Of a stretch of 64,000 nt of DNA, positions 1-64,000 are shown piece by piece. The notes under the pieces were generated by a model. The model did no database searches and was not told where the DNA came from. It saw only the letters and a program-made list of their open reading frames with translations. Source of the stretch: Candidatus Eiseniibacteriota bacterium. Lineage in GTDB: Bacteria > Eisenbacteria > RBG-16-71-46 > CAVPCR01. The number at the start of each line of letters is the position of its first letter. Within the stretch, counting starts at the first letter, position 1. A program made the position numbers and the translations under genes. The stretch covers positions 1,408,001-1,472,000 of the forward strand of contig CAWGMA010000001.1 of assembly GCA_963823555.1 (NCBI GenBank), in the 5' to 3' direction.

Positions 1-599
1 CAGGCTGCTTCTCGGCGCAGCGCCGAGAGGGGTCTTCCGCTGAGAGCGTGCACCTCGAGAGCGCGAATCAAGCGCACGCGATCATTGGGATGCAGCCGCC
101 CAGCCGTTTCGGGGTCGATTCGCTCCAGCTCGGCATGCAGGGCGGGTGTCCCGTCGCGATCAGCCCGGGCCTCGAGTGTGGCGCGGAGCTCGGGGTCGCG
201 GGCGGGGCCGGTGAACAGCCCATCGATGAATGCTCGCAGGTAGAGGCCGGAGCCCCCGACGACGACGGCGGGCACGTGCTGCCGATCCAGTCCGGCCAGC
301 GCCTGTCGCGCATCGCGCGCGAAATCGGCTGCCGTGTAGTGAATGAGAGGATCGGCGATATCCAGGAGGTGGTGCGGGACCAGAGCCTGCTCGGCCGCTG
401 ACGGCTTCGAAGTGCCGATCGTCATCCCGCGGTAAACCTGTCGCGAGTCGGCGGAGATGATCTCACCGCCCAGGTGCCGGGCGACGGCGATTCCGACCGC
501 GGTCTTGCCCACCGCGGTCGGCCCGGTCAGGACCCAGATTGGCCCGGGGGCGGACTCGCGCTCGGGCTCAGGTCCGCCCGAAGCGCCGGTCGAGGTCAT
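1..599 (-). CDS. miaA: tRNA dimethylallyltransferase (3' end runs off the window)
   Basis: Manual translation from ATG 599: ...WVLTGPTAVGKT...EIISADSRQVYRGMTIGTSKP...PHHLLD...VGGSGLYLRA...LHPNDRVRLIRALEV. Overlaps the mutL end. Not in the ORF track because it is truncated. Confidence 0.95.
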   Translation of the reverse strand, partial: MTSTGASGGPEPERESAPGPIWVLTGPTAVGKTAVGIAVARHLGGEIISADSRQVYRGMTIGTSKPSAAEQALVPHHLLDIADPLIHYTAADFARDARQALAGLDRQHVPAVVVGGSGLYLRAFIDGLFTGPARDPELRATLEARADRDGTPALHAELERIDPETAGRLHPNDRVRLIRALEVHALSGRPLSALRREAA

Positions 600-2409
600 C
601 GAGGGAGAGCTTGACGACAATGGGGCGGCCATGAGGGCATGCCACCGGAACCTCGCAGGCGAAGAGGTCCTCCACGAGCTGGTTCATCTCGGCGAGGTTC
701 AGCGTATCACCCTTGCGAACCGCGGCATGACAGGCATAGCTCGCGGCCACGGCCTCTTCGAGGCCGGCGCCTCCACGGCGCTCGCGACCGAGGGTCTCGG
801 CCATGTCGATGAGGAAGCGCCCGCTATCGGCGCGGTGGACACCGGGCGGGGTGGCATGGACGGCCAGAGAGCTGGGACCGATCTGGCGCAACTCGAAGCC
901 GAGGCGCCTGAGGAGGGGCTCCGCCTCGAGGAGAAGATCGAGGTCGGACGGGGCCAGGTCGATGACATCAGGCGTGATGAGCCCCTGCCCTGCGACCGGT
1001 CGCTCGCGGAGATGGCCCAGGATGCGCTCGTAGAGCACGCGCTCGTGAGCGACATGCTGGTCGACGATCAGCATGCCGCCCTTCACCGGGCACAGGATAT
1101 AGGTGTTGTGGAGCTGCCAGAGCGGGACCAGCTCGCCTGGCGCCGGCGCCCAGCCCTCGATCTCCGGGCCGAATGCCGGGGCTCGGGACCGGTGCTCGTC
1201 GCCCCCTGCGGCACCGGGCACGCCGGCATCGCGAACCAGGCCAGGATGATCGGTCCCCGAGCCGCCCTCGCCCAGGGCGGGCGCTCCGTCGCGGCGTGTG
1301 CTGAGGACATCCCGGCCGAAGGAGTACTGGATGTCGCTGCGCGGCATGGCGCCGCCCCCGGGCACCACGAAGGCCGCCGGGCCGAGGCGCGCTCCGAGCT
1401 CGCGAATCGCTGCTTCGACGGCACGCACGATGAGACCGTAGACCTCGTATTCGCGGGAGAACTTGATCTCGCGCTTGGTGGGATGCACGTTGACGTCGAC
1501 AAAGCGGGGATCCAGCGTGAGCTCGAGAATGGCGAAGGGATGACGGCCCTGGGGCATCCGATTACGGTAGGCAGTACGCACCGCATGGCCCAGCAGGGGA
1601 TTCTGTACCCAGCGGCCATTGACGAAGAAGGTCTGGTAGTCGCGGTTCCCGCGATGGAGATCGGGTCCGCCGACGAGCCCATTCACCTCGAGAAGCTGGC
1701 TGGCGAAGGTCACGGGGACGAGCTGAGCCGCCAGCTCGCTGCCGTAGACCGCGGCGGCCCGCGCCGCGAGATCGGCCACCGGCGGCAGGTTGAGGAGCTC
1801 CTCGTCGTCCTGGCTCAAGAGGAAGTGGATCCCTGGCAGCACGAGGGCGTAGCTCTGGACGACCCGCGTGACGGCTCGCATCTCGCCACGATCGGAACGC
1901 AGGAATTTGCGCCGAACCGGAGTATTGAAGAAGAGGTCGGCCACGGTGACCGTGGTTCCCGGTGGACGGCCCACCGGACTGGCGGTCAGAATGGCGCCGC
2001 CGGCGACTTCGATCTGCATGCCGCCAAGGCTCTCCGGGGCCCGTGTCGAGAGCGTGAAGCGAGAGATCTGGGCGATCGTCGGCAGAGCCTCGCCCCGGAA
2101 GCCGAGAGTGCGGATGTGGGCCAGATCCTCCGCGGTGGACAGCTTGGATGTGGCATGGCGCCGGAGCGCGAGGTGGGCCTCTTCCTCGGTCATGCCGCAA
2201 CCGTCGTCGAGAACCCTGAGGAATCGGTCGGGTGCGCTGCGGATCGCCACCGAGATCTTGCGGGATCCGGCGTCGATCGAGTTCTCGATGAGCTCCTTGG
2301 CCACCGAGGCCGGACGTTCGATGACCTCGCCGGCCGCGATATGGGCGACGACCTCAGACGGCAGGATCCGGATGCGAGGTGGTTGTGTGGCGCTGTGAGT
2401 TTCGGTCAT
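568..2409 (-). CDS. mutL: DNA mismatch repair endonuclease MutL
   Basis: IAAGEVIERPASVAKELIENSIDAG, HATSKL, TLGFRGEAL, DVNVHPTKREI, DQHVAHERVLYE, ACH, CPHGRP. Start taken at ATG 2409 (track ORF begins 2520). Confidence 0.97.
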   Translation of the reverse strand: MTETHSATQPPRIRILPSEVVAHIAAGEVIERPASVAKELIENSIDAGSRKISVAIRSAPDRFLRVLDDGCGMTEEEAHLALRRHATSKLSTAEDLAHIRTLGFRGEALPTIAQISRFTLSTRAPESLGGMQIEVAGGAILTASPVGRPPGTTVTVADLFFNTPVRRKFLRSDRGEMRAVTRVVQSYALVLPGIHFLLSQDDEELLNLPPVADLAARAAAVYGSELAAQLVPVTFASQLLEVNGLVGGPDLHRGNRDYQTFFVNGRWVQNPLLGHAVRTAYRNRMPQGRHPFAILELTLDPRFVDVNVHPTKREIKFSREYEVYGLIVRAVEAAIRELGARLGPAAFVVPGGGAMPRSDIQYSFGRDVLSTRRDGAPALGEGGSGTDHPGLVRDAGVPGAAGGDEHRSRAPAFGPEIEGWAPAPGELVPLWQLHNTYILCPVKGGMLIVDQHVAHERVLYERILGHLRERPVAGQGLITPDVIDLAPSDLDLLLEAEPLLRRLGFELRQIGPSSLAVHATPPGVHRADSGRFLIDMAETLGRERRGGAGLEEAVAASYACHAAVRKGDTLNLAEMNQLVEDLFACEVPVACPHGRPIVVKLSLDDLDRRFGRT

Positions 2410-2620
2410 CGGCACTAACGGCAGTGGACACGCGGGAATCGATGGCGACGGCGAAGAATGCGCCGCACGCACGGTAAGTGTCAACTGAAACCTGGCACGT
2501 TTGACCGCGACAGGGCCCAATGCTAGCGTGCGCGCTCATGCAGCGATCGGATACCCTTCCCGCCGCGGGCGGGCATCTTGGTTGCGGATCCAGGTTGCTC
2601 CGGGACGGGACCACGAGACC

Positions 2621-3322
2621 ATGATGGACCCGCATCCGGCGATCGTCCTGACGACCCTCATCGACACCTTGCCCAGCGGGGCCCATGTGCTCGATCTCGG
2701 GGCGGGCGGCGGGACGTTCCCCTATGCAGATTATCCACATCTCCACATCGCCGCCGCCGAGCTCAGGCCGCGTAGCGAAGCCATGGCGCGCCTCGCCGGC
2801 CGGCTGGTCAACGCCAGCGCCAGTACCCTCCCCTTCCGCACGGCGAACTTCGATCTCGTCGTGGCGCACTGGCTGTTCGAACACGTCGACGATCTGGCAG
2901 GGACGTTCGACGAGGTCCGGAGGGTGCTCCGGCCCGGGGGCCTCCTGGCGGTCGCAGTGCCCAACTCGCACAGCTTCGAGGACCGCTGCTACCGTTTCGC
3001 GAGCCACGTCTACAAGTACGCCTTCCTCCATTTCAGGAAACGAATCGAGCACGTCCAGGTCCTGACCTTCCTCGATCTGAACGAGGAGCTCTACCGGCGC
3101 GGCTTCCGGCTCCTGCGCTTCCGCACCGAAGACGCAGGCTATTGCTGGCTGGATGTCCGGCAGCTCCGGCGGCTGCGGCCGGCCATCATGGCGGTCCTCG
3201 GAGCCTTCCGGCGCCTCGGGTGCGACGGCTTCGCGGGAGCCAACTACCGTCTTCTCTACTGGCTTCCGGGAGAGTCCGAACCCGCCCAGAATCTGGGGGG
3301 CGACTACCTGCGGCGAGAGTGA
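2621..3322 (+). CDS. class I SAM-dependent methyltransferase
   Basis: VLDLGAGGG motif I, LPF..NFDLV, FEHV, RRVLRPGG. Start at ATG 2621 is inferred. Confidence 0.85.
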   Translation: MMDPHPAIVLTTLIDTLPSGAHVLDLGAGGGTFPYADYPHLHIAAAELRPRSEAMARLAGRLVNASASTLPFRTANFDLVVAHWLFEHVDDLAGTFDEVRRVLRPGGLLAVAVPNSHSFEDRCYRFASHVYKYAFLHFRKRIEHVQVLTFLDLNEELYRRGFRLLRFRTEDAGYCWLDVRQLRRLRPAIMAVLGAFRRLGCDGFAGANYRLLYWLPGESEPAQNLGGDYLRRE

Positions 3323-3352
3323 TCGGCGTCGGTGAGCGGGGGCTGTCGGGGA

Positions 3353-5140
3353 TCAGCCGATGCGGGCCACCAGGTCGTCGAAGGTGGCGACATCGGCCGG
3401 GAAGTGGATCTGGTTCCCGCGGACATCGAGGCTCGAAGCCCCAGGCTGCTCGCTATCGAGCTGGCCGAGAACGGTGCGCGCCCGAAGCACCATCCTCCCG
3501 CCCCCCTTGTCGGTGTGGGGGTTGAGTACGGCAAAGCGGGTACGCCCGAGGCGGGCCATGGCGTCCATGGCTCTCAGTTGACCGTGAAAGCGGCGGGCAA
3601 AGGTGAGGACGAGCTCCTCCGGCGGTGGCGGGGTACCCAATGGCCCCTCGAGCTCGAACACCGTGAGTAGGAATGGAACCGCATAGCGCTCGGAGCGCTT
3701 CACCTCCGCCCGCAACAGGGCGAGAAGTCCCCGCCGGTCGAGGATGCCTTCCGTGGCGCCGATTCCAGTCGACTGCGGTGCGGCGAGGGCGAGCGCTCCG
3801 GCCGCATGGAGTCCCAGCCGCTCGAGGAGGCGTCGTTCCTCGGTGCTCCATAGCTCACCATCGGCGGCGCTTGCGGGGACGCTGCGAAAGACGGCCAGGG
3901 TGCCGAGGCATTCGTGGCCGCGCCGGATGGGTGCGGCCAGGCCCTCGACGCGGCGCTCGCCGACGATGAAGCCGGGTTTGACCTGGCTCTTGAGGGCGGC
4001 CCGGGCGCTCGCCGCCAGCTCCTCTTCGGCAGCAACGAGGATCGTCTGCTCCCCGGCGAGGGCGGTCGGGAGCGAGGGCACGATCTCCGGGTCCTGCATT
4101 CCCGGCAGGCGCATCACGATCAGCTCCGGATGAAGCTCGGTGCGGATCGCCTCACGCAGGGTGGCGATGATCGCCTCCTCACCCGTGGCATCGGCAATCT
4201 GAGCCGCCAGGTCGGCCATGCGCTGGGCCTCGGCCTGGTCGCGTTTCAGGCGATCCACCTCCCCCGCCAGAGAGAGCAAGCGCCCCAGACGGCGAGCGGT
4301 ACGCCGCAAGACCATGAGCCTCTCGTCCGCCTCATGCGCCGGAAGCCTCAAGTCGAGGAACCAGACCACTCCCGGTACCGACTCGAGCGGGAACGCGGCC
4401 AGTGCCCGTGGCGGCGAGGGAGTCCAGTCCTCATCGCCGGTTGCGGGTTCATGCCGGACATAGATCTGCGGAACCCCCCCGAGTGCCAGGCGGGAGATGG
4501 CATCGGGTGCCGCGGCCGATTCGGCCCCGGGACCGGCCACGATCCAGTCGCCCGGTTCGAGCACGCCGCCGCGGACCAGACCGATGGCGCACGCCTCGGC
4601 GTCGAGCAGCTGAGCCCAGCTCTGGGCCAGGAGCTCGAGGCGGTGCGGGAGCTCCCCTTCCCCGGCGATGATCTCATCGAGCCCATCACGAAGCATGACC
4701 TCGAGCTGCGGGCTACCGCGTCCAGTGGACGGCGCGGATGGGGCGGGTCGCGATGGCTCGGGTGCGGGCCCAGGGCTTGGTTTCGCGTCGATCACCGGTT
4801 CGCAGGTGGCCGCGATACCGGGGTGGATATCGATCGTGATCCCGTAGCGAGAGGCCGCTTCGGTGGTCGTGAGAATCTCGGCGGCCAACCCCACGTCCGC
4901 GACGCGGCGACGGATCTCCACCTGGGCTTCATCAGGCACGACGATGAGATCGGGCGCGCGATCGCGTAGCGTCTCGACATCGGTGCCGGTGGGAATGGCA
5001 AGGACCTGCGCAATCTTGTAGGGAGTTGAGTGCGAATCGGGATGCACGGCCCCGACCACCTCGAGATCCGGACGCTGTGCCATCGCCGACAAGAGCTCGA
5101 GTTGCTCCGGAGTGAGGTTGACGAGAGCGACGCGGGTCAT
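3353..5140 (-). CDS. signalling protein: N-terminal Rossmann-like domain, GAF-like domain(s), C-terminal degenerate GGDEF domain
   Basis: GAF-like LAAPIRRGHECLGTLAV..WSTEERRLLERLG. GGDEF fold (GILDRRGL..EVKRSERY..LRAMDAMARLGRTRFAVL) with GRTRF in place of GGDEF. Confidence 0.75.
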   Translation of the reverse strand: MTRVALVNLTPEQLELLSAMAQRPDLEVVGAVHPDSHSTPYKIAQVLAIPTGTDVETLRDRAPDLIVVPDEAQVEIRRRVADVGLAAEILTTTEAASRYGITIDIHPGIAATCEPVIDAKPSPGPAPEPSRPAPSAPSTGRGSPQLEVMLRDGLDEIIAGEGELPHRLELLAQSWAQLLDAEACAIGLVRGGVLEPGDWIVAGPGAESAAAPDAISRLALGGVPQIYVRHEPATGDEDWTPSPPRALAAFPLESVPGVVWFLDLRLPAHEADERLMVLRRTARRLGRLLSLAGEVDRLKRDQAEAQRMADLAAQIADATGEEAIIATLREAIRTELHPELIVMRLPGMQDPEIVPSLPTALAGEQTILVAAEEELAASARAALKSQVKPGFIVGERRVEGLAAPIRRGHECLGTLAVFRSVPASAADGELWSTEERRLLERLGLHAAGALALAAPQSTGIGATEGILDRRGLLALLRAEVKRSERYAVPFLLTVFELEGPLGTPPPPEELVLTFARRFHGQLRAMDAMARLGRTRFAVLNPHTDKGGGRMVLRARTVLGQLDSEQPGASSLDVRGNQIHFPADVATFDDLVARIG

Positions 5141-5823
5141 GCCGCCTCCTCGCTGTCTTCAGACGGTCCCGTCTCCGCGGTGGGCTCGCTCTTCCGCTCG
5201 GGGGTCGCAAGGGTCCTTGATCTGGACTGACTCAAGTCGAGCATGCTCACGCCGCGCGACGGCAAGTAGTCCGCTTCCAGGGGCTCGGCGGCCCGCTTCA
5301 GGCGGCGGAGCACTTCGTCGATGCGGCCGACGGCGCCGTGCAACGTGGCGACGCGCTCTGGCGGGGCGCCTTGATCGCGACGCAGGAGTTCGATCTCACC
5401 GGAGAGGATGGCCAGCGGATTGTTGATCTCGTGGCACAGGGCGATCGTGGTCTCGGCGAGGGCCCGGAGGCGTTCCACTCGCAGTCGGGCGGAGATCTCC
5501 TCGAGCGTGATGAGCACGCTTCCCGGCACCGAGGGTGGGCCGTGACCGATCCTGAGCTGGACCATGCGGGACTCGGTCCCGGAGCGCAGAAGCACGGCCG
5601 GCTCCTCGAGCCCGGCGCCGCCGGCCCGCACCCGCGCCACATAGGCGGCCACGCGCACTCCCGGCAGGCACTGAGCCAGGCTGCGGAGGTCGGTCTGGCC
5701 CGGCGCCATGCCGTCGGCGGCAACGTTCCGGTAGATGACCCGTCCGTCGTTCCCGATGAGCCAGACGCTCACGGGGAGCGTGTCGGCCAGCTCGGCGGCC
5801 AGTCCGGTACGTTCATCCATCAT
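5137..5823 (-). CDS. PAS domain plus HisKA dimerisation/phosphoacceptor protein lacking an ATPase domain
   Basis: PAS-like LPVSVWLIGNDGRVIYRN. H-box LCHEINNPLAILSG. No N, G1 or G2 boxes before the stop. Confidence 0.75.
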   Translation of the reverse strand: MMDERTGLAAELADTLPVSVWLIGNDGRVIYRNVAADGMAPGQTDLRSLAQCLPGVRVAAYVARVRAGGAGLEEPAVLLRSGTESRMVQLRIGHGPPSVPGSVLITLEEISARLRVERLRALAETTIALCHEINNPLAILSGEIELLRRDQGAPPERVATLHGAVGRIDEVLRRLKRAAEPLEADYLPSRGVSMLDLSQSRSRTLATPERKSEPTAETGPSEDSEEAA

Positions 5824-8081
5824 CAAGGTGCCACAGAGCGCGCTGCACCCTCGTTGCCGGCGGCGTCCGCAGCGCGCACGAAGACGGTCTCCGCGTCCGG
5901 GCCGGAGCCCGGGTCGCGGGGGAACTCATAGCCGGCCGCACGGGCTCGGGCCGCCTCTCGAGCGAGATCGATCTCGAAGCTGAAGCTCTCCGTCAGCGCG
6001 TCGAAGATGCCATCGAGCGGGAACGCCGGTTCCCAGGTCCGTGCATCCACGGAATACTCGAACGCCCGCACCGCGCTGAGCTCGTCCACGACCGTGGCAT
6101 TGACCACCAGGCGCTCCTCGGCCGCACGCTCGACCCGCAGTTTGGTGATCCGCGGCGGCGTGTTGTCGACCACAAATGAATTCGAGTCGAGCGAGTCCGT
6201 CAGTGCGGTTGCATCCGGGTTCGAGCGACGATCGCTGGCGATCACTTTGAGACGGTATTCGCCATCCGGCAGCCCGGCGGTCGAAAAGGGGTGCGTCTGA
6301 TCCGGCACGTCTTCGGCCAGTGGGCGCCAGCGCCCCTCTCCCTCTCCGCGCACGAAGAGGTTGAAATCGAGACGGTCCCCATTGGGATCGTCGGCCACCC
6401 AGTTGGCGACCTTGACATCCCGGAGCCATGGCACCTGGTCCCGCCGGAGCGCTCTCACCGGCTGCCGGGGCCGCGAGAACTCCGCCTGAACCCCGTTATC
6501 CATGTTCACGATGATGCGATCCGGTGGTCCATCCATCGGTTGCGGCATCATCCGTTCGTTGGGCTCGGTGACCTCGACGATCTGGATGCGCGGAGGGAGG
6601 TTCTCCTGGCGGTAGGCCACCACGACGCGATCGAGTCGCGGAGAGCGGGTGCTGTTGCCCTTGAGCGTGGCCTGCCACTGGACGAACCGGGCCGGCGGGC
6701 TCTGGATGGGGGCCCCGGCGGGGTCCGTGAGCGGAGCGGACCAGTCGCTCCACGTCTCGTCCGGGCTCTCCGTATTTCCGGTCCGGGTGCGCACCTCGAT
6801 GGCCGTGCCGGGCGGCTCCTCGCCGACGAACCGCAGGCGTCCCCAGCCAGCCACATTGCCGGCATCGAACGGGTTGACCGTCATGGTGCCGCTGGCCACG
6901 ACTTGTGGCCCGAGTCGATACACGCGGCCCGGGTTGGCGGTCCCGACCAGCACACCATCCGGTGTGCGCTCGAGGCAGAGCACCTGGGACTCCTCGGTCT
7001 GGAGTAGACGTGTCGCGTTGCCACGAGCGTCGAGCTGGTAGATGGCTCCTTCATCACCCGTCGCGGCGAGGATGTTCCCCTGCTCATCGGGTTCGATGGC
7101 GAGCACGATGTTCTCCGGTGCCCGCCAGAACTGCGTGACCGCACCGCCAGGAGTCCGCCGGTAGATCACGCCGCGTCCGGGAGGGGGGCCCTGCGGAGCG
7201 CGCTGCTGCGCGTTCGCCGATCCCCCCTGGGATCCGGATCGAGCCGGGCGGACCTCGATCACGTCACCCGTGGTCGGCAGATCCGCCTCTTCGCCCGGCC
7301 CGGCGCTGCCGGTAGCGGCGATCAGCAGGTTGCCTTGCTGATCCCAGGTCAGGGCCTTGATCTCTTCCTCTCGGGCGTCATAGAGGACTCGTCCCTGGTC
7401 CTGCGCCGTTATCTCGAGCACCAATCCAGAGCCCGAGGTCCCGACCAGCCACGCGTTGCCGGTCCCAGCAGGCAAGAGGCACAGCAGATGGATCTCGTCG
7501 GAGTCGTAGTAGGCGGACGCTTCTCCCTGGCGGTTCACGCGATAGAGGCGCCCTCGATCGCCAGTGGCTGCCAGGAGATCGCCGTCGGCGGCGAAGGCCA
7601 GTGCCCAGATGTAGGTCTCGGGCAGATCGCAGAACGTCTCGGCCTTGCCATCCTTGATGCGGATGATGACGCCATCGGGAGCACCACCCGCATAGACAGC
7701 ACCGTCGGGTCCCACCGCGACGCTCAGAATCTGCAGCTCGATCGAGTCATGGAGCGTCTCCCCTGGCCCTCGCTTCGGAATACGGGCGATGAGTCCGCCG
7801 TCTCCCGTGCCGGCGATCACCGAGCCATCCTTGGCCTGTGCCAGGGCCCAGATGTAGCTCTGGCCGGGATCCAGCACGAGTTCGAGTTCGGGGGCGAGCT
7901 CGGCTGCGCCGCGGGCGGTGATGGAAACGTGCTCCGTTTCCGAATCGGCGAAGTCGATGGGGCCTCCCAGTTCCCAGTACGCGGTATCCACGGCCAGCGC
8001 CGTCTGCGCCGCAAGGGCCATAGCGAGCACGGCGACCGTCCTGGGCGCTGCTCCGTGATACCAAGCCTCCCGCCGTTTCAT
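5823..8081 (-). CDS. secreted beta-propeller (WD40/NHL-like) protein with C-terminal Ig/FN3-like domains
   Basis: Signal peptide. Repeated blades (YIWALA..DG..AGTG..G.IYR). ATGA overlap with the upstream peptidase gene. Confidence 0.8.
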   Translation of the reverse strand: MKRREAWYHGAAPRTVAVLAMALAAQTALAVDTAYWELGGPIDFADSETEHVSITARGAAELAPELELVLDPGQSYIWALAQAKDGSVIAGTGDGGLIARIPKRGPGETLHDSIELQILSVAVGPDGAVYAGGAPDGVIIRIKDGKAETFCDLPETYIWALAFAADGDLLAATGDRGRLYRVNRQGEASAYYDSDEIHLLCLLPAGTGNAWLVGTSGSGLVLEITAQDQGRVLYDAREEEIKALTWDQQGNLLIAATGSAGPGEEADLPTTGDVIEVRPARSGSQGGSANAQQRAPQGPPPGRGVIYRRTPGGAVTQFWRAPENIVLAIEPDEQGNILAATGDEGAIYQLDARGNATRLLQTEESQVLCLERTPDGVLVGTANPGRVYRLGPQVVASGTMTVNPFDAGNVAGWGRLRFVGEEPPGTAIEVRTRTGNTESPDETWSDWSAPLTDPAGAPIQSPPARFVQWQATLKGNSTRSPRLDRVVVAYRQENLPPRIQIVEVTEPNERMMPQPMDGPPDRIIVNMDNGVQAEFSRPRQPVRALRRDQVPWLRDVKVANWVADDPNGDRLDFNLFVRGEGEGRWRPLAEDVPDQTHPFSTAGLPDGEYRLKVIASDRRSNPDATALTDSLDSNSFVVDNTPPRITKLRVERAAEERLVVNATVVDELSAVRAFEYSVDARTWEPAFPLDGIFDALTESFSFEIDLAREAARARAAGYEFPRDPGSGPDAETVFVRAADAAGNEGAARSVAP

Positions 8082-9982
8082 GGCTTCATCCCTCCCGCTG
8101 CACCCTTCGCCTTGATCTCGAGGCGCAGTTCCTGGCAACCGCTGAGCTGGTACACCGTCGCCACCCGATCCTCATGGAGAAGCCGGCCCCAGCTTCCGCT
8201 ACGTCCCCCGGTCCTCCGGTTCGAATCCATGATGCGGAACACGCTCCCCGGGAGGCCCTGCATTTCACGGCCATCGACCACCACGCCCTTGGCATCCCCG
8301 TGCAGGGTGACGCGCAGGATATGACTCCCGCTCGTCTCCTCGATGAGCTCCACCAGTTGCGGCACCGTGGCCGGTGCAAAGCGCCGCGGGGCTCGCTCCG
8401 CCTCCCAGCGCGCAGCACCATCTGCCGAGCAGAAGCGCAGGAGAGCTGGACCAGGAGTGGCGTCGCTGGGGATCCCGATCTGGATGGCAATCGATTGCCG
8501 CGGTGCGGCAAAGACGTTCAAGAACACGGTGGCGGCAATCGAATCGCCGGGCGCGACCTCGTAGCGGTCCGCGATGAGCTCTTCGATCGCGGCCGCCCGG
8601 ATCGTGGATTGCACGTTCACCTCGAGGTCCACGCGCCGGATCTCGAGCGGCTCGACGCTGTTGAACAGCAACGTGCTGACCGGTGCCGACACCCTCTCGG
8701 CCAGGGCAGCCGGCGCCTGGGTCGAGGCCAGCAGGTCCCTCACGGCGAGCTTGGTCCCATCAGCGAGCTCGACCGTGAGCGCCAGGTCGAGGGTGGCATC
8801 CCCGAAGGCCTTCTCATCTGCCGTGAAGCTGTTCAGAGCGACGACACCGACGAACTGAGACAGGAAGAACTTGTTGCGCACGATCTCGAAGTGGTAGCGG
8901 CGCTCGCTTCCTGATTCACGCAGGAGAACGCTGACAGGCACCATCGGTGCGGCCGGGCCGAGCCGACCTGAGATCCCGCTCAGCTGATCCATCGTGACAT
9001 GCCCAACCGCGGCGTCGGCGTTGCCGATCACGAAAGAGATCGCCTGTGATGGATAGACCGTGATCACTTCCGCGCTGGTCATGGGCATGTCGACTGGACC
9101 CGCCTGGAACATCGGATGACCGAAGGCCAGCACGCGATCGCCATCGACATAGGTCACCGTGCCGAGGGCGGTCACCTCGACATCGCCGCGGACGATCTGC
9201 ACGCCGACCGGGGCTCCCGGTTCGAGCCGCGTCGGCGTCCCCGCGCCGCCTCCCGAGGCGCCGCCGCTCACGGCCTCGAGTCCGAAGCGGGAGAGAAGTG
9301 GGGCCAGGGCGGCGCGAGCCTGGGGCGTGAAACCGGCGAGGACGAGTGGAGTCCCGATGGGCTGGATGTCGCCAGAGGCCGTGCCTGGCCCCGGCCTCGA
9401 TCCCATGGACGATCGAGCGTCATCCCCGCCTGGATTCGAAGTCGAGTATCCATCGTCGATGCCAGGGAGCCAGGAAGCCCCGTTCAACGGGGATTCGGGC
9501 GCCGAGGGGTCCGGGTACGACGCAGTCATCAGCGGCAGCATCTCGGCAATGGGCGTCACTCCCGCGATCGGGCGTTCGGCGAAGCCCCCGAGGTTGTACG
9601 CCACCGCCCCGGCCAGCCGTCCGTTCAAGTACACGGGACTTCCCGACATGCCGCGGAAAACCCCGGTATCGGCGATCCGGCCCCCACTGGCTTCGATCAC
9701 GATCAAGTCGCCGCCCGGCACCCAGCTGCGCAGAACGCCCAGGACTTCCACCTGGAACTCCGCGATGCCATCGCGTGAGAACGTGGTCCGGCCCACACCG
9801 CGCATGCCTGGGGTGATCTCGTCGACGCCAATGAACAGGGTGCGGTCGAGACCGGGCGGAACCTCACCGGCTTGGCTTGCTCCGGCTCGGCTCAGGGAGC
9901 CGGTGAGGAGCGTGGATGCGGCGAGGAGCATGTACAACCAACGCGCCGGTGTTCGGCGACCGCGGTGACCAGCTGCGATCAT
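8078..9982 (-). CDS. SpoIVB-like (S55) serine peptidase, secreted
   Basis: GMSGSPVYLNGRLAGAV and LAFGHP motifs, hydrophobic signal segment. Start uncertain (9982 or 10015). Confidence 0.85.
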   Translation of the reverse strand: MIAAGHRGRRTPARWLYMLLAASTLLTGSLSRAGASQAGEVPPGLDRTLFIGVDEITPGMRGVGRTTFSRDGIAEFQVEVLGVLRSWVPGGDLIVIEASGGRIADTGVFRGMSGSPVYLNGRLAGAVAYNLGGFAERPIAGVTPIAEMLPLMTASYPDPSAPESPLNGASWLPGIDDGYSTSNPGGDDARSSMGSRPGPGTASGDIQPIGTPLVLAGFTPQARAALAPLLSRFGLEAVSGGASGGGAGTPTRLEPGAPVGVQIVRGDVEVTALGTVTYVDGDRVLAFGHPMFQAGPVDMPMTSAEVITVYPSQAISFVIGNADAAVGHVTMDQLSGISGRLGPAAPMVPVSVLLRESGSERRYHFEIVRNKFFLSQFVGVVALNSFTADEKAFGDATLDLALTVELADGTKLAVRDLLASTQAPAALAERVSAPVSTLLFNSVEPLEIRRVDLEVNVQSTIRAAAIEELIADRYEVAPGDSIAATVFLNVFAAPRQSIAIQIGIPSDATPGPALLRFCSADGAARWEAERAPRRFAPATVPQLVELIEETSGSHILRVTLHGDAKGVVVDGREMQGLPGSVFRIMDSNRRTGGRSGSWGRLLHEDRVATVYQLSGCQELRLEIKAKGAAGGMKP

Positions 9983-10184
9983 GAAATTCCCCCGGGGGGT
10001 CGTATGGCGTCTCATCTGGCGGTCACGGCCCGAGCCGGAGAGACGGCAAGGCCCCATTCTCTCTATTGTCGGCAGTCCGGTGCCCTTCCTTGGGCCGCTT
10101 GTGGCGGACTGAAGACAGCCTCCATGGCGGCGCCCGCCGGATGGCCGGCGGGCGCGTTCGCGTCGTGGCGTTCCTGGAGGCCGC

Positions 10185-11369
10185 TCAGCCCACGAAAACC
10201 CCATGCGCCGCGGGGGCGCGCCCATCACGAGTCTCTTCGCCGCGGTAACGGAGGAGCGCGGCGATGCCTCCAACCTCATCGAGTTCCTTCTCGCCCTCGA
10301 TCTCGACCACCGCCACCGAATGTCCGATCGCGCGGTGGACCAGTTCCTCGACCAGATCGGGAACCGGGAGGAAAGCCCCGCCGCAGGCCGGGCAGATCCG
10401 ACCCTCCACGGCCAGATTCGAGCAGCTCCCGCAGGCGAGGCCGGGCCGTGCCATGCCTCTCGCCAGGGTGAGGGCTGCGACCTGGCCCCGCCCGAAGGCG
10501 GCCAGCGTCTTCTCGATCCCGGTCACGGCCAGGCCCCCGGCCTCTGCTTCCTTGATGGCGCTCTTCGCCACCTGGATTCCCTTATCCTGCTCGTACAGCC
10601 GTACCGCATCCGAGAGTCGCGCCAGGATCTCGGCTGGCGGGGCCTCCGGTCCGAGCGGCAAGCGGGCGATGACCCGATCCCGGATCGGATGCGGTGCCAC
10701 GGCATCGAACGCAGCCAGAGCGTCCACCGATCCGCTCGCGACCAGCAGTGCGGAGGGCTCGGAGCGCAGGATCTCCGCCGTCCGTTCCACCACCGACTTG
10801 ACGAATTGCTGCAGGCGGTCCCCCGCGCGCCGCTCGAGCTGGCGCTCCTCGAGCCCGGACAGGCCGCGCGCTCTTGCCTCCGATGGGACCAGGCCCTCGA
10901 GCTCGGCCAGACGGTGGATCTCTCCGAGGTGGACGACATTGATGGCGGCATGATCGCGGGCCATGAGCACGGCCACACAACGCCTGAACTGGCTCAGCAG
11001 ACGTGACAGCGGCCGTACATGCGGATGGGTGTCGATGATCAGGCGATCGCGAACCGGTTGCGCGAGAACATAGGAACGCCACAGCCCGCTGCCGGATGAA
11101 GAGAAGACAGCGACCGCCTTGGCCCCATGGCGGTCGAAATGCCGGATGAAGCGCAGCATGGCCTCGAAATCGTGCTCGACCGAGGCCTGCTGTCCCTTGG
11201 TCAGGGGGCGCGCATCCAGTTCCGCGCGCTGCTTCTTGATCAGGTCCTTCAGCAGGATCTCAGCCTTCCGCTTGTCGGCACCGGAATCGATGCTGAGGAA
11301 GAGAGTGGTAACGGGAAACTCCTGGACTTGAAGGCGGGCTAGTTCCTGGACTTGCTCGAGCGTGATCAT
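10185..11369 (-). CDS. bacterial archaeo-eukaryotic release factor-like (baeRF/aeRF1-family) protein with zinc ribbon
   Basis: VTTLFL N-terminus, PHVRPL, eRF1 domain-3 signature LAVTG..TL.A...G.V..L, CxxC...CxxC, GGIAALLRY. SD AGGAGG upstream. Confidence 0.85.
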   Translation of the reverse strand: MITLEQVQELARLQVQEFPVTTLFLSIDSGADKRKAEILLKDLIKKQRAELDARPLTKGQQASVEHDFEAMLRFIRHFDRHGAKAVAVFSSSGSGLWRSYVLAQPVRDRLIIDTHPHVRPLSRLLSQFRRCVAVLMARDHAAINVVHLGEIHRLAELEGLVPSEARARGLSGLEERQLERRAGDRLQQFVKSVVERTAEILRSEPSALLVASGSVDALAAFDAVAPHPIRDRVIARLPLGPEAPPAEILARLSDAVRLYEQDKGIQVAKSAIKEAEAGGLAVTGIEKTLAAFGRGQVAALTLARGMARPGLACGSCSNLAVEGRICPACGGAFLPVPDLVEELVHRAIGHSVAVVEIEGEKELDEVGGIAALLRYRGEETRDGRAPAAHGVFVG

Positions 11370-11690
11370 GGCATCGCCTCCTAGACGTGAGCGACCTCAC
11401 GCATGACACGCGGATGGAACAGGGATGCTGCCAACGAAGTCGGTTGGCAATCAACGCCGCACACGTCCCCGGCCATGGAACGGGAATCGACCGGGGTGCC
11501 CGGGTGAGCCGCAGCTGCGGCCGCGAGGGGTAGGCCGGTCTCGAAGCGGGAGAGACCGTCACCCTTACCCCATGCCTGAAGCCGTGAAGCCCCAGATCTC
11601 GCTGATGGACGTACCGAAACGAATGCGGACGTCGTGATCGTCCTCCTTGGCTTCGCAGGGGAACGAAGGTGTGCCGCTCGCTTCATATCG

Positions 11691-11719
11691 AGCCTACACC
11701 TGCCACCATGGCCAGTCAA
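11691..11719 (-). promoter_or_regulatory. putative sigma70 promoter upstream of baeRF
   Basis: TTGACT-N17-TAGGCT on the minus strand. Confidence 0.45.
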
Positions 11720-11879
11720 TACCGAGCGGCCTCAATCGCGGACCGCATCCTGTTGAACATGAAGTGTTTACCCGTTGAGTACCGTTTCGGTTCCGGCGCC
11801 TGCACCGGTATGCGACCGGACTTCAACAAGAGCCCGTATGGGGCTCTGGAGCATGGAAATGGGCAACGACAGAAAAAGC

Positions 11880-12863
11880 CTACAGGAGCTTGACCTGGTC
11901 CGGCTGGACCTGGGCCTCCTCATGGGATCCCTGCCCTCGCCGGCCTTCCAGGGGCGGCAGCTGGAGACGGCGGATGCTCTCCTGAGGGGGACGGGAGGGG
12001 TCCATGGCATCGCCGGGCTCGGCCGGAGAACTGGAGGGCGAGGGCAGCCAGGAATCCAGAGGGGGCAGGGCCCCGGCCGCCAGCCGAGAAGCGGCATCGG
12101 ACTGGGCCGGGCACAGGTTCTGATAGGCGCACCACCGACACAGGGGCGAGACCCGGGCCGGGAGCTGGCCGCTGGCCACGGCATGTTCGATGGCGCTGAT
12201 CCGGCGGGCGACCTCGGTGCGCTTTTCCTCGAGCCCGCTCATTCCCAGGCGCACGGTGATGCGGCGGCCGAAAGCCAGGAAGTGCCACACCAGCTTGATA
12301 TCGGCGGCCTGGGGCCAGCGGCTGGCCGTTCCCATCTGGTAGATGGCCAGTTGCAGATCGCTGAGGATCTCGTCCTTCCGAGGCAGGTAGGTGGATGTCT
12401 TGTAGTCATGGATCGCGATCTCCCCGCGTTCGCCGACGGCGACGCGATCGATGACCCCCGTGAGACGCGGACCGTCGGCCCCTTCCAGGTGAAACTCGAT
12501 CTTCTCTTCGAGGCCGATCGTGCGATCCCCGGTGAACGGCCAGTTCCCCCGAAAGAAGGTGATCAGACAGCGGCGGCCGAGCCGGTAGTAATCGACGGGT
12601 GCGTGATCCGCCTTGACCACCGAGATGTCGTCATGCCAGGCCCGGCGCCAGGCCTCGTGGTAGGCCCGGATGAGCTCCTCGATCGAGGGTGGGTGCGGGT
12701 CGACATCGAGAGCGCGGAAGAGCGCCTCCAGGACTTCATGGACGCGTTTGCCCGCGAAGGCCTCGATCGACTCGATGGTGGTCGGGATCCGATCCAGGTA
12801 GCGGTAGCGGAACTGGAGAGGGCATTTCTCGAAGGAGCGGAGCTTGGAGTATGAATAGAGCAA
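11880..12863 (-). CDS. PD-(D/E)XK RecB-family exonuclease (Cas4/AddB-like, 4-Cys)
   Basis: YSYSKL..FEKCP, GKRVHEVLE, GLEE, GVIDRV, IHDYKT, QLAIY, CRWCAYQNLC. Start uncertain (TTG 12863, or 12920). Confidence 0.88.
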   Translation of the reverse strand: MLYSYSKLRSFEKCPLQFRYRYLDRIPTTIESIEAFAGKRVHEVLEALFRALDVDPHPPSIEELIRAYHEAWRRAWHDDISVVKADHAPVDYYRLGRRCLITFFRGNWPFTGDRTIGLEEKIEFHLEGADGPRLTGVIDRVAVGERGEIAIHDYKTSTYLPRKDEILSDLQLAIYQMGTASRWPQAADIKLVWHFLAFGRRITVRLGMSGLEEKRTEVARRISAIEHAVASGQLPARVSPLCRWCAYQNLCPAQSDAASRLAAGALPPLDSWLPSPSSSPAEPGDAMDPSRPPQESIRRLQLPPLEGRRGQGSHEEAQVQPDQVKLL

Positions 12864-12909
12864 ACGACCCTCTCCGCGCTGCGAGCGCTTGCCTTGCGGG
12901 CCGAGGCGC

Positions 12910-12937
12910 TTGACACTCAACCACTTGCTGCTAGAAT
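12910..12937 (+). promoter_or_regulatory. sigma70-type promoter for the NYN gene
   Basis: TTGACA-N16-TAGAAT with extended -10 TGn. Confidence 0.6.
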
Positions 12938-13073
12938 GCCTGCACCGTATTCAAACCCTATCCAACTGTCAACGTTCATCCCGTCCGCCCACGCGCAGCT
13001 TCATGAAGCGGGCCTCGGGGTCCGTCCCCTCCGGCCAGCCCCCCCTGCCGATATGGGCCAGAAAGGAGCAAGA

Positions 13074-13898
13074 GTGGCCTCCTCGCTATCCGCGCAACGC
13101 CTTGCCGTCTTCGTGGACGTACAGAATATCTACTATCCGGCAAAGAGTCTCGGGGACAAGGTCAATTTCCATTCCCTCCTCAAACGCTTCGGCAGTCGTC
13201 AACTGATTCGTGCCGTTGCCTATGTGGTTGAAGCACCCGATGTCGATGTCACTCCATTCGTCGTCGCCCTGCGGAACATCGGGTTCGAAGTGCGCACCAA
13301 ACCGATGCGGGTCTTCGATGACGGCACGCGCAAGGGAGACATCCACCTCATGCTGGCACTCGATGCCGTCGGCATCGCTGACAAGGTGGACGTGGTCTGT
13401 CTCGTCACGGGGGATGGCGAGTACGTGGACCTGGTGCATCTCCTGCGCAGCCGGGGCGTCAAGGTGGAGATCATGAGCTTCAAGTCGAATACCTCGGCCG
13501 AGCTCATCAGGGTCTCGGATGAGCATATCCCGATGAACGAGGAGTTCCTCCTGGGCTTCGGAGGTGGGCCGCGCGGCGACGAGCGGGGTGGTGATCGCCC
13601 GCGAAGCTACGGCGACGAGCGTCCGCGGTCCCTGCCCTATCGCTCCGCCGATGGGCGCGAGCAGCGCTCGGGGCTGCGTTCCCCGATCCGCGAGGAGCGC
13701 TATGCTCCGCGACCCCTGCGTGAAGAGCGTTTCGGGCGCGACGATCGCGTGGCTCGGGACGAGCGGATGGTCCGGGATGAGCGCATGGTCCGGGACGAAC
13801 GAGTCCTGCGGGACCAGCGCTTGCCGCTCAGGACGGAGCGAGTACGTCCCCTCGACGATGACGACGATGAGGTCACCGACGAGGTCGAGGGCCAGTAG
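13074..13898 (+). CDS. NYN domain (LabA/DUF88) protein with Arg/Asp/Glu-rich repetitive tail
   Basis: FVDVQNI, LALDA, VTGDGEY, GVKVE, TSAEL..SD. AAAGGAG SD before GTG 13074. Confidence 0.88.
   Translation: MASSLSAQRLAVFVDVQNIYYPAKSLGDKVNFHSLLKRFGSRQLIRAVAYVVEAPDVDVTPFVVALRNIGFEVRTKPMRVFDDGTRKGDIHLMLALDAVGIADKVDVVCLVTGDGEYVDLVHLLRSRGVKVEIMSFKSNTSAELIRVSDEHIPMNEEFLLGFGGGPRGDERGGDRPRSYGDERPRSLPYRSADGREQRSGLRSPIREERYAPRPLREERFGRDDRVARDERMVRDERMVRDERVLRDQRLPLRTERVRPLDDDDDEVTDEVEGQ
13738..13820 (+). repeat. imperfect 18-bp tandem repeat inside the NYN gene
   Basis: Units like cgggacgagcggatggtc / cgggatgagcgcatggtc / cgggacgaacgagtcctg encode RDDRVA-RDERMV-RDERMV-RDERVL-RDQR. Confidence 0.7.
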
Positions 13899-13900
13899 AG

Positions 13901-16713
13901 CTAGCTCGCCGTCTCTTCGTCGCCTGTCGTGCCCGCGTCGGGTTCCTCGGCCCGGGTCAGGAGTCGGCGCAGAGTGGCCAGCGTCGTCAGCGCCTCGATC
14001 GGAGTCAGATGATCCGGGTTCATATCATGGAGCGAGGCCAGGACCGCGCGCTCGGCTGCTGTCTGCCGGTGGGCGGGGCGTGCTCCCTCGTCGCGGCGTT
14101 CGGGTCGGGGTGATTGGTTGCCGCGGCCGCCGAATAGACTGAGCTGAGAGGGCTCCTCACCAAGCTCGGCATCCCCTTCTTCGAGCAGGGCGAGCACCTG
14201 GCGGGCGCGGCCGAGCAGCGCCGGCGGCAGACCGGCGAGCTGGGCAACGTGAATGCCATAGGAGCGGTCGGCGGCGCCCTCGACGATGCGCCGGAGAAAG
14301 CGGATTTCAGTGCCTTGCTCGCTCACGGCCACGTTCAGGTTCTTGACGTCAGGGAGTTCGCGGGCCAAGCGGGTCAGCTCATGGTAGTGAGTGGCGAAGA
14401 GCGTCCGGGGCGCGCCGCCGGGAAGGTTGTGCAGGTACTCCGCGACGGCCCACGCGATCGAGAGCCCGTCGTAGGTCGAGGTACCGCGTCCGACTTCATC
14501 GAGGAGGACGAGACTGCGCGCCGTGGCTGCCCGCACGATGACCGCTGTCTCCTCCATCTCAACCAGAAAGGTGGACTGGCCGCGGGCGATGCGGTCCGCC
14601 GCACCGACGCGGGTGAAGATGCGGTCGGTGAGGGGAATGGTGGCGGCCATGGCGGGAACGAAACTCCCGGCATGCGCCATGAGCGTGATCAGGCCCACCT
14701 GACGCAAATAGGTTGATTTCCCGGCCATGTTGGGGCCGGTGATGATGATGACGCGCGCGCCGTCTTCCCCGACCTGGGTATCGTTGGGCACGAAGGGTTC
14801 ATCGAGCCGCAGAGCTTCCACGATCGGATGGCGCCCGGAGCGGATCATCAAGGGGGCTTCAGCAACGATCTCCGGTCGCACATAGCCCCGCGCTCGCGCC
14901 GCCTCGGCGAATGCCGCGAGCGCATCGACGACCGCGATCGCCCGCGCAGTGACGAGTAGTCTCGGGACCTGGGCCGCGGTCGCCTCGCGCAGATCGAGGA
15001 AGAGCCCGTGCTCGAGGCGCGCCATCCGCTCCTCGGCGCCGAGAACCTTGGCTTCCATATCCTTGAGCTCGGGCGTGACGAAGCGCTCGGCGCCGACCAG
15101 AGTCTGCTTGCGAATGTAGTTGTCGGGTACTGCCTTGAGCTGGCCGCGGGTGACCTCGATGTAGTAACCGAAGACGCGGTTGAAGCCGACTTTCAGATTC
15201 GAGATGCCGGTCCGCGCCCGCTCCTTGGCTTCGAGCCCCGCGATCCACTGCTTGGCCTCCAGCGCCCCGCGGCGGATCTGGTCGAGCTCGGGGTGCACAC
15301 CGTCCTTGAAGAGGCCGCCCTCGGTGACGCCAAGGGGAGGATCCGGCACCAGCTCGCGGTCGATGCGTCCGGCAAGCTCGGAGAGAGGGTCGAGATCGGG
15401 TCGCACGAGATCGAGTAGCGACGGGTTCTCCGGCCCCAATCCGGGAGTTGGGCCGGCCGTGGCCTGGAGCCGGGCGATGACGGCCCCGATGTCGGGGACG
15501 AGAGCGAGCGAGTCGGCCACGGCGCGGAGCTCACGAGCGCTTCCGCGTCCGGACTCGATCCGGCTCGCGAGGCGCTCGAGATCCCCGATCGGGGTCAATG
15601 CACGGCGGAGCGCGGTCCGGGCCTCGTCCGCGGCGCAGAGCGCAGACACGGCGGCAAGGCGAGCGTGGATCACGCTCAATTCCAGACTCGGCCGGCACAG
15701 CCATCGTCTGAGGAGACGTCCACCCATGGCGGTTGCCGTCAGGTCGAGCACGCCAAGCAGTGTGCCCCGAACTGGATCGCCGCGTCTGGGCACGACATCC
15801 AGGTGGGTGAGCGTGGCCTCGTCGAGCACCATCGCGCTCCGCGTGCGCAACCGGCGAAGCGCGGTCACATGGCGGAGCGGGCTCTGCCGCATGTCGGCCA
15901 GGTACTCCAGAAGGGCTCCGGCCGCTCCGATCCCGGCGCTGAGATCGGAGACATCGAATCCGTCGAGCGATGTCGTGCCGAAGTGTCGGGCCAGGCGCTC
16001 GGTGGCGCGAGCGCGGTCGAACGCGGTGCCGGGGCGGGTGGTGACCAGAGTCTCCTGGGCATCCGAGATGCCGAGAAAGGCGGCGGGGGTACCACGCCCT
16101 CGGGGACGAGCACCTCGGCGATCGAGTAGCCCGAGAGCTCATCTTGGAGCCCCTCGGGAGAGAACTCGCCGGCGAGGAATTCACCGGTCGAGGCATCCGC
16201 GAGCGCGATTCCGAGCGTGCCGTCCGGCGCGGGCAGGATCGCTCCGAGGAACGTATTGGCACGCTCTTCCAGCAGCGACTCGGCGATCGCGGTTCCCGGT
16301 GTGATGAGCTCGGTCACCTTCCGCTCGACGAGGCCACGGGCGAGCTTCGGATCCTCGACCTGGTCGCAGATGGCGACCCGGTGGCCGGCGCGCACGAGGC
16401 GAGCCACGTAGGTGTCCACCGCGTGCCAGGGCACCCCCGCCATGGGAATGCCCGACCGCTTGTCGCGGGAGGTGAGCGTGAGCCCGAGGAGATCGGCGGC
16501 GACCACCGCGTCATCGTAGAAGAGCTCGTAGAAGTCACCCATCCGAAAGAGGAGCAATGCCTCCGGGTGGGCGGTCTTCGCGGTCATGTACTGGCGCATC
16601 ATCGGCGTCAGCTCGCCCGTTGGACCGCTGGGATGCCCGGGGCTCGGGCGGGTGGTGGGCGGTGACGGCGTTCCGGTTTCGACGGCCCCTTCTCGCTCGG
16701 TCCGGCGCGGCAC
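13901..16713 (-). CDS. mutS: DNA mismatch repair protein MutS (single frameshift near 16085, probably a sequencing indel)
   Basis: [17 protein letters not shown] in ORF 15865-16713. [32 protein letters not shown] in ORF 13901-15892. Frames join at the G5 run 16085-16089. Confidence 0.95.
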
Positions 16714-16724
16714 CCCAGGGGCTC

Positions 16725-17765
16725 CTAGCGCTCGACCACGCGAAAGCTGAGACCATGGGCATCGCGGAGCCGCATGCCCGTTTCTTCGGCGGTTGCCGGG
16801 TCGGCAAAGTCGCCGGCCCGCACGCGGAGGAACGTGCGGTCACCGCGCTGTTCTTCCTCGATGCGCACGTCGGTCATGCCCCATTGCTCCAGGCGGGAAG
16901 CCAGATCCTGGGCGTTCTCGCGATTGCCGAAGGCGCCGAGCTGAAGGGAATAGCGGGTGCCGGTTGGCGTCGAATCGGCGGGGGCAGCACTCGATGGAGC
17001 CGGAGTCCCGGGTCTCGCCTCATTACCTGCTGGCGATCCGCTGCGGGTGGGGGCGTCGCTACGGCCGGGGGCGACGTCCTTCGTGGCTTGATCGCGGCGC
17101 AGGCGATCCCGTGCTCCGGCGGCTTCGCTGGACTGCGGGTACTCGGCAGCCAAGCGGCGTGCCGCCGAGCGGGCCTCGTCGTGACGGCCCAGGGCGTCGT
17201 TGGCGCGGATCAGCTGCGCCAGGGCGATCGGAGCCAGCGGATCCCGCACGCCGCGCTCGGCGATGTCGCTGTAGCCAGCGACTGCTCGCTCGGTGCGTCC
17301 TTGCAGCATCAGCGCATCAGCCAGACCGAGCTTCGCTTCACTCGAAGCCGGAGCGCTCTTGAGCACATCTTCGAAGACGCGGGCAGCGAGGCCGCCTTCA
17401 CCGGCGCCGAGGAGCGCCCGCCCGCGCAGGAGCTTGCGGCGAGCACGGGCCGGGTCATCGGTGCTGCGCTCAGCGGCATGCTCATAGTTCTTGGCGGCCG
17501 TGAGGTATTCCCCCCGAGCGTAGTGCAGGTCCCCCATGATCTCGGCGGCATCCGCCGCCCGCGGGTGCTTGCTGTAGTCCGCAAGCAGGGTCTCGGCGGC
17601 CTGGCGCACCTGATCGACATCGACTCCATCCAGCGCGGCGAGGAGAGCGGGAGGCGGTTCGTCAGCCTCCACGGCGGCAGGGACTGCCATCCAGAAGCCG
17701 GCCAGAAGGAGGACGTGGAGCGAATACGGGATCAGCTGGGGATACGAACGGAGCGGGCGCGCCAT
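16725..17765 (-). CDS. TPR-containing SPOR-domain periplasmic protein
   Basis: Signal peptide, TPR-like helices, C-terminal [14 protein letters not shown]...RVRAG.F. Confidence 0.85.
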
Positions 17766-17894
17766 GATGGAAGCACATTACCATCGAGCCCGCGACCGGT
17801 CCAGGTGGGGCGATGCTTGCGTCCCCCATGTGGCGGCGGCCGGCCTCCGTGTGGAGACCGGCCGCCTGACGGACAGTGGACGTCGTGACGAAGA

Positions 17895-19941
17895 TCAGGA
17901 GTCCTTGGCCTCCTCGGTCGCGGTCTCAGCCTCGGCCTCGGTCCCGGCCTCGGCCCCAGCGTCAGCCTGCTCTCCCGGCGCTTCGTCCCCTGGCGCGAGC
18001 TTGGCTGCTTCGGCCGCCAGCGCCTCGGCCGCCGCCATGGCGTCGGCCTCGGCCTGATCGGCCGCCGAGCTGTCCTTCGACTTCTTCTTGCGCTTCTTCG
18101 CCTCCGCGGTCTCCTCCCCCTCCTCGGTCACCGCATCGCGGCTACCGAATCGGGAGTGGAAGTCGCGCACCGCCTCTTCATCGGCCATCTCGAGGAAGCG
18201 GCGGACGGAGAGCACGATTCGATGCTGATCGGGGTCGACGCGGATCACGCTGAGCGGTATCTCGTCCCCATCGGAGAAGGCATCGCCCGGCTTGGTCAGA
18301 CTATCGATGCCGAGCTGCGACACCGGGACGAAGCCCTCGATCTCGTCCCCGAGATCAACCACCGCCCCCTTGTCGAGAAGTCGCCGCACGGTGCCCCGGA
18401 CCTGGTGATCGGGCGGGAAGTGGTCGGACATCTCGCTCCAGGGGTCGACCATCGTCTGCTTGAGGCCGAGTGACACTCGACGCTCGTCGCGGTCGATCTT
18501 GAGGACAACGACGTCGATCTCATCGCCCTTCTTGAGGACCTCCGATGGGTGCATGACACGCTTGGTCCACGACATGTCGGAGACGTGAACCAGACCGTCG
18601 ATGCCCTCCTCGAGCTCGACGAAGGCGCCGAAGTTGGTGAGGTTGCGCACCTTGCCCCGCAGGCGGGTGCCTGGCGGGTACTTGAGATCGAGCGTGCCCC
18701 ACGGATCGGGCTCGATCTGCTTGAGGCCGAGCGAGATCTTCTCGTGCTCCTTGTCGACCTTGAGCACGACCGCCTCGACCTGGTCGCCGACGTTGACGAC
18801 CTTCGACGGATGACGCACATGGCGGGTCCATGACATCTCGGAGACGTGGATCAGACCCTCGACGCCCTTCTCGAGCTCGACGAAGGCGCCGTAGTCGGTG
18901 ATCGAGACCACCTTTCCGGTGACCTTCTGGCCGACGGGGTACTTCTCCTCGACATTCTCCCACGGATAGGGCTGCAGCTGCTTGAGGCCGAGCGAGATGC
19001 GCTCGCGCTCGGGGTCGAAGTTGAGCACCTTGACCTGCATCTTGTCGCCGATCTTGACGACCTCGGACGGATGCGACACCCGACCCCACGACATGTCGGT
19101 GATGTGCAGGAGACCGTCGATGCCGCCGAGATCGACGAAGGCACCGAAGTCGGTGATGTTCTTGACCATGCCCTCGCGGATCTGGCCCTTCTCCAGCTCG
19201 GACAGGAGCTCCGTCTTCATGCTTCTCGCGCTCTTCCTCGAGCACGACGCGGCGCGAGACGACGATGTTGCGGCGGCGCTTGTTGAGCTTGATGATCTTG
19301 AACCGGAGGGCCTGATTGAGCAGCTCATCCAGGTTCTGGACCTGGCGCAGCGCGATCTGGCTCCCGGGAAGGAACGCCTCGACGCCGTAGAGGTCGACGA
19401 CGACACCGCCCTTGATCTTGCGCACGAGCCTGCCTTCGACCACCTCGCCGGCGTCGGCGGCGTCCTTGACGCGATCCCAGACCTTGACGAAGTCGGCGCG
19501 CTGCTTGGAGAGGACGACCAGGCCGTCCTGGTTCTCCATCTTCTCGAGGAAGACCTCGATCTCGTCACCGACCTTGATGCCCTCGAGAGTCGGGAACTCG
19601 TCCGGCTTGATGACGCCCTCGGACTTGAAACCGACGTCGACGAGCACTTCGGTCGGCGAGATCTCGAGCACACGCCCACGGACGATCTCTCCCTCTTCGA
19701 GATCCTTGAACGACTCCTCGTAGAGCGCTTCGAGCTCGAGCCGCTTTTCATCGCTCGCATAGTCGGGATCGTCCGGATCCTGGGGCAGGAGCGACCGAAT
19801 CCGCGGCGCGCGCTTCGCCGGCCGTGGGGACGCGTCTGAGTCGTCATCCTCCTCGTCGTCATCTTCCGTGACGGAAGCAGGACGCGTGCTCCCCTTGTGA
19901 CGCGGGGCGTCGTGACTTCTGGGGGTTCCTTCGAACACCAT
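17895..19941 (-). CDS. rpsA: 30S ribosomal protein S1 (frameshift near 19222, probably a sequencing indel)
   Basis: VLVDVGFKSEG, EAFLPGSQI, NITDFGAFVDLGGIDGLLHITDMSW and further S1 repeats across two frames. AAGGAGG SD upstream of ATG 19941. Confidence 0.96.
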
Positions 19942-20001
19942 GGTAACCAATGACCTCCTTGACCCTTTAAATTCGCCGCACACGGGCGGCGGGCACCCGC
20001 A

Positions 20002-21372
20002 TCACGGACTAGCTTTGAGCTCGGCAATTGCCGCCATTACCTGAAGGGTATGAGCGCGCAATGCCTCACGCCAGGCACGACCTTCCCCGGTTTCGGGAGG
20101 CGCAATCGGCATCCCGAAGCGAACAAGAATGGGCGTGCGGCGGAGGAAGGCATCGCCAAGACGCAGGGTCCCCCCGATATAGGCCGGGACAATGGGCACC
20201 CCGGTCTCGGCGGCAAGCAAGGACACCCCAGGGCGCCCCTGACCGAGCTCACCAGTCCGGATCCGCGTACCTTCGGGGAAGAGTAGCAGGCCCAAGCCCT
20301 TGGCGACGACATTCTTTGCCGTCTCCAGGGCTTTTCGATCCAGGGTCTGGCGATCGATCGGAAAGGCCCCGAGGGCCACGATGAGGTGGCTGAGCCCGGC
20401 CTTCCGAAAGAGCTCTCGCTTGGCAAGGTAGGCCAGGCGGCGTGGGCTCGATGCGCCCAGGATCGGCGGATCAACGAAGGAGACGTGGTTGGAGGCGAGG
20501 ATAAATCCTCCCCGGACAGGCAGATGCTCGATTCCCTCAATGTGTAGCCCGAAGAGGAGCCGGGACAGGTTGCGGACGATCCAGCCGCTGGCGGCGTAGA
20601 AGCCGCGGACCGGGGGGGCCTCCCCCTCCCCTCTCCGGGGGGCTGGCGACGGCGTCGCGGAAGGCGCACGCCGCGCCACCTCGGCCAGGACGCGTGCGAC
20701 CTGCTCGTCGATGGTGAGGCCGCTCGTATCCACGACCACCGCGTCCGGGGCGACCCGGAGCGGGCTCTCCACGCGCTCCACATCCCGGCGGTCGCGCTCC
20801 TCGATGAGGCGCCGGATGTCCTCCGTGTCGGTCGGGAGGCGGCTTGCCGCGATCTCCTGTTCCCGCCGCCGGGCGCGGGTGTCGAGGTTCGCATCGAGGA
20901 AGATCTTCACCGTGGCCGTCGGCAGCACCACGGTGCCGATGTCGCGACCCTCCATCACCACGCCTCGGTCGCGGGCGAGGGCGCGCTGGCGGCGGACCAG
21001 ATCGGCCCGCACCGCGCGGAAAGGAGCGATGGTCGACGCCAGGTTGCCGACGCGCTCGTCGCGGATGGCCCTCGTGACATCCTCACCGTCCAGGATCACG
21101 CGCGTTTCGCCCTGGACACCGGGTGCGAGGTCGATCGCCGTCGCCGCGAGGAAGGCAGCGAGCCCCCGTGGGTCGTCGAGGTCGATGGGATCGCGCAGCA
21201 GCTTGAGGGCCAGAGCGCGGTACATGGCGCCCGAGTCGACATAGAGCAGGCTGAGGTGGCGAGCCACGGCGCGAGCCGTGGTCGACTTGCCTGCGGCCGC
21301 GGGGCCGTCGATGGCGATGCTGATCGGGATCGGTGCCTGGTCGGCGACCCCTCCGCATTCCATGGGCGTCAC
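20002..21372 (-). CDS. cmk: cytidylate kinase fused to lysophospholipid acyltransferase (PlsC-like)
   Basis: IAIDGPAAAGKST, DSGAMYR, MEGRDIGTVV. Then NHVSFVDPP, AKREL, FPEGTR in the same frame. Confidence 0.9.
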   Translation of the reverse strand: MTPMECGGVADQAPIPISIAIDGPAAAGKSTTARAVARHLSLLYVDSGAMYRALALKLLRDPIDLDDPRGLAAFLAATAIDLAPGVQGETRVILDGEDVTRAIRDERVGNLASTIAPFRAVRADLVRRQRALARDRGVVMEGRDIGTVVLPTATVKIFLDANLDTRARRREQEIAASRLPTDTEDIRRLIEERDRRDVERVESPLRVAPDAVVVDTSGLTIDEQVARVLAEVARRAPSATPSPAPRRGEGEAPPVRGFYAASGWIVRNLSRLLFGLHIEGIEHLPVRGGFILASNHVSFVDPPILGASSPRRLAYLAKRELFRKAGLSHLIVALGAFPIDRQTLDRKALETAKNVVAKGLGLLLFPEGTRIRTGELGQGRPGVSLLAAETGVPIVPAYIGGTLRLGDAFLRRTPILVRFGMPIAPPETGEGRAWREALRAHTLQVMAAIAELKASP

Positions 21373-22694
21373 CGTCGCGATCTCAGGTTCGAGAGCTGGG
21401 CCGCAAAATCCGGGAACGAGGTCGCGATCCCGCCGGTACCGTGGATATCGAACGGCCCCGCCGCGCCCAATGCCAGGACGGCCAAGGCCATGGCGATGCG
21501 ATGGTCCCCACCGGCGTCGACCGTGGCGCCCTGCGGGCGCAGTCCGCCGTGAACGATGAAGCCCCGGGCCCGCTCCTCGACGCGGACGCCACTTGCGGCG
21601 AGCCCGCGGCAGACGAGACTGATGCGGTCGGATTCCTTGACGCGAAGCTCCGCTGCATCGTCGACCGTCGTCGAGCCGGTGGCGAATGCGGCGGCGACCG
21701 CAAGGACCGGGAGCTCGTCGATCAGGGAAGGGATGCGGGCACCACCGATCTCGATGCCGTGGAGTGAACTGGAGCGCGCCACCACGGTCGCCGTGGGCTC
21801 GATGCCATCCTCAGTGAGACCGCGGACCTCGATCTCGCCCCCCATCTCGATCAGGGCGTCGATCACGCCGCGCCGCGTCGGATTCATCGCCACGCGCTCG
21901 ATCGTGACCTCCGAGTCGGGAAGGATGAGCGCAGCCACCAGGAAGAAGGCCGCGGCCGAGGGATCGCCAGGCACATCGATGGTCGTGGCCTTGAGCGGCG
22001 CACCGCCCTCGACCGTCACGGCGACCTCCGCGCTGCCCTCCTCGATCGCCGGCGGAACCCCGAATGCCCGGAGCATCCGCTCCGTGTGATCACGGCTCCG
22101 GATCGCCTCGCGCACCGTGGTGCGGCCACTGGCCTTCAACGCGGCCAGGAGCAGGGCTGATTTGACCTGGGCGCTCGCCACGGGAAGTCGGTAATCGATC
22201 GCGCGCAGCGCAGCTCCCCGGATCACGAGGGGGGCCCGGCCTTCGGCTCGAGCCAGGATCCGGCCTCCCATGCGCCCGAGGGGCTCGATGATGCGGGCCA
22301 TCGGCCGCCCGCGGAGCGAGGCGTCCCCGGTCAGGACGGCCATTCCGGAGCCCCCGGCCAGGATCCCGGCCAGGAGCCGCATCGTGGTTCCCGAGTTGCC
22401 GCAATCGATCACCTGCTCCGGTTCCGTGATGGCACCGGCCACGCCGTCGATCGTGATGGCATCGGGTGCGCGCCCGACCCGGGCGCCGAGCAGGCTCATG
22501 GCCGCCAGGCTGGCGGTGCAGTCGAGCCCGAGGTTGGCACCGATGACGTGAGTCGTTCCCTGAGCCAGCCCACCCATGAGGAACGCGCGATGCGTGATGG
22601 ACTTGTCACCGGGGACGGTGAACGTGCCGCGGATCTGCCGCGCCGGTTCGATGCGCAGCGCCTCGGGCGGGCGGGCGGGAGTTCCGGTATGCAC
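21369..22694 (-). CDS. aroA: 3-phosphoshikimate 1-carboxyvinyltransferase
   Basis: PGDKSITHR, DCGNSGTTMRL, ASAQVKS, RDHTERML, LRVKESDRI, DHRIAM. Confidence 0.97.
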   Translation of the reverse strand: MHTGTPARPPEALRIEPARQIRGTFTVPGDKSITHRAFLMGGLAQGTTHVIGANLGLDCTASLAAMSLLGARVGRAPDAITIDGVAGAITEPEQVIDCGNSGTTMRLLAGILAGGSGMAVLTGDASLRGRPMARIIEPLGRMGGRILARAEGRAPLVIRGAALRAIDYRLPVASAQVKSALLLAALKASGRTTVREAIRSRDHTERMLRAFGVPPAIEEGSAEVAVTVEGGAPLKATTIDVPGDPSAAAFFLVAALILPDSEVTIERVAMNPTRRGVIDALIEMGGEIEVRGLTEDGIEPTATVVARSSSLHGIEIGGARIPSLIDELPVLAVAAAFATGSTTVDDAAELRVKESDRISLVCRGLAASGVRVEERARGFIVHGGLRPQGATVDAGGDHRIAMALAVLALGAAGPFDIHGTGGIATSFPDFAAQLSNLRSRR

Positions 22695-22696
22695 TG

Positions 22697-23821
22697 CTAC
22701 GTATGCGCCAGCGCAGCGGTGAGCCCGGCGATCAAGCGCTCGTTCTCCGGGCGGATGCCCACCGTGATGCGCACGAATTCCGGCGGCAGCCGGAAGGGAC
22801 CCATGGGACGAATGATGACGCCGCGTCTTTCGAGCTCGGCGGCCACCGGTGAGGCAGGAACGGGCAACCGAACCAGGAGGAAGTTGGCCACGCTCTCGAT
22901 CACCTCGATGCCGAGAGGTGCGAACTCGTCCTTCAAGAAGGCCATCCCATCACGGTTGACGCGGATTGAACGCTCGATCTGGCCCGAGTCGTCGAGACTG
23001 GCAAGAGCTGCCACCTGTGCCGGGGTGGTGACGTTGAAGGGCATGCGCACGCGGTTGAGAAGGCCGGCGGTCTCCGGCTGCGTGATCGTGTAACCGATGC
23101 GCAGGGCCGCCAGCGAGTAGATCTTCGAGAACGTGCGGAGAACGGCGATGTGACGGCCGGCGCGCAGATAGTCGAGCGAACGCGGATAGTCATCCCGGGT
23201 GACGTATTCGTGATAGGCCTCGTCGAAGACGACCAGCACCTCGGGCGGTACCTTCTCCATGAAGCGCTCGACTTCCGCCCGCGACACCATGGTCCCGGTC
23301 GGGTTGTTCGGGTTGCAGACGAAGACCATGCGAGTGCGCGGGCCAATGGCGGCGGCCATCGCGTCGAGATCGTGGATGAAATCCCGGCACGGGACCTGGA
23401 CCGGCTTGCCCCCGGTCACCCGAACCGCGGGCAGGTACATGGGGAAGGTGGGATCCGCCATCACGGCCTCGTCACCGGACCCGACGAAGACGTGAGCCAA
23501 GAGCTCGATCAGCTCATTGGATCCCGAGCCCACGACGATCTGGTTCAGGTCCACGCCATGGATGTCGGCGAGGCGGGTCCTGAGCTCGTACGACGTACCC
23601 TCGGGGTACCGGTTCAGCTCGCCGAGCGCAGCGAGAATGGCCTCCCGCGCCCGCGGTGACGGACCGAGGGGGTTCTCGTTGGAGGCGAGCTTGATGGCGT
23701 CGCGCACGCCGAGCTCTCGTTCCAGAACGGAGAGCGGCTTGCCTGGGATATAGGGCGCGAGGTCGAGCACCTCGCGTCGGGGGACGATGATGGAATTCCC
23801 GGCCTCAGTCTTCGCGCTCAC
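22697..23821 (-). CDS. hisC: histidinol-phosphate/aromatic aminotransferase
   Basis: YIPGKP, KLASNENPLGPS, NPNNPTG, DEAY, RTFSKIYSLAALRIGY. Confidence 0.93.
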   Translation of the reverse strand: MSAKTEAGNSIIVPRREVLDLAPYIPGKPLSVLERELGVRDAIKLASNENPLGPSPRAREAILAALGELNRYPEGTSYELRTRLADIHGVDLNQIVVGSGSNELIELLAHVFVGSGDEAVMADPTFPMYLPAVRVTGGKPVQVPCRDFIHDLDAMAAAIGPRTRMVFVCNPNNPTGTMVSRAEVERFMEKVPPEVLVVFDEAYHEYVTRDDYPRSLDYLRAGRHIAVLRTFSKIYSLAALRIGYTITQPETAGLLNRVRMPFNVTTPAQVAALASLDDSGQIERSIRVNRDGMAFLKDEFAPLGIEVIESVANFLLVRLPVPASPVAAELERRGVIIRPMGPFRLPPEFVRITVGIRPENERLIAGLTAALAHT

Positions 23822-23891
23822 CTGGTGACCACTCCGCGGGGATCGGTTGTGGGTGCCTCACGCGCCGGTTCGGCGCGCAGGTCCCGGCCGG

Positions 23892-23920
23892 ATGGTAGTG
23901 AAGACGCCGCCCGTTGCCAA
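23892..23920 (-). promoter_or_regulatory. putative sigma70 promoter for hisC-aroA-cmk
   Basis: TTGGCA-N17-TACCAT in the rluB-hisC gap. Confidence 0.45.
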
Positions 23921-23927
23921 GCCGCGC

Positions 23928-24827
23928 CTAGGCGGACTCTCCGGGGGCGGCTCCCGGCTCCCCCCCGGCCGGTGGAGGAGCCATGACGCGGCGCCGATGG
24001 GGCAGGCCGGCGGCCGCTTCCAGCGCCTTGACCTCTTCAGGCGCCAGCTCGCGCATGGTCCCCGGAGCGAGGGATCCCAGCTCGATCGGGCCGAAGCGGG
24101 TCCGCACGAGGCGAGTCACCTTGATGCCGAGGGCCTCGCACATGCGGCGGATCTGCCGCTTCTTGCCCTCGCGGATCTCGATCTCGAGCGTGCCATCGGA
24201 GCCGGCCTCGACGCGGGCCGGGCGCGTGGCGACACCGGGCTCGATCTCCACACCGGCCCTGAGCTGCTCGACGTCGGAAGCGCGAGCCACGGGCGCGGTC
24301 CAGACCCGATAGCACTTGGCGACATGGTAGCGCGGGTGCAAGAGGCGATGGGCGAGCGTACCGTCGTTGGTGAGGAGGAGGATCCCCTCGGAGTCGAAGT
24401 CGAGACGCCCCACGGGGAAGAGGCGAGCTTGCCAGCGAGTCTCAGGAAGCAGATCGATGACGGTGGGGCGACCCTGGGGATCGCGGACCGTGGTCATCAC
24501 GCCGCGCGGTTTGTGCAGGATCACGTAGCGCGGAATCTCGAGGGCGCCGACCGCCATCCCATCGACCGCCACATGGTCCCGTCCCGGCAGGACCAGCGTA
24601 CCGAGTTCGGATACCCGCGCTCCGTTGACCGTGACGCGGCCCGCTTCGATCAGGCGGTCGGCGCTTCGGCGGGAAGCAATGCCGGCCTGGGCCAGGAAAC
24701 GATTGAGTCGGATGCGGCGGATCTCGGCGAGCAGGTCGGGAGGACCCGACCCGGCGCGGGCGGCGCGAACCGATCGCGTTTCCCTCGGTGGTTCAGTCGA
24801 GTCGCTCGAGCTCGATGGCGGCGTCAT
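23928..24827 (-). CDS. rluB: rRNA pseudouridine synthase (RluB/RsuA family)
   Basis: S4 domain RLNRFLAQAGIASRR, HKPRG, VGRLDFDSEG, EGKKRQIRRM. Confidence 0.9.
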   Translation of the reverse strand: MTPPSSSSDSTEPPRETRSVRAARAGSGPPDLLAEIRRIRLNRFLAQAGIASRRSADRLIEAGRVTVNGARVSELGTLVLPGRDHVAVDGMAVGALEIPRYVILHKPRGVMTTVRDPQGRPTVIDLLPETRWQARLFPVGRLDFDSEGILLLTNDGTLAHRLLHPRYHVAKCYRVWTAPVARASDVEQLRAGVEIEPGVATRPARVEAGSDGTLEIEIREGKKRQIRRMCEALGIKVTRLVRTRFGPIELGSLAPGTMRELAPEEVKALEAAAGLPHRRRVMAPPPAGGEPGAAPGESA

Positions 24828-25689
24828 CCATTTCTTCCTGATCGTCAGGAGCCAGTGACACCCCGGCAGGCCGAGGGTCTGTCATCGAGCTCTCTCGGCC
24901 ACCCGCGTTGGCCGGGACTCGGTAGAGACCGGGACCTGCCGTCACCTCCGTCCGCTCGTCGTCCTCGAGCCCGTCCAGCGGTTCTTCCAGATCAGGATCC
25001 GTGGTCTCGGCGAGCTGGCTCTCGATCGGGGCCGGAGGCGCCGTCGCGAGAGCATCGGTGCCCGTCCCCTCCCCGGGCGGGGACTCGATGTCCTCGAGCC
25101 CGAGCAGCTCCTCGGGCAACTCCTCCCGCTCCTTGAGCAGGGACTCGATCTCGTCGAGACGGGGCAGGTCCTCCAGCCGGTCGAGGCCGAAGTACTCGAG
25201 GAACTCACCCGTCGTGGCGTAGAGGAGCGGCCTTCCGATACCGCGCGAGCGCCCGCGCACGGTGATGAGGTTGCGTTCGAGCAGGGTGTGGAGCACCGCG
25301 CCGGAGTCGACCCCGCGGATCTCCTCCATCTCGCTGCGCGTGACGGGTTGGCGATAAGCGATGATGGCGAGGGTCTCGACGGCTGCTCGCGATAGCCTCG
25401 CCTTCCGACTCCCCCGCTGGAAACGGACGACCCAGCTGGCATACATCTCCCGGGTGCAGATCTGGTAGCCCCCGGCGATGCGCAGGATCTCGAAGGCATG
25501 GCCAGCCTGCTGATAGTCGCGACCCAGGGCATCCAGGGCCTCGCGGATCGCATCGGCGTTCTCGGCGGGCAACGCCTCGCCCAGCATATCGATCGTCACC
25601 GGACCATCGTGGGCGAAGAGGATGGCCTCGAGGACCCGCTTGAGCTGCTCGGTATCGAGGGGAGTCTCGGTGCGGGAGATGGGACTCAT
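24793..25689 (-). CDS. scpB: SMC-Scp complex subunit ScpB
   Basis: LEAILFA, LSRAAVETLAIIAYRQPVTR, GRPLLYATT..FL..FGL..L.DLP. Confidence 0.95.
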   Translation of the reverse strand: MSPISRTETPLDTEQLKRVLEAILFAHDGPVTIDMLGEALPAENADAIREALDALGRDYQQAGHAFEILRIAGGYQICTREMYASWVVRFQRGSRKARLSRAAVETLAIIAYRQPVTRSEMEEIRGVDSGAVLHTLLERNLITVRGRSRGIGRPLLYATTGEFLEYFGLDRLEDLPRLDEIESLLKEREELPEELLGLEDIESPPGEGTGTDALATAPPAPIESQLAETTDPDLEEPLDGLEDDERTEVTAGPGLYRVPANAGGRESSMTDPRPAGVSLAPDDQEEMDDAAIELERLD

Positions 25690-26645
25690 GGCTGGCCCTC
25701 CGGGTACGGGGTCAGGATCTCGTCTTCCTCGGCCCGAGCGGAATCGCTCTCCTCCGCTTCCATCAGAAGAGCGGGCTCGTCCTCCTCGATCTCCATCGTC
25801 GGGTCGGTGGTTTCGATCCCGGTTTCCTCCTCGGTCTCGCCCTCGCTGCGAGCCGGGGGTGCGGCCGGGTCGGCTGCAACCGGTGAGCCGCCGCCTTCGG
25901 CCAGTCGCTCCCGGGCGAAGAGCCAGATCTCCCCGAACTCCTCATACTGTCGCGCCGAGACCTCGCCGAGCCGGATCAGCTCGAGGAGCGCCATGAACGT
26001 GGCGATGATCTCGATCCGGGTGTGGCAGCGCTCCACGACCTCGATGAAGCGTACCTGGCCCCAGCCCTGGCCCAGAGCGGTGCGGATCTCGACCATCTTC
26101 TCTTCCATCGTGACGGGCGGCAGCACGACCTCGTGCACCGCCTCGCCGCCGCGGCGAGAGAGAGCCTCGCGCATGGCATCGATGAGCTGGAAGAGGGAGA
26201 TGGGCTTGAGCGGGAGCGGCTCGCTGGACTCCACCCGGGGCAGAAAGCCCTTGCTGCGGCTGCGTGCGCGCCGCTCCTCCTGCTCGCGCAGGGTGAGTGA
26301 AACCTCCTTGAACTTGCGGTACTCGAGGAGGCGCTGGACGAGTTCGGCACGTGGATCCCCGCCCTCCTCCGGGGTTTCGAGTGGACTTGGCGGCAGGAGG
26401 AGGCGCGCCTTGATCCGCATCAAGGAGGCGGCCATGACCAGGAAATCCCCGGCGACCTCGAGGTCGAGGAGCTGCATGGCCTGGATCATGTCCAGATACT
26501 GGCGCGTGATACGTGCGATGGGGATATCGTAGATATCGATCTCATCGCGCTTGATGAGATGGAGAAGCAGGTCGAGCGGGCCCTCGAACGAGGCGAGCTT
26601 GAAGCGCAGGGCTTCACGGCTGGTGGCGCGGAGGTCGATCGTCAT
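25686..26645 (-). CDS. scpA: segregation/condensation protein A (kleisin)
   Basis: [38 protein letters not shown]. Confidence 0.95.
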
Positions 26646-26737
26646 CGGCCGCCCATCCTAGCCGCGCGTCTCGAGCCGGCGCAAGTCAAGAGTCGAGGTG
26701 GACGCATTCCGGGAACGGAACCTTGGACCCGAGCCGT

Positions 26738-27382
26738 TCACAGGAGCCCCCCGCTCATCCAGTGCCGCAGCGTGAGCACGATGGGCATCATGACGGTGCC
26801 GATCACGCTCACGCCGATCACACGCCCGGACACGAGGACCAGGAGGAGGAGAATCGGCCCCAGCGCGTCGAGACGGGCGAGCCGGGCCGCACCGGCCGGG
26901 GAGAGGAGCCCCTTGACCACGCGCGAGCCATCCAGCGGATGGAGTGGGAGCAGGTTGAACACGGCCAGGGCCAGGTTCAGGTGGATTCCGATGGCGAGGA
27001 GGTTCAACGCGGGATCCGCCGCCGGGCCGAGCAGGGCAAGGAGCTCCGGGGTCGCCGCCACGAACTGCATGAGGAGCCCGGACGCGAGCGCTGTCAGGAA
27101 GTTGGCTCCTGGGCCCGCAGCGGCGATCCACAGCCCGTCTCGATGCGGATTGGCGAGATTCCCCTCGTTGACCGGGACCGGTCGGGCCCAACCGAAGCCG
27201 GCGACGACGACCATGAGCGTGCCCACGGGGTCGAGGTGGCGGAGCGGATTGAGCGTGACGCGGCCGAGATCGCGGGCGGTCGGGTCGCCGAGCTTCATGG
27301 CGACCCAGGCATGCGACATCTCATGGAACGAGAGCGCGAACAGCATGACTGGGATCAGATAGATGAGGTAGCCCGGGTCCAT
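26738..27382 (-). CDS. site-2 protease family (M50) membrane metalloprotease
   Basis: [36 protein letters not shown]. Confidence 0.92.
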
Positions 27383-27384
27383 CG

Positions 27385-28713
27385 CTAGGACACCTCCGCG
27401 CCGGGCGGAGCCTGGTCGGACTCCGCTCCCGTGCTGGGCAGGACAATGGTCACCGAGGGTCGATCGAGCCAGGACTGGGCGGCCCGTTGCACCGTTGCCA
27501 CCGTGACCCGGTCGAGAGCCTCGAGAAAGCGGTCGCCGAAGTCGAAACCCAGGCCGAGAAGCTCATTCAGGCCATAGGCGGCAGCGCGATGGGCATTGCG
27601 CTCGAGGGCCATGAGCTGACTGCCACAGAGGAAGTTGCGTGTCCGGACGAGTTCTTCCTCGGTGGGTCCCTCGTCGCGAAGGCGCGCGACCTCGGCGAGC
27701 AGCGCCGATTGGGCCCCCTCGACCTGTCCGCCGCGGGTGCCCATGTAGGCTGCGATGAATGCCGGTCCCATGTACCCGGCATAGAGAGCCCCGATCTCGT
27801 AGGCCAGCGCGCGCTTGTCACGGAGTTCGGTGAAGAGCCGCGAATCCATGGCCCCGCCGAGCACCGTGGCGAAGACGGCCATGGCCGCCGCATCGGGGTG
27901 GCCAAGAGGGGGTGCCGGGAAGCCGGCGACGATCTTCGCCGTTCTGACATCGCGATGTTCGAGCCGCTCGGATCCCCGCTCGAATTCGGCCGGGGACCCC
28001 GGCGGCGGCGGGGGGAATTCCCGCCGCAAGGAGGCCAGGCCTTGGTCGAGCCGGGCGGCGACGCGGTCGAGATCCATGCGCCCGACGACGGCCGCCACCA
28101 TGTTGGGAGCCGTGACCATGCGTTCGTAGAAGCCGACGACATCGCTCCGGCGGAGCTGCTTGATGGTGTTCTCGTACCCGTTGGTCGGTCTGTGATAGGG
28201 ATGCGACCCGTAGAAGAGCTCGTGGAAGAGATCGAAGGCGAGGCCGAGCAGCTGGTCCTTGCGCGCCCGGATGCGAGCGAGGGCCGACTGGCGTTCGGTC
28301 TCGAATTCGGCTTCCGGAAAGGTGGGCTGGGTGACGGCCTCGATGAGCAGATCGAGGCATGGGTCGAAGACTTCACGGGCACAGAGGAGGGAGATCGTGG
28401 CCGCTTCCTTGTTGCTGCTCGTCGTCAACCGTCCCCCAAGGGACTCGAGATCCGTGGCCAGGCGCGCGGCGCTCCGGCGCTCGGTGCCCTTCAATAGCAG
28501 GCGGGTGACGAGGCTCGAGATCCCCGCTTCGCTATCACGCTCCTCGGCGCTCCCCATGCGTACGTGAAGCTTGATGGCGACGAGGTCGTTCTCCACATCG
28601 TCGCGACCGACGAGCGTGATTCCGGCGGGCAGGAGCCGGCGTTCGACGCCGAGTGCGTCCTCCACCCGCGGTACGCGCCCGGGAGGACCCAGGGTCGGGA
28701 GGGGGCCGGTCAT
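27385..28713 (-). CDS. M16B peptidase, non-catalytic subunit
   Basis: M16 fold (LLKGT.RRS, SRLFTELRDKRALAY) without HxxEH. Start overlaps the partner's stop. Confidence 0.88.
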   Translation of the reverse strand: MTGPLPTLGPPGRVPRVEDALGVERRLLPAGITLVGRDDVENDLVAIKLHVRMGSAEERDSEAGISSLVTRLLLKGTERRSAARLATDLESLGGRLTTSSNKEAATISLLCAREVFDPCLDLLIEAVTQPTFPEAEFETERQSALARIRARKDQLLGLAFDLFHELFYGSHPYHRPTNGYENTIKQLRRSDVVGFYERMVTAPNMVAAVVGRMDLDRVAARLDQGLASLRREFPPPPPGSPAEFERGSERLEHRDVRTAKIVAGFPAPPLGHPDAAAMAVFATVLGGAMDSRLFTELRDKRALAYEIGALYAGYMGPAFIAAYMGTRGGQVEGAQSALLAEVARLRDEGPTEEELVRTRNFLCGSQLMALERNAHRAAAYGLNELLGLGFDFGDRFLEALDRVTVATVQRAAQSWLDRPSVTIVLPSTGAESDQAPPGAEVS

Positions 28714-30050
28714 CAACCGATTCTCCGCAGGGTGTCCGCCTCCACCGCCGCCGGGCGCTGGATGCGAAGGGGGCTGTCCGCGGGAGCGATGACCACCACG
28801 ACGGCGTGATCGAGCGAGAGCCAGTGGCGAGCGGCCTCGCGCAACGCCTCCGCGGACACTCGCTCGAGTGAAGGGACGTATTCGAGAGCATCTTCGGCCG
28901 CCCGGGCGACATGGAACTGGCCGAGCGTGGCGCTGACATCGCCCGGCGTCTCGGTTGCGAAGCGAAAGTCCGCGATCGCCACGGTCCGCGCGCGGTCGAG
29001 CTCTTCCTGGCTCACCAGCTCGCGCCCGAGCCGGGCGATCGCCGTCTCGATCTCGCCCCGGACCTGACCCTCGCGATCCGGCTCGCAACCGGCGCTGACA
29101 ACCAGCATGCCGCCTGCACTCAGATCCCAGGTCCAGGCCGAGATCGCCGTGACGATGCCGAGCTCTTCGCGGAGGCGCTGGACCAGGCGCGAGCTGCGGC
29201 CGCGTCCGAGCACGGCGGCAGCCATCTCGAGCGCGTAGGATTCCTCGAGCGCGGCGAGTCCGGGGGTGCGAAACCCGATCATGAGATAGGTGTGGCGGAC
29301 ATCCCGGCCGATGCGTCGTTCGCGGCGCGGGAGCGGGGTCCAGGAGCTCGCCGAAACCGCGTTCAACGGTCCATCCCCGACCTCGCCCAGGGCCCGACTC
29401 GCGCGCTTCACCACGTCATCCCGGGACACGCGTCCGGTCACGACCAGACAGAGATTGGGCGCCGTGTAACGCTGGCGCAGGTAGTTCACGAAGGCCTGTT
29501 GATCGATCCGCTCGAGCGAGTCGCGCGCGCCCAGGATGGGGTGCGCATAGGGTGTGCCGTTGCCGATCTCGGCCTGGAATTCGACGAACAGCTTGCCTTG
29601 CGGCGTGTCGTCCTTGCGGCTGATCTCCTCGAGGATGACCTCGCGCTCACGCTCGATCTCGGCTGGATCGAAGCGGGAGTGGAGGAGAGCATCGGCGAGC
29701 ACGTCGAGTGCCAGCGGGTAGTTCTCGGCAGGGACGCTGGCGAAGTAGTTCGTGTATTCGACCGACGTGGCAGCATTGTTGTGTCCGCCAAGACCCTTGA
29801 TCACTCGGTCCATATCGCCCGGACCGTAGAGCGTGGTCCCCTTGAAGTACATATGCTCGAGGAAGTGCGAGATCCCGGCGAGCTCCGCCGGTTCATGCGC
29901 GGACCCCGTGCGGCACCAGATGGCGACGTTGGCCGTGGACGAGTGGGGCATCTCGCGCACGAGCAGCGTGAGCCCATTCCCGAGGCGGGTGCGATGGAAG
30001 GGGGAAAGGCTCGACGGGCGGTCACCGCCGATGGTCTCGAACAGGGTCAT
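28713..30050 (-). CDS. M16B peptidase, catalytic subunit
   Basis: GISHFLEHMYFKGT inverted zinc motif, EREVILEE, SSRLVQRLREE. Confidence 0.92.
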   Translation of the reverse strand: MTLFETIGGDRPSSLSPFHRTRLGNGLTLLVREMPHSSTANVAIWCRTGSAHEPAELAGISHFLEHMYFKGTTLYGPGDMDRVIKGLGGHNNAATSVEYTNYFASVPAENYPLALDVLADALLHSRFDPAEIEREREVILEEISRKDDTPQGKLFVEFQAEIGNGTPYAHPILGARDSLERIDQQAFVNYLRQRYTAPNLCLVVTGRVSRDDVVKRASRALGEVGDGPLNAVSASSWTPLPRRERRIGRDVRHTYLMIGFRTPGLAALEESYALEMAAAVLGRGRSSRLVQRLREELGIVTAISAWTWDLSAGGMLVVSAGCEPDREGQVRGEIETAIARLGRELVSQEELDRARTVAIADFRFATETPGDVSATLGQFHVARAAEDALEYVPSLERVSAEALREAARHWLSLDHAVVVVIAPADSPLRIQRPAAVEADTLRRIG

Positions 30051-30094
30051 GGTCCTCGGGGGGGCGGGAGTGCCGTGTGTCCAAACGTGCGCGG

Positions 30095-30123
30095 AGCCTA
30101 CCCGACCAGGTGCACCGATGCAA
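30095..30123 (-). promoter_or_regulatory. putative sigma70 promoter for the M16 genes
   Basis: TTGCAT-N17-TAGGCT. Confidence 0.4.
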
Positions 30124-30142
30124 GGCGAGGAGTATCTCCCGG

Positions 30143-31778
30143 TCAGTCACCGGGAGCGATGACGACGGGAAGCTCGACCGCATGCACCCAGGTCACCGTC
30201 GGCTCGCGCGCGAGCTGGGCTCTGGCCGCATCGGGGAGCGGCGAGTCGATGTTGATCACGGTCAACGCATCCCTCGCCGCGCTCGCCGCGGCGGCCCCAT
30301 GTCAGAAATCCGATGTTGATCTGGTGCTCGCCGAGAATCGTGCCGATGCGCCCGACGACGCCGGGCACATCCTTGTTCTTGAGCAGGATCATGGCCCCGG
30401 CGGGACTGGCATCGATGGAGTAGTCATCGACCGCGGTCAAGCGGTAGCTCAGATCGCGCCGCAGGGTCCCGCAGACGGTATGGTGCGTGCCTTCGCTCTC
30501 GACCTCGATCGCGACCAGACTCGTGAACTCGCCGGCATCGTCAGCCCGGGTGTGCTCGACCTGGACATGGCGTTCCTTCAAGATGGCGCGGCAGTTCACG
30601 TAGTTCGCGCGATCGCCGAACGTGGGGGAAAGCAACCCCTTGTAGATCCCGAGGGCCAGCACCTCGGTGTCGAGATCGGCTACATCCCCGGCGAATCGGA
30701 CCCGCACCGAGCGCATGGGGCCCTCGGCGAGCTGGGCCTGCATCGCGCCCAGGCGCTCACCGAGGCGGAGGAAGGGCCAGGCCCGCTCCATGAGCTCGGG
30801 GGGCAGGGACGGCAGGTTGACGGCATTGCGCGCCGGGTGACCCTGGAGATAGTCCCGCAGCTGCTCGGCGACGGTGAGCGCCACGAGCTCCTGGGCCTCG
30901 CGCGTCGAGGCCCCGAGGTGGGGCGTGACGATGACGTCATCGCGGTGGAGGAGCGGATGGTCCGCCGGCGGGGGTTCGGTCTCGAACACGTCGAGGGCCG
31001 CTCCTGCCACGCGCCCGGCTTCGAGAGCGGCGTGGAGCGCCGCTTCATCGACGATCCCGCCGCGGGACACGTTGACGATGAGGACGCCGGGTTTCATCTG
31101 GGCAAGGGCCCCCGCGTCGATCAGATGGCGCGTGGTCGTGGTGAGCGGCAAGTGGAACGTGATGATATCCGCGGTCGCGAGCACGGCGTCGAAGCCCATC
31201 ATCTCGGCGTCGGGGATCTCGAGCTCGCGCGGGGCGAGGAAGGGATCGTGGATCGCGAGCCGCATGCCGAAGGCCGAGGCCCGGCGTCCGACCTCGCGTC
31301 CGATGCGACCGTAACCGATGAGACCCAGGGTCTTGCCGCGAAGCTCGACTCCGAGGAAGCGACCGCGCTGCCACTCCCCCGCCTTGAGCGAGCGATCCGC
31401 GGATGGGATCCGGCGCGCGAGCGCCAGCATCAGGGCCATGGTGTGCTCGGTGGCGGCGATCGTGTTCCCGCTCGGGGCGTTCATGACGACGATGCCGCGG
31501 GCGGTGGCCGCCTCGACATCGACATTGTCGACGCCCGTGCCGGCGCGAGCGATCACCTTGAGATGGGCGCCGGCCTCGATCACGGCCCGCGTCACCCGTG
31601 TCCCGCTGCGGACGATGAGGGCTTCGCAGTCGGCGATCTCGCGGAGGAGCTCTTCGCCCTCGAGGCCGGGGTGATAGCGGACCTCGATCGCGGGCTCGGT
31701 GCGGAGCAGCTCGAGGCACTCGGGGACGACCGTATCGGTGATGAGAACCGGGGAACGGTGGGGGCTGGCGCCTGTCAT
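30143..31778 (-). CDS. serA: D-3-phosphoglycerate dehydrogenase (frameshift near 30271 in the ACT domain)
   Basis: RAGTGVDNVD, GYGRIG, DVFETEP, TPHLGAST, ASB and ACT domains. The ACT domain continues (ALTVINIDS...) in the shifted frame to a stop near 30143. Confidence 0.93.
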
Positions 31779-31831
31779 CGTCGGCCTCCTCGACGGCGGC
31801 GGGAACGGACCGCGTGGATCACGCCGGGCGC

Positions 31832-31871
31832 ATAAAAGCCCGGAACCCTTCTCTTACAATGGGTTCCGGGC
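31832..31871 (-). terminator. intrinsic terminator after tRNA-Ala
   Basis: 11-bp stem gcccggaaccc/gggttccgggc followed by TTTT on the minus strand. Confidence 0.75.
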
Positions 31872-31885
31872 CTCGGTTCGACTGG

Positions 31886-31961
31886 TGGTGGAGCTGACGG
31901 GGATCGAACCCGTGACCTCTTGTCTGCCAGACAAGCGCTCTCCCATCTGAGCTACAGCCCC
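31886..31961 (-). tRNA. tRNA-Ala (GGC)
   Basis: GGGGCTGTAGCTCAG...cttgt-CTGGCAG-acaag...GGTTCGATCC...CTCCACCA, 76 nt. Confidence 0.97.
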
Positions 31962-32061
31962 ACTCGAAGTCTTCGGGAGCGAGCGAGCGACGGTAGCCGG
32001 ATATCCGGGCCCCGGTCAACCGGGAAAAGCGGTGCTCCGAGCTGGAGCCCGATGGCGGGGT

Positions 32062-32147
32062 TGGTGCCGGAGGCGGGACTTGAACCCGCATGACCGTGAG
32101 GTCACCGCCTTTTGAGGGCGGCGTGTCTACCATTCCACCACTCCGGC
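32062..32147 (-). tRNA. tRNA-Leu (CAA)
   Basis: GCCGGAGTGGTGGAATGGTAGAC...ccgcc-CTCAAAA-ggcgg, long variable arm, GGTTCAAGTCC, CCA end, 86 nt. Confidence 0.96.
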
Positions 32148-32341
32148 ACTGTCTTGGTCTCACGTGAGTATCACGCTTTGCGTCGCCCGGCAAGCCAGGC
32201 CTGCGGAGGAACCCATCGCCGGGAAGCGCCGCCTGGACCATTCCGCCGCCATCGGCTACCATGGTTGAGGTGCCCCTCCCGATCGCGGATCCCACGCCGC
32301 TCGCTCTTATCAAGCCAGGCCGCCACGGAGTCCAGACCATC

Positions 32342-34150
32342 ATGCAGGCGATGACCCCGCCCATCACTCGCGCGCAGCGCGTTGTCCTCCTTGCCCTTGC
32401 CCTGTCGACGCTGGCAGCGACGAACATCCTGGCGGCCCCCTTCGACCATCCCTGGGCCATCGCCCCGCGCGACCCGGCGACGCTGGCCGTGGATCTCGAC
32501 CGTCTGGCCGCGCGACCGGCCGGGTCGGACGGCCCAGTCTGGGTCACGTTCAGGGACAAGGGCATCGACTCCGACCAGAGCTTCGCCCGGGCGAGGGCGG
32601 CCGCCACCGCGGCCCTCTGCCCGGCTGCCCGTGCTCGCCGCGCGGTCGTTGGCGGCAGCGAGCTCGTCGACTACCTGGACCTGCCGGTGCGCCCCGACTA
32701 TGTGGCGGCCGTGGTCGCCACCGGCGCCCGCCTCCGGCATGTGAGCCGGTGGCTCAACGCCGTGAGCGTCGAGGCAAGCACGGCCGAGCTCGAGCGGATA
32801 GCCGCATTGCCCGGTGTCGCGCGTCTCACCCCGGTGGCCCGGGGTCGCCGTTCGCCGCTTCCCGAGCCGATACCGGCGTCCGGGGCTCCCGATGCGGGCG
32901 CCGGCGCCAGCCTTCTCGACTATGGGTCCTCCCTGGCTCAGCTGGCCGAGATCCAGGTGACCGCTGTCCACGATCTGGGCTACTCCGGGCAGGGGGTCAT
33001 CGTCTGCATGCTCGATACCGGCTTCTACAAGGACCATGAGGCCTTCGCCAGCATCATCAACGACGGACGGTTGATCGCTGAGCGCGATTTCATCAACGGC
33101 GACTGGAACACGCAGAACGAACCCGGCGACCCCAGCTCGCAGCACAACCACGGCACGTACACCTGGTCCGCCCTGGGCGGGGAATCACCGGGCGAGCTCT
33201 ACGGGCCGGCCTATGGCGCCACGTTCGCCATCGCCAAGACGGAGGACGTCTCCGACGAGCAACCCATCGAGGAGGACTTCTGGCTCGCGGCGAGCGAGTG
33301 GGCGGATTCGCTGGGCGCGAATGTCATCTCGAGTTCCCTCGCCTATCTCGACTGGTACACGTATGAGGACATGGACGGCAATACGGCGGTCACCACGAAC
33401 GCAGCCGACATCGCTGCCAGCCGGAACATCCTGGTCTCGAACTCGGCGGCCAACGAAGGCAACTCACCGTGGCATTACATCGCGGCTCCGGCCGACGCGG
33501 ATTCCATCCTCGCCGTCGGAGCGACCGACAGCGATAACGTGGTGGCGAGCTTCTCGTCGTGGGGTCCGACCTACGACGGGCGGATCAAGCCGGACGTCTG
33601 TGCGCGCGGGGTAGGTACCCGATGCGCCACGTCCCAGAGCACGAGCTCCTACGGCGGGGTCTCCGGCACCTCGCTTTCGGCGCCGCTCGTCGGCGGAGCG
33701 ATCGCCCTGGTCATGGAGGCCCGCCCGACCTGGAGCGCCTGGCAGGTGCGGCGGGCGCTCATGCTCACGGCGGATACCGCGGCCGACCCCGACAACCACC
33801 GTGGCTTCGGTCGGATCCGCGTGCTCGACGCCATTGATTTCTCGACCGTGGCCCTCGATCCGCAGTTAACTTCCCCGACGGCCGCTGCGCTTCGCATCGG
33901 CCCCAATCCCCTGGTGTTGCCCGCGGCGATCGACCTCGATCTCACCGCGAGCGGCCGGGTCGTCATCGATCTCTATGGCGCCGGCGGGCGTCATGTGACT
34001 CGCCTTGCCGAGCGCCACGCGGGTGCCGGTACGCTTCGACTCACCTGGGACGGCCGAGTCAACGGGCAGCGGGTGCCGGCTGGGGTGTACCTGGTGCGTG
34101 CCCGCGGTGAGGGTCTGGACGCGCGAGCCAAGGTCGTTCTCACCCGCTGA
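32342..34150 (+). CDS. secreted S8 subtilisin-like serine peptidase with FlgD-Ig/T9SS-CTD-like C-terminus
   Basis: MLDTG, HGT, SAANEG, IKPDVCA.G, GTSLSAP. Tail PNP..IDLY...GR....TWDG....AGVYLVR...KVVL. Start approximate. Confidence 0.92.
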   Translation: MQAMTPPITRAQRVVLLALALSTLAATNILAAPFDHPWAIAPRDPATLAVDLDRLAARPAGSDGPVWVTFRDKGIDSDQSFARARAAATAALCPAARARRAVVGGSELVDYLDLPVRPDYVAAVVATGARLRHVSRWLNAVSVEASTAELERIAALPGVARLTPVARGRRSPLPEPIPASGAPDAGAGASLLDYGSSLAQLAEIQVTAVHDLGYSGQGVIVCMLDTGFYKDHEAFASIINDGRLIAERDFINGDWNTQNEPGDPSSQHNHGTYTWSALGGESPGELYGPAYGATFAIAKTEDVSDEQPIEEDFWLAASEWADSLGANVISSSLAYLDWYTYEDMDGNTAVTTNAADIAASRNILVSNSAANEGNSPWHYIAAPADADSILAVGATDSDNVVASFSSWGPTYDGRIKPDVCARGVGTRCATSQSTSSYGGVSGTSLSAPLVGGAIALVMEARPTWSAWQVRRALMLTADTAADPDNHRGFGRIRVLDAIDFSTVALDPQLTSPTAAALRIGPNPLVLPAAIDLDLTASGRVVIDLYGAGGRHVTRLAERHAGAGTLRLTWDGRVNGQRVPAGVYLVRARGEGLDARAKVVLTR

Positions 34151-34175
34151 GCCGAGATCCCGATCCGGCAGTCGA

Positions 34176-35290
34176 CTAGCCGATCGTCTTCTTGAAGCGG
34201 GTGGCCGCAACCGCGAGGAGCGTGCCCCCGATTACCAAGAGGGCCAGGTCCTCTGGCCACAGGGCATCGATACCGGCTCCCTTCAGGAAGATCCCGCGCA
34301 CGATCACCAGGTAGTGACGCATCGGGTTGACGAGCGTCAGCCACTGGAAGATCTCGGGCATGCTCGACACCGGGAACATGAACCCGGACAGCAGCATCGT
34401 CGGCATGAAGACCAGGAAGCTCGACAGGAAGGCCTCCTGCTGGGTGTTCGAGACGGTCGAGATGAGAAGCCCGATCCCGAGTCCCGAGAGCAGATAGAGC
34501 AGACTCGCTCCGACCAGATGGAGCCAGTTGCCCATGAAGGGCACGCGGAACCAGAGGAGGGCGACCGCCGTGATGAGGGCGAGATCGAGCAGCCCGATCA
34601 GCGCGAACGGGATCGTCTTGCCGGCGATGAGCTCGCGCGCCGTGAGCGGGCTCACCATCAGCTGCTCGAGGGTGCCGATCTCGCGCTCCCGCACCACCGC
34701 CAGCGCGGTCAGGATGAGGCAGATGAGCATCATGATGGCGCCCATGACCGCGGGCACGTTGTAGTTGCGGCTCTCGAGGTCGGGGTTGAACCAGGCGCGC
34801 TCGCGCAGCTCGATCGGCGGCCCCAGCGCGCGGCCTCGGGTGCCGACATCGAGGACGATGCGCTCGGCGTAGCCCTTGGCGACTGTCGCCACGTTCGAGT
34901 TGGTGCCGTCGACGAGGACCTGGACCTCCGCCTGCCCGCGGGCCAGGTCGCGGGCGTAACCGGCCGGGATCTCGATCGCGACGATCGCCGTGCCGTGGTC
35001 GAGGGCGCGGACCAGGTCCGCCGAACGCGACCCGACAGCGACCACGCGGAAGTACCCCGAGCGGTGAGGGTGGCCAGGAGGTCGCGTGATTCGCGGGTCC
35101 GGTCGTGGTCGACGACGATGGTGGCCGTGTGGCGGACGTCGGTCGACACGGCGTAGCCGAAGATCAGGAGCTGGATGATCGGCGCCACGATCACCAGGCG
35201 CGCCAGGCGCGGGTCGCGGAAGATCTGCAGGAACTCCTTGCGGACCATCTCGGCGATGCGCTCGCCGCCCGGGCGCCGGCGATTCCTCAT
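34176..35290 (-). CDS. ABC-2 permease (YbhR-like; frameshift near 35062)
   Basis: RKEFLQIFRD..., WFNPDLES, VREREIGTLEQL, LLSGFMFP. Confidence 0.88.
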
Positions 35291-35305
35291 GGCTGGCGCG
35301 CCCAC

Positions 35306-36423
35306 CTAGAGCTCCTTCCGGAAGACCCGCACGGCCAGCGACAGGCCGACGGCGGCGAACAGAACCATCAACAGGCCCTGGACGTAGAGCACGTCGATGC
35401 CGACCCCCTTGAGGAAGATGCCGCGCGTCACGACCAGGAAGTAGCGCGCCGGGACGAGAAAGGTGAACAGCTGCAGCGGCTTCGGCATGACCTCGATCGC
35501 GAACATGAAGCCGGAGAGCAGAAAGGCGGGAAGGAAGGTGACGATCATCGCCATCTGCGTGGCGAGCAGCTGCGAACGGGCCACCGCCGAGATGAACATG
35601 CCGAGACCCAGGGCACCCACCAGAAAGAAGAAGGAGAGAATGAGGAGGAGAACCGGGTCCCCGCGGAAGGGCACGCCGAAGAGGAGCACGCCAAGAACCG
35701 CGATCGCCACCACATCGACGAGGCCGATGACCAGATACGGGAGCAGCTTGCCGAGGACGACCTCGAGCCGTGTCACCGGCGTGGCCGCGAGCTGCTCCAT
35801 CGTGCCGCGTTCCCACTCGCGCGCGATCGTCAGCGAGGTCAGCATGGCGGCGATGATCATCATGATCACGGCGATCAGCCCGGGGACGATCATGTTGCGG
35901 CTGCGCAATTCCTCGTTGTACCAGACCCGGCTCCGGGCCGCGAGCGGGGGCCTGGTCACTCTCCCGGCGAGGACGGCGCGGCGGGAGAAGTCGCTGACGA
36001 TGGCCTGGGCGTAGGCGAGGGCGATGGTCGCGGTGTTGGCGTCGCTCCCGTCGACGATCGCCTGCACGGTCGCCGTGCGACCGGCGCCGATGTCGGCGGC
36101 GAAGTCGACGGGGATGACGATCCCGATCAGGATCCGGCCGCGGTCGAGCAAGGAGGGCAGATCGCCGCGCCGTGCCGGGGCGGCAACCAGGGTGAAATAC
36201 CCGGAGCTGCTGAAGGCATCGATGAGGCTGCGGCTCGTCGGGATGCGTCCTGATCGACCACGGCGAGGCGGATCTCGTCGACATCCCAGGTGATGGCGTA
36301 GCCGAAGAGAATGAGGAGCAGGATCGGCAGAACGAAGGCGAGGATCAGGCTGCGCAGGTCGCGCCGGAGCTGGATCAGCTCCTTGCGGGCCACGGCCACA
36401 AGTCGCATCCGACTCAACCGCAT
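35306..36423 (-). CDS. ABC-2 permease (YbhS-like; frameshift near 36241)
   Basis: ARKELIQLRRD..., WYNEELRS, AREWERGTMEQL. Confidence 0.88.
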
Positions 36424-36436
36424 CGCTTCCTCCCCC

Positions 36437-37400
36437 TCAGTCGACCGCCGCCCCGCCGGCGGCCAGCACACGGGCGATGAAGACATCCTCGAGAGATGGG
36501 GCGATTTCCTCGCTGGCCTGAGCCTCGATGCCGGCGGCGGTCAGGCGCTCGGCGATGGCGCTCCGCGCCTGATCGAGGTCGGACACCGTCAGGTGGACCG
36601 CGCGCCCGAAGATGCCCGCGGCGATCACTCCCGGCGCGTCGGCGAGGATCTCGACCGCGCGCGGGCTCGATGCGGTCCGCACCTCGAGGATCGGCGATGC
36701 CATGCTGGCGCGGAGCGCGGCCGGCGAGTCGAGAGCGATCAGCCGACCGCGATTCATGAGGGCCAGCCGGTGGCAGTACTCGGCCTCCTCCATGTAGTGC
36801 GTGGTGACGAAGACGGTGGTGCCCCGGTCGGCGAGGTCGTAGATCAGGTCCCAGAAACTCCGGCGCGAGATCGGATCGACGCCCGAGGTCGGCTCGTCGA
36901 GGAAGAGAATCGGCGGTTCGTGCAGCACGGCGCAGCCCAGCGCCAGGCGCTGCTTCCAGCCGAGCGGGAGCTCGCCGGTGAGCCGGGTGCGCTGATCGCC
37001 GAGGCCGGCCATCTCGAGCACCCAGTCCCGCCGCTCCTGCCGGCGGGTGCGAGGCACGCCGTAGAGTCCGGAGAAGAACGCGATGTTCTCCTCGACCGTG
37101 AGATCGGCGTAGAGCGAGAAGAGCTGGGACATGTAGCCGATCCGGTGCTTGATCGCCTCGGTCTGGGTCCGGAGATCGAATCCGGCGACCTGCCCCTCCC
37201 CCGCGGACGGGGCCAGAAGCCCGGTGAGCATCTTGATGGTCGTCGTCTTGCCGGCGCCGTTGGGACCGAGGAAGCCGAAGATCTCTCCTTGTCGACGCTG
37301 AAGGTGACGTGGTCGACGGCGATGAAGCGCCGAAGCTGCGCGTCAGGTCCTTGACGGCCACGGCGGGCTCGTCCCGGCCGGGATGCGTGCCCTGGCTCAT
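36437..37400 (-). CDS. ABC transporter ATP-binding protein (two indels near 37329 and 37288)
   Basis: FGFLGPNGAGKTT once the frame is corrected, LPLGWKQRL, LFLDEPTSGVDP, TTHYMEEAE. Confidence 0.88.
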
Positions 37401-38335
37401 GATGCCTCCCGGGCGGAGACGAGATCGATGAAGACGTCCTCCATCGAAGGCTCGCCCGGCAGCACGTCCACGATGGCGCATCCGGCGCGGCTGAGGCCGG
37501 CGGCGATGAGCGGAGCCGCGGCTCGCGCCTCGGCCACCGTGAGATGCAGGCGGTCGCCGAAGATCGCCGCTCGCTCCACTTCTGGAAGCGCGCGGGCCGC
37601 GGCTCGGGCGCGACGCGGATCTTCGCACTCGACGACCAGCAGGCGGCCGGCGAGTCGAGACATCAATGCTCCGGGCGTGTCGACCGCGAGCAAGCGTCCG
37701 CCATCGAGAAGAGCCACCCGATCGAAACGTTCGGCCTCGTCCATGTAGGCGGTCGAGACGATGGTGGTGACGCCGGCCGCCACCATGTCGTGCACGATGA
37801 GCCACAGGTCGCGACGGGAGATCGGATCGACGCCGAAGGTCGGTTCGTCGAGGAGGAGGATCTCCGGCGTGTGAATCAAGGCACAGGAGAGCCCGAGCTT
37901 CTGCTTCATGCCTCCCGAGAGCTTTCCGGCCAGACGGTCGGCGAAGGGTCCGAGATTCGAGAACGGAAAGAGGCGCTCGATCCGGGCTTCGCGCTCGGCT
38001 CGGGGCACCTCGTAGAGGTCGGCGTAGAAGTCCAGGTTCTCTCGCACGGTGAGATCGGCGTAGAGGCCGAAACGCTGGGACATGTAGGCAATGCGGGTCT
38101 TGACGCCTTCGGGGTCGCGCCCGACGCTCACTCCGCCAACGGTGGCGTCGCCGGCAGTCGGCCGCAGGACTCCGGCGAGCATGCGCAGGGTGGTCGTCTT
38201 GCCGGCGCCGTCCGGCCCGACCAGCCCGAAGAGCTCCCCCCGATCGACGCTGAAGGAGATCTCGTCCACCGCCCTCGTGGCCCGGAAGCAGCGACTGAGA
38301 CTCTGGACGGCGACAGCCTGAGCCCCCCCAGTCAT
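37397..38335 (-). CDS. ABC transporter ATP-binding protein
   Basis: GPDGAGKTT, LSGGMKQKL, LLLDEPT. Confidence 0.93.
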   Translation of the reverse strand: MTGGAQAVAVQSLSRCFRATRAVDEISFSVDRGELFGLVGPDGAGKTTTLRMLAGVLRPTAGDATVGGVSVGRDPEGVKTRIAYMSQRFGLYADLTVRENLDFYADLYEVPRAEREARIERLFPFSNLGPFADRLAGKLSGGMKQKLGLSCALIHTPEILLLDEPTFGVDPISRRDLWLIVHDMVAAGVTTIVSTAYMDEAERFDRVALLDGGRLLAVDTPGALMSRLAGRLLVVECEDPRRARAAARALPEVERAAIFGDRLHLTVAEARAAAPLIAAGLSRAGCAIVDVLPGEPSMEDVFIDLVSAREAS

Positions 38336-39336
38336 GGCGCGAGGTCGATCCGCACGTCGGCCGGCATGCCGGGCTTCAGATCATAGGTGGGGTCATCGGT
38401 GATCCGGACCTTCACGGCATAGACGAGCTTGACCCGCTCCTCGCTGGTCTGCACGTTCTTGGGCGTGAACTCCGCTTCGCTCGCAATGAACACGACCTGC
38501 CCGCCATAGATCCTGTCGGGATAGGTGTCCGCTGTGATCTTCGCCGGCTGCCCGAGCTGGACGGCACCGATCCGGGTCTCCGGGATGTAGATCCGGACCC
38601 AGCGATCGTCCTGGTTCAGGAGACTCAGCACCGGCGATCCCGGAGCGATCACCTCTCCGGGTTCGCGATGACGGACGGTGACGATCCCGGCGAACGGCGC
38701 GCGAATCACCATGTTGTCGAGGGTGGCCTCGACCGCGCGCAGGGCCGCCTCCGCCTGTTCGAGCGCGGCCCGCTGGGCGGCGATGCGCTCGACACGTGGT
38801 CCGCTCCGGACGAGCTCCAGCTGTTCGGCGGCTGCCGCCTCCTGGCTCGCCGCGACCTCGGCTGCCACGGCGGCCTTGTCGAGTACTTCGCGGCTCACGG
38901 CGCCGCCGGCAAAGAGCTCCTGGGCGCGCGTCAAGTCGCGCCGGGCGTCGGTCAGACGTTCGCGCGCTCCGTCGTGGGCGGCGCGCGCCTGCGCTACCTC
39001 CTCGGACCGCGAGCCGGCTTCCATTTCTGTGAGTAGGGCCCGAGCCGCGGCGACCTGGGCCCGCGATTGATCCCGCCGGGCAGCCATCTCGTCCTGGTCG
39101 AGCCGCGCCATCTCGGCAGCGGCTCCGATCCGGTCCCCCTCGCGGGCGGCGATCGCCGCGATGCGCCCCGTCAACTGGAAGCCGAGCTGGGCCTCGGTGG
39201 CCTCCACGGTTCCCGAGGCGGTGAGGATGTTTCCGGGGGCACCGGTGTCCAGGCTTCTCCAGCGCACGAGCAGCGCGATCACGATGATGACAACTGGAAT
39301 CAGGACAAGCAGGCGCCGAAGCGGCTTCCTGGTCAT
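38332..39336 (-). CDS. HlyD-family periplasmic adaptor (YbhG-like)
   Basis: N-terminal TM, ASGTVEA, coiled hairpin, AEFTPKNVQT..ER..LVY.VK. Confidence 0.92.
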   Translation of the reverse strand: MTRKPLRRLLVLIPVVIIVIALLVRWRSLDTGAPGNILTASGTVEATEAQLGFQLTGRIAAIAAREGDRIGAAAEMARLDQDEMAARRDQSRAQVAAARALLTEMEAGSRSEEVAQARAAHDGARERLTDARRDLTRAQELFAGGAVSREVLDKAAVAAEVAASQEAAAAEQLELVRSGPRVERIAAQRAALEQAEAALRAVEATLDNMVIRAPFAGIVTVRHREPGEVIAPGSPVLSLLNQDDRWVRIYIPETRIGAVQLGQPAKITADTYPDRIYGGQVVFIASEAEFTPKNVQTSEERVKLVYAVKVRITDDPTYDLKPGMPADVRIDLAP

Positions 39337-39370
39337 GGCCTCTGTCTCCCGCTCAACTGGGTCAAGGTCC

Positions 39371-40714
39371 TCATGGCGTCGCCCTGGTGGTGAGCTCTGC
39401 CGCGATCCACTCCGGCCCGAGCTCTCCGGTGGTCCGCGCGAGCTCGACGCGGGCCAGGATCTCGGCGTTCCTTGCTTCCGTGAGGCGGGCCCGGGTGGTG
39501 AACAGGCTCGCCTCGGCGTCCAGGTAGTCCGTCTGCGTTCCGGATCCGGCATCGAGCGCCAGCTTCTCGATGCGCGCCACCTCGGCAAAGCGCGCTTCCG
39601 CGGTCTCGAGGCTCCGGACCAGCGCCCGCGCCTGCGTGACCACGGTGCGGGCGCGATCGATGTCGTGAGCGATCTCGAGCTCTGTTGCGCGCAATGCCTC
39701 CCCGGCCCCGCGATGCGCCGCATCGGCCCGGGCGATGTTCTGGCGAATCGCACCGCCGGTGAAGAGGGGCAGCTTGAGCGCCACGCCGGTGCTCCACTCG
39801 GCCGGGAGATTCGCTTCCGGGCTGTTGCGATCGATCCAGTTCCCGAACAGGTCGACGGCAGGCCACCGGGCTCCGCGGGCGGCCGCGCGGCCGGCGTCCG
39901 CAGCAGCGACCTCGGCCCGGGCCTCCTCTCCCCTCGGACTCCGGGCGAGCGCGAGGGCGACGAGCTCGTCGCGCGACGCCACCACGGTGTCAGCGAGGGC
40001 CGGTTGCTCGAGAACACTCGCCCGCGTCGCCTCGAGAGGGGCGTCGATCAGGCGAGCGAGATCCTGCTCGGCCACGTCGAGGGTGGCCGCCAGGCGGACG
40101 TGGTCGGCCTCGGCGTCGGCGATCGCCGCCTCGACCCGCAACACCTCGACGCGCGCGGCGCGGCCCGACTCGAGCAAGCGGATCGCCCGATCGTGCTCGG
40201 CCTGGAGGGCGACGAGTTGCTGCTCTTGCGCAGCCAGGACCTCGTTCGTCGAAAGCACTTCGAGGTAGGTCCTCGCAACGCGCGTGATCAGGAGCTTCTC
40301 GCTGGCATCGCGGCGGGCACCGGCCGCGCCGGCCCGGGCGCGGGCCGAATCGATCTGGCGCCCGCGCGCAAAGCCATCGAAGAGCGTGTAGTCGGCCTGG
40401 AGAGCCGCCTGTAGGTGCGTGCGCTCGAAGGGTGGAATGAGCTCCGGGGTGAAGCCATGGATCGGCGCCACGGCCATCGGCTTCTGATACTGGGTGGCGC
40501 CCGTGGAGAATCCGAGCGTCGGCCAGCGCTGGGCCGCAACCTGTCCCGCCGCGGCCACTGCCTCATCCGCGGCGGCTTCCGCGCTGGCGAGCGCGGGATG
40601 CGTTTCGAGCGCACGGGAAACCGCGAGCTCGAGCGTGAGCGGCTGGGCGCTGACAGCGGACGCGGCCAGCATCGCCAGGACCATGGCGCCGACTGGGCGC
40701 GGGCTCCATGTCAT
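39371..40714 (-). CDS. TolC-family outer membrane efflux protein
   Basis: Signal peptide, LTLE.AV..AL..HP, two OEP repeats (LFDG / LFTGG). Confidence 0.9.
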   Translation of the reverse strand: MTWSPRPVGAMVLAMLAASAVSAQPLTLELAVSRALETHPALASAEAAADEAVAAAGQVAAQRWPTLGFSTGATQYQKPMAVAPIHGFTPELIPPFERTHLQAALQADYTLFDGFARGRQIDSARARAGAAGARRDASEKLLITRVARTYLEVLSTNEVLAAQEQQLVALQAEHDRAIRLLESGRAARVEVLRVEAAIADAEADHVRLAATLDVAEQDLARLIDAPLEATRASVLEQPALADTVVASRDELVALALARSPRGEEARAEVAAADAGRAAARGARWPAVDLFGNWIDRNSPEANLPAEWSTGVALKLPLFTGGAIRQNIARADAAHRGAGEALRATELEIAHDIDRARTVVTQARALVRSLETAEARFAEVARIEKLALDAGSGTQTDYLDAEASLFTTRARLTEARNAEILARVELARTTGELGPEWIAAELTTRATP

Positions 40715-41361
40715 CGCGGGTTCCTCCTTGGCGGCTCGAGGCTGCGGCGAATGAATCGGATCGTGTGCGTGACGAATCGCTCCCGCTGTTCGGGGTCCTC
40801 GGTGTCGAGGGCGAGGACGTCGCGAAGGCGCCGGCGGAGCAGCGTCACATAGACCGGATGCGCCATGATGTTCACGGTCATGAACAGGGGCTCGCCGGGA
40901 ACGATGCTGCCCTCGGCCTGGCCGGCCCGGATCAAGCCCGAGATCGAGCGGGTCACCTGTTGCATCAGATGCCTGAGCGGCGGGGGTACGGGGCGGTTCT
41001 CGGCGAGCTCGCGGATCATGAGCGCAGAGAGATCCCGATGTTCACCCTGGTAGGCGAAGACGGCCCGTATCAGGGCCTCGATCCGATCGATGGGCGGCCT
41101 TGCCGCAGAGGCGCTCGCGCCATTGATGCGCTCCAGCAGCGGGTTGCAGAGAGATGCCAGGACCGCGTGGTAGAGGCCTTCTTTGCCTCCGTAGTGGTAG
41201 GTCACGGCTCCCAGGTTGGCCCGGGCATGGGTGGTGATGGCGCGGACCGACGTCGATTGGTAGCCGTTGCGGGCGAAGAGTCGTCTCCCCGATTCGAGGA
41301 GGGCGGCCGCGGTGCCGCGCCCGCTCGGAATGCTCTTGGGCCGCTCGCGCCTCTCATTCAT
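40711..41361 (-). CDS. TetR/AcrR-family regulator (CecR-like)
   Basis: LFARNGYQSTSVRAIT..A.ANLGAVTYHYGGKEGLY. Heads the efflux operon. Confidence 0.92.
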   Translation of the reverse strand: MNERRERPKSIPSGRGTAAALLESGRRLFARNGYQSTSVRAITTHARANLGAVTYHYGGKEGLYHAVLASLCNPLLERINGASASAARPPIDRIEALIRAVFAYQGEHRDLSALMIRELAENRPVPPPLRHLMQQVTRSISGLIRAGQAEGSIVPGEPLFMTVNIMAHPVYVTLLRRRLRDVLALDTEDPEQRERFVTHTIRFIRRSLEPPRRNPR

Positions 41362-41373
41362 ACATTTGTATGA
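41358..41373. promoter_or_regulatory. putative TetR operator
   Basis: AT-rich perfect inverted repeat TCATACA-TT-TGTATGA overlapping the tetR start codon, just downstream of a TTGCCA -35-like hexamer. Confidence 0.7.
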
Positions 41374-41456
41374 TTACCGCAGGCGGACGGGTCTGGCAAG
41401 GGGAATCCTGGTGGTGGGGTGGTCGCGCGGGCCGGCCGACTGCCGGTTCCCGGCGC

Positions 41457-42896
41457 CTATTCGCCGATCAGGTTGCGAGCGTCGAAGATGAGATCGATGC
41501 GCCGGTTCAAGGCCCGGCCCGCCTCCGTGTCGTTGGTGGCGATCGGGACCTCCTCCCCCTTCCCCACCGTGGACACCAGGCGATCGGAGAGTTCCATGTT
41601 GGCTTCGAGGTAGTGGCGCACGGCTTCGGCACGCTCCCGGGAGAGGATGAGGTTCTTGGTCTCGTCCCCCTTGGAGTCGGTATGTCCCTCGATGGTGACC
41701 CCCGCGCCCGGGAGCTCGCGCATGGCTCGCATCACCTTGCTGAGGAGGGGAAAGCTCTCGGGGAGGATCTCGCTCTTGCCGGGGGCGAAGTGGACTTGCA
41801 TGAGGCGCAAGGTGAGCTGGCCCCGCTCTCTGAGGAGGATCGCCTCCTCGGACGTGAACAGATCGCCGACCCGCTCGAGGCGCTGCTCGCGCTCACGCTG
41901 GACCGCGAGCTCGGCGCTGAGCCCCCTTCCCTTGGCCCTGAGGGCTTCGATCTCGGCCTGGGCCAGGTTCAGATCGCGGGCCAGCTCCTGGCGCTCGAGC
42001 TTCAACGCCACGATGCCGCGCCTGATTCGCTCGCCGGTTGCCGCGAGCCCGGCGCTGAAGTCCGCCTCCTGCCCGAGGAGCGAGGCGATCGCTTCGAGTT
42101 CGTGTTCGGCCGACAGGACGAGTGTCTCATAGGCGGCCTTGTCCTCTCCGCTGCGCGCGGCCGTTCCGGCGATGGTCAGGGCCCGTGACGCATCCTTCTC
42201 CGCCTTCATGGCCAGCTCGACGGCTTCCTTACGTCGTCTGCGGTCGATGTCGAGCTCGTGTTCGGCCGCCGCGAGGGCTTCCTGGGCCCGGGCCAGGCTG
42301 ACGGGCGCCCACACCTCGGCCTCAGCCGCCAGCGCCGCGTCGATCCGTTCTCTGGCGGGGCCAAGCGTGTCCGTCTTGATGGCGGTGAGTTCCGCTTCGC
42401 GGAACCGTCGCTCGGCGTCCGCCGCCTTGATGCGTGCTTCCTGCGGGTCCTGTGTAGCCCGTTCCGCAGCTTCACGGAAGTCTCGCTCGGCTCTCTCGAA
42501 GGACTCTGCGGCGTGCATGGCGGCATCGGCGGCTCTGGCTGCGTCGTAGGCCTCGAGTGCCGGAGCAAGGAGGCGGCGGTTGGCCTCGGCCGTGAGCGTC
42601 GCCTCGGCAAGCAAGCTGGACGCGCGCTCGAGTTGCCTGGCTTGATCCTCCGCCCTGGCGCCGCGGCTCACCAGCGATCGCGCCGCCTCGACCTCGCGCT
42701 CGGCTGCCGCGTACTCGCGGGGCGCCAGGAGGTCGGCGCGGGCTTCCGTCGCGCGCGCGAAGGATGCCTCGACGGAGCCAAGTGTGGCAGGCGGCGCCTC
42801 GGCGCCCCTGGCAGGGAGCGGATCGTAGCTCTGGGCTGCTGCTCCGAGGAGAAGCGCCAGGACGAGGCGAGCGATGCTTCGCGCCTCCCCGGCCAT
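41457..42896 (-). CDS. OmpA-family peptidoglycan-binding protein with long helical N-terminal repeats
   Basis: Signal peptide. F.PGKSEI, IEGHTDSKG, NLILSRERAEAV, GRALNRRID. Confidence 0.9.
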   Translation of the reverse strand: MAGEARSIARLVLALLLGAAAQSYDPLPARGAEAPPATLGSVEASFARATEARADLLAPREYAAAEREVEAARSLVSRGARAEDQARQLERASSLLAEATLTAEANRRLLAPALEAYDAARAADAAMHAAESFERAERDFREAAERATQDPQEARIKAADAERRFREAELTAIKTDTLGPARERIDAALAAEAEVWAPVSLARAQEALAAAEHELDIDRRRRKEAVELAMKAEKDASRALTIAGTAARSGEDKAAYETLVLSAEHELEAIASLLGQEADFSAGLAATGERIRRGIVALKLERQELARDLNLAQAEIEALRAKGRGLSAELAVQREREQRLERVGDLFTSEEAILLRERGQLTLRLMQVHFAPGKSEILPESFPLLSKVMRAMRELPGAGVTIEGHTDSKGDETKNLILSRERAEAVRHYLEANMELSDRLVSTVGKGEEVPIATNDTEAGRALNRRIDLIFDARNLIGE

Positions 42897-43072
42897 CAAT
42901 AACCTGACAGGAGGTCGTCGAGGATGCCCCAGATCATGACCGCGACAAGGAAGACGAACAAGGCGATGGGGAGAAGAAGCAGGAGCTTGCGGGTGATGCC
43001 CCGAGGCGGCTTCGGCTTGACCTCGTCGTCCGGCCTGGGCCCGCGGCTGGGAACCGAATTCTGGTTGCTCAT
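42896..43072 (-). CDS. 58-aa single-pass membrane protein (not in the ORF track)
   Basis: MSNQNSVPSRGPRPDDEVKPKPPRGITRKLLLLLPIALFVFLVAVMIWGILDDLLSGY*. GC3-rich codons, TGATG overlap with ompA, promoter just upstream. Confidence 0.7.
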   Translation of the reverse strand: MSNQNSVPSRGPRPDDEVKPKPPRGITRKLLLLLPIALFVFLVAVMIWGILDDLLSGY

Positions 43073-43081
43073 GGCGCCGCC

Positions 43082-43110
43082 AAGCTATTACAGGGCCCGG
43101 GCCTGGTCAA
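43082..43110 (-). promoter_or_regulatory. putative sigma70 promoter for the small protein-ompA pair
   Basis: TTGACC-N17-TAGCTT, ending about 10 nt before ATG 43072. Confidence 0.5.
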
Positions 43111-43119
43111 CTGGCTTGT

Positions 43120-46100
43120 CTAGCGGCGGCGCCACAGAACGTCCAGGGTCGTTTGCCCATCCGCGCTGGCGCCCACCTCGATCTGGATCTGCGGCAGGAG
43201 CCAGTACTCGATGACGACTCCACCGATCCCGCCGCTCCCCAGCTCCTGGTAGACACGGACCAGGGCCTGGCTGCTCAGGTACTTGCCGACGGTCACGCGC
43301 TCGTGCGCACCGGAGGTCTCGATCTGCGCCACGTCGAGTCCGAGCTGGGATCCAACGGCGTCGGCCACGGTAGCCGCAGTCATCATGGTCGCGATCTGCC
43401 CGGCCCGGTCGCCGACCATGGTCCGCTCGTCCAAGCTGAGCTCGCTCGAGTCTTTGCCGAACAGGAGGAGCGAGATGATATCGGCCTCCGGCAGCGGCGG
43501 CTCACTCGAGAGCTCGAAGGTCGGCGCCCGCGCGGTACCGAGCAGGCTCAAGATGACCCGTGTGTCCGACACCTGGATTTCAGCCTCGACATCGAGTGCG
43601 GGATTGATCTGGGTCGTGCCGTAGAAGGTCACCTCCCCCTGGGTCACCGTGAACACGCGATCGACGAAGCGAACGGTCCCGCGCTTGCTTTCCAGCTGGC
43701 CCAGGAGCCGGAGCCCCTCCTCGCTGGTGACGAGTTCGAGATCACCTGAGATCTCGACGGCGATCTGCTTGTTGCGTAGCCAGATACGCCGTGGCATCTG
43801 GATCCGGATGTCGAGATCGAAGGGCAGCTGGCGGGTCGTGCGTGGCCGCGATTCGCGGCTGTCCGAGAGACCAGCCTCGTCGTCATCGACGGCAATGAGC
43901 TTCTGCCGCCGCCGTTCCGGAACCGGGATCTCCGCTTCATCGACCAGCAGGGAGCCCTCGATCCGCGGCCGGAATACGGTCCCGCTGACAGCGAGGTTCA
44001 CGGCCCCGGTGGCCTTGAGACCGTCAGCCGTGCGGAGGTTGAGCCCGTCGGCCTGGATGTCGAGAGCGACGGTCTCTCCGGTGGCCCGGGGCATGGGTAA
44101 TGCTCCGGAGATTGCGACCCGCCCCCCAGCGGTGCGCCCACCTGCCGAGACGACTCTGAGCAGGCGCTCATCGAATGCAGCATCCAGGTGAAGATCCCTG
44201 AATCGGAGGTTGATCGGTCTGATGTCCAGCGACCCGCGGACCAGGGACAGGGCGCCCACCCACGTAGGGGCGGCAAAGGTCCCCCCCACCTTTGCATCCA
44301 GGTCGACGATTCCGTGAAGATCCACCGCCGCCGGCACGTATCGATGGAGAGCGGAAAGATCGAGTGCCGCCACCAACAAGTCCCCAGTGAGCGGGCCGTC
44401 GCGGACGATGCTCAGACGTTGCTCGCGGAGATCCACACTCAGAGGGATCTCGATGCTGGCGCGGGCGGGTCCTGATCCGCTCACATCGAGCCGGCCATCG
44501 AGCGCGAGGCGCCCGCCGCCGAGAGTCAAGTCGAGGTCACCCGAGGTGAGCGGAAATCGGGGCTCGGGAGGAAGAACGAATCGGAGATCCATGCGGCCAC
44601 TGGGCTGATCGAGAGTTCCGCCGAAGGTACCGGCTAGCGTGATGGCGCTCGCGGCGAGCGTTGCCGGGAACCGTGGCCGGTCCGAAGCGAGGTAGATCCC
44701 GAGCGAGTCCGCGTGCGCGGAGGAGGTTACGGTCAGTGGACCCTCCCCGGCGCGCACGCGCAGCTTCGCTCCGTCGACCGTGATCGGAAGGGAGAACGCC
44801 ACCCCGAGCGAGTCGAGATCGTCGCCCTCGAGCGCGAACGTGCCGGCGAGTTCTCGCGGGTCGAGCCGCGCCTGCAACGTGGCGCTCAGGGGTGGAGCGG
44901 AGGCAGAGAGCGTTCCGGGCCAGCGCAGATCGCGGGCTTCGAGGTCGATCCGGCCCGTAGCCTGGTCCGGGCCCATTTCGGCCTCGAGCTCGCCCGCGAA
45001 GACGCCCTCGATCACAGCCAGCGGACCCGAGTCCGGCCACACGGGCTGGAGGAGTGAGCGCAACGCCGAGACGTCGGCTTGCTGGAACGTGAGCGTTCCC
45101 GTGGTGCGTTGCAGATGACGGGAACCGGATCCGGAGATGGTCGCGCCTGCCAGGACGAGCGAGAGCGCATCGATGGCGAGATCGGGACCATGCCGGCGGA
45201 TCTCGAGCGGAGCGGTCAGTCTGGCGGCATCCCCCAGGCTGAACGCGGAGATCTGGATCGCGCTGGTCCCTTCGGGCTCGCGTGTCGCCTGGAGCCCAGC
45301 ATGCAGGGGCCGCGGCCCGCCAGCCAGGACCGAGAGGAAAGCCCCCCTGGCGTCGAGAACGATGTCCGTGTGCCCGCCGTCCAAGCTGACCGCGGCATCG
45401 ACGTCGGCCAGCCGCACCGCGTCACCCGCGAACAGGGAATCGGCCGTGAGCGTGGTCCGACCGGCGAGTACGCCGTCGTTCCGAGTGAGTTCGATGTCCC
45501 CGCGAACTCCAGCGAGGGTCACGCGATCCGCGTAGCGCAGATCGCGCGCCGCGACCTGTCCGTCTACCTGAAGCGCATTCGAGTACCCGCGGATCGTGAT
45601 CTGGGCCGAGCAGTCACCGTGCAAGTCCTGGCCGGTGAGATCCCGCCACCGCGCGAGGTCGCCCACCCTGACCTCGAAATCTCCATCCAGGCGCTGGCCC
45701 CGGCCGATCTCGAGGTGACCGACCACGCGGTCCGCCATGGACTCGAGCGCGACATCGTCGATCACGACCCCCTGGCGTGAGATACCGATGACCAGGTGTC
45801 CGCGCTCGAGGGCTTGGCCTTCAAGCTCGCTCTGGCGAAGATCGAGGTCGATCCGAGCGCGCGTGGGGATCCGACCTCCCGGGCCCGTGGTGAGACTGAT
45901 CGCGCCGGAGCCTGCAAGCCGTCCTGATGGCGCGCGAGGATGAAAGCGGGAGGGATCGAGGCCGGAGAAGTCGAGGCGCAGACGACTGGTGGCCCGCTCG
46001 CCGAGCAGGAGCGGTCCTGCGATCCGGATGTCGCCGCCGACACCGGCCAGGGCGAGGCGGGTATCGACGCGGCCGCGGCCCGAGCGCAGAACATCGGTGT

Positions 46101-46974
46101 CGCCCTTGGCCGAGGCCTCCAGTCCGAACGGCGACCACGGCGATAGCGCCCGGTGCAGCCGCGACAGGTGGCCGGCGGGAATCTCCCGGGCTCGGATCTC
46201 GAGAGAGAAGGTCTCGTCATCGAGCGCGAGCCCGATCGCGAGTGGTACTCCCCCCCAGCGCAGCGCCGACACGGTGAGCTCTCCATTCAGCGGTGGCCCG
46301 GAATCGAGCCCGAGGGTTGCCCTGTCGATCGCAATCGCTGGCCCGACCCAGACGCCTGCGAGTTCGTCGACCTGGACCTCGCCCCGGAACGGAGCGCCGA
46401 GAGCGACCGCGACGCTGGCCACCACGGCGAGCGAATCGAGAACCGTGGGGGATGCTCCTTCACGGCCCGACAGCTGGAAACGCCCTCTCCTGAGCTCGAG
46501 GTGGTGAACGGTGAGCCGCCAGGGCGTTCCCTCCCTCTCCTCGGCCCTCGTGGTATCAGGATGCCCGAAGCGCGGCCAGTCGAGGGTGCCGCTCGCATCC
46601 CTTCCCACGGCCACGTCGGGGCCGTCGATCTCGAGAGACCGGACCCGAACCTCGCGGTGCATGAGAGCTAGCGGCTGCAGCGCGACCTGAACCGCGTCGA
46701 GGCGAAGGAAGGGGACCGGGCCTCCGCCCGGGCTTCCGACCTCTACGGCATGCAAGCCGAGATGCAGGGGCCAGTGAAACTCGAGGGCTCCGATCTCGAT
46801 GGGCAAGCCGAGTTCGCTGCTGAGGCGTATCTCCAGCTCGTCGGCCAGGCGCGTTCTTCCCCGGTCCGAGCCCAGGACGACGCCGAGGATGACGAGAACG
46901 AGCACGAGGACTCCGCCCCCGATGGCGGCCAGGATCTCGATGCCGTTGACGATGCCGCGCCACACCTGCCGCAT
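43120..46974 (-). CDS. tamB: translocation/assembly module TamB
   Basis: N-terminal TM anchor, long beta-rich body, C-terminal DUF490-like region (NPALDV.A, LSSEPPL.EADIISLLLFG, VGKYLS). Confidence 0.88.
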   Translation of the reverse strand: MRQVWRGIVNGIEILAAIGGGVLVLVLVILGVVLGSDRGRTRLADELEIRLSSELGLPIEIGALEFHWPLHLGLHAVEVGSPGGGPVPFLRLDAVQVALQPLALMHREVRVRSLEIDGPDVAVGRDASGTLDWPRFGHPDTTRAEEREGTPWRLTVHHLELRRGRFQLSGREGASPTVLDSLAVVASVAVALGAPFRGEVQVDELAGVWVGPAIAIDRATLGLDSGPPLNGELTVSALRWGGVPLAIGLALDDETFSLEIRAREIPAGHLSRLHRALSPWSPFGLEASAKGDTDVLRSGRGRVDTRLALAGVGGDIRIAGPLLLGERATSRLRLDFSGLDPSRFHPRAPSGRLAGSGAISLTTGPGGRIPTRARIDLDLRQSELEGQALERGHLVIGISRQGVVIDDVALESMADRVVGHLEIGRGQRLDGDFEVRVGDLARWRDLTGQDLHGDCSAQITIRGYSNALQVDGQVAARDLRYADRVTLAGVRGDIELTRNDGVLAGRTTLTADSLFAGDAVRLADVDAAVSLDGGHTDIVLDARGAFLSVLAGGPRPLHAGLQATREPEGTSAIQISAFSLGDAARLTAPLEIRRHGPDLAIDALSLVLAGATISGSGSRHLQRTTGTLTFQQADVSALRSLLQPVWPDSGPLAVIEGVFAGELEAEMGPDQATGRIDLEARDLRWPGTLSASAPPLSATLQARLDPRELAGTFALEGDDLDSLGVAFSLPITVDGAKLRVRAGEGPLTVTSSAHADSLGIYLASDRPRFPATLAASAITLAGTFGGTLDQPSGRMDLRFVLPPEPRFPLTSGDLDLTLGGGRLALDGRLDVSGSGPARASIEIPLSVDLREQRLSIVRDGPLTGDLLVAALDLSALHRYVPAAVDLHGIVDLDAKVGGTFAAPTWVGALSLVRGSLDIRPINLRFRDLHLDAAFDERLLRVVSAGGRTAGGRVAISGALPMPRATGETVALDIQADGLNLRTADGLKATGAVNLAVSGTVFRPRIEGSLLVDEAEIPVPERRRQKLIAVDDDEAGLSDSRESRPRTTRQLPFDLDIRIQMPRRIWLRNKQIAVEISGDLELVTSEEGLRLLGQLESKRGTVRFVDRVFTVTQGEVTFYGTTQINPALDVEAEIQVSDTRVILSLLGTARAPTFELSSEPPLPEADIISLLLFGKDSSELSLDERTMVGDRAGQIATMMTAATVADAVGSQLGLDVAQIETSGAHERVTVGKYLSSQALVRVYQELGSGGIGGVVIEYWLLPQIQIEVGASADGQTTLDVLWRRR

Positions 46975-48857
46975 CAGAAGGCCTCACCCACGGCAAAGTG
47001 AAGGGCATAGGGATCGAGGAGCGAGGAGTAGTTCCCGAGCTTCCAGCCGATATCAAAGCGCAGCGGTCCGATCGGAGTGCCGAGGCGGAGGCCCGCGCCG
47101 ATCCCGGGGGCCATGGATATCGTTCCGATGTCTCGCCATTTCTCCCAGACCTGCCCTACCTCTCCGAACACCGCCCCGAAGATGCGGCCGCCGATGGGCA
47201 GCCGCAGTTCGGCGGTCAGCTCCACCACCGCTTCGCCTCCGATCCCGTACCCCTCGGCGTCGAGAGGTCCCAGGGTACGCCGCGCGTAGGAGCGCATCCC
47301 TACCGCTCCCCCACCGTATTGCCGGGCCCAAACTGGCAGCGTGGCCGTCTCGCCCGCAGGGAGTCCGAAACCCGTACGCACCTGAAGGGCCAGGATGCGC
47401 TTCGCACCCAGCGTCCTGTAGCGCGTGGCGAAGAGCTCGGCAAAGCCGTAGCTGTAATCCGAGTTCAGGGCGGACGTGGCGCCGCGGAGATTGACCGCGA
47501 TCTTGTTTCCCAGCGTGGGAGCGAGCGGCAGGTCGGTCGAGTCGTGGAGGAGTGCGGTCTGCCATTCGGTCAGGCGCGAAGGTCCTTCCTCGGGGGTGTC
47601 GCTCCCTTCGACCTTGACCGTCAGGTCGTTGCGGCTGATCTCGACGCCGATGGCGAAGTCCAGGTGCTGGCCCACGTGGCGGAGTCCGCGCAATCGACCG
47701 CCGAAGCTCCTCAGGTCATAGTTGTTCTCGGTCTCCAGCTGTTGCTGGAGGGTGGCTTCGAGGTCGAACGGACTCCGGAGGAACCGCGGCTGGAGGACAC
47801 CAATGCGACCCCCGAGGAGCAGGGAGGAGTAGTTGGCGTCGATGGTGAGCCGCCGCGCCCCGCCGAGAAAGCTGCGATTGAGCCAGGACAGACGCAGGCG
47901 CAGGTGCTCTTCGCTCGAATAGCCCCCACCGACGGCGAACGAGCGCTTGGCCCTGGCGCCGAGGCCGATCGAGACATCCACGGAATCCACGGCGACCGAG
48001 TCGGCTCGCACCTCGATCTGCTGGAAGACGGCGAGCTGCTGGATTTTGCGCCGGGCCTCCTCGACGCTCTTGGGGCGGTAGATGGTTCCGGGCTCGAGCT
48101 CGGTCTCGTCCAGGACGAGCCACTGGGGCGTGTCGGCGAGGCCGCGCTCGCCGACGGGTTCGATCACGACATCACGCAGGTAGTAACGCGCCCCCGATTG
48201 CACATCGAAGACGATGCGGGCGCTGTCGGTGATGGCCTGCGCGGCAGTCACCGTCGCTTTCCAGTAGCCGCCATCCGCAAGCACGGAAACGAGCCGCGCC
48301 TGGCTGGCATCCAGCTTTTCGAGATCGAGCCGCTGTCCGCGCTCGAGGGGGAGGTCGGTGCGAACCTCTGTAGCCGATGGAGAGACGAGCGGCCACCCCG
48401 TGATCTCGATGGCGGCGACGATGAGAGGACGGCCCTCATCGATCTTGAACTCGACGTGAGCGTCGCCGGCGATGGTGAAGGCCCGCGCCCGGACCCGCGT
48501 ACCGGGAAAGCCGCGGCGCTGGTAATGGATCTCGAGCCGGCGCCGATCGCGGGCGAACTCGCGCGGCAAGAGGGTCTCCAGGCGACCGAAGGGCCGCTTG
48601 GAACTCTCCTCCGTGTAGACATTCTGCCCGAGCTCGGCGTTCGACAGGCTTTCATTGCCCAGGAAACGAACGCTTCGTACCGTTGTGCCGGCGAGGGCGC
48701 CGAGAGCGGCCAGCGAGTCGTCGGGCGTGGCTCCGGTGACCAGGGTGGCCACCGGCTGGGCGCGCGCCGCCGCGAGGTGGAAGAGCCCTCCCCCCGCGAC
48801 GAGCAGCGAGAACAGGATCAGCAGGCGGATGCGAAGTCCGCCTCTAGGTTCCCCCAT
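46974..48857 (-). CDS. tamA: Omp85-family outer membrane protein (TamA-like)
   Basis: POTRA-like repeats, GGAVGMRSY, G.GLRLGTPIGPLRFDIG, terminal GEAF. Adjacent to tamB. Confidence 0.85.
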   Translation of the reverse strand: MGEPRGGLRIRLLILFSLLVAGGGLFHLAAARAQPVATLVTGATPDDSLAALGALAGTTVRSVRFLGNESLSNAELGQNVYTEESSKRPFGRLETLLPREFARDRRRLEIHYQRRGFPGTRVRARAFTIAGDAHVEFKIDEGRPLIVAAIEITGWPLVSPSATEVRTDLPLERGQRLDLEKLDASQARLVSVLADGGYWKATVTAAQAITDSARIVFDVQSGARYYLRDVVIEPVGERGLADTPQWLVLDETELEPGTIYRPKSVEEARRKIQQLAVFQQIEVRADSVAVDSVDVSIGLGARAKRSFAVGGGYSSEEHLRLRLSWLNRSFLGGARRLTIDANYSSLLLGGRIGVLQPRFLRSPFDLEATLQQQLETENNYDLRSFGGRLRGLRHVGQHLDFAIGVEISRNDLTVKVEGSDTPEEGPSRLTEWQTALLHDSTDLPLAPTLGNKIAVNLRGATSALNSDYSYGFAELFATRYRTLGAKRILALQVRTGFGLPAGETATLPVWARQYGGGAVGMRSYARRTLGPLDAEGYGIGGEAVVELTAELRLPIGGRIFGAVFGEVGQVWEKWRDIGTISMAPGIGAGLRLGTPIGPLRFDIGWKLGNYSSLLDPYALHFAVGEAF

Positions 48858-50451
48858 GGGTCAAAAGATAGGCGAGCGTGGGCACCGGAGAACCCACTGG
48901 ACCGTCCATGGCGGTGTAGGCGATGTCGAGATGGATCCAGGGCACCTTCTCATCGATCGCATAGGCCAGGTAGCCGCCGCCCTTGGCGGTCCCGGCACCG
49001 AACTTCTGGTCGCCATCGTTGTTGAGATCGGCGATCTTGGACAACATGACCTCATTGAAGTTCTTCTCGTAGTCCGCTGCCAGGAACTCCGCATTGGGCA
49101 GGTCGTGGGACAGGGGGAGGACCCAGGCCTTCTCCCCGGCTCGCCGCGCCGCTTCGAGCAACCTCTTGCGGTCCTCGACTCCCTTCTTGTTCGACATGAC
49201 CCCGATGGTATCCGGTCCCAGGGCGATCTTGACCGCTCCGGTCAGCGTCGCGGCATCGATGACCAGGTCCGGTTGATGGATCTCCCGCGCGTAGACCAGC
49301 TGATCGTAGAGGATGATGCGACCCTCGGCATCGGTGTGACCGACCAGAGTCGTACGTCCGTCGCGATGCGTGATGATCTCGTCGGTCTTGTAGGCGTGTG
49401 GGCCGTCCATGTTCTCGGCAGCACCCGCCAGGCCGATGACCTTGGCACGCGGCGCCAGGTGGTCGACAAGCCCCATGAGTGCCACCACGGCGGCTGCTCC
49501 CGCCATGTCGCGGTTCATCTGGCTCATCATCGAGCCCTTGTCCTGGAGCCCACCGCAGTCGTAGGTGATCCCCTTGCCAACTACAACTATTGTACGTTCG
49601 GGCTTTTCGGCTGGCTCGTACGTCCATTCGATCTGGGTGACCGGATGGGCGGAGCCGCGCCCCACGGCGAGCAGCCCGGCCAGACGCTCGCGCTTGATCT
49701 TCTCCTCGGACCAGCGCTCGAAGCGTATCCGCTTGAGCCCTTGCGCTCGTCGCTCGGCCTCGGCGGCGAGGGTCCTCGGGTTCAACCGGTCTGGAGGCTC
49801 GAAGGTGAGTCCCTTGGCGAGACACGCCGCCTCGGCGATGGCCTGGGCGCGGGTGAGCACCCTTCCCATCTTGGCGGACGGCGCCGGAGCGCAGAACAGA
49901 TGGATCTCCTCCAGTCCGCGGCAGCGTTCGCGCGACTTGTACTTGGTCCACGCGAAATTGCCGTAGAGCAGGCCTTCCACGAAGGCGCCGGTGGCATCGT
50001 CATCGGCGAGAATACGGCTCGGCAGGATGACTCCGAGCTTGCGCACGTGCTTGCGTAGAGTGCGCGCCAGCTGATCGCCCTTGACCCGGAGCGTCGCGAT
50101 CGGCGCGTTGTCAGGGAGCGCCACCACCTTCAGGCGTCGCCTCCGCCCCGACCACGGGTAGAGGTACTCGCGGTCCCCGCTCTCCTCGTCGTCCTCCCGG
50201 TCCTCGCCATCGGCTCCCGGAGGAGGGCCGGGGCGGAAGCGATCGAGATCGCCTTGCACGAGCCCGGCCACGGCCCGGATCAGCTCGCCCTGGGAATCGC
50301 TCCCCATGAGATCGGTTCCGCCGAGGACGAGCGCCATGGCGTCCTGGTCTCCGAAGAAATCCCCGACTGTCCCGGGGCGGTCGGCCATCACGCGGACGGC
50401 GGGCTGCCCGCTCGCTCCCAGCGCCAGCTTCTCGAAGTCATTGCGTGGCAT
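48844..50451 (-). CDS. pepA: M17 leucyl aminopeptidase
   Basis: VGKGITYDCGG..DK, DMAGAA, AENM, HTDAEGR, ATLTGA, WIHLDIA. Confidence 0.88.
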   Translation of the reverse strand: MPRNDFEKLALGASGQPAVRVMADRPGTVGDFFGDQDAMALVLGGTDLMGSDSQGELIRAVAGLVQGDLDRFRPGPPPGADGEDREDDEESGDREYLYPWSGRRRRLKVVALPDNAPIATLRVKGDQLARTLRKHVRKLGVILPSRILADDDATGAFVEGLLYGNFAWTKYKSRERCRGLEEIHLFCAPAPSAKMGRVLTRAQAIAEAACLAKGLTFEPPDRLNPRTLAAEAERRAQGLKRIRFERWSEEKIKRERLAGLLAVGRGSAHPVTQIEWTYEPAEKPERTIVVVGKGITYDCGGLQDKGSMMSQMNRDMAGAAAVVALMGLVDHLAPRAKVIGLAGAAENMDGPHAYKTDEIITHRDGRTTLVGHTDAEGRIILYDQLVYAREIHQPDLVIDAATLTGAVKIALGPDTIGVMSNKKGVEDRKRLLEAARRAGEKAWVLPLSHDLPNAEFLAADYEKNFNEVMLSKIADLNNDGDQKFGAGTAKGGGYLAYAIDEKVPWIHLDIAYTAMDGPVGSPVPTLAYLLTHGGT

Positions 50452-50579
50452 CGTCTGTGCCCCTGGTCGGTATGAGTGACGTGTGCGGTCTTCCAGCGGC
50501 CCCGGCTTGGCTCGCCCTGGTCGGCGGCGCAAGGCCGATCAGTCTAGCATGGAGGAGGCGGTCCCCCTATCCTCCCGCC

Positions 50580-51542
50580 ATGGCCAATACCCTCCCGGAG
50601 CGCCTCTCCGGAATGAGCGCCCCGCCCGGAAGAGCTGCCGCCATCGCCGCTCTGGGCGGTCAGACGCTGATCGCGGCCAGCACGTTCGTTATCGCCAAGC
50701 ATGCCCTGGCGGCCTTCCGGCCCCTCGAGCTGGCCGGCCTCCGGATGATCGGGGCGGCGATCCTCATGGGTGGTCTCGCCGCTATCTCGCGTCCCGGGAA
50801 GGTTCAGATCCGGACCTGGGGGAAGAAGCTCGCTTTGCTCGGTCTGGTCGGGGTGGCGGCGAACCAGATCTGCTTCCTGGTCGGGCTCGCCTACTCGACG
50901 CCGACGCATGCGGCCCTTCTCTATGCGCTGACTCCGGCCTTCGTCCACCTCCTGGCCCTGGCCTCCGGTGATGAGCGCCCCGACCGCCGGCTCGCACTCG
51001 GCATCCTGATTGCGATGTCCGGGGCGGCGATCGTCATTGCGAGCCGGAGCCCGGCAACGGCGATGCGCGCCACGTTGGGCGGGGACCTCCTCATTCTCGT
51101 GGGTGTCGTGTCCTGGGCCGTCTATTCGGCGCGGGCGCGGGCCGCGGTGCGGGAACTGGGAGCCCTTCGCTTCACGGCCTCCACGCTCGTGGTCGGCGCG
51201 GTGGCCGGCTTCCCCATCACCTTGCCCGCTCTGCGAGGGTTCGATCCGACCGCGATCCCGTTCGGCGCCTGGATGGGGCTTCTCTTTCTCATCGTCTTCA
51301 CATCAGGGATCGCCTACGCGCTCTGGACCTGGGCATTGCGCGGCCTCTCAGCGAGCCAGGTTGCCGTCTTCGCCAACGCCCAGCCGGTGGCGACGGCGCT
51401 CCTTTCCTACGCGGTCCTCGGCGAGGCGATCAGCGGCGCCCTCATGCTGGGCGGTGGCTTCGTGCTGCTTGGCGTCGCCCTCACCCAGATCCGAAACGGC
51501 GCGGCCGTCGCGGTCGAGCCTCGAGGAACACCGATCGAATGA
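50580..51542 (+). CDS. DMT/EamA-family transporter
   Basis: About 10 hydrophobic segments in two EamA repeats. Confidence 0.88.
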   Translation: MANTLPERLSGMSAPPGRAAAIAALGGQTLIAASTFVIAKHALAAFRPLELAGLRMIGAAILMGGLAAISRPGKVQIRTWGKKLALLGLVGVAANQICFLVGLAYSTPTHAALLYALTPAFVHLLALASGDERPDRRLALGILIAMSGAAIVIASRSPATAMRATLGGDLLILVGVVSWAVYSARARAAVRELGALRFTASTLVVGAVAGFPITLPALRGFDPTAIPFGAWMGLLFLIVFTSGIAYALWTWALRGLSASQVAVFANAQPVATALLSYAVLGEAISGALMLGGGFVLLGVALTQIRNGAAVAVEPRGTPIE

Positions 51543-52582
51543 AGATCAGGACAAACACGCCAGAACTCGTGGAGCGAGCTTGCGAGCGACTCAGCCGATG
51601 GATCGACATTCCATCCATATCCGGTCACGAAGAGGACTATGCGCGGTCCGTTGGCGACACCCTGGCTCGCCTCGGTTTCGAGGTCGAGCTGCGCCCGGTG
51701 GCTCCCGGAAGGCCGAACGTGCTCGCGCGGCGCGGTAGCGGCCGCATTCTCCTCTGCACCCATCTCGATACCGTGCCTCCGCATTTCCCGGCGCACCGGG
51801 AAGCGGACCGGATCACCGGCCGCGGGGCATGCGACGCGAAGGGGATCCTCACCTGCATGGTAGCCGCCGCCGAGCAGCTGGTGGCGGCCGGTGCCGGTGA
51901 CCTCACCTTCCTCCTCGTGGTCGGCGAAGAGGTTGATCACGCCGGGGCGAAGGCGGCGGGCGCGTACGATCTCCGCGCCGACGTCGTGTTGCTCGGCGAG
52001 CCGAGCGAATGCGTCCTCATGCGGGCCCAGAAGGGCATTCTCAAGATCCGGCTCTCGGCCCGGGGCCGGGCCGCGCATTCCGGATATCCCGAGCAGGGGG
52101 AATCAGCGATCGACAAGCTGCTTCGCGTTCTGGATCGCCTCGATGCGCTCCCCCTTGGTCAGGATCGCGTCCTCGGATCCGGGCTCAAGAACGTGGGACT
52201 CATCCACGGGGGTGTGGCGGCGAACGTGGTGGCTCCGGCGGCCGAGGCGGAGCTCATGTTCCGCACCGTCGGTCCTGGAGCCGATCTCGTGGCCGAGATC
52301 GAGAGGCTCGCTGCGGGTGACGTCGCAATCGAGGTGGCGGCCCTCACCGATCCGGTGCGGTTGCACGTGCTCGAGGGCTACCCGACGGGGACAGCTGGTT
52401 TCGGGACGGACGCCCCCTACCTCGCCGGCATCGGTCCGGTGGTGCTTGCCGGTCCAGGGTCGATCCTCGATGCGCACACCGCCGACGAGCACTTGACGCT
52501 CGCTCAGGTGGAAGCCGGGATCGCGCTCTACAGAGGCCTCGTCGAGCGGGTGCTGGCCGGAGAACAGGTTCTCCCCGCCTGA
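51539..52582 (+). CDS. M20-family metallohydrolase (ArgE/DapE-like)
   Basis: HLDTVP, GRGACDAKG, GEEVD, GEP, AHTADE. Confidence 0.9.
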   Translation: MKIRTNTPELVERACERLSRWIDIPSISGHEEDYARSVGDTLARLGFEVELRPVAPGRPNVLARRGSGRILLCTHLDTVPPHFPAHREADRITGRGACDAKGILTCMVAAAEQLVAAGAGDLTFLLVVGEEVDHAGAKAAGAYDLRADVVLLGEPSECVLMRAQKGILKIRLSARGRAAHSGYPEQGESAIDKLLRVLDRLDALPLGQDRVLGSGLKNVGLIHGGVAANVVAPAAEAELMFRTVGPGADLVAEIERLAAGDVAIEVAALTDPVRLHVLEGYPTGTAGFGTDAPYLAGIGPVVLAGPGSILDAHTADEHLTLAQVEAGIALYRGLVERVLAGEQVLPA

Positions 52583-52592
52583 CGAGCGAGGA

Positions 52593-53528
52593 TCAGGGTG
52601 GCCCTGCCGTGTCATCGGTGGCATCCATCTCGCGATCGGCTTCGTCCCATGCGCGAAGACGCCGCTTGAGCCGCCGGCGCCTGAGGATGAAGGCGATGAA
52701 CGTGATGGCCGCGGCGATCAGGAACGGGGACAAGCTCCGGCGCAGAACAGCGATGAAGATCCCATGCGGGGCCCGCGCTTTCGCGAGCTCTCCCTCGAGC
52801 CCGGCGGTCGACAGTCCGGTGACCGCGTCCAGGGCCATGTCGAACGGGACCCCGCGCCCGAGCGCCGCTCCGATGGCCGCGATCGTGCCCGGACCGTGCC
52901 GGGTCTCGAGATACTCGACGGCAAGCTGGCTCTTCACATAAGCGAGCCGCATCGCGGCGATATCCTCGGGAAATCCAAAGGCCAATCGCTCGAGGGTGAG
53001 ATCGGGAGCGACGGCGGTGGTGGCGAAGTCGAGCGCACCGAGTTCCGTCATACCGCCGGCAAACCAGCTGGCCACTCCCTCCTCGAACCAGCGTGGCAGC
53101 GGGGCGGCCACGGGCTCGGCAACGCCAAGGGCCAGATGAGCGAGCTCATGGCGCAACACCCCCTCGGGAGCACGGCCGATCCCGGGGGCCAGGAGCGGGG
53201 CGTTGAGCGCAACGATGCCACGCCCGGTGAGAGCGACGCCGAGGAGCGAGCCGGAACGGGTGCGCCCTGCGTAGCGCGCAAAGCTCTCGGCATTGCCGCA
53301 TATGACCACCTTCACCGACCGCGGGAGCCCGAGCCCCACGCGTAGCGGGAGCTCCCCTGCCGCCACCTCGGCGGCGGTGGTGAGATCGGGCGCGAGCCCG
53401 CTCGGGCGGCCGATCTCGACGAGCTCGATGGTCCCGCCCGGATGGCCCACGATGACGGGCGATCCGTGCCGCGAAGGGGCGCTCCCCTCCTGTGCGCCGA
53501 TTGCCCCAGCGCCGAGCATCAGGACCAT
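52593..53528 (-). CDS. membrane-anchored gluzincin (peptidase MA-like) metallopeptidase
   Basis: LRHELAH...PRWFEEGVA, C-terminal TM followed by an Arg run. Start uncertain. Confidence 0.8.
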   Translation of the reverse strand: MVLMLGAGAIGAQEGSAPSRHGSPVIVGHPGGTIELVEIGRPSGLAPDLTTAAEVAAGELPLRVGLGLPRSVKVVICGNAESFARYAGRTRSGSLLGVALTGRGIVALNAPLLAPGIGRAPEGVLRHELAHLALGVAEPVAAPLPRWFEEGVASWFAGGMTELGALDFATTAVAPDLTLERLAFGFPEDIAAMRLAYVKSQLAVEYLETRHGPGTIAAIGAALGRGVPFDMALDAVTGLSTAGLEGELAKARAPHGIFIAVLRRSLSPFLIAAAITFIAFILRRRRLKRRLRAWDEADREMDATDDTAGPP

Positions 53529-53642
53529 AGCCAGCGCGACCAGGCCCGTGCTGCTGCCCCTCAAGAGCGAGCCCCGGAGCTTGTGCCAGGGTGTCTCAAG
53601 ATGAGATAATTCTCGACGACGTACTCCTTTGGCCACGCCCCG

Positions 53643-55748
53643 ATGGTTGCATCCAAGATCCGACACCTTGCTCTGACCTTCGCCCTCGTCTCGGCGGCTG
53701 CCCTGGCCCCGTGCCCCATGGCCGGCGGCGATCCGGCGCTTGGGCACCAGCCGGTACGCCTCGTCGCCGTCGACCTCCGAGAGCCAGGAGATCTTCTCAC
53801 GATCACCGAGCTCGGAGCGGACATCCTGGCCCGTGACTCACCGACTCGAGTGCGCGTGGCCGCCACGGATCAGGAGATCGCAGCCCTCCAATCCAGCCAT
53901 TTCTGCCTCTCGATTATCGAGCCCGATGTCGAACTCGCAGCCAGACGCCGGCTCGGGGCCGGACACGAGATCTACCACACATTCGATGAAGTGGTGGCGG
54001 AGCTTCACGAGCTGCACGCCCGTCATCCGGACCTGGTCGGCGCGCCACTCGTGATCGGCTCGAGCTGGGAGGGACGTCCGCTCCTGGCCGTCAAGATCTC
54101 CGATCATCCGGAGCGCGACGAGAACGAACCGCGAGTGCTCTTCGATGCGCTCCACCATGCCCGCGAACCGGCCGGGATGGAGACGATCCTCCATGCCATG
54201 AAGCACATCGCGGAGAACGCCGGGCGAGATCCGGATCTGCGCGCGCTGGTGGAGGAACGGGAACTCTGGTTCGTCCCGGTCGTGAATCCCGACGGCTATG
54301 TCTTCGGTGGCGTGGGCGGGCTGTGGCGCAAGAACCGGCGGGCCAACGCGGATGGCTCCTTCGGTGTGGATCTGAATCGCAACTACGGGCACGCCTGGGG
54401 GGCTGATGACGTGGGGTCGAGCCCGGTGCCGGCAAGTCCAATCTACCGCGGGCCGGCGCCTTTCTCCGAGCCCGAGACGGCGGCCATGCGCGATTTCGTC
54501 CTCGGCCGGCGCTTCGCCGCGGGCATGACGATCCATACCTTCGGCGACTTGAATCTCTTGCCGAATGAATCGGCGATGCGTACGCCGGCTGTCCTCGCGC
54601 GGCATGAGGACGTGGCCCACGATCTCGAAGCGTTGACGGGCTATCCCCACGGTCGGGCCCGGGACGTCCTCTATCGATCCAATGGTCGGACACAGGACTG
54701 GCTGGTTGCCGCCACGGGCATGGTGGTGATCGAGCCGGAGATCGGCAGCCCCAGTGACGGATTCTGGCCTGCGCCCAAGCGCCTTCTCGAGCTGGCTGAG
54801 AGGAATCTGCCGGGGATGCTCCATCTCGCGCGCATTGCTGGTCCCCACCTCGTGACCGATGGCTACACCGTTGACGACGGGGCGTCCCGTGATGCCAACG
54901 GGGCAGCAGATCCCGGGGAAACCATCGTCCTCCGGCTCGCGCTACGCAACATCGGTCTGGCTCCGGCGCGTGATGTCACGGTCATGGTGAGCGCGGAGAC
55001 GCCGCTCATCACGGTCCTTGCCGGTCGGGCGGAGATCGTCGAGATACCGGCCGGTGCCGTGCGCGAGATCCCGGATGCCACGCTCCGGATCCGCGTTGCT
55101 CCCGACGCCCGGCGGGGAGAACCGATTCCGCTCTCGGTCGTGGCCAAGGGCCGGGGAACGGCCTCTCCGGCCATGACTCTGGAGATCACTCCGGGAACGC
55201 CTGATCTCCTCTTCGCCGACGACGCCGAGGGAGGTCTCGATCGCTGGATCGCCGTTCGTGGTTGGGGTGTCGTCACGACATCTGATGGCGGCGGCGCCTT
55301 CAGCGACAGCCCGGATGGTCCCTACCGCGCTCATGCCAATTCGATGCTGACCCTGCGCAGCCCCCTGGATCTGCGCGGGGTTGCACAGCCGCGCCTCGCC
55401 TACATGGAGCGGTTCGCCGCGGAGCCGTGGCAGGACCGCTGCCTGGTGGAGGCATGGACTCCCCGACTGGGCTGGCAGACCTTGATCGCGGTCCCTGGCG
55501 GTGTCGAGTCCCGATTCCGCCAGCGCGAGGTTTCGCTCGGCGGGCTGGCCGGCGAGCCCGAAGTGCGGCTCCGTTTCCGCCTCCTGGCGAACCAGGAGCG
55601 CGAGGCTGACGGCTGGACCATCGATGACATTAGGATCTGGGGCTACCGGACCCTGGATGCCCCGATCTTCGCGGCCAGTGCGGCTGGGTCGTCCTCGCGC
55701 GGGAGCGAGGGGACGGGCAGCGCGGGGGCGGCGAGCACGGTGGAGTGA
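53643..55748 (+). CDS. secreted M14 zinc carboxypeptidase (CPT-like) with C-terminal beta domains
   Basis: HHAREP, NPDGY, WRKNRR, GVDLNRN, FSEPET, TIHTF, EPEIG. Confidence 0.92.
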   Translation: MVASKIRHLALTFALVSAAALAPCPMAGGDPALGHQPVRLVAVDLREPGDLLTITELGADILARDSPTRVRVAATDQEIAALQSSHFCLSIIEPDVELAARRRLGAGHEIYHTFDEVVAELHELHARHPDLVGAPLVIGSSWEGRPLLAVKISDHPERDENEPRVLFDALHHAREPAGMETILHAMKHIAENAGRDPDLRALVEERELWFVPVVNPDGYVFGGVGGLWRKNRRANADGSFGVDLNRNYGHAWGADDVGSSPVPASPIYRGPAPFSEPETAAMRDFVLGRRFAAGMTIHTFGDLNLLPNESAMRTPAVLARHEDVAHDLEALTGYPHGRARDVLYRSNGRTQDWLVAATGMVVIEPEIGSPSDGFWPAPKRLLELAERNLPGMLHLARIAGPHLVTDGYTVDDGASRDANGAADPGETIVLRLALRNIGLAPARDVTVMVSAETPLITVLAGRAEIVEIPAGAVREIPDATLRIRVAPDARRGEPIPLSVVAKGRGTASPAMTLEITPGTPDLLFADDAEGGLDRWIAVRGWGVVTTSDGGGAFSDSPDGPYRAHANSMLTLRSPLDLRGVAQPRLAYMERFAAEPWQDRCLVEAWTPRLGWQTLIAVPGGVESRFRQREVSLGGLAGEPEVRLRFRLLANQEREADGWTIDDIRIWGYRTLDAPIFAASAAGSSSRGSEGTGSAGAASTVE

Positions 55749-55791
55749 GAGGCCGGGGCCGCCGCCCACGGGGAGCCCTGTTCCAGCGCAA

Positions 55792-55990
55792 GCAAAAGAC
55801 CCAGAAGCACTTGCGGCGTACCGCCCCCGGCGGACCACCCGGGGACTTCTGGGTCCGGTGTCCTGTCTTGAATTTCGCAGACGACCGCCTGCGAAGGTCA
55901 ACCTTCGAGAACAGGCGTCAGCGAGCAGGCACCTCGCTGGTCTCCGATTTAGGTAAATTCATTCTTTGGACCACCTCCTTTCCGCGTGCC
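55792..55990 (-). ncRNA. candidate structured small RNA carrying a mini-ORF
   Basis: Extended SD, 14-codon ORF, several perfect stems, terminal 10-bp stem plus TTTT. See findings. Confidence 0.55.
55918..55962 (-). CDS. putative 14-aa peptide MNLPKSETSEVPAR
   Basis: ATG preceded by GAAAGGAGGTGGTCC. The stop codon overlaps the 3' arm of the cagcgag/ctcgctg hairpin. Confidence 0.45.
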   Translation of the reverse strand: MNLPKSETSEVPAR

Positions 55991-56049
55991 GTGATTGAGC
56001 CATGGAGCCCGTATCCCGTCAAGCCCAAGATTCAGGCCGCGGCGCGGAT

Positions 56050-56778
56050 CTAGCGGGAGGGCGGCAGCGCGGCAGCTTCGTCCTCCACCTGGAAGCGGTA
56101 GCCCACCTTGTGCACGGTCTGGATGTAGCGGCCCCGGGAGGACTCCCCTTCGAGCTTCTTTCGCAGCTTGGCGATGTGTGTGTCCACGGTGCGGGTGTTG
56201 GGAAGCATGTCCTCATTGTAGCCCCAGACCTGGTCGAGAAGCTCCTCGCGCGAGACGATCTGCCCCTGCCTGCGAACGAAGAGCCTCATGATCTCGAACT
56301 CCTTGTAGGAAAGCGGCACCGCTTGGCCGGCGCGCGTCACGGTCCGGCGTTCGAAGTCGATGTGGACGTCGCCGAACCGGAAACGAGAAGGGACCTGAGT
56401 TTCCGTGCGCCCGCTGGCACGCCGCAGAACGGCCTCGATCCGGGCCAGGAGTTCGCGCACCGAGAACGGCTTCGTCACATAGTCGTCGGCACCGAGTTCA
56501 AGGCCGGCGACCTTGTCCGCTTCCTGGCCCCGCGCGGTCAAGATGACGACCGGGGTGCTGACGCCGTCCTGGCGCAGTCGCTTGAGGATCTCGAGCCCGC
56601 CGAGGCCCGGGAGCATGAGGTCGAGGACGATGAGATCCGGGGCCGTGTTCTTGCCGGCAGCTAGCCCGGCGTATCCGTCCGCCGCGATCTCAACCTCGTG
56701 GCCCTCGTACTCGAGGTTGTAGCGGAGCCCCTCCTGCATGGCCGGCTCGTCCTCGATGATCAGGATACGCGGCATCAT
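56050..56778 (-). CDS. OmpR/PhoB-family response regulator
   Basis: IIEDE, LDLMLP, LTAR, GADDYVTKPF, winged helix RTVDTHIAKLRKKL. Confidence 0.95.
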   Translation of the reverse strand: MMPRILIIEDEPAMQEGLRYNLEYEGHEVEIAADGYAGLAAGKNTAPDLIVLDLMLPGLGGLEILKRLRQDGVSTPVVILTARGQEADKVAGLELGADDYVTKPFSVRELLARIEAVLRRASGRTETQVPSRFRFGDVHIDFERRTVTRAGQAVPLSYKEFEIMRLFVRRQGQIVSREELLDQVWGYNEDMLPNTRTVDTHIAKLRKKLEGESSRGRYIQTVHKVGYRFQVEDEAAALPPSR

Positions 56779-58436
56779 CTTCCTCCATGGATCTCGGTCA
56801 CGGGCGGCAGATCGCTGGCCTGCGGGGACGAGGGCGCTGCGAGCGGCAGCTCGATCGCGAAGGTCGAGCCCTCGTCGGGTTTCGATTTCACCTGCACCCG
56901 CCCGCCGTGTGCCTCGGCAATGTGCTTGACCAAGGTGAGCCCCAGCCCCGAGCCCTTGACACCCTGGACCATGCCGCCCTCCACGCGGTAGAAGAGCTCG
57001 AAGATATGCTCCTGCTCGGTCGCCGGTATGCCGATCCCGTGATCGCGAACGGAGAGCACGGCATGACGTCCGTGGCGGCGCAGTGACACGGCGATGTCCG
57101 TGGCTCCGTTCGAGTACTTGACCGCGTTGTCGAGCAGATTGAGCAGGGCGCGGGTGATGGCCTCGGGATCAACACGGGCCGTGAGCGGGCCGGGATCGAC
57201 ATGACGATCGATCACGAAGCCACCGGTATCGAACTGGTAACGATAGGCGTCCAGGGTGTCGGTCACGATCTTCACGAGGTCGGCTTCGGCGAAATTGTAG
57301 GTCTTTCTTCCGGCATCAAGACGGGCGATGTCGAGGACATTGTTGATGAGATGGGTCAGCCGCTGGGCCTCGCGTGAGATCACCTGCAGGAACTCCCGAG
57401 CCCGCGATTCATCACGCACGCGACCCATCTCCAATGTCTCGGCATAGAGACGGATGAGTGCGATTGGCGTCTTGAGTTCGTGCGACACGCTGGAAACAAA
57501 GCGGGAAGAGCGCTCGGCCGCCTCGAGCTCGCGATTGATCCAGCGCAGGAGAAAGACCCCTCCGAGGAGAATGATGCCGAGCATCCCACCGATCAAGGCG
57601 AGGTGAGTCGTCCGGACCGACCGCACCCAGGCCTTGTACTCCCGGTCTTCGAGCTGGATGCCAACCCGCCAGAAGGGAAGGAAGCGACTGAAGGGCTGAG
57701 CAGCAATGAGATCGGCTCCGGGTTGAGACCGCGTAGCGAAAGCGATCTCGCCGGCCTCGTCGACGAGGCACACAGCCACGTGATCCCGGAGATAGCCGGC
57801 GCGGAACACGGATTTGTCCTCGCTGGGGCCTCGAGCTAGCAGCGCGGGCAGGACGGTATGCTTCATGTATCCGAGGTCCCAGATCAGGACCACGGCACCG
57901 AGCAGTTCACCGGCCCAGGAGTGAAGCGTGAAATAGGTGACCTGGAAGGGCTCGCCGCGATCCTCTCCGGCCAGATGATGCAAAGGCGCGGGGCCCAGGC
58001 CATCGCTGACGAGGACCGCGTGCACCTGCGGCAGGGACCGCAGAACGGGGGCGGCGGAGCGCTCCTCCCAGGTGGCCGTCGCCGGGAAGATGATCATGGA
58101 GTCAGGCTGCACGCAGTAGACGAACCGGTAGGCCGGGAGGGTGGAGAGTTCGGCCAGGAGGCCAGGTACGGCCGGGACATCTTCCGGTGGATTGGCGCGG
58201 ATGGCGACCATCAACCGCTGTTCTTCGCTCCACAGCTCGTGCTCGGTGTCATCGAGGGTGAGCACCGCCAGATACTCCCCGTAATCACTCCAGCTGCGCC
58301 TACCCAGGGAGTCGAATTGTCCGAGCAAGGAAAGCGCGAGGGCGCTGAGAACGAAGGCCGGCAGCAGCAGCACCCCGACCATGAGCAAGATGATCGGGCG
58401 CCGCCGTGGTGAGCGCAAGAGAGGGAGGTCCAGCAT
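56775..58436 (-). CDS. membrane sensor histidine kinase
   Basis: Two TMs, SHELKTP, NLLDNAVKYS, DHGIGI, GSGLGL. Start uncertain (58436-58490). Confidence 0.93.
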   Translation of the reverse strand: MLDLPLLRSPRRRPIILLMVGVLLLPAFVLSALALSLLGQFDSLGRRSWSDYGEYLAVLTLDDTEHELWSEEQRLMVAIRANPPEDVPAVPGLLAELSTLPAYRFVYCVQPDSMIIFPATATWEERSAAPVLRSLPQVHAVLVSDGLGPAPLHHLAGEDRGEPFQVTYFTLHSWAGELLGAVVLIWDLGYMKHTVLPALLARGPSEDKSVFRAGYLRDHVAVCLVDEAGEIAFATRSQPGADLIAAQPFSRFLPFWRVGIQLEDREYKAWVRSVRTTHLALIGGMLGIILLGGVFLLRWINRELEAAERSSRFVSSVSHELKTPIALIRLYAETLEMGRVRDESRAREFLQVISREAQRLTHLINNVLDIARLDAGRKTYNFAEADLVKIVTDTLDAYRYQFDTGGFVIDRHVDPGPLTARVDPEAITRALLNLLDNAVKYSNGATDIAVSLRRHGRHAVLSVRDHGIGIPATEQEHIFELFYRVEGGMVQGVKGSGLGLTLVKHIAEAHGGRVQVKSKPDEGSTFAIELPLAAPSSPQASDLPPVTEIHGGR

Positions 58437-58683
58437 GGGCGATCCGCTTGGCCTCCTTCCCGACCTGGGCATGGGAGGCACGCTCCCCATTATCCCACAG
58501 GATCACGGGCCGGCCGCTCCCGGCGCTCGGCCGGGAACAGGACGGCAAACGAGAAGGGAGGGAGAGAATAACTCTCTCCCTCCCATCAGCTTGCGACGAC
58601 GCCACTGCCCGCCCGGAGACTACCGATCGCCCCCCTTTGACCGGCCGGACGGCACCCGGGCGCCGCCGCGCTATGGGGGATCC

Positions 58684-59193
58684 TCAGGATCCCCGCACAT
58701 CCTTGTCCTTCGTTTCCTTCGAGGCTAGCTCGTGCAGGGCTCGAACGAGACCTGGGTCATCCGAGGTGATGATGGTGAACACGCCGTGTACCGAGTTGGA
58801 GACCTCGAATCGTGCCCCTTTGATCTGTAGCAGGAGATCCTGGCAAGTCGCGCAGGTCCTGACCTGCTCCGAGTTCTTCCAGTACTGCTCCCGTAGCCTC
58901 TGTTTCTCGAAGGTGTACTTCTGGATCTCGACCACCGTCTCTGGATGCTCGCAGCGCAGGTGAATGACCACCCCATTGGGTAGGGCACCCACCTCTCGCG
59001 TCGCTCGGTGGAGTGCCGCCGAGTACTGCGCATAGGCGGCGCAGAACACGCATCCCGCTCTGTCGGGAGCCGCCTGCTCGCTGCCGCCTCTTCCCTGCTG
59101 AGCGCCTGCTCTTGTGAAGGCCGGAGCCGCCACGAGGGCTGCGATGGTCAGAGAAGCTGCAAGCGTCCGTAACGGAGCCGTCGATCCTTTCAT
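58684..59193 (-). CDS. secreted hypothetical protein with two CxxC motifs
   Basis: Signal peptide, CVFC and CATC, duplicated beta-alpha unit. Confidence 0.7.
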   Translation of the reverse strand: MKGSTAPLRTLAASLTIAALVAAPAFTRAGAQQGRGGSEQAAPDRAGCVFCAAYAQYSAALHRATREVGALPNGVVIHLRCEHPETVVEIQKYTFEKQRLREQYWKNSEQVRTCATCQDLLLQIKGARFEVSNSVHGVFTIITSDDPGLVRALHELASKETKDKDVRGS

Positions 59194-59747
59194 CTGTCGC
59201 ACCTGGCTGGTCTGACCTCGCTGGAACCTGGCCACCGGGGTGGTTCCCAGCCGCCTTTCGATCGACAACCTAATCTACCCCCCAAGGCACAGCCGTGTTG
59301 TCACCCGGAGGTCAACCCCCTGCAAACTATTTGTGAAGGCGAGGACGCGCCGCAGGAGGGCAAAACAGGAGGCTCCGGCCTCCCTGCCCGCGCAGCCTGC
59401 AAGCCGCCGGGCAAGTCCCTTGCGCCCAGAATGATCCAGTTCGGGCGCCATCGAGCTCACGGCCCGCCGTCCTGACCCGATCAGCCGCCTGGGCACGATC
59501 CCATCCGGGGCAGGGGCTTCACCTGGCCCCTGCCCACGGGCTGGCGGGAGCGATTTTCGTGCCCAATGGCAGCACCGGGATGGACGGGAACGGACTGTGC
59601 TAGTACAGGGTACAAGAAAGTGTGCTGGCTCTGGCGATGGCGGTTGCCAGCGGGTGGAGTATGGCCACTGGGTCGATTCCCCCGGCAGCTCCCACGAAGT
59701 CGCCAGGGGAATCGGGCCGGCAACCCAAAAGAAGGGGTGTGGTTGCG

Positions 59748-59942
59748 ATGCGAGTCAAGGTGGTCGATCAGAGGTCCTTCGAGAAGGCGCTCCGTCGGTT
59801 CAAGCGCGAGTGCATTCGCGAGGGCATCATCGCCGACATGCGCAAGAACGAGTTCTACGACAAGCCGAGCGTGAGGCGCCGCCGCAAGGAGAACCGTGCT
59901 CGTCGGCGCCGCCTCCGCCTGACCGAGGGCCAGGGCGATTGA
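59748..59942 (+). CDS. rpsU: 30S ribosomal protein S21
   Basis: FEKALRRFKR....GII.DMRK.EFYDKPS..RRRK. Confidence 0.93.
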   Translation: MRVKVVDQRSFEKALRRFKRECIREGIIADMRKNEFYDKPSVRRRRKENRARRRRLRLTEGQGD

Positions 59943-59982
59943 TCACTCCCGGTTGCGCTTGACCCGTGACCGACGGCATCAG

Positions 59983-60017
59983 CGCCCGCTTCGCATCATT
60001 GCGGGGCGGGCGATTTT
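59983..60017 (+). terminator. intrinsic terminator after rpsU
   Basis: cgcccgcttcgca-tcat-tgcggggcgggcg followed by ATTTT. Confidence 0.6.
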
Positions 60018-62140
60018 CATGGGTTTCCATCTCCCACCCCCATGGCCGCCAGCGCCGATCGAGCGCGAGGATCGCCCGGCGACACTTCCAGAGCCCGGGA
60101 GAAGAAGCGGCGAGCCTCCTCCATGTTTCCCTGCCGAGCAGCCACGCGACCGCGGGCCAGGAGGAGTTCGAGATGGTCGGTGGCGCCGTGCTCGGCGGCG
60201 GACTCGAGGTGGCTTGCCGCGGCGTCCCAGTTCCCATCCATCTCGGCCAGGAGACCGAGGTTGAGATGGGCTGCGGCATCCTCGGGATCCAGCTCGAGGA
60301 CGCGCTCGAAACCAGCTCGAGCGGAGTCGCGGCGTCCAGCCCGGGCTTCGATCAGGGCCTGGGTGAAGATGGGACGAGCCTCGGAGCGACGCCAGGCCCG
60401 AGCGATTTCAAGACTGTCGCCCTCCCCCTGAGCCAGCGCGAGAGCTCGCGCGATGCGCTCGTCCTGAGGAGAACGCTCCAGGGCGGCTGACAGGGCTGCC
60501 GCAGCGGCCTCCCGGTTGCCGAGCCCGAGCTCGGCCAGCCCGAGCCCGAGGAGCGTGCCGGCGGCCTCGGGGTCGAGTGCCAGGGCCCGGCGATACTCGG
60601 AAGCCGCCTCGGCATAGCGCCCCTCCCGATAGTAGGCGTTGGCCAGATTGTGGGCCGCCTCCGGGATCTCCCCGAGGTGGGCTGCCGTCTCGAGTTCGCG
60701 GCGAGCTCCGGCCTGATCGCCCTGCTCGGCCAGCACGGTGGAGAGAATGAAGTGGAACTGTGCCCGCCCGAAATCCGGGTGTCCGGGGAGGGCGACCAGC
60801 GCAACGAGGAGTCCCGTGGCGCCGCCGAGACGCAAGAGCCGAGCGAAGTCGCGCCTCTGGGCCGCGAGCCAAAGCTCTTCGACCGATGCTCCCACACCGA
60901 GGGCCAGGATCGGCCACATGAGGAGCCGATAGCGATCTGTGACGAAGAAGAGGGCGAGGACCGCCATGAGGAGGATCGTCGAGACCGCGAGCCATGGAGC
61001 GCCGTGCTGGCGCCGGACGCGAAGAAGGACGATCCCGAGCATTCCCAACGGTCCGATCCAGACGAATCGGATCGGCGTCAGCGCCAGGACCGGCGATCGC
61101 GCCGCAAAGTACTCCATCGGATAGTGGTTCGGCACCTCGTAATGATTGATGGCCAGAAGCAGCTTTCTGCCGAATGCCGACAACGCGGTTCCCGGGTTGG
61201 CTCGCACCCAGGCCCAGGTTCGTTCACCCCAGTAGGCCGATACCTCGTTGGGCCCCAGCGTCGAGTCGGCACTGGAGCGAACGGCGACCGCCCTGGCCGC
61301 TGGATAGAGGCCCGTCGCGCTGTTGACCAGCCCCGACCCGGGAGGTAGGTCGAACCCGCCATTGGCTCCTTCGTGATTGCCAATGTAGAAGTTGACGCCC
61401 GCCCCGGCGGAGAGGCCCACCCAGTGCCCGCTCGCCCGCCACTGGGCCAAACCGGCCACAAGGAAGACCAGAAGCGCACCCCCGATGAGCGCAAGCAGGC
61501 GGCGCCCGGGCGGTCGCGCGGCCCAGGCTGCCGGAAAGGCGCCGAGCACCAGCACCGCAGCTTGTGGTTGCCCGGCCGCAGCCGCCATGAACGAGGCGCC
61601 GGCAAGGAACAGCTCGCGCGCGCCACCCCCGGTGAGGGCCCGCGCCGCGGACCACACGCCAAGACCGACCAGGGCCAGAACCGCGCTGGCGGCCAGAAGC
61701 TCGCCATCGAAGAAGACGGCAACCGGTGAGGCCGCGATCACGAGGCCCGCGACAAGGCCTGCTCGTCGTCCCGAGAGGAGCTGAGCCGCCGCCGCCGTGG
61801 TGACCGCCGCGATGATCCCGAACCCCGCCTGCAACCAGCGCACCAGTTCGAGCGCCTCTCCCGCCGTGCCGAAGATCGCAGCCAGGAAGAGCGGATACAG
61901 GGGTGGCGTGAACGCATGAGCCGCATTCACCCCTCCGGCAAGGAAGGCGTGGGCCCGAGTCACGTACAGCTCACTGTCACCGGTTACCGCGCGGAACAGC
62001 GGATCGCTGCGGACACTGAGCAGGTGCGCCACGCGGAGAGCTGCCGCCAGAGCGGCCACGAGCACGAGGTCCGCAGCGCGAAGCTCGGTTTCGACCACCG
62101 TGGCGCGGGCGGTAGGGAGCGAGTTACGGGCGCGTGGCAT
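60017..62140 (-). CDS. GT-C fold (PMT/GT39-like) membrane glycosyltransferase with C-terminal TPRs
   Basis: GDS..Y..PPLYP.FLA, GVNFYIGN, FFVTDRYR, about 11 TMs, then TPR repeats (AHNLANAYY.EGRY.EA...YRRAL.LDP). Confidence 0.82.
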   Translation of the reverse strand: MPRARNSLPTARATVVETELRAADLVLVAALAAALRVAHLLSVRSDPLFRAVTGDSELYVTRAHAFLAGGVNAAHAFTPPLYPLFLAAIFGTAGEALELVRWLQAGFGIIAAVTTAAAAQLLSGRRAGLVAGLVIAASPVAVFFDGELLAASAVLALVGLGVWSAARALTGGGARELFLAGASFMAAAAGQPQAAVLVLGAFPAAWAARPPGRRLLALIGGALLVFLVAGLAQWRASGHWVGLSAGAGVNFYIGNHEGANGGFDLPPGSGLVNSATGLYPAARAVAVRSSADSTLGPNEVSAYWGERTWAWVRANPGTALSAFGRKLLLAINHYEVPNHYPMEYFAARSPVLALTPIRFVWIGPLGMLGIVLLRVRRQHGAPWLAVSTILLMAVLALFFVTDRYRLLMWPILALGVGASVEELWLAAQRRDFARLLRLGGATGLLVALVALPGHPDFGRAQFHFILSTVLAEQGDQAGARRELETAAHLGEIPEAAHNLANAYYREGRYAEAASEYRRALALDPEAAGTLLGLGLAELGLGNREAAAAALSAALERSPQDERIARALALAQGEGDSLEIARAWRRSEARPIFTQALIEARAGRRDSARAGFERVLELDPEDAAAHLNLGLLAEMDGNWDAAASHLESAAEHGATDHLELLLARGRVAARQGNMEEARRFFSRALEVSPGDPRARSALAAMGVGDGNP

Positions 62141-62612
62141 CACGGGCCCTGGCGGCGAGAAGACCAACGGCCAGGAGCAAGACAGCTCCGTTCACTGCGA
62201 CCGATCGGCGGTGAATGGCCGAGAACGCGGCCTGCCGCCCGGCCTCCTGCTCAGCGCTCAGACCGGGCTCATGCATGGCGGACCGTCGTTCGGCGGCCAC
62301 CGGGGCAATGAACTCACCGCCGTAGATCGTGAGCACGATCATGAGGGCCAGGATCACGGCCGCGAGCCGGCCGTTGCCGACCCCCGCCTCTTGCCGCTGG
62401 CGCGCCAGCCCGATCGCGCTCAGAGCCGCCAGCGCCCCACAGGCCACACCGAGCCGCGAATAGAGCGGGAAGATGGCGGCAACGCCGTCCCCGGCCATCT
62501 CGGGAGGCAGCGCGCGGAAGAGAGTCGGGGCCGCCACGAAGGAAAAGAAGACAAGACTCCCCAGCCAGATCGCGATGGCTGCCAGGTAGATGAACTCGAG
62601 CAGTGTGCGCAT
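62124..62612 (-). CDS. DUF4149/TMEM205-like membrane protein
   Basis: WLGS.VFFSFVAAP.LF..L...AG......FP.Y, F..IH..SV..N. Confidence 0.82.
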   Translation of the reverse strand: MRTLLEFIYLAAIAIWLGSLVFFSFVAAPTLFRALPPEMAGDGVAAIFPLYSRLGVACGALAALSAIGLARQRQEAGVGNGRLAAVILALMIVLTIYGGEFIAPVAAERRSAMHEPGLSAEQEAGRQAAFSAIHRRSVAVNGAVLLLAVGLLAARARDATRP

Positions 62613-62795
62613 GTCCTTGTCCGATCTCCTTCACTCGCCGCGGGCGAGGCTCCGGGGCCGTCGGGGCGCCCGCCATGCTACCCGATTTGCCCCCACGCGT
62701 GGCACTGCGTGACATGTTGGCGGATGGGCGCTAGTCTCGTGCTGCGGGGCGTCCGCTCCGGCACGCCCCCATTCCATCTCCACAGGGGGAAGGCC

Positions 62796-63898
62796 ATGCC
62801 ACGCGGGATTCTCCTCGGCCTCGCTCTGTTCGCCATCCTCCCGCTCACGACTCAGGCCGCAACCTACCGCGTGCCCGGCGACGTGCCGAGCATTCAGGCC
62901 GCCATCGACCTCTGCCAGTTCGGGGACTCCGTTGTCGTTGCTCCTGGCACGTATCTCGAGAACCTGGTCATGAAGAGCGGGATTGTCGTGCGGGGCGAAG
63001 CCGCTCCTGAAGCGGTAACCATCGACGGTCGCCTGCTGGGTCCGGTCGTTCTCTGCGATCGAGGTAGCAATTCAGCATGGAAGCACTGACCCTGACCCGG
63101 GGTTACATGAGCGCCTACCCCGGTGGCGCCGGCATCTCCATGAATCGGTCGCAGGGCACCATCACGCGCTGCATCCTGGTCGGCAACCAGGCGGGGCGGG
63201 ACGGGGGCGGAATCTCGATCGTCGATTCCTGGGCCACGCTTCGCGATTGCGCCTTCCGGAACAACAGCGCCGGTGCCTTCGACGGCGGCGGCATCTTCTG
63301 CTACCGCTCCGTTCTCGACGCCGAGGATTGCACGCTCGTCGACAATCTGGCTCAGGAGGGCGGCGGGATTGCGGTCGTCAACGTCTCGACGGCGACCATC
63401 CGGCGGTGCGTGTTGGTGCGGAACCAGGCTCTCGGACCCGGCCCCTCGGGTGGCGCGATCATCGTGGCCAGCTCCTCGGCGCAGATCGAGAACAACACCA
63501 TGGTCGGCAATCAGGTCCCTCCGGGGGGCGCGTCCGTCGCTCTCTACTCGGGATCCTCGCGTTCGAGCCGCAACATCATTGCCTTCAACACTCAAGGCGG
63601 AGGTGTTATGCGCGGCGACCTGGAGTCGGCGTTCTTCATGGCCTGCAACGACCTCTGGGGCAACGCCCCGCAGAACTACGTGGGGTGGCCGGACCAGACC
63701 AACGCCAACGGGAATATCGCCGCCGATCCGCTGTTCTGCGACCTCGTCAACCACGACTACCGCATCGCCGATGCCTCGCCGTGCGCCGCCAATCACAGTC
63801 CGGCGGGCTGCGAGCTGATCGGCGCGCTGGATGTCGGCTGCGGCCCGGTGACGCTCGAGCCAGCGACCTGGGGGCGGATCAAGAGCCGCTTCCGGTAG
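62796..63898 (+). CDS. secreted right-handed beta-helix protein (frameshift near 63070)
   Basis: Signal peptide, VPGD.PSIQAAID..V.V.PGTY.EN, N.A..GGG repeats, ADPLFC, SPC, C-terminal TWGRIKSRFR. Confidence 0.85.
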
Positions 63899-64000
63899 GG
63901 GCCAACTTCGGGCTCTCCCTCCCCCGAGATGCGAGCGATTCGAGTCGGTCCACCTCGAGGCTCGCGGCTCCGTGCTGCTCGCTCACCACACCCTCGACGC

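Follow-up and report, generated by a model that had tools for sequence, protein, structure and literature searches.

A stand-alone Ms_IGR-5 RNA in an Eisenbacteria genome: a covariation-based fold and a possible role in holding ribosomes

On the minus strand of the window, the 64,000-nucleotide stretch of Candidatus Eiseniibacteriota DNA analyzed here, a candidate small RNA gene carries an unusually long Shine-Dalgarno sequence (SD1) ahead of an open reading frame (ORF) of 14 codons. The sequence features listed in the preliminary description of the locus (the TTGACG hexamer, GAAAGGAGGTGGTCC, the ATG, the ORF, a second GAGGTG, the terminal stem and the TTTT run) were all confirmed on the minus strand, and they are collected in Table 1 with the features defined in this work. 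The region gave a fold z-score of -2.95 against shuffled sequences. A simple promoter and terminator scanner called neither signal for this element, which has a weak -10 and a branched 3' stem; we infer that the terminal stem and TTTT act as a terminator.

Table 1. Features of the Ms_IGR-5 element, in window coordinates.
Feature	Position	Strand	Basis
-35 hexamer TTGACG	56017..56022	minus	read from sequence
Weak extended -10 TG-n-CTCAAT, 17 nt past the -35, lacking the -11 A	55994..56002	minus	function inferred
Predicted transcript, about 194 nt (~195 bases), RF02471 Ms_IGR-5 member	55794..55987	minus	Rfam match 55790-55989
Helix P0 5' strand CGC, partner 55937-55935	55984..55986	minus	covariation, tree
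SD1, 17-nt complement to the 16S rRNA 3' tail (2 G-U)	55967..55983	minus	own 16S
GAAAGGAGGTGGTCC, the 15-nt SD stretch of the preliminary description	55982-55968	minus	sequence
14-codon ORF MNLPKSETSEVPAR plus TGA	55918..55962	minus	ATG 55962, TGA 55920-55918
Helix B 5' strand GACCA, pseudoknot with loop 55837-55833	55938..55942	minus	covariation
SD2 GAGGTG (55935-55930) and helix A 5' strand GGTGCCTG	55926..55935	minus	homologue conservation, swap test
Helix C, stop codon at base, variable-length hairpin domain including cgaagg/ccttcg	55876..55923	minus	pairing by inspection
Conserved unpaired linker AAATTCAAGA, family consensus AAUYC	55866..55875	minus	homologue alignment
Helix A 3' strand CAGGACACC, internal anti-SD mimic	55857..55865	minus	covariation
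3' domain: 10-bp terminal stem, hairpin F, UACG tetraloop hairpin, then TTTT	55798..55855	minus	stem covaries
10-bp terminal stem with two inner hairpins; TTTT 55797-55794	55855-55846/55807-55798	minus	sequence

A scan of the window against Rfam matched the element to RF02471 (Ms_IGR-5) with a score of 46.9 bits against a gathering cut-off of 45 (E 2.1e-7), and the match spanned the whole model, positions 1-184 of 184. A joint alignment that took in Mycobacterium, Streptomyces and other Actinomycetota showed a conserved core (SD1, GAGGUG, stop codon, linker, CACC and 3' stem) common to the element and the actinobacterial members, and by both score and anatomy the element is a member of RF02471. 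In the Rfam alignment, several non-standard pairs fall in the 5' half of the element, and covariation backs other helices. The preliminary description had recognized no family and proposed a novel one, taking a hit to a known Rfam family as the sign that the element is not new; since the Rfam comparison returned such a hit, the novelty of the family does not hold.

Rfam annotates RF02471 as an "Actinobacteria sRNA" that is non-coding and has local 5' hairpins. The M. smegmatis member, IGR-5, is also named ncMSMEG15794c, and the M. abscessus homologue ncMab10731. Expression of the family RNA has been reported in S. lividans (PMC8079986) and M. smegmatis (PMC10454040), and no rows for it were found in the supplements of PMC10454040 and PMC8780764. 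No function or functional study of Ms_IGR-5 was found in the literature searched, which covered few subscription journals and preprint supplements and did not cover the original description. That description is reportedly by Li et al. (PMC3527728). A link between Streptomyces scr4389 and Ms_IGR-5 was suspected but was not confirmed in the literature searched.

SD1 was compared with the 3' tail of the genome's own 16S rRNA, taken from the single 16S gene located in the genome. The two form 17 contiguous pairs (2 of them G-U) at about -30 kcal/mol, the longest run among the 17,342 GGAGG sites of the genome bar the antisense strand of the 16S gene itself, and the earlier impression of an exceptionally long pairing is thus borne out. 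Substitutions in SD1 of the homologues are nearly all wobble-compatible with the 16S tail. Among 101 distinct hits found with a covariance model (five reached via pattern matches; the model was partly trained on these), position 9 is A or G opposite U in 100, and positions 11 and 12 are C or U opposite G in 101 and 98, respectively. The long SD, start codon and in-frame stop are intact in 100 of these 101 hits, with ORFs of 9-18 codons. Similarly, 138 of 140 sequences in a first homologue set parse with a start in frame with the stop (lengths 11-19); of the other two, L002 is intact by inspection and L134 has only a near-cognate start.

A second GAGG (SD2) is present in 98 of the 100 intact ORFs and starts 13-16 nt ahead of the stop codon in all 98 cases (15 nt in the element itself). 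The GAGGUG of SD2 is nearly fixed, and its helix A partner tolerates mismatches. The encoded peptides of 9-19 residues are conserved across homologues in neither sequence nor frame, and among the model-found homologues they are polar and variable. Because the ORF is kept while the peptide varies and the distance from SD2 to the stop is fixed, selection acts on the RNA being readable as far as a stop codon at a set position within it. The stop is UAG in 78 of 100 homologues and in 813 of 1,854 long ORFs of this genome, a preference that may reflect pairing in helix C. In four homologues (L221-L223 and L237), the helix B position of the ORF is occupied by GGUGA, which makes a third SD-like word, and the loop in L221-L223 reads (A/G)UCACC, an anti-SD mimic.

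Comparison of the homologues predicts a conserved fold that differs from the one first drawn for this locus in that the 5' end of the RNA would pair into the ORF, forming helix P0. This helix is absent from the model and was found in an unbiased column scan as the top covariation outside it, with the first bases of the RNA paired to ORF bases ending at the G of SD2. P0 is 95.9% paired, with a covariation score of 0.471; shuffled columns gave 0.150 (0 of 500 reach it), and slid partners no more than 0.027. A tree was built with the variable columns of P0 left out, and on it 22 of the 37 changes at three variable pairs were double-compensatory, against a random-partner 95th percentile of 6%. Beyond the 97-row alignment of selected loci described below, an anchored test on 216 sequences likewise gave a mean of 3.52 pairs, against at most 3.16 in 500 shuffles.

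Helix A joins an ORF octamer starting in SD2 to the segment past the AAUYC linker. All four of its outer positions covary, and in a swap test on 217 sequences each 5' class paired best with its own 3' domain (7 of 7 classes). Helix B is a pseudoknot between ORF bases just upstream of the helix A octamer and a 3' hairpin loop, here the loop of hairpin F (GTGGTCCG), which holds the helix B 3' strand. It is 72.5% paired in a 36-row alignment and 83.2% in a 97-row alignment, for which 97 of ~220 loci were chosen by their long 3' domain and lineages without helix B were excluded; slid controls were far lower, and 14 compensatory changes were counted on a tree. Several lineages have lost helix B together with its partner hairpin, so their loop would be closed differently. 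Helix C was seen by inspection across homologues and is less firmly shown, because it is just 39-84% paired per alignment column. The terminal stem covaries.

Together, P0, pseudoknot B and the long-range helix A would enclose SD1 and the start codon in a loop of about 35 nt, predicted at 33-39 nt in 141 of 196 homologues, with the first paired base most often 13 nt past the start codon. The loop also takes in an A/U-rich stretch (61% A/U, against 33% downstream), and in the predicted fold of the element the 5' half of the ORF is A/U-rich and unpaired and the 3' half paired. An energy model prefers another fold, at -89 kcal/mol against -77 kcal/mol with helix A enforced and the pseudoknot unscored, in which the anti-SD mimic of the helix A 3' strand pairs with SD1; this fold may be a real closed conformer. 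Of the structure proposed in the preliminary description, the terminal 10-bp stem stands. The two 5' hairpins drawn there were rejected as part of the family fold: the one formed by cagcgag/ctcgctg (7 bp) is complete in just 3 of 217 homologues. The acagg arm, which had been paired with cctgt, pairs with the ORF instead as helix A. A hairpin between the SD1 tail and the ORF, pairable in 93-100% at three positions, could form, yet it shows little covariation. The ORF, P0, helices A and B and the SD2-stop spacing are absent from the Rfam model and were not found in the literature searched, the original description apart. The family itself was already catalogued.

Because the very long SD and tiny ORF sit in a predicted knotted closed loop, the RNA likely serves to hold ribosomes and to be unzipped while it is read, rather than to make a useful peptide. 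We consider it very probable that the RNA acts through engagement of the ribosome and not through its peptide. More tentatively, and with slightly less than even confidence, we propose that the element is a stand-alone Ms_IGR-5 RNA that serves as a reversible ribosome holder freed by translation. The path of mRNA around the neck of the 30S subunit is ~30 nt long, with the channel entrance at +11 to +16. The predicted loop length matches this path, and the knot would sit at the channel entrance. In such a model, the knotted fold would present the 17-nt SD and the start codon in a closed loop that grips the 30S subunit, with 33-39 nt of RNA in the mRNA channel around the neck. Initiation would be slowed by the over-long SD pairing, weak start codons and the knot. 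If translation is working, B, P0, A and C would be opened one after another as the ribosome elongates. Once the stop codon has reached the A site, SD2 would be free of its internal partner and at normal SD spacing to the P site (7 nt from GAGGU to the P-site codon), where it could capture the 16S tail. Once free, the anti-SD mimic could go on to close SD1, and turnover of the RNA would follow. If ribosomes are stalled, the complex would persist. Like the pRNA made on 6S RNA, the peptide would be a by-product. The fixed SD2-stop distance could also be purely structural.

Ribosome association has been recorded for the M. abscessus homologue, which reached 3,737 RPKM in ribosome profiling against just 70 RPKM in RNA-seq (PMC4974804). 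Among 36 ncRNA rows from that source, it had both the top profiling signal and the top profiling/RNA-seq ratio (53; next 12.5), where ratios were computed for 15 rows and the others judged by eye; tRNAs in that table exceed it in this ratio, and the authors caution that footprints are obtained from most ncRNAs (PMC4974804). The suggestion that the RNA engages 30S subunits or ribosomes is probably right, given the strong ribosome association of this homologue. Its RNA-seq level of 70 RPKM compares with 10,836 for 6C and 79,735 for tmRNA (PMC4974804), a low level that argues against a bulk ribosome sink during growth. In the same data set, it was the sole ncRNA listed as changed with erythromycin (logFC +2.67) and one of four listed with kanamycin (logFC +1.14), and it is absent from the changes tabulated for hypoxia and sputum medium (PMC4974804).

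These data bear on a second reading, in which the ribosome is only a sensor and the RNA is a translation-gated sRNA or protein ligand acting in trans: read-through would destroy the RNA and stalling would stabilize it, and the RNA would act by base-pairing of its C-rich linker and anti-SD mimic to target mRNAs, or through a protein that binds the fold. The low steady level and the induction by two ribosome-targeting drugs in M. abscessus agree with this, the low abundance better than it agrees with a holder, as does the conserved unpaired AAUYC linker, and all of the ribosome-loading evidence for the holder fits equally. However, the putative seed differs between lineages and, in the manner of a structural strand, covaries with the ORF. 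The longest complement of the linker and helix A 3' strand in the genome is 11 nt, against 10-15 nt in 20 shuffles, and a search of the genome for trans targets, which used exact matches only and had low power, found no complement beyond chance. We regard the sensor reading as the main rival to the holder, a real possibility that is nonetheless rather unlikely.

The length of SD1 also suggests that the RNA could pair with the whole 16S 3' tail to protect it or to probe its maturation or accessibility, with the ORF serving for release. Pairing well past that of a normal SD and the wobble-compatible selection on SD1 are what such a guard or quality probe would require, and extended SDs are reported to sense anti-SD accessibility in Bacteroidota rpsU (PMC9976891). 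This proposal leaves the knot, SD2 and the fixed stop position unexplained, and no link to rRNA or maturation genes was found among neighbors with a Pfam match; we consider it improbable.

That the locus is instead a micro-peptide gene, a stable mRNA for a regulatory peptide of 9-19 residues whose structure only sets output, appears more doubtful again. The strong SD, the intact ORF and the ribosome footprints in the M. abscessus homologue are as expected for such a gene, and an EVxxR-like end is encoded in the majority frame (129 of the 140 sequences of the first set). However, SD2 is read in frames 0, 2 and 1 in 62, 24 and 12 cases, so that 36 of 98 model-found homologues use another frame over the same nucleotides and unrelated peptides result, with ends such as EVAVR, and GGGCS, RCLVR, RRWLR or RGSPT in those 36. 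The codon ahead of GAG switches amino acid to keep its pairing with the 5' end, and weak start codons dominate, with 53 UUG, 28 GUG and 19 AUG among the 100 intact ORFs (UUG or GUG in 81). A functional micro-peptide, as was first suggested, is thus not supported by homologues in which both sequence and frame vary. The amino-acid conservation expected of dual-function sRNAs and micro-peptide genes is likewise lacking, three frames being used over the conserved nucleotides.

The remaining question is whether the element is a gene in its own right. Promoters of the homologues have TT at -36/-35 (in 59% and 65% of 160 sequences with a locatable start) and TAnnnT at -12 to -7 ahead of a pyrimidine/A start. 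Because this family consensus and the promoter spacing place the start there, +1 of the element is put at about 55987. A motif resembling its weak -10 occurs in two family relatives (L004 and L006). The element, present as a single chromosomal copy, is flanked by a same-strand OmpR-family response regulator, which ends at 56050, and by an M14 carboxypeptidase that is convergent and ends at 55748. Neighbors with a Pfam match are unrelated housekeeping genes, and downstream neighbors of the homologues are unrelated in function (91 ORFs scanned). The proposal of an independent small RNA gene is therefore upheld by the single copy, the conserved promoter of the homologues and the unrelated neighbors. 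Control by OmpR was rejected as a family trait, as a response regulator lies upstream in just 3 of 38 loci (64 of 129 candidate ORFs scanned), all three in this genome's own family. A leader-peptide attenuator was also rejected, since the gene here is convergent and the orientation and function of neighbors are mixed in homologues. A cis-acting leader or attenuator of a neighbor, or a 3' UTR and terminator of the OmpR-family operon, would fit the start of the element ~60 nt past the response regulator, an arrangement shared by two family relatives, but is largely refuted and highly improbable given the convergent downstream gene here and in ~44 of 97 homologue loci (crude ORF picks), the unrelated neighbors, the element's own promoter consensus and the independent transcripts mapped in M. 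abscessus with its own start (PMC4974804) and in S. avermitilis with mapped ends (PMC8780764).

Public reads over 55300-56500 from four runs gave contigs, none of them across the whole stretch, and the RNA run gave only a relative's piece (55710-55909, 15 differences). In run X1, which we guess to be DNA, a 222-nt contig covers 55760-55981, almost exactly the element, with 3 differences at a depth of 2.3, which is too low for calling a transcript. Elsewhere in the window there are a bS21 gene (59622-59942, plus strand) 3.6 kb upstream of the element, probably by coincidence, and two tRNA genes (31889-31961 and 32065-32147, minus strand). In Actinomycetota loci, a convergent gene for a THAP4-like heme-binding barrel lies downstream (11 of 91 ORFs scanned), which looks like inherited synteny.

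Members of the Ms_IGR-5 family were found in at least seven bacterial phyla. The Rfam model found it in 23 of 61 genomes (this one and its relatives), above the cut-off in 6 of 61. A pattern scan of a genome collection gave matches in at least 120 stretches; the matches listed, with taxa taken from record titles, include Actinomycetota (most), Acidobacteriota, Syntrophobacter, Binatia, Eisenbacteria, Sumerlaeota, Planctomycetota and Leptospira. A refined model (R1) was built from 36 sequences, partly found by pattern, which favors SD1 and SD2 in its matches. R1 found the family in 83 of 151 genomes of the window's phylum. In genome sets centered on a planctomycete, on Leptospira and on Syntrophobacter, the counts were 17 of 101, 7 of 61 and 3 of 81, respectively, one of the last three being false. 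All 40 of the weaker own-phylum matches that were inspected had the family anatomy. Among viral contigs, none of 11 pattern matches had the full anatomy (one ends at the contig edge). The distribution of the family is patchy. Homologues and covariation across relatives do not bear out the concern that the element is just a terminator between convergent genes without conservation. L238, which has no ORF, was judged a false hit, L014, L015, L023 and L024 were dropped as non-homologous, and L025 proved to be the 3' half of L018 rather than a separate locus.

Several variants of the RNA were observed. Long forms of ~280-310 nt (L018/L025, G038:C29:18452-18764, and L174) have a greatly expanded helix C domain and an unchanged core. 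In a divergent own-phylum lineage (L176-L188 and L197-L208), an extra 5' hairpin lies about 40 nt ahead of SD1. Its loop, which reads UUGGGU or UGGGA, is complementary to the RNA's own linker ACCCAR and possibly forms a further pseudoknot with it; these loci lack the usual -35/-10 at that distance. In L011, L013, L016-L022, L039, L056, L101 and similar loci, hairpin F has disappeared along with helix B, leaving just a simple terminator-like hairpin as the 3' domain, with SD1, the ORF, SD2 and helix A kept.

An RNA listed in Rfam as actinobacterial and non-coding is thus a predicted knotted RNA with a kept ORF, read by ribosomes in a homologue and present in many phyla, including mycobacteria, streptomycetes and Leptospira. 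The known ribosome-storage factors are, to our knowledge, proteins. If the holder model is true, ribosomes would be held or gauged by an RNA that translation resets, which would amount to a new kind of translational control; if the RNA is a translation-gated sRNA instead, it would still sense ribosome stress in an unusual way. Although the locus is one of many, the ring-closing helix and fixed second SD would be a concrete and possibly new form of ribosome control. The covariation-based fold (P0, A, B and the SD2 spacing) makes the model directly testable.

Among known systems, the RF02471 Ms_IGR-5 RNAs are alike in SD1, ORF, SD2, linker, 3' domain and stand-alone transcript, and the element differs from them in lying outside Actinobacteria. 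tmRNA is also a free RNA with a short ORF and pseudoknots, and it wraps part of the 30S subunit. In contrast, the element has its own SD and start codon and no tag-like conservation of its peptide, and the Rfam scan matched neither a tmRNA model nor a tRNA-like domain. CreT RNA toxins are short RNAs with a strong SD, a start and a stop that act through translation and not through a peptide. The element differs in having no rare-codon run, a single chromosomal copy and a much larger conserved fold, and no CRISPR-cas or antitoxin link was found among neighbors with a Pfam match. In Bacteroidota, where bS21 governs anti-SD accessibility, the rpsU mRNA likewise uses an exceptionally long pairing with the 16S tail to read ribosome state (PMC9976891). 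The rpsU SD, as presented in that work, heads an autoregulated protein gene, whereas no conserved protein follows the SD of the element. In the rpsO operator of E. coli and mycobacteria, a pseudoknot at the start site holds the 30S subunit in a non-productive complex (PMC8470358). That operator acts in cis, needs uS15 and controls a long gene, whereas the element is an RNA in its own right that carries a separate 3' stem.

6S RNA is a very abundant template mimic that binds RNA polymerase tightly and is released by a short product of near-irrelevant sequence. The likeness would be one of working principle, release by a throw-away product, as in pRNA synthesis on 6S RNA (PMC3299989). The element would bind ribosomes rather than RNA polymerase, the family RNA is of low abundance in the single M. 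abscessus data set, and 6S models gave no match in the Rfam scan of the window. By this analogy, and as a speculation that we consider more doubtful than the holder model itself, Ms_IGR-5 might be to the ribosome what 6S RNA is to RNA polymerase: an mRNA mimic of pan-bacterial range, with a knot that would ring the neck of the 30S subunit and park ribosomes when translation falters, a disposable peptide to unlock it and a second SD to hand over the 16S tail at the stop.
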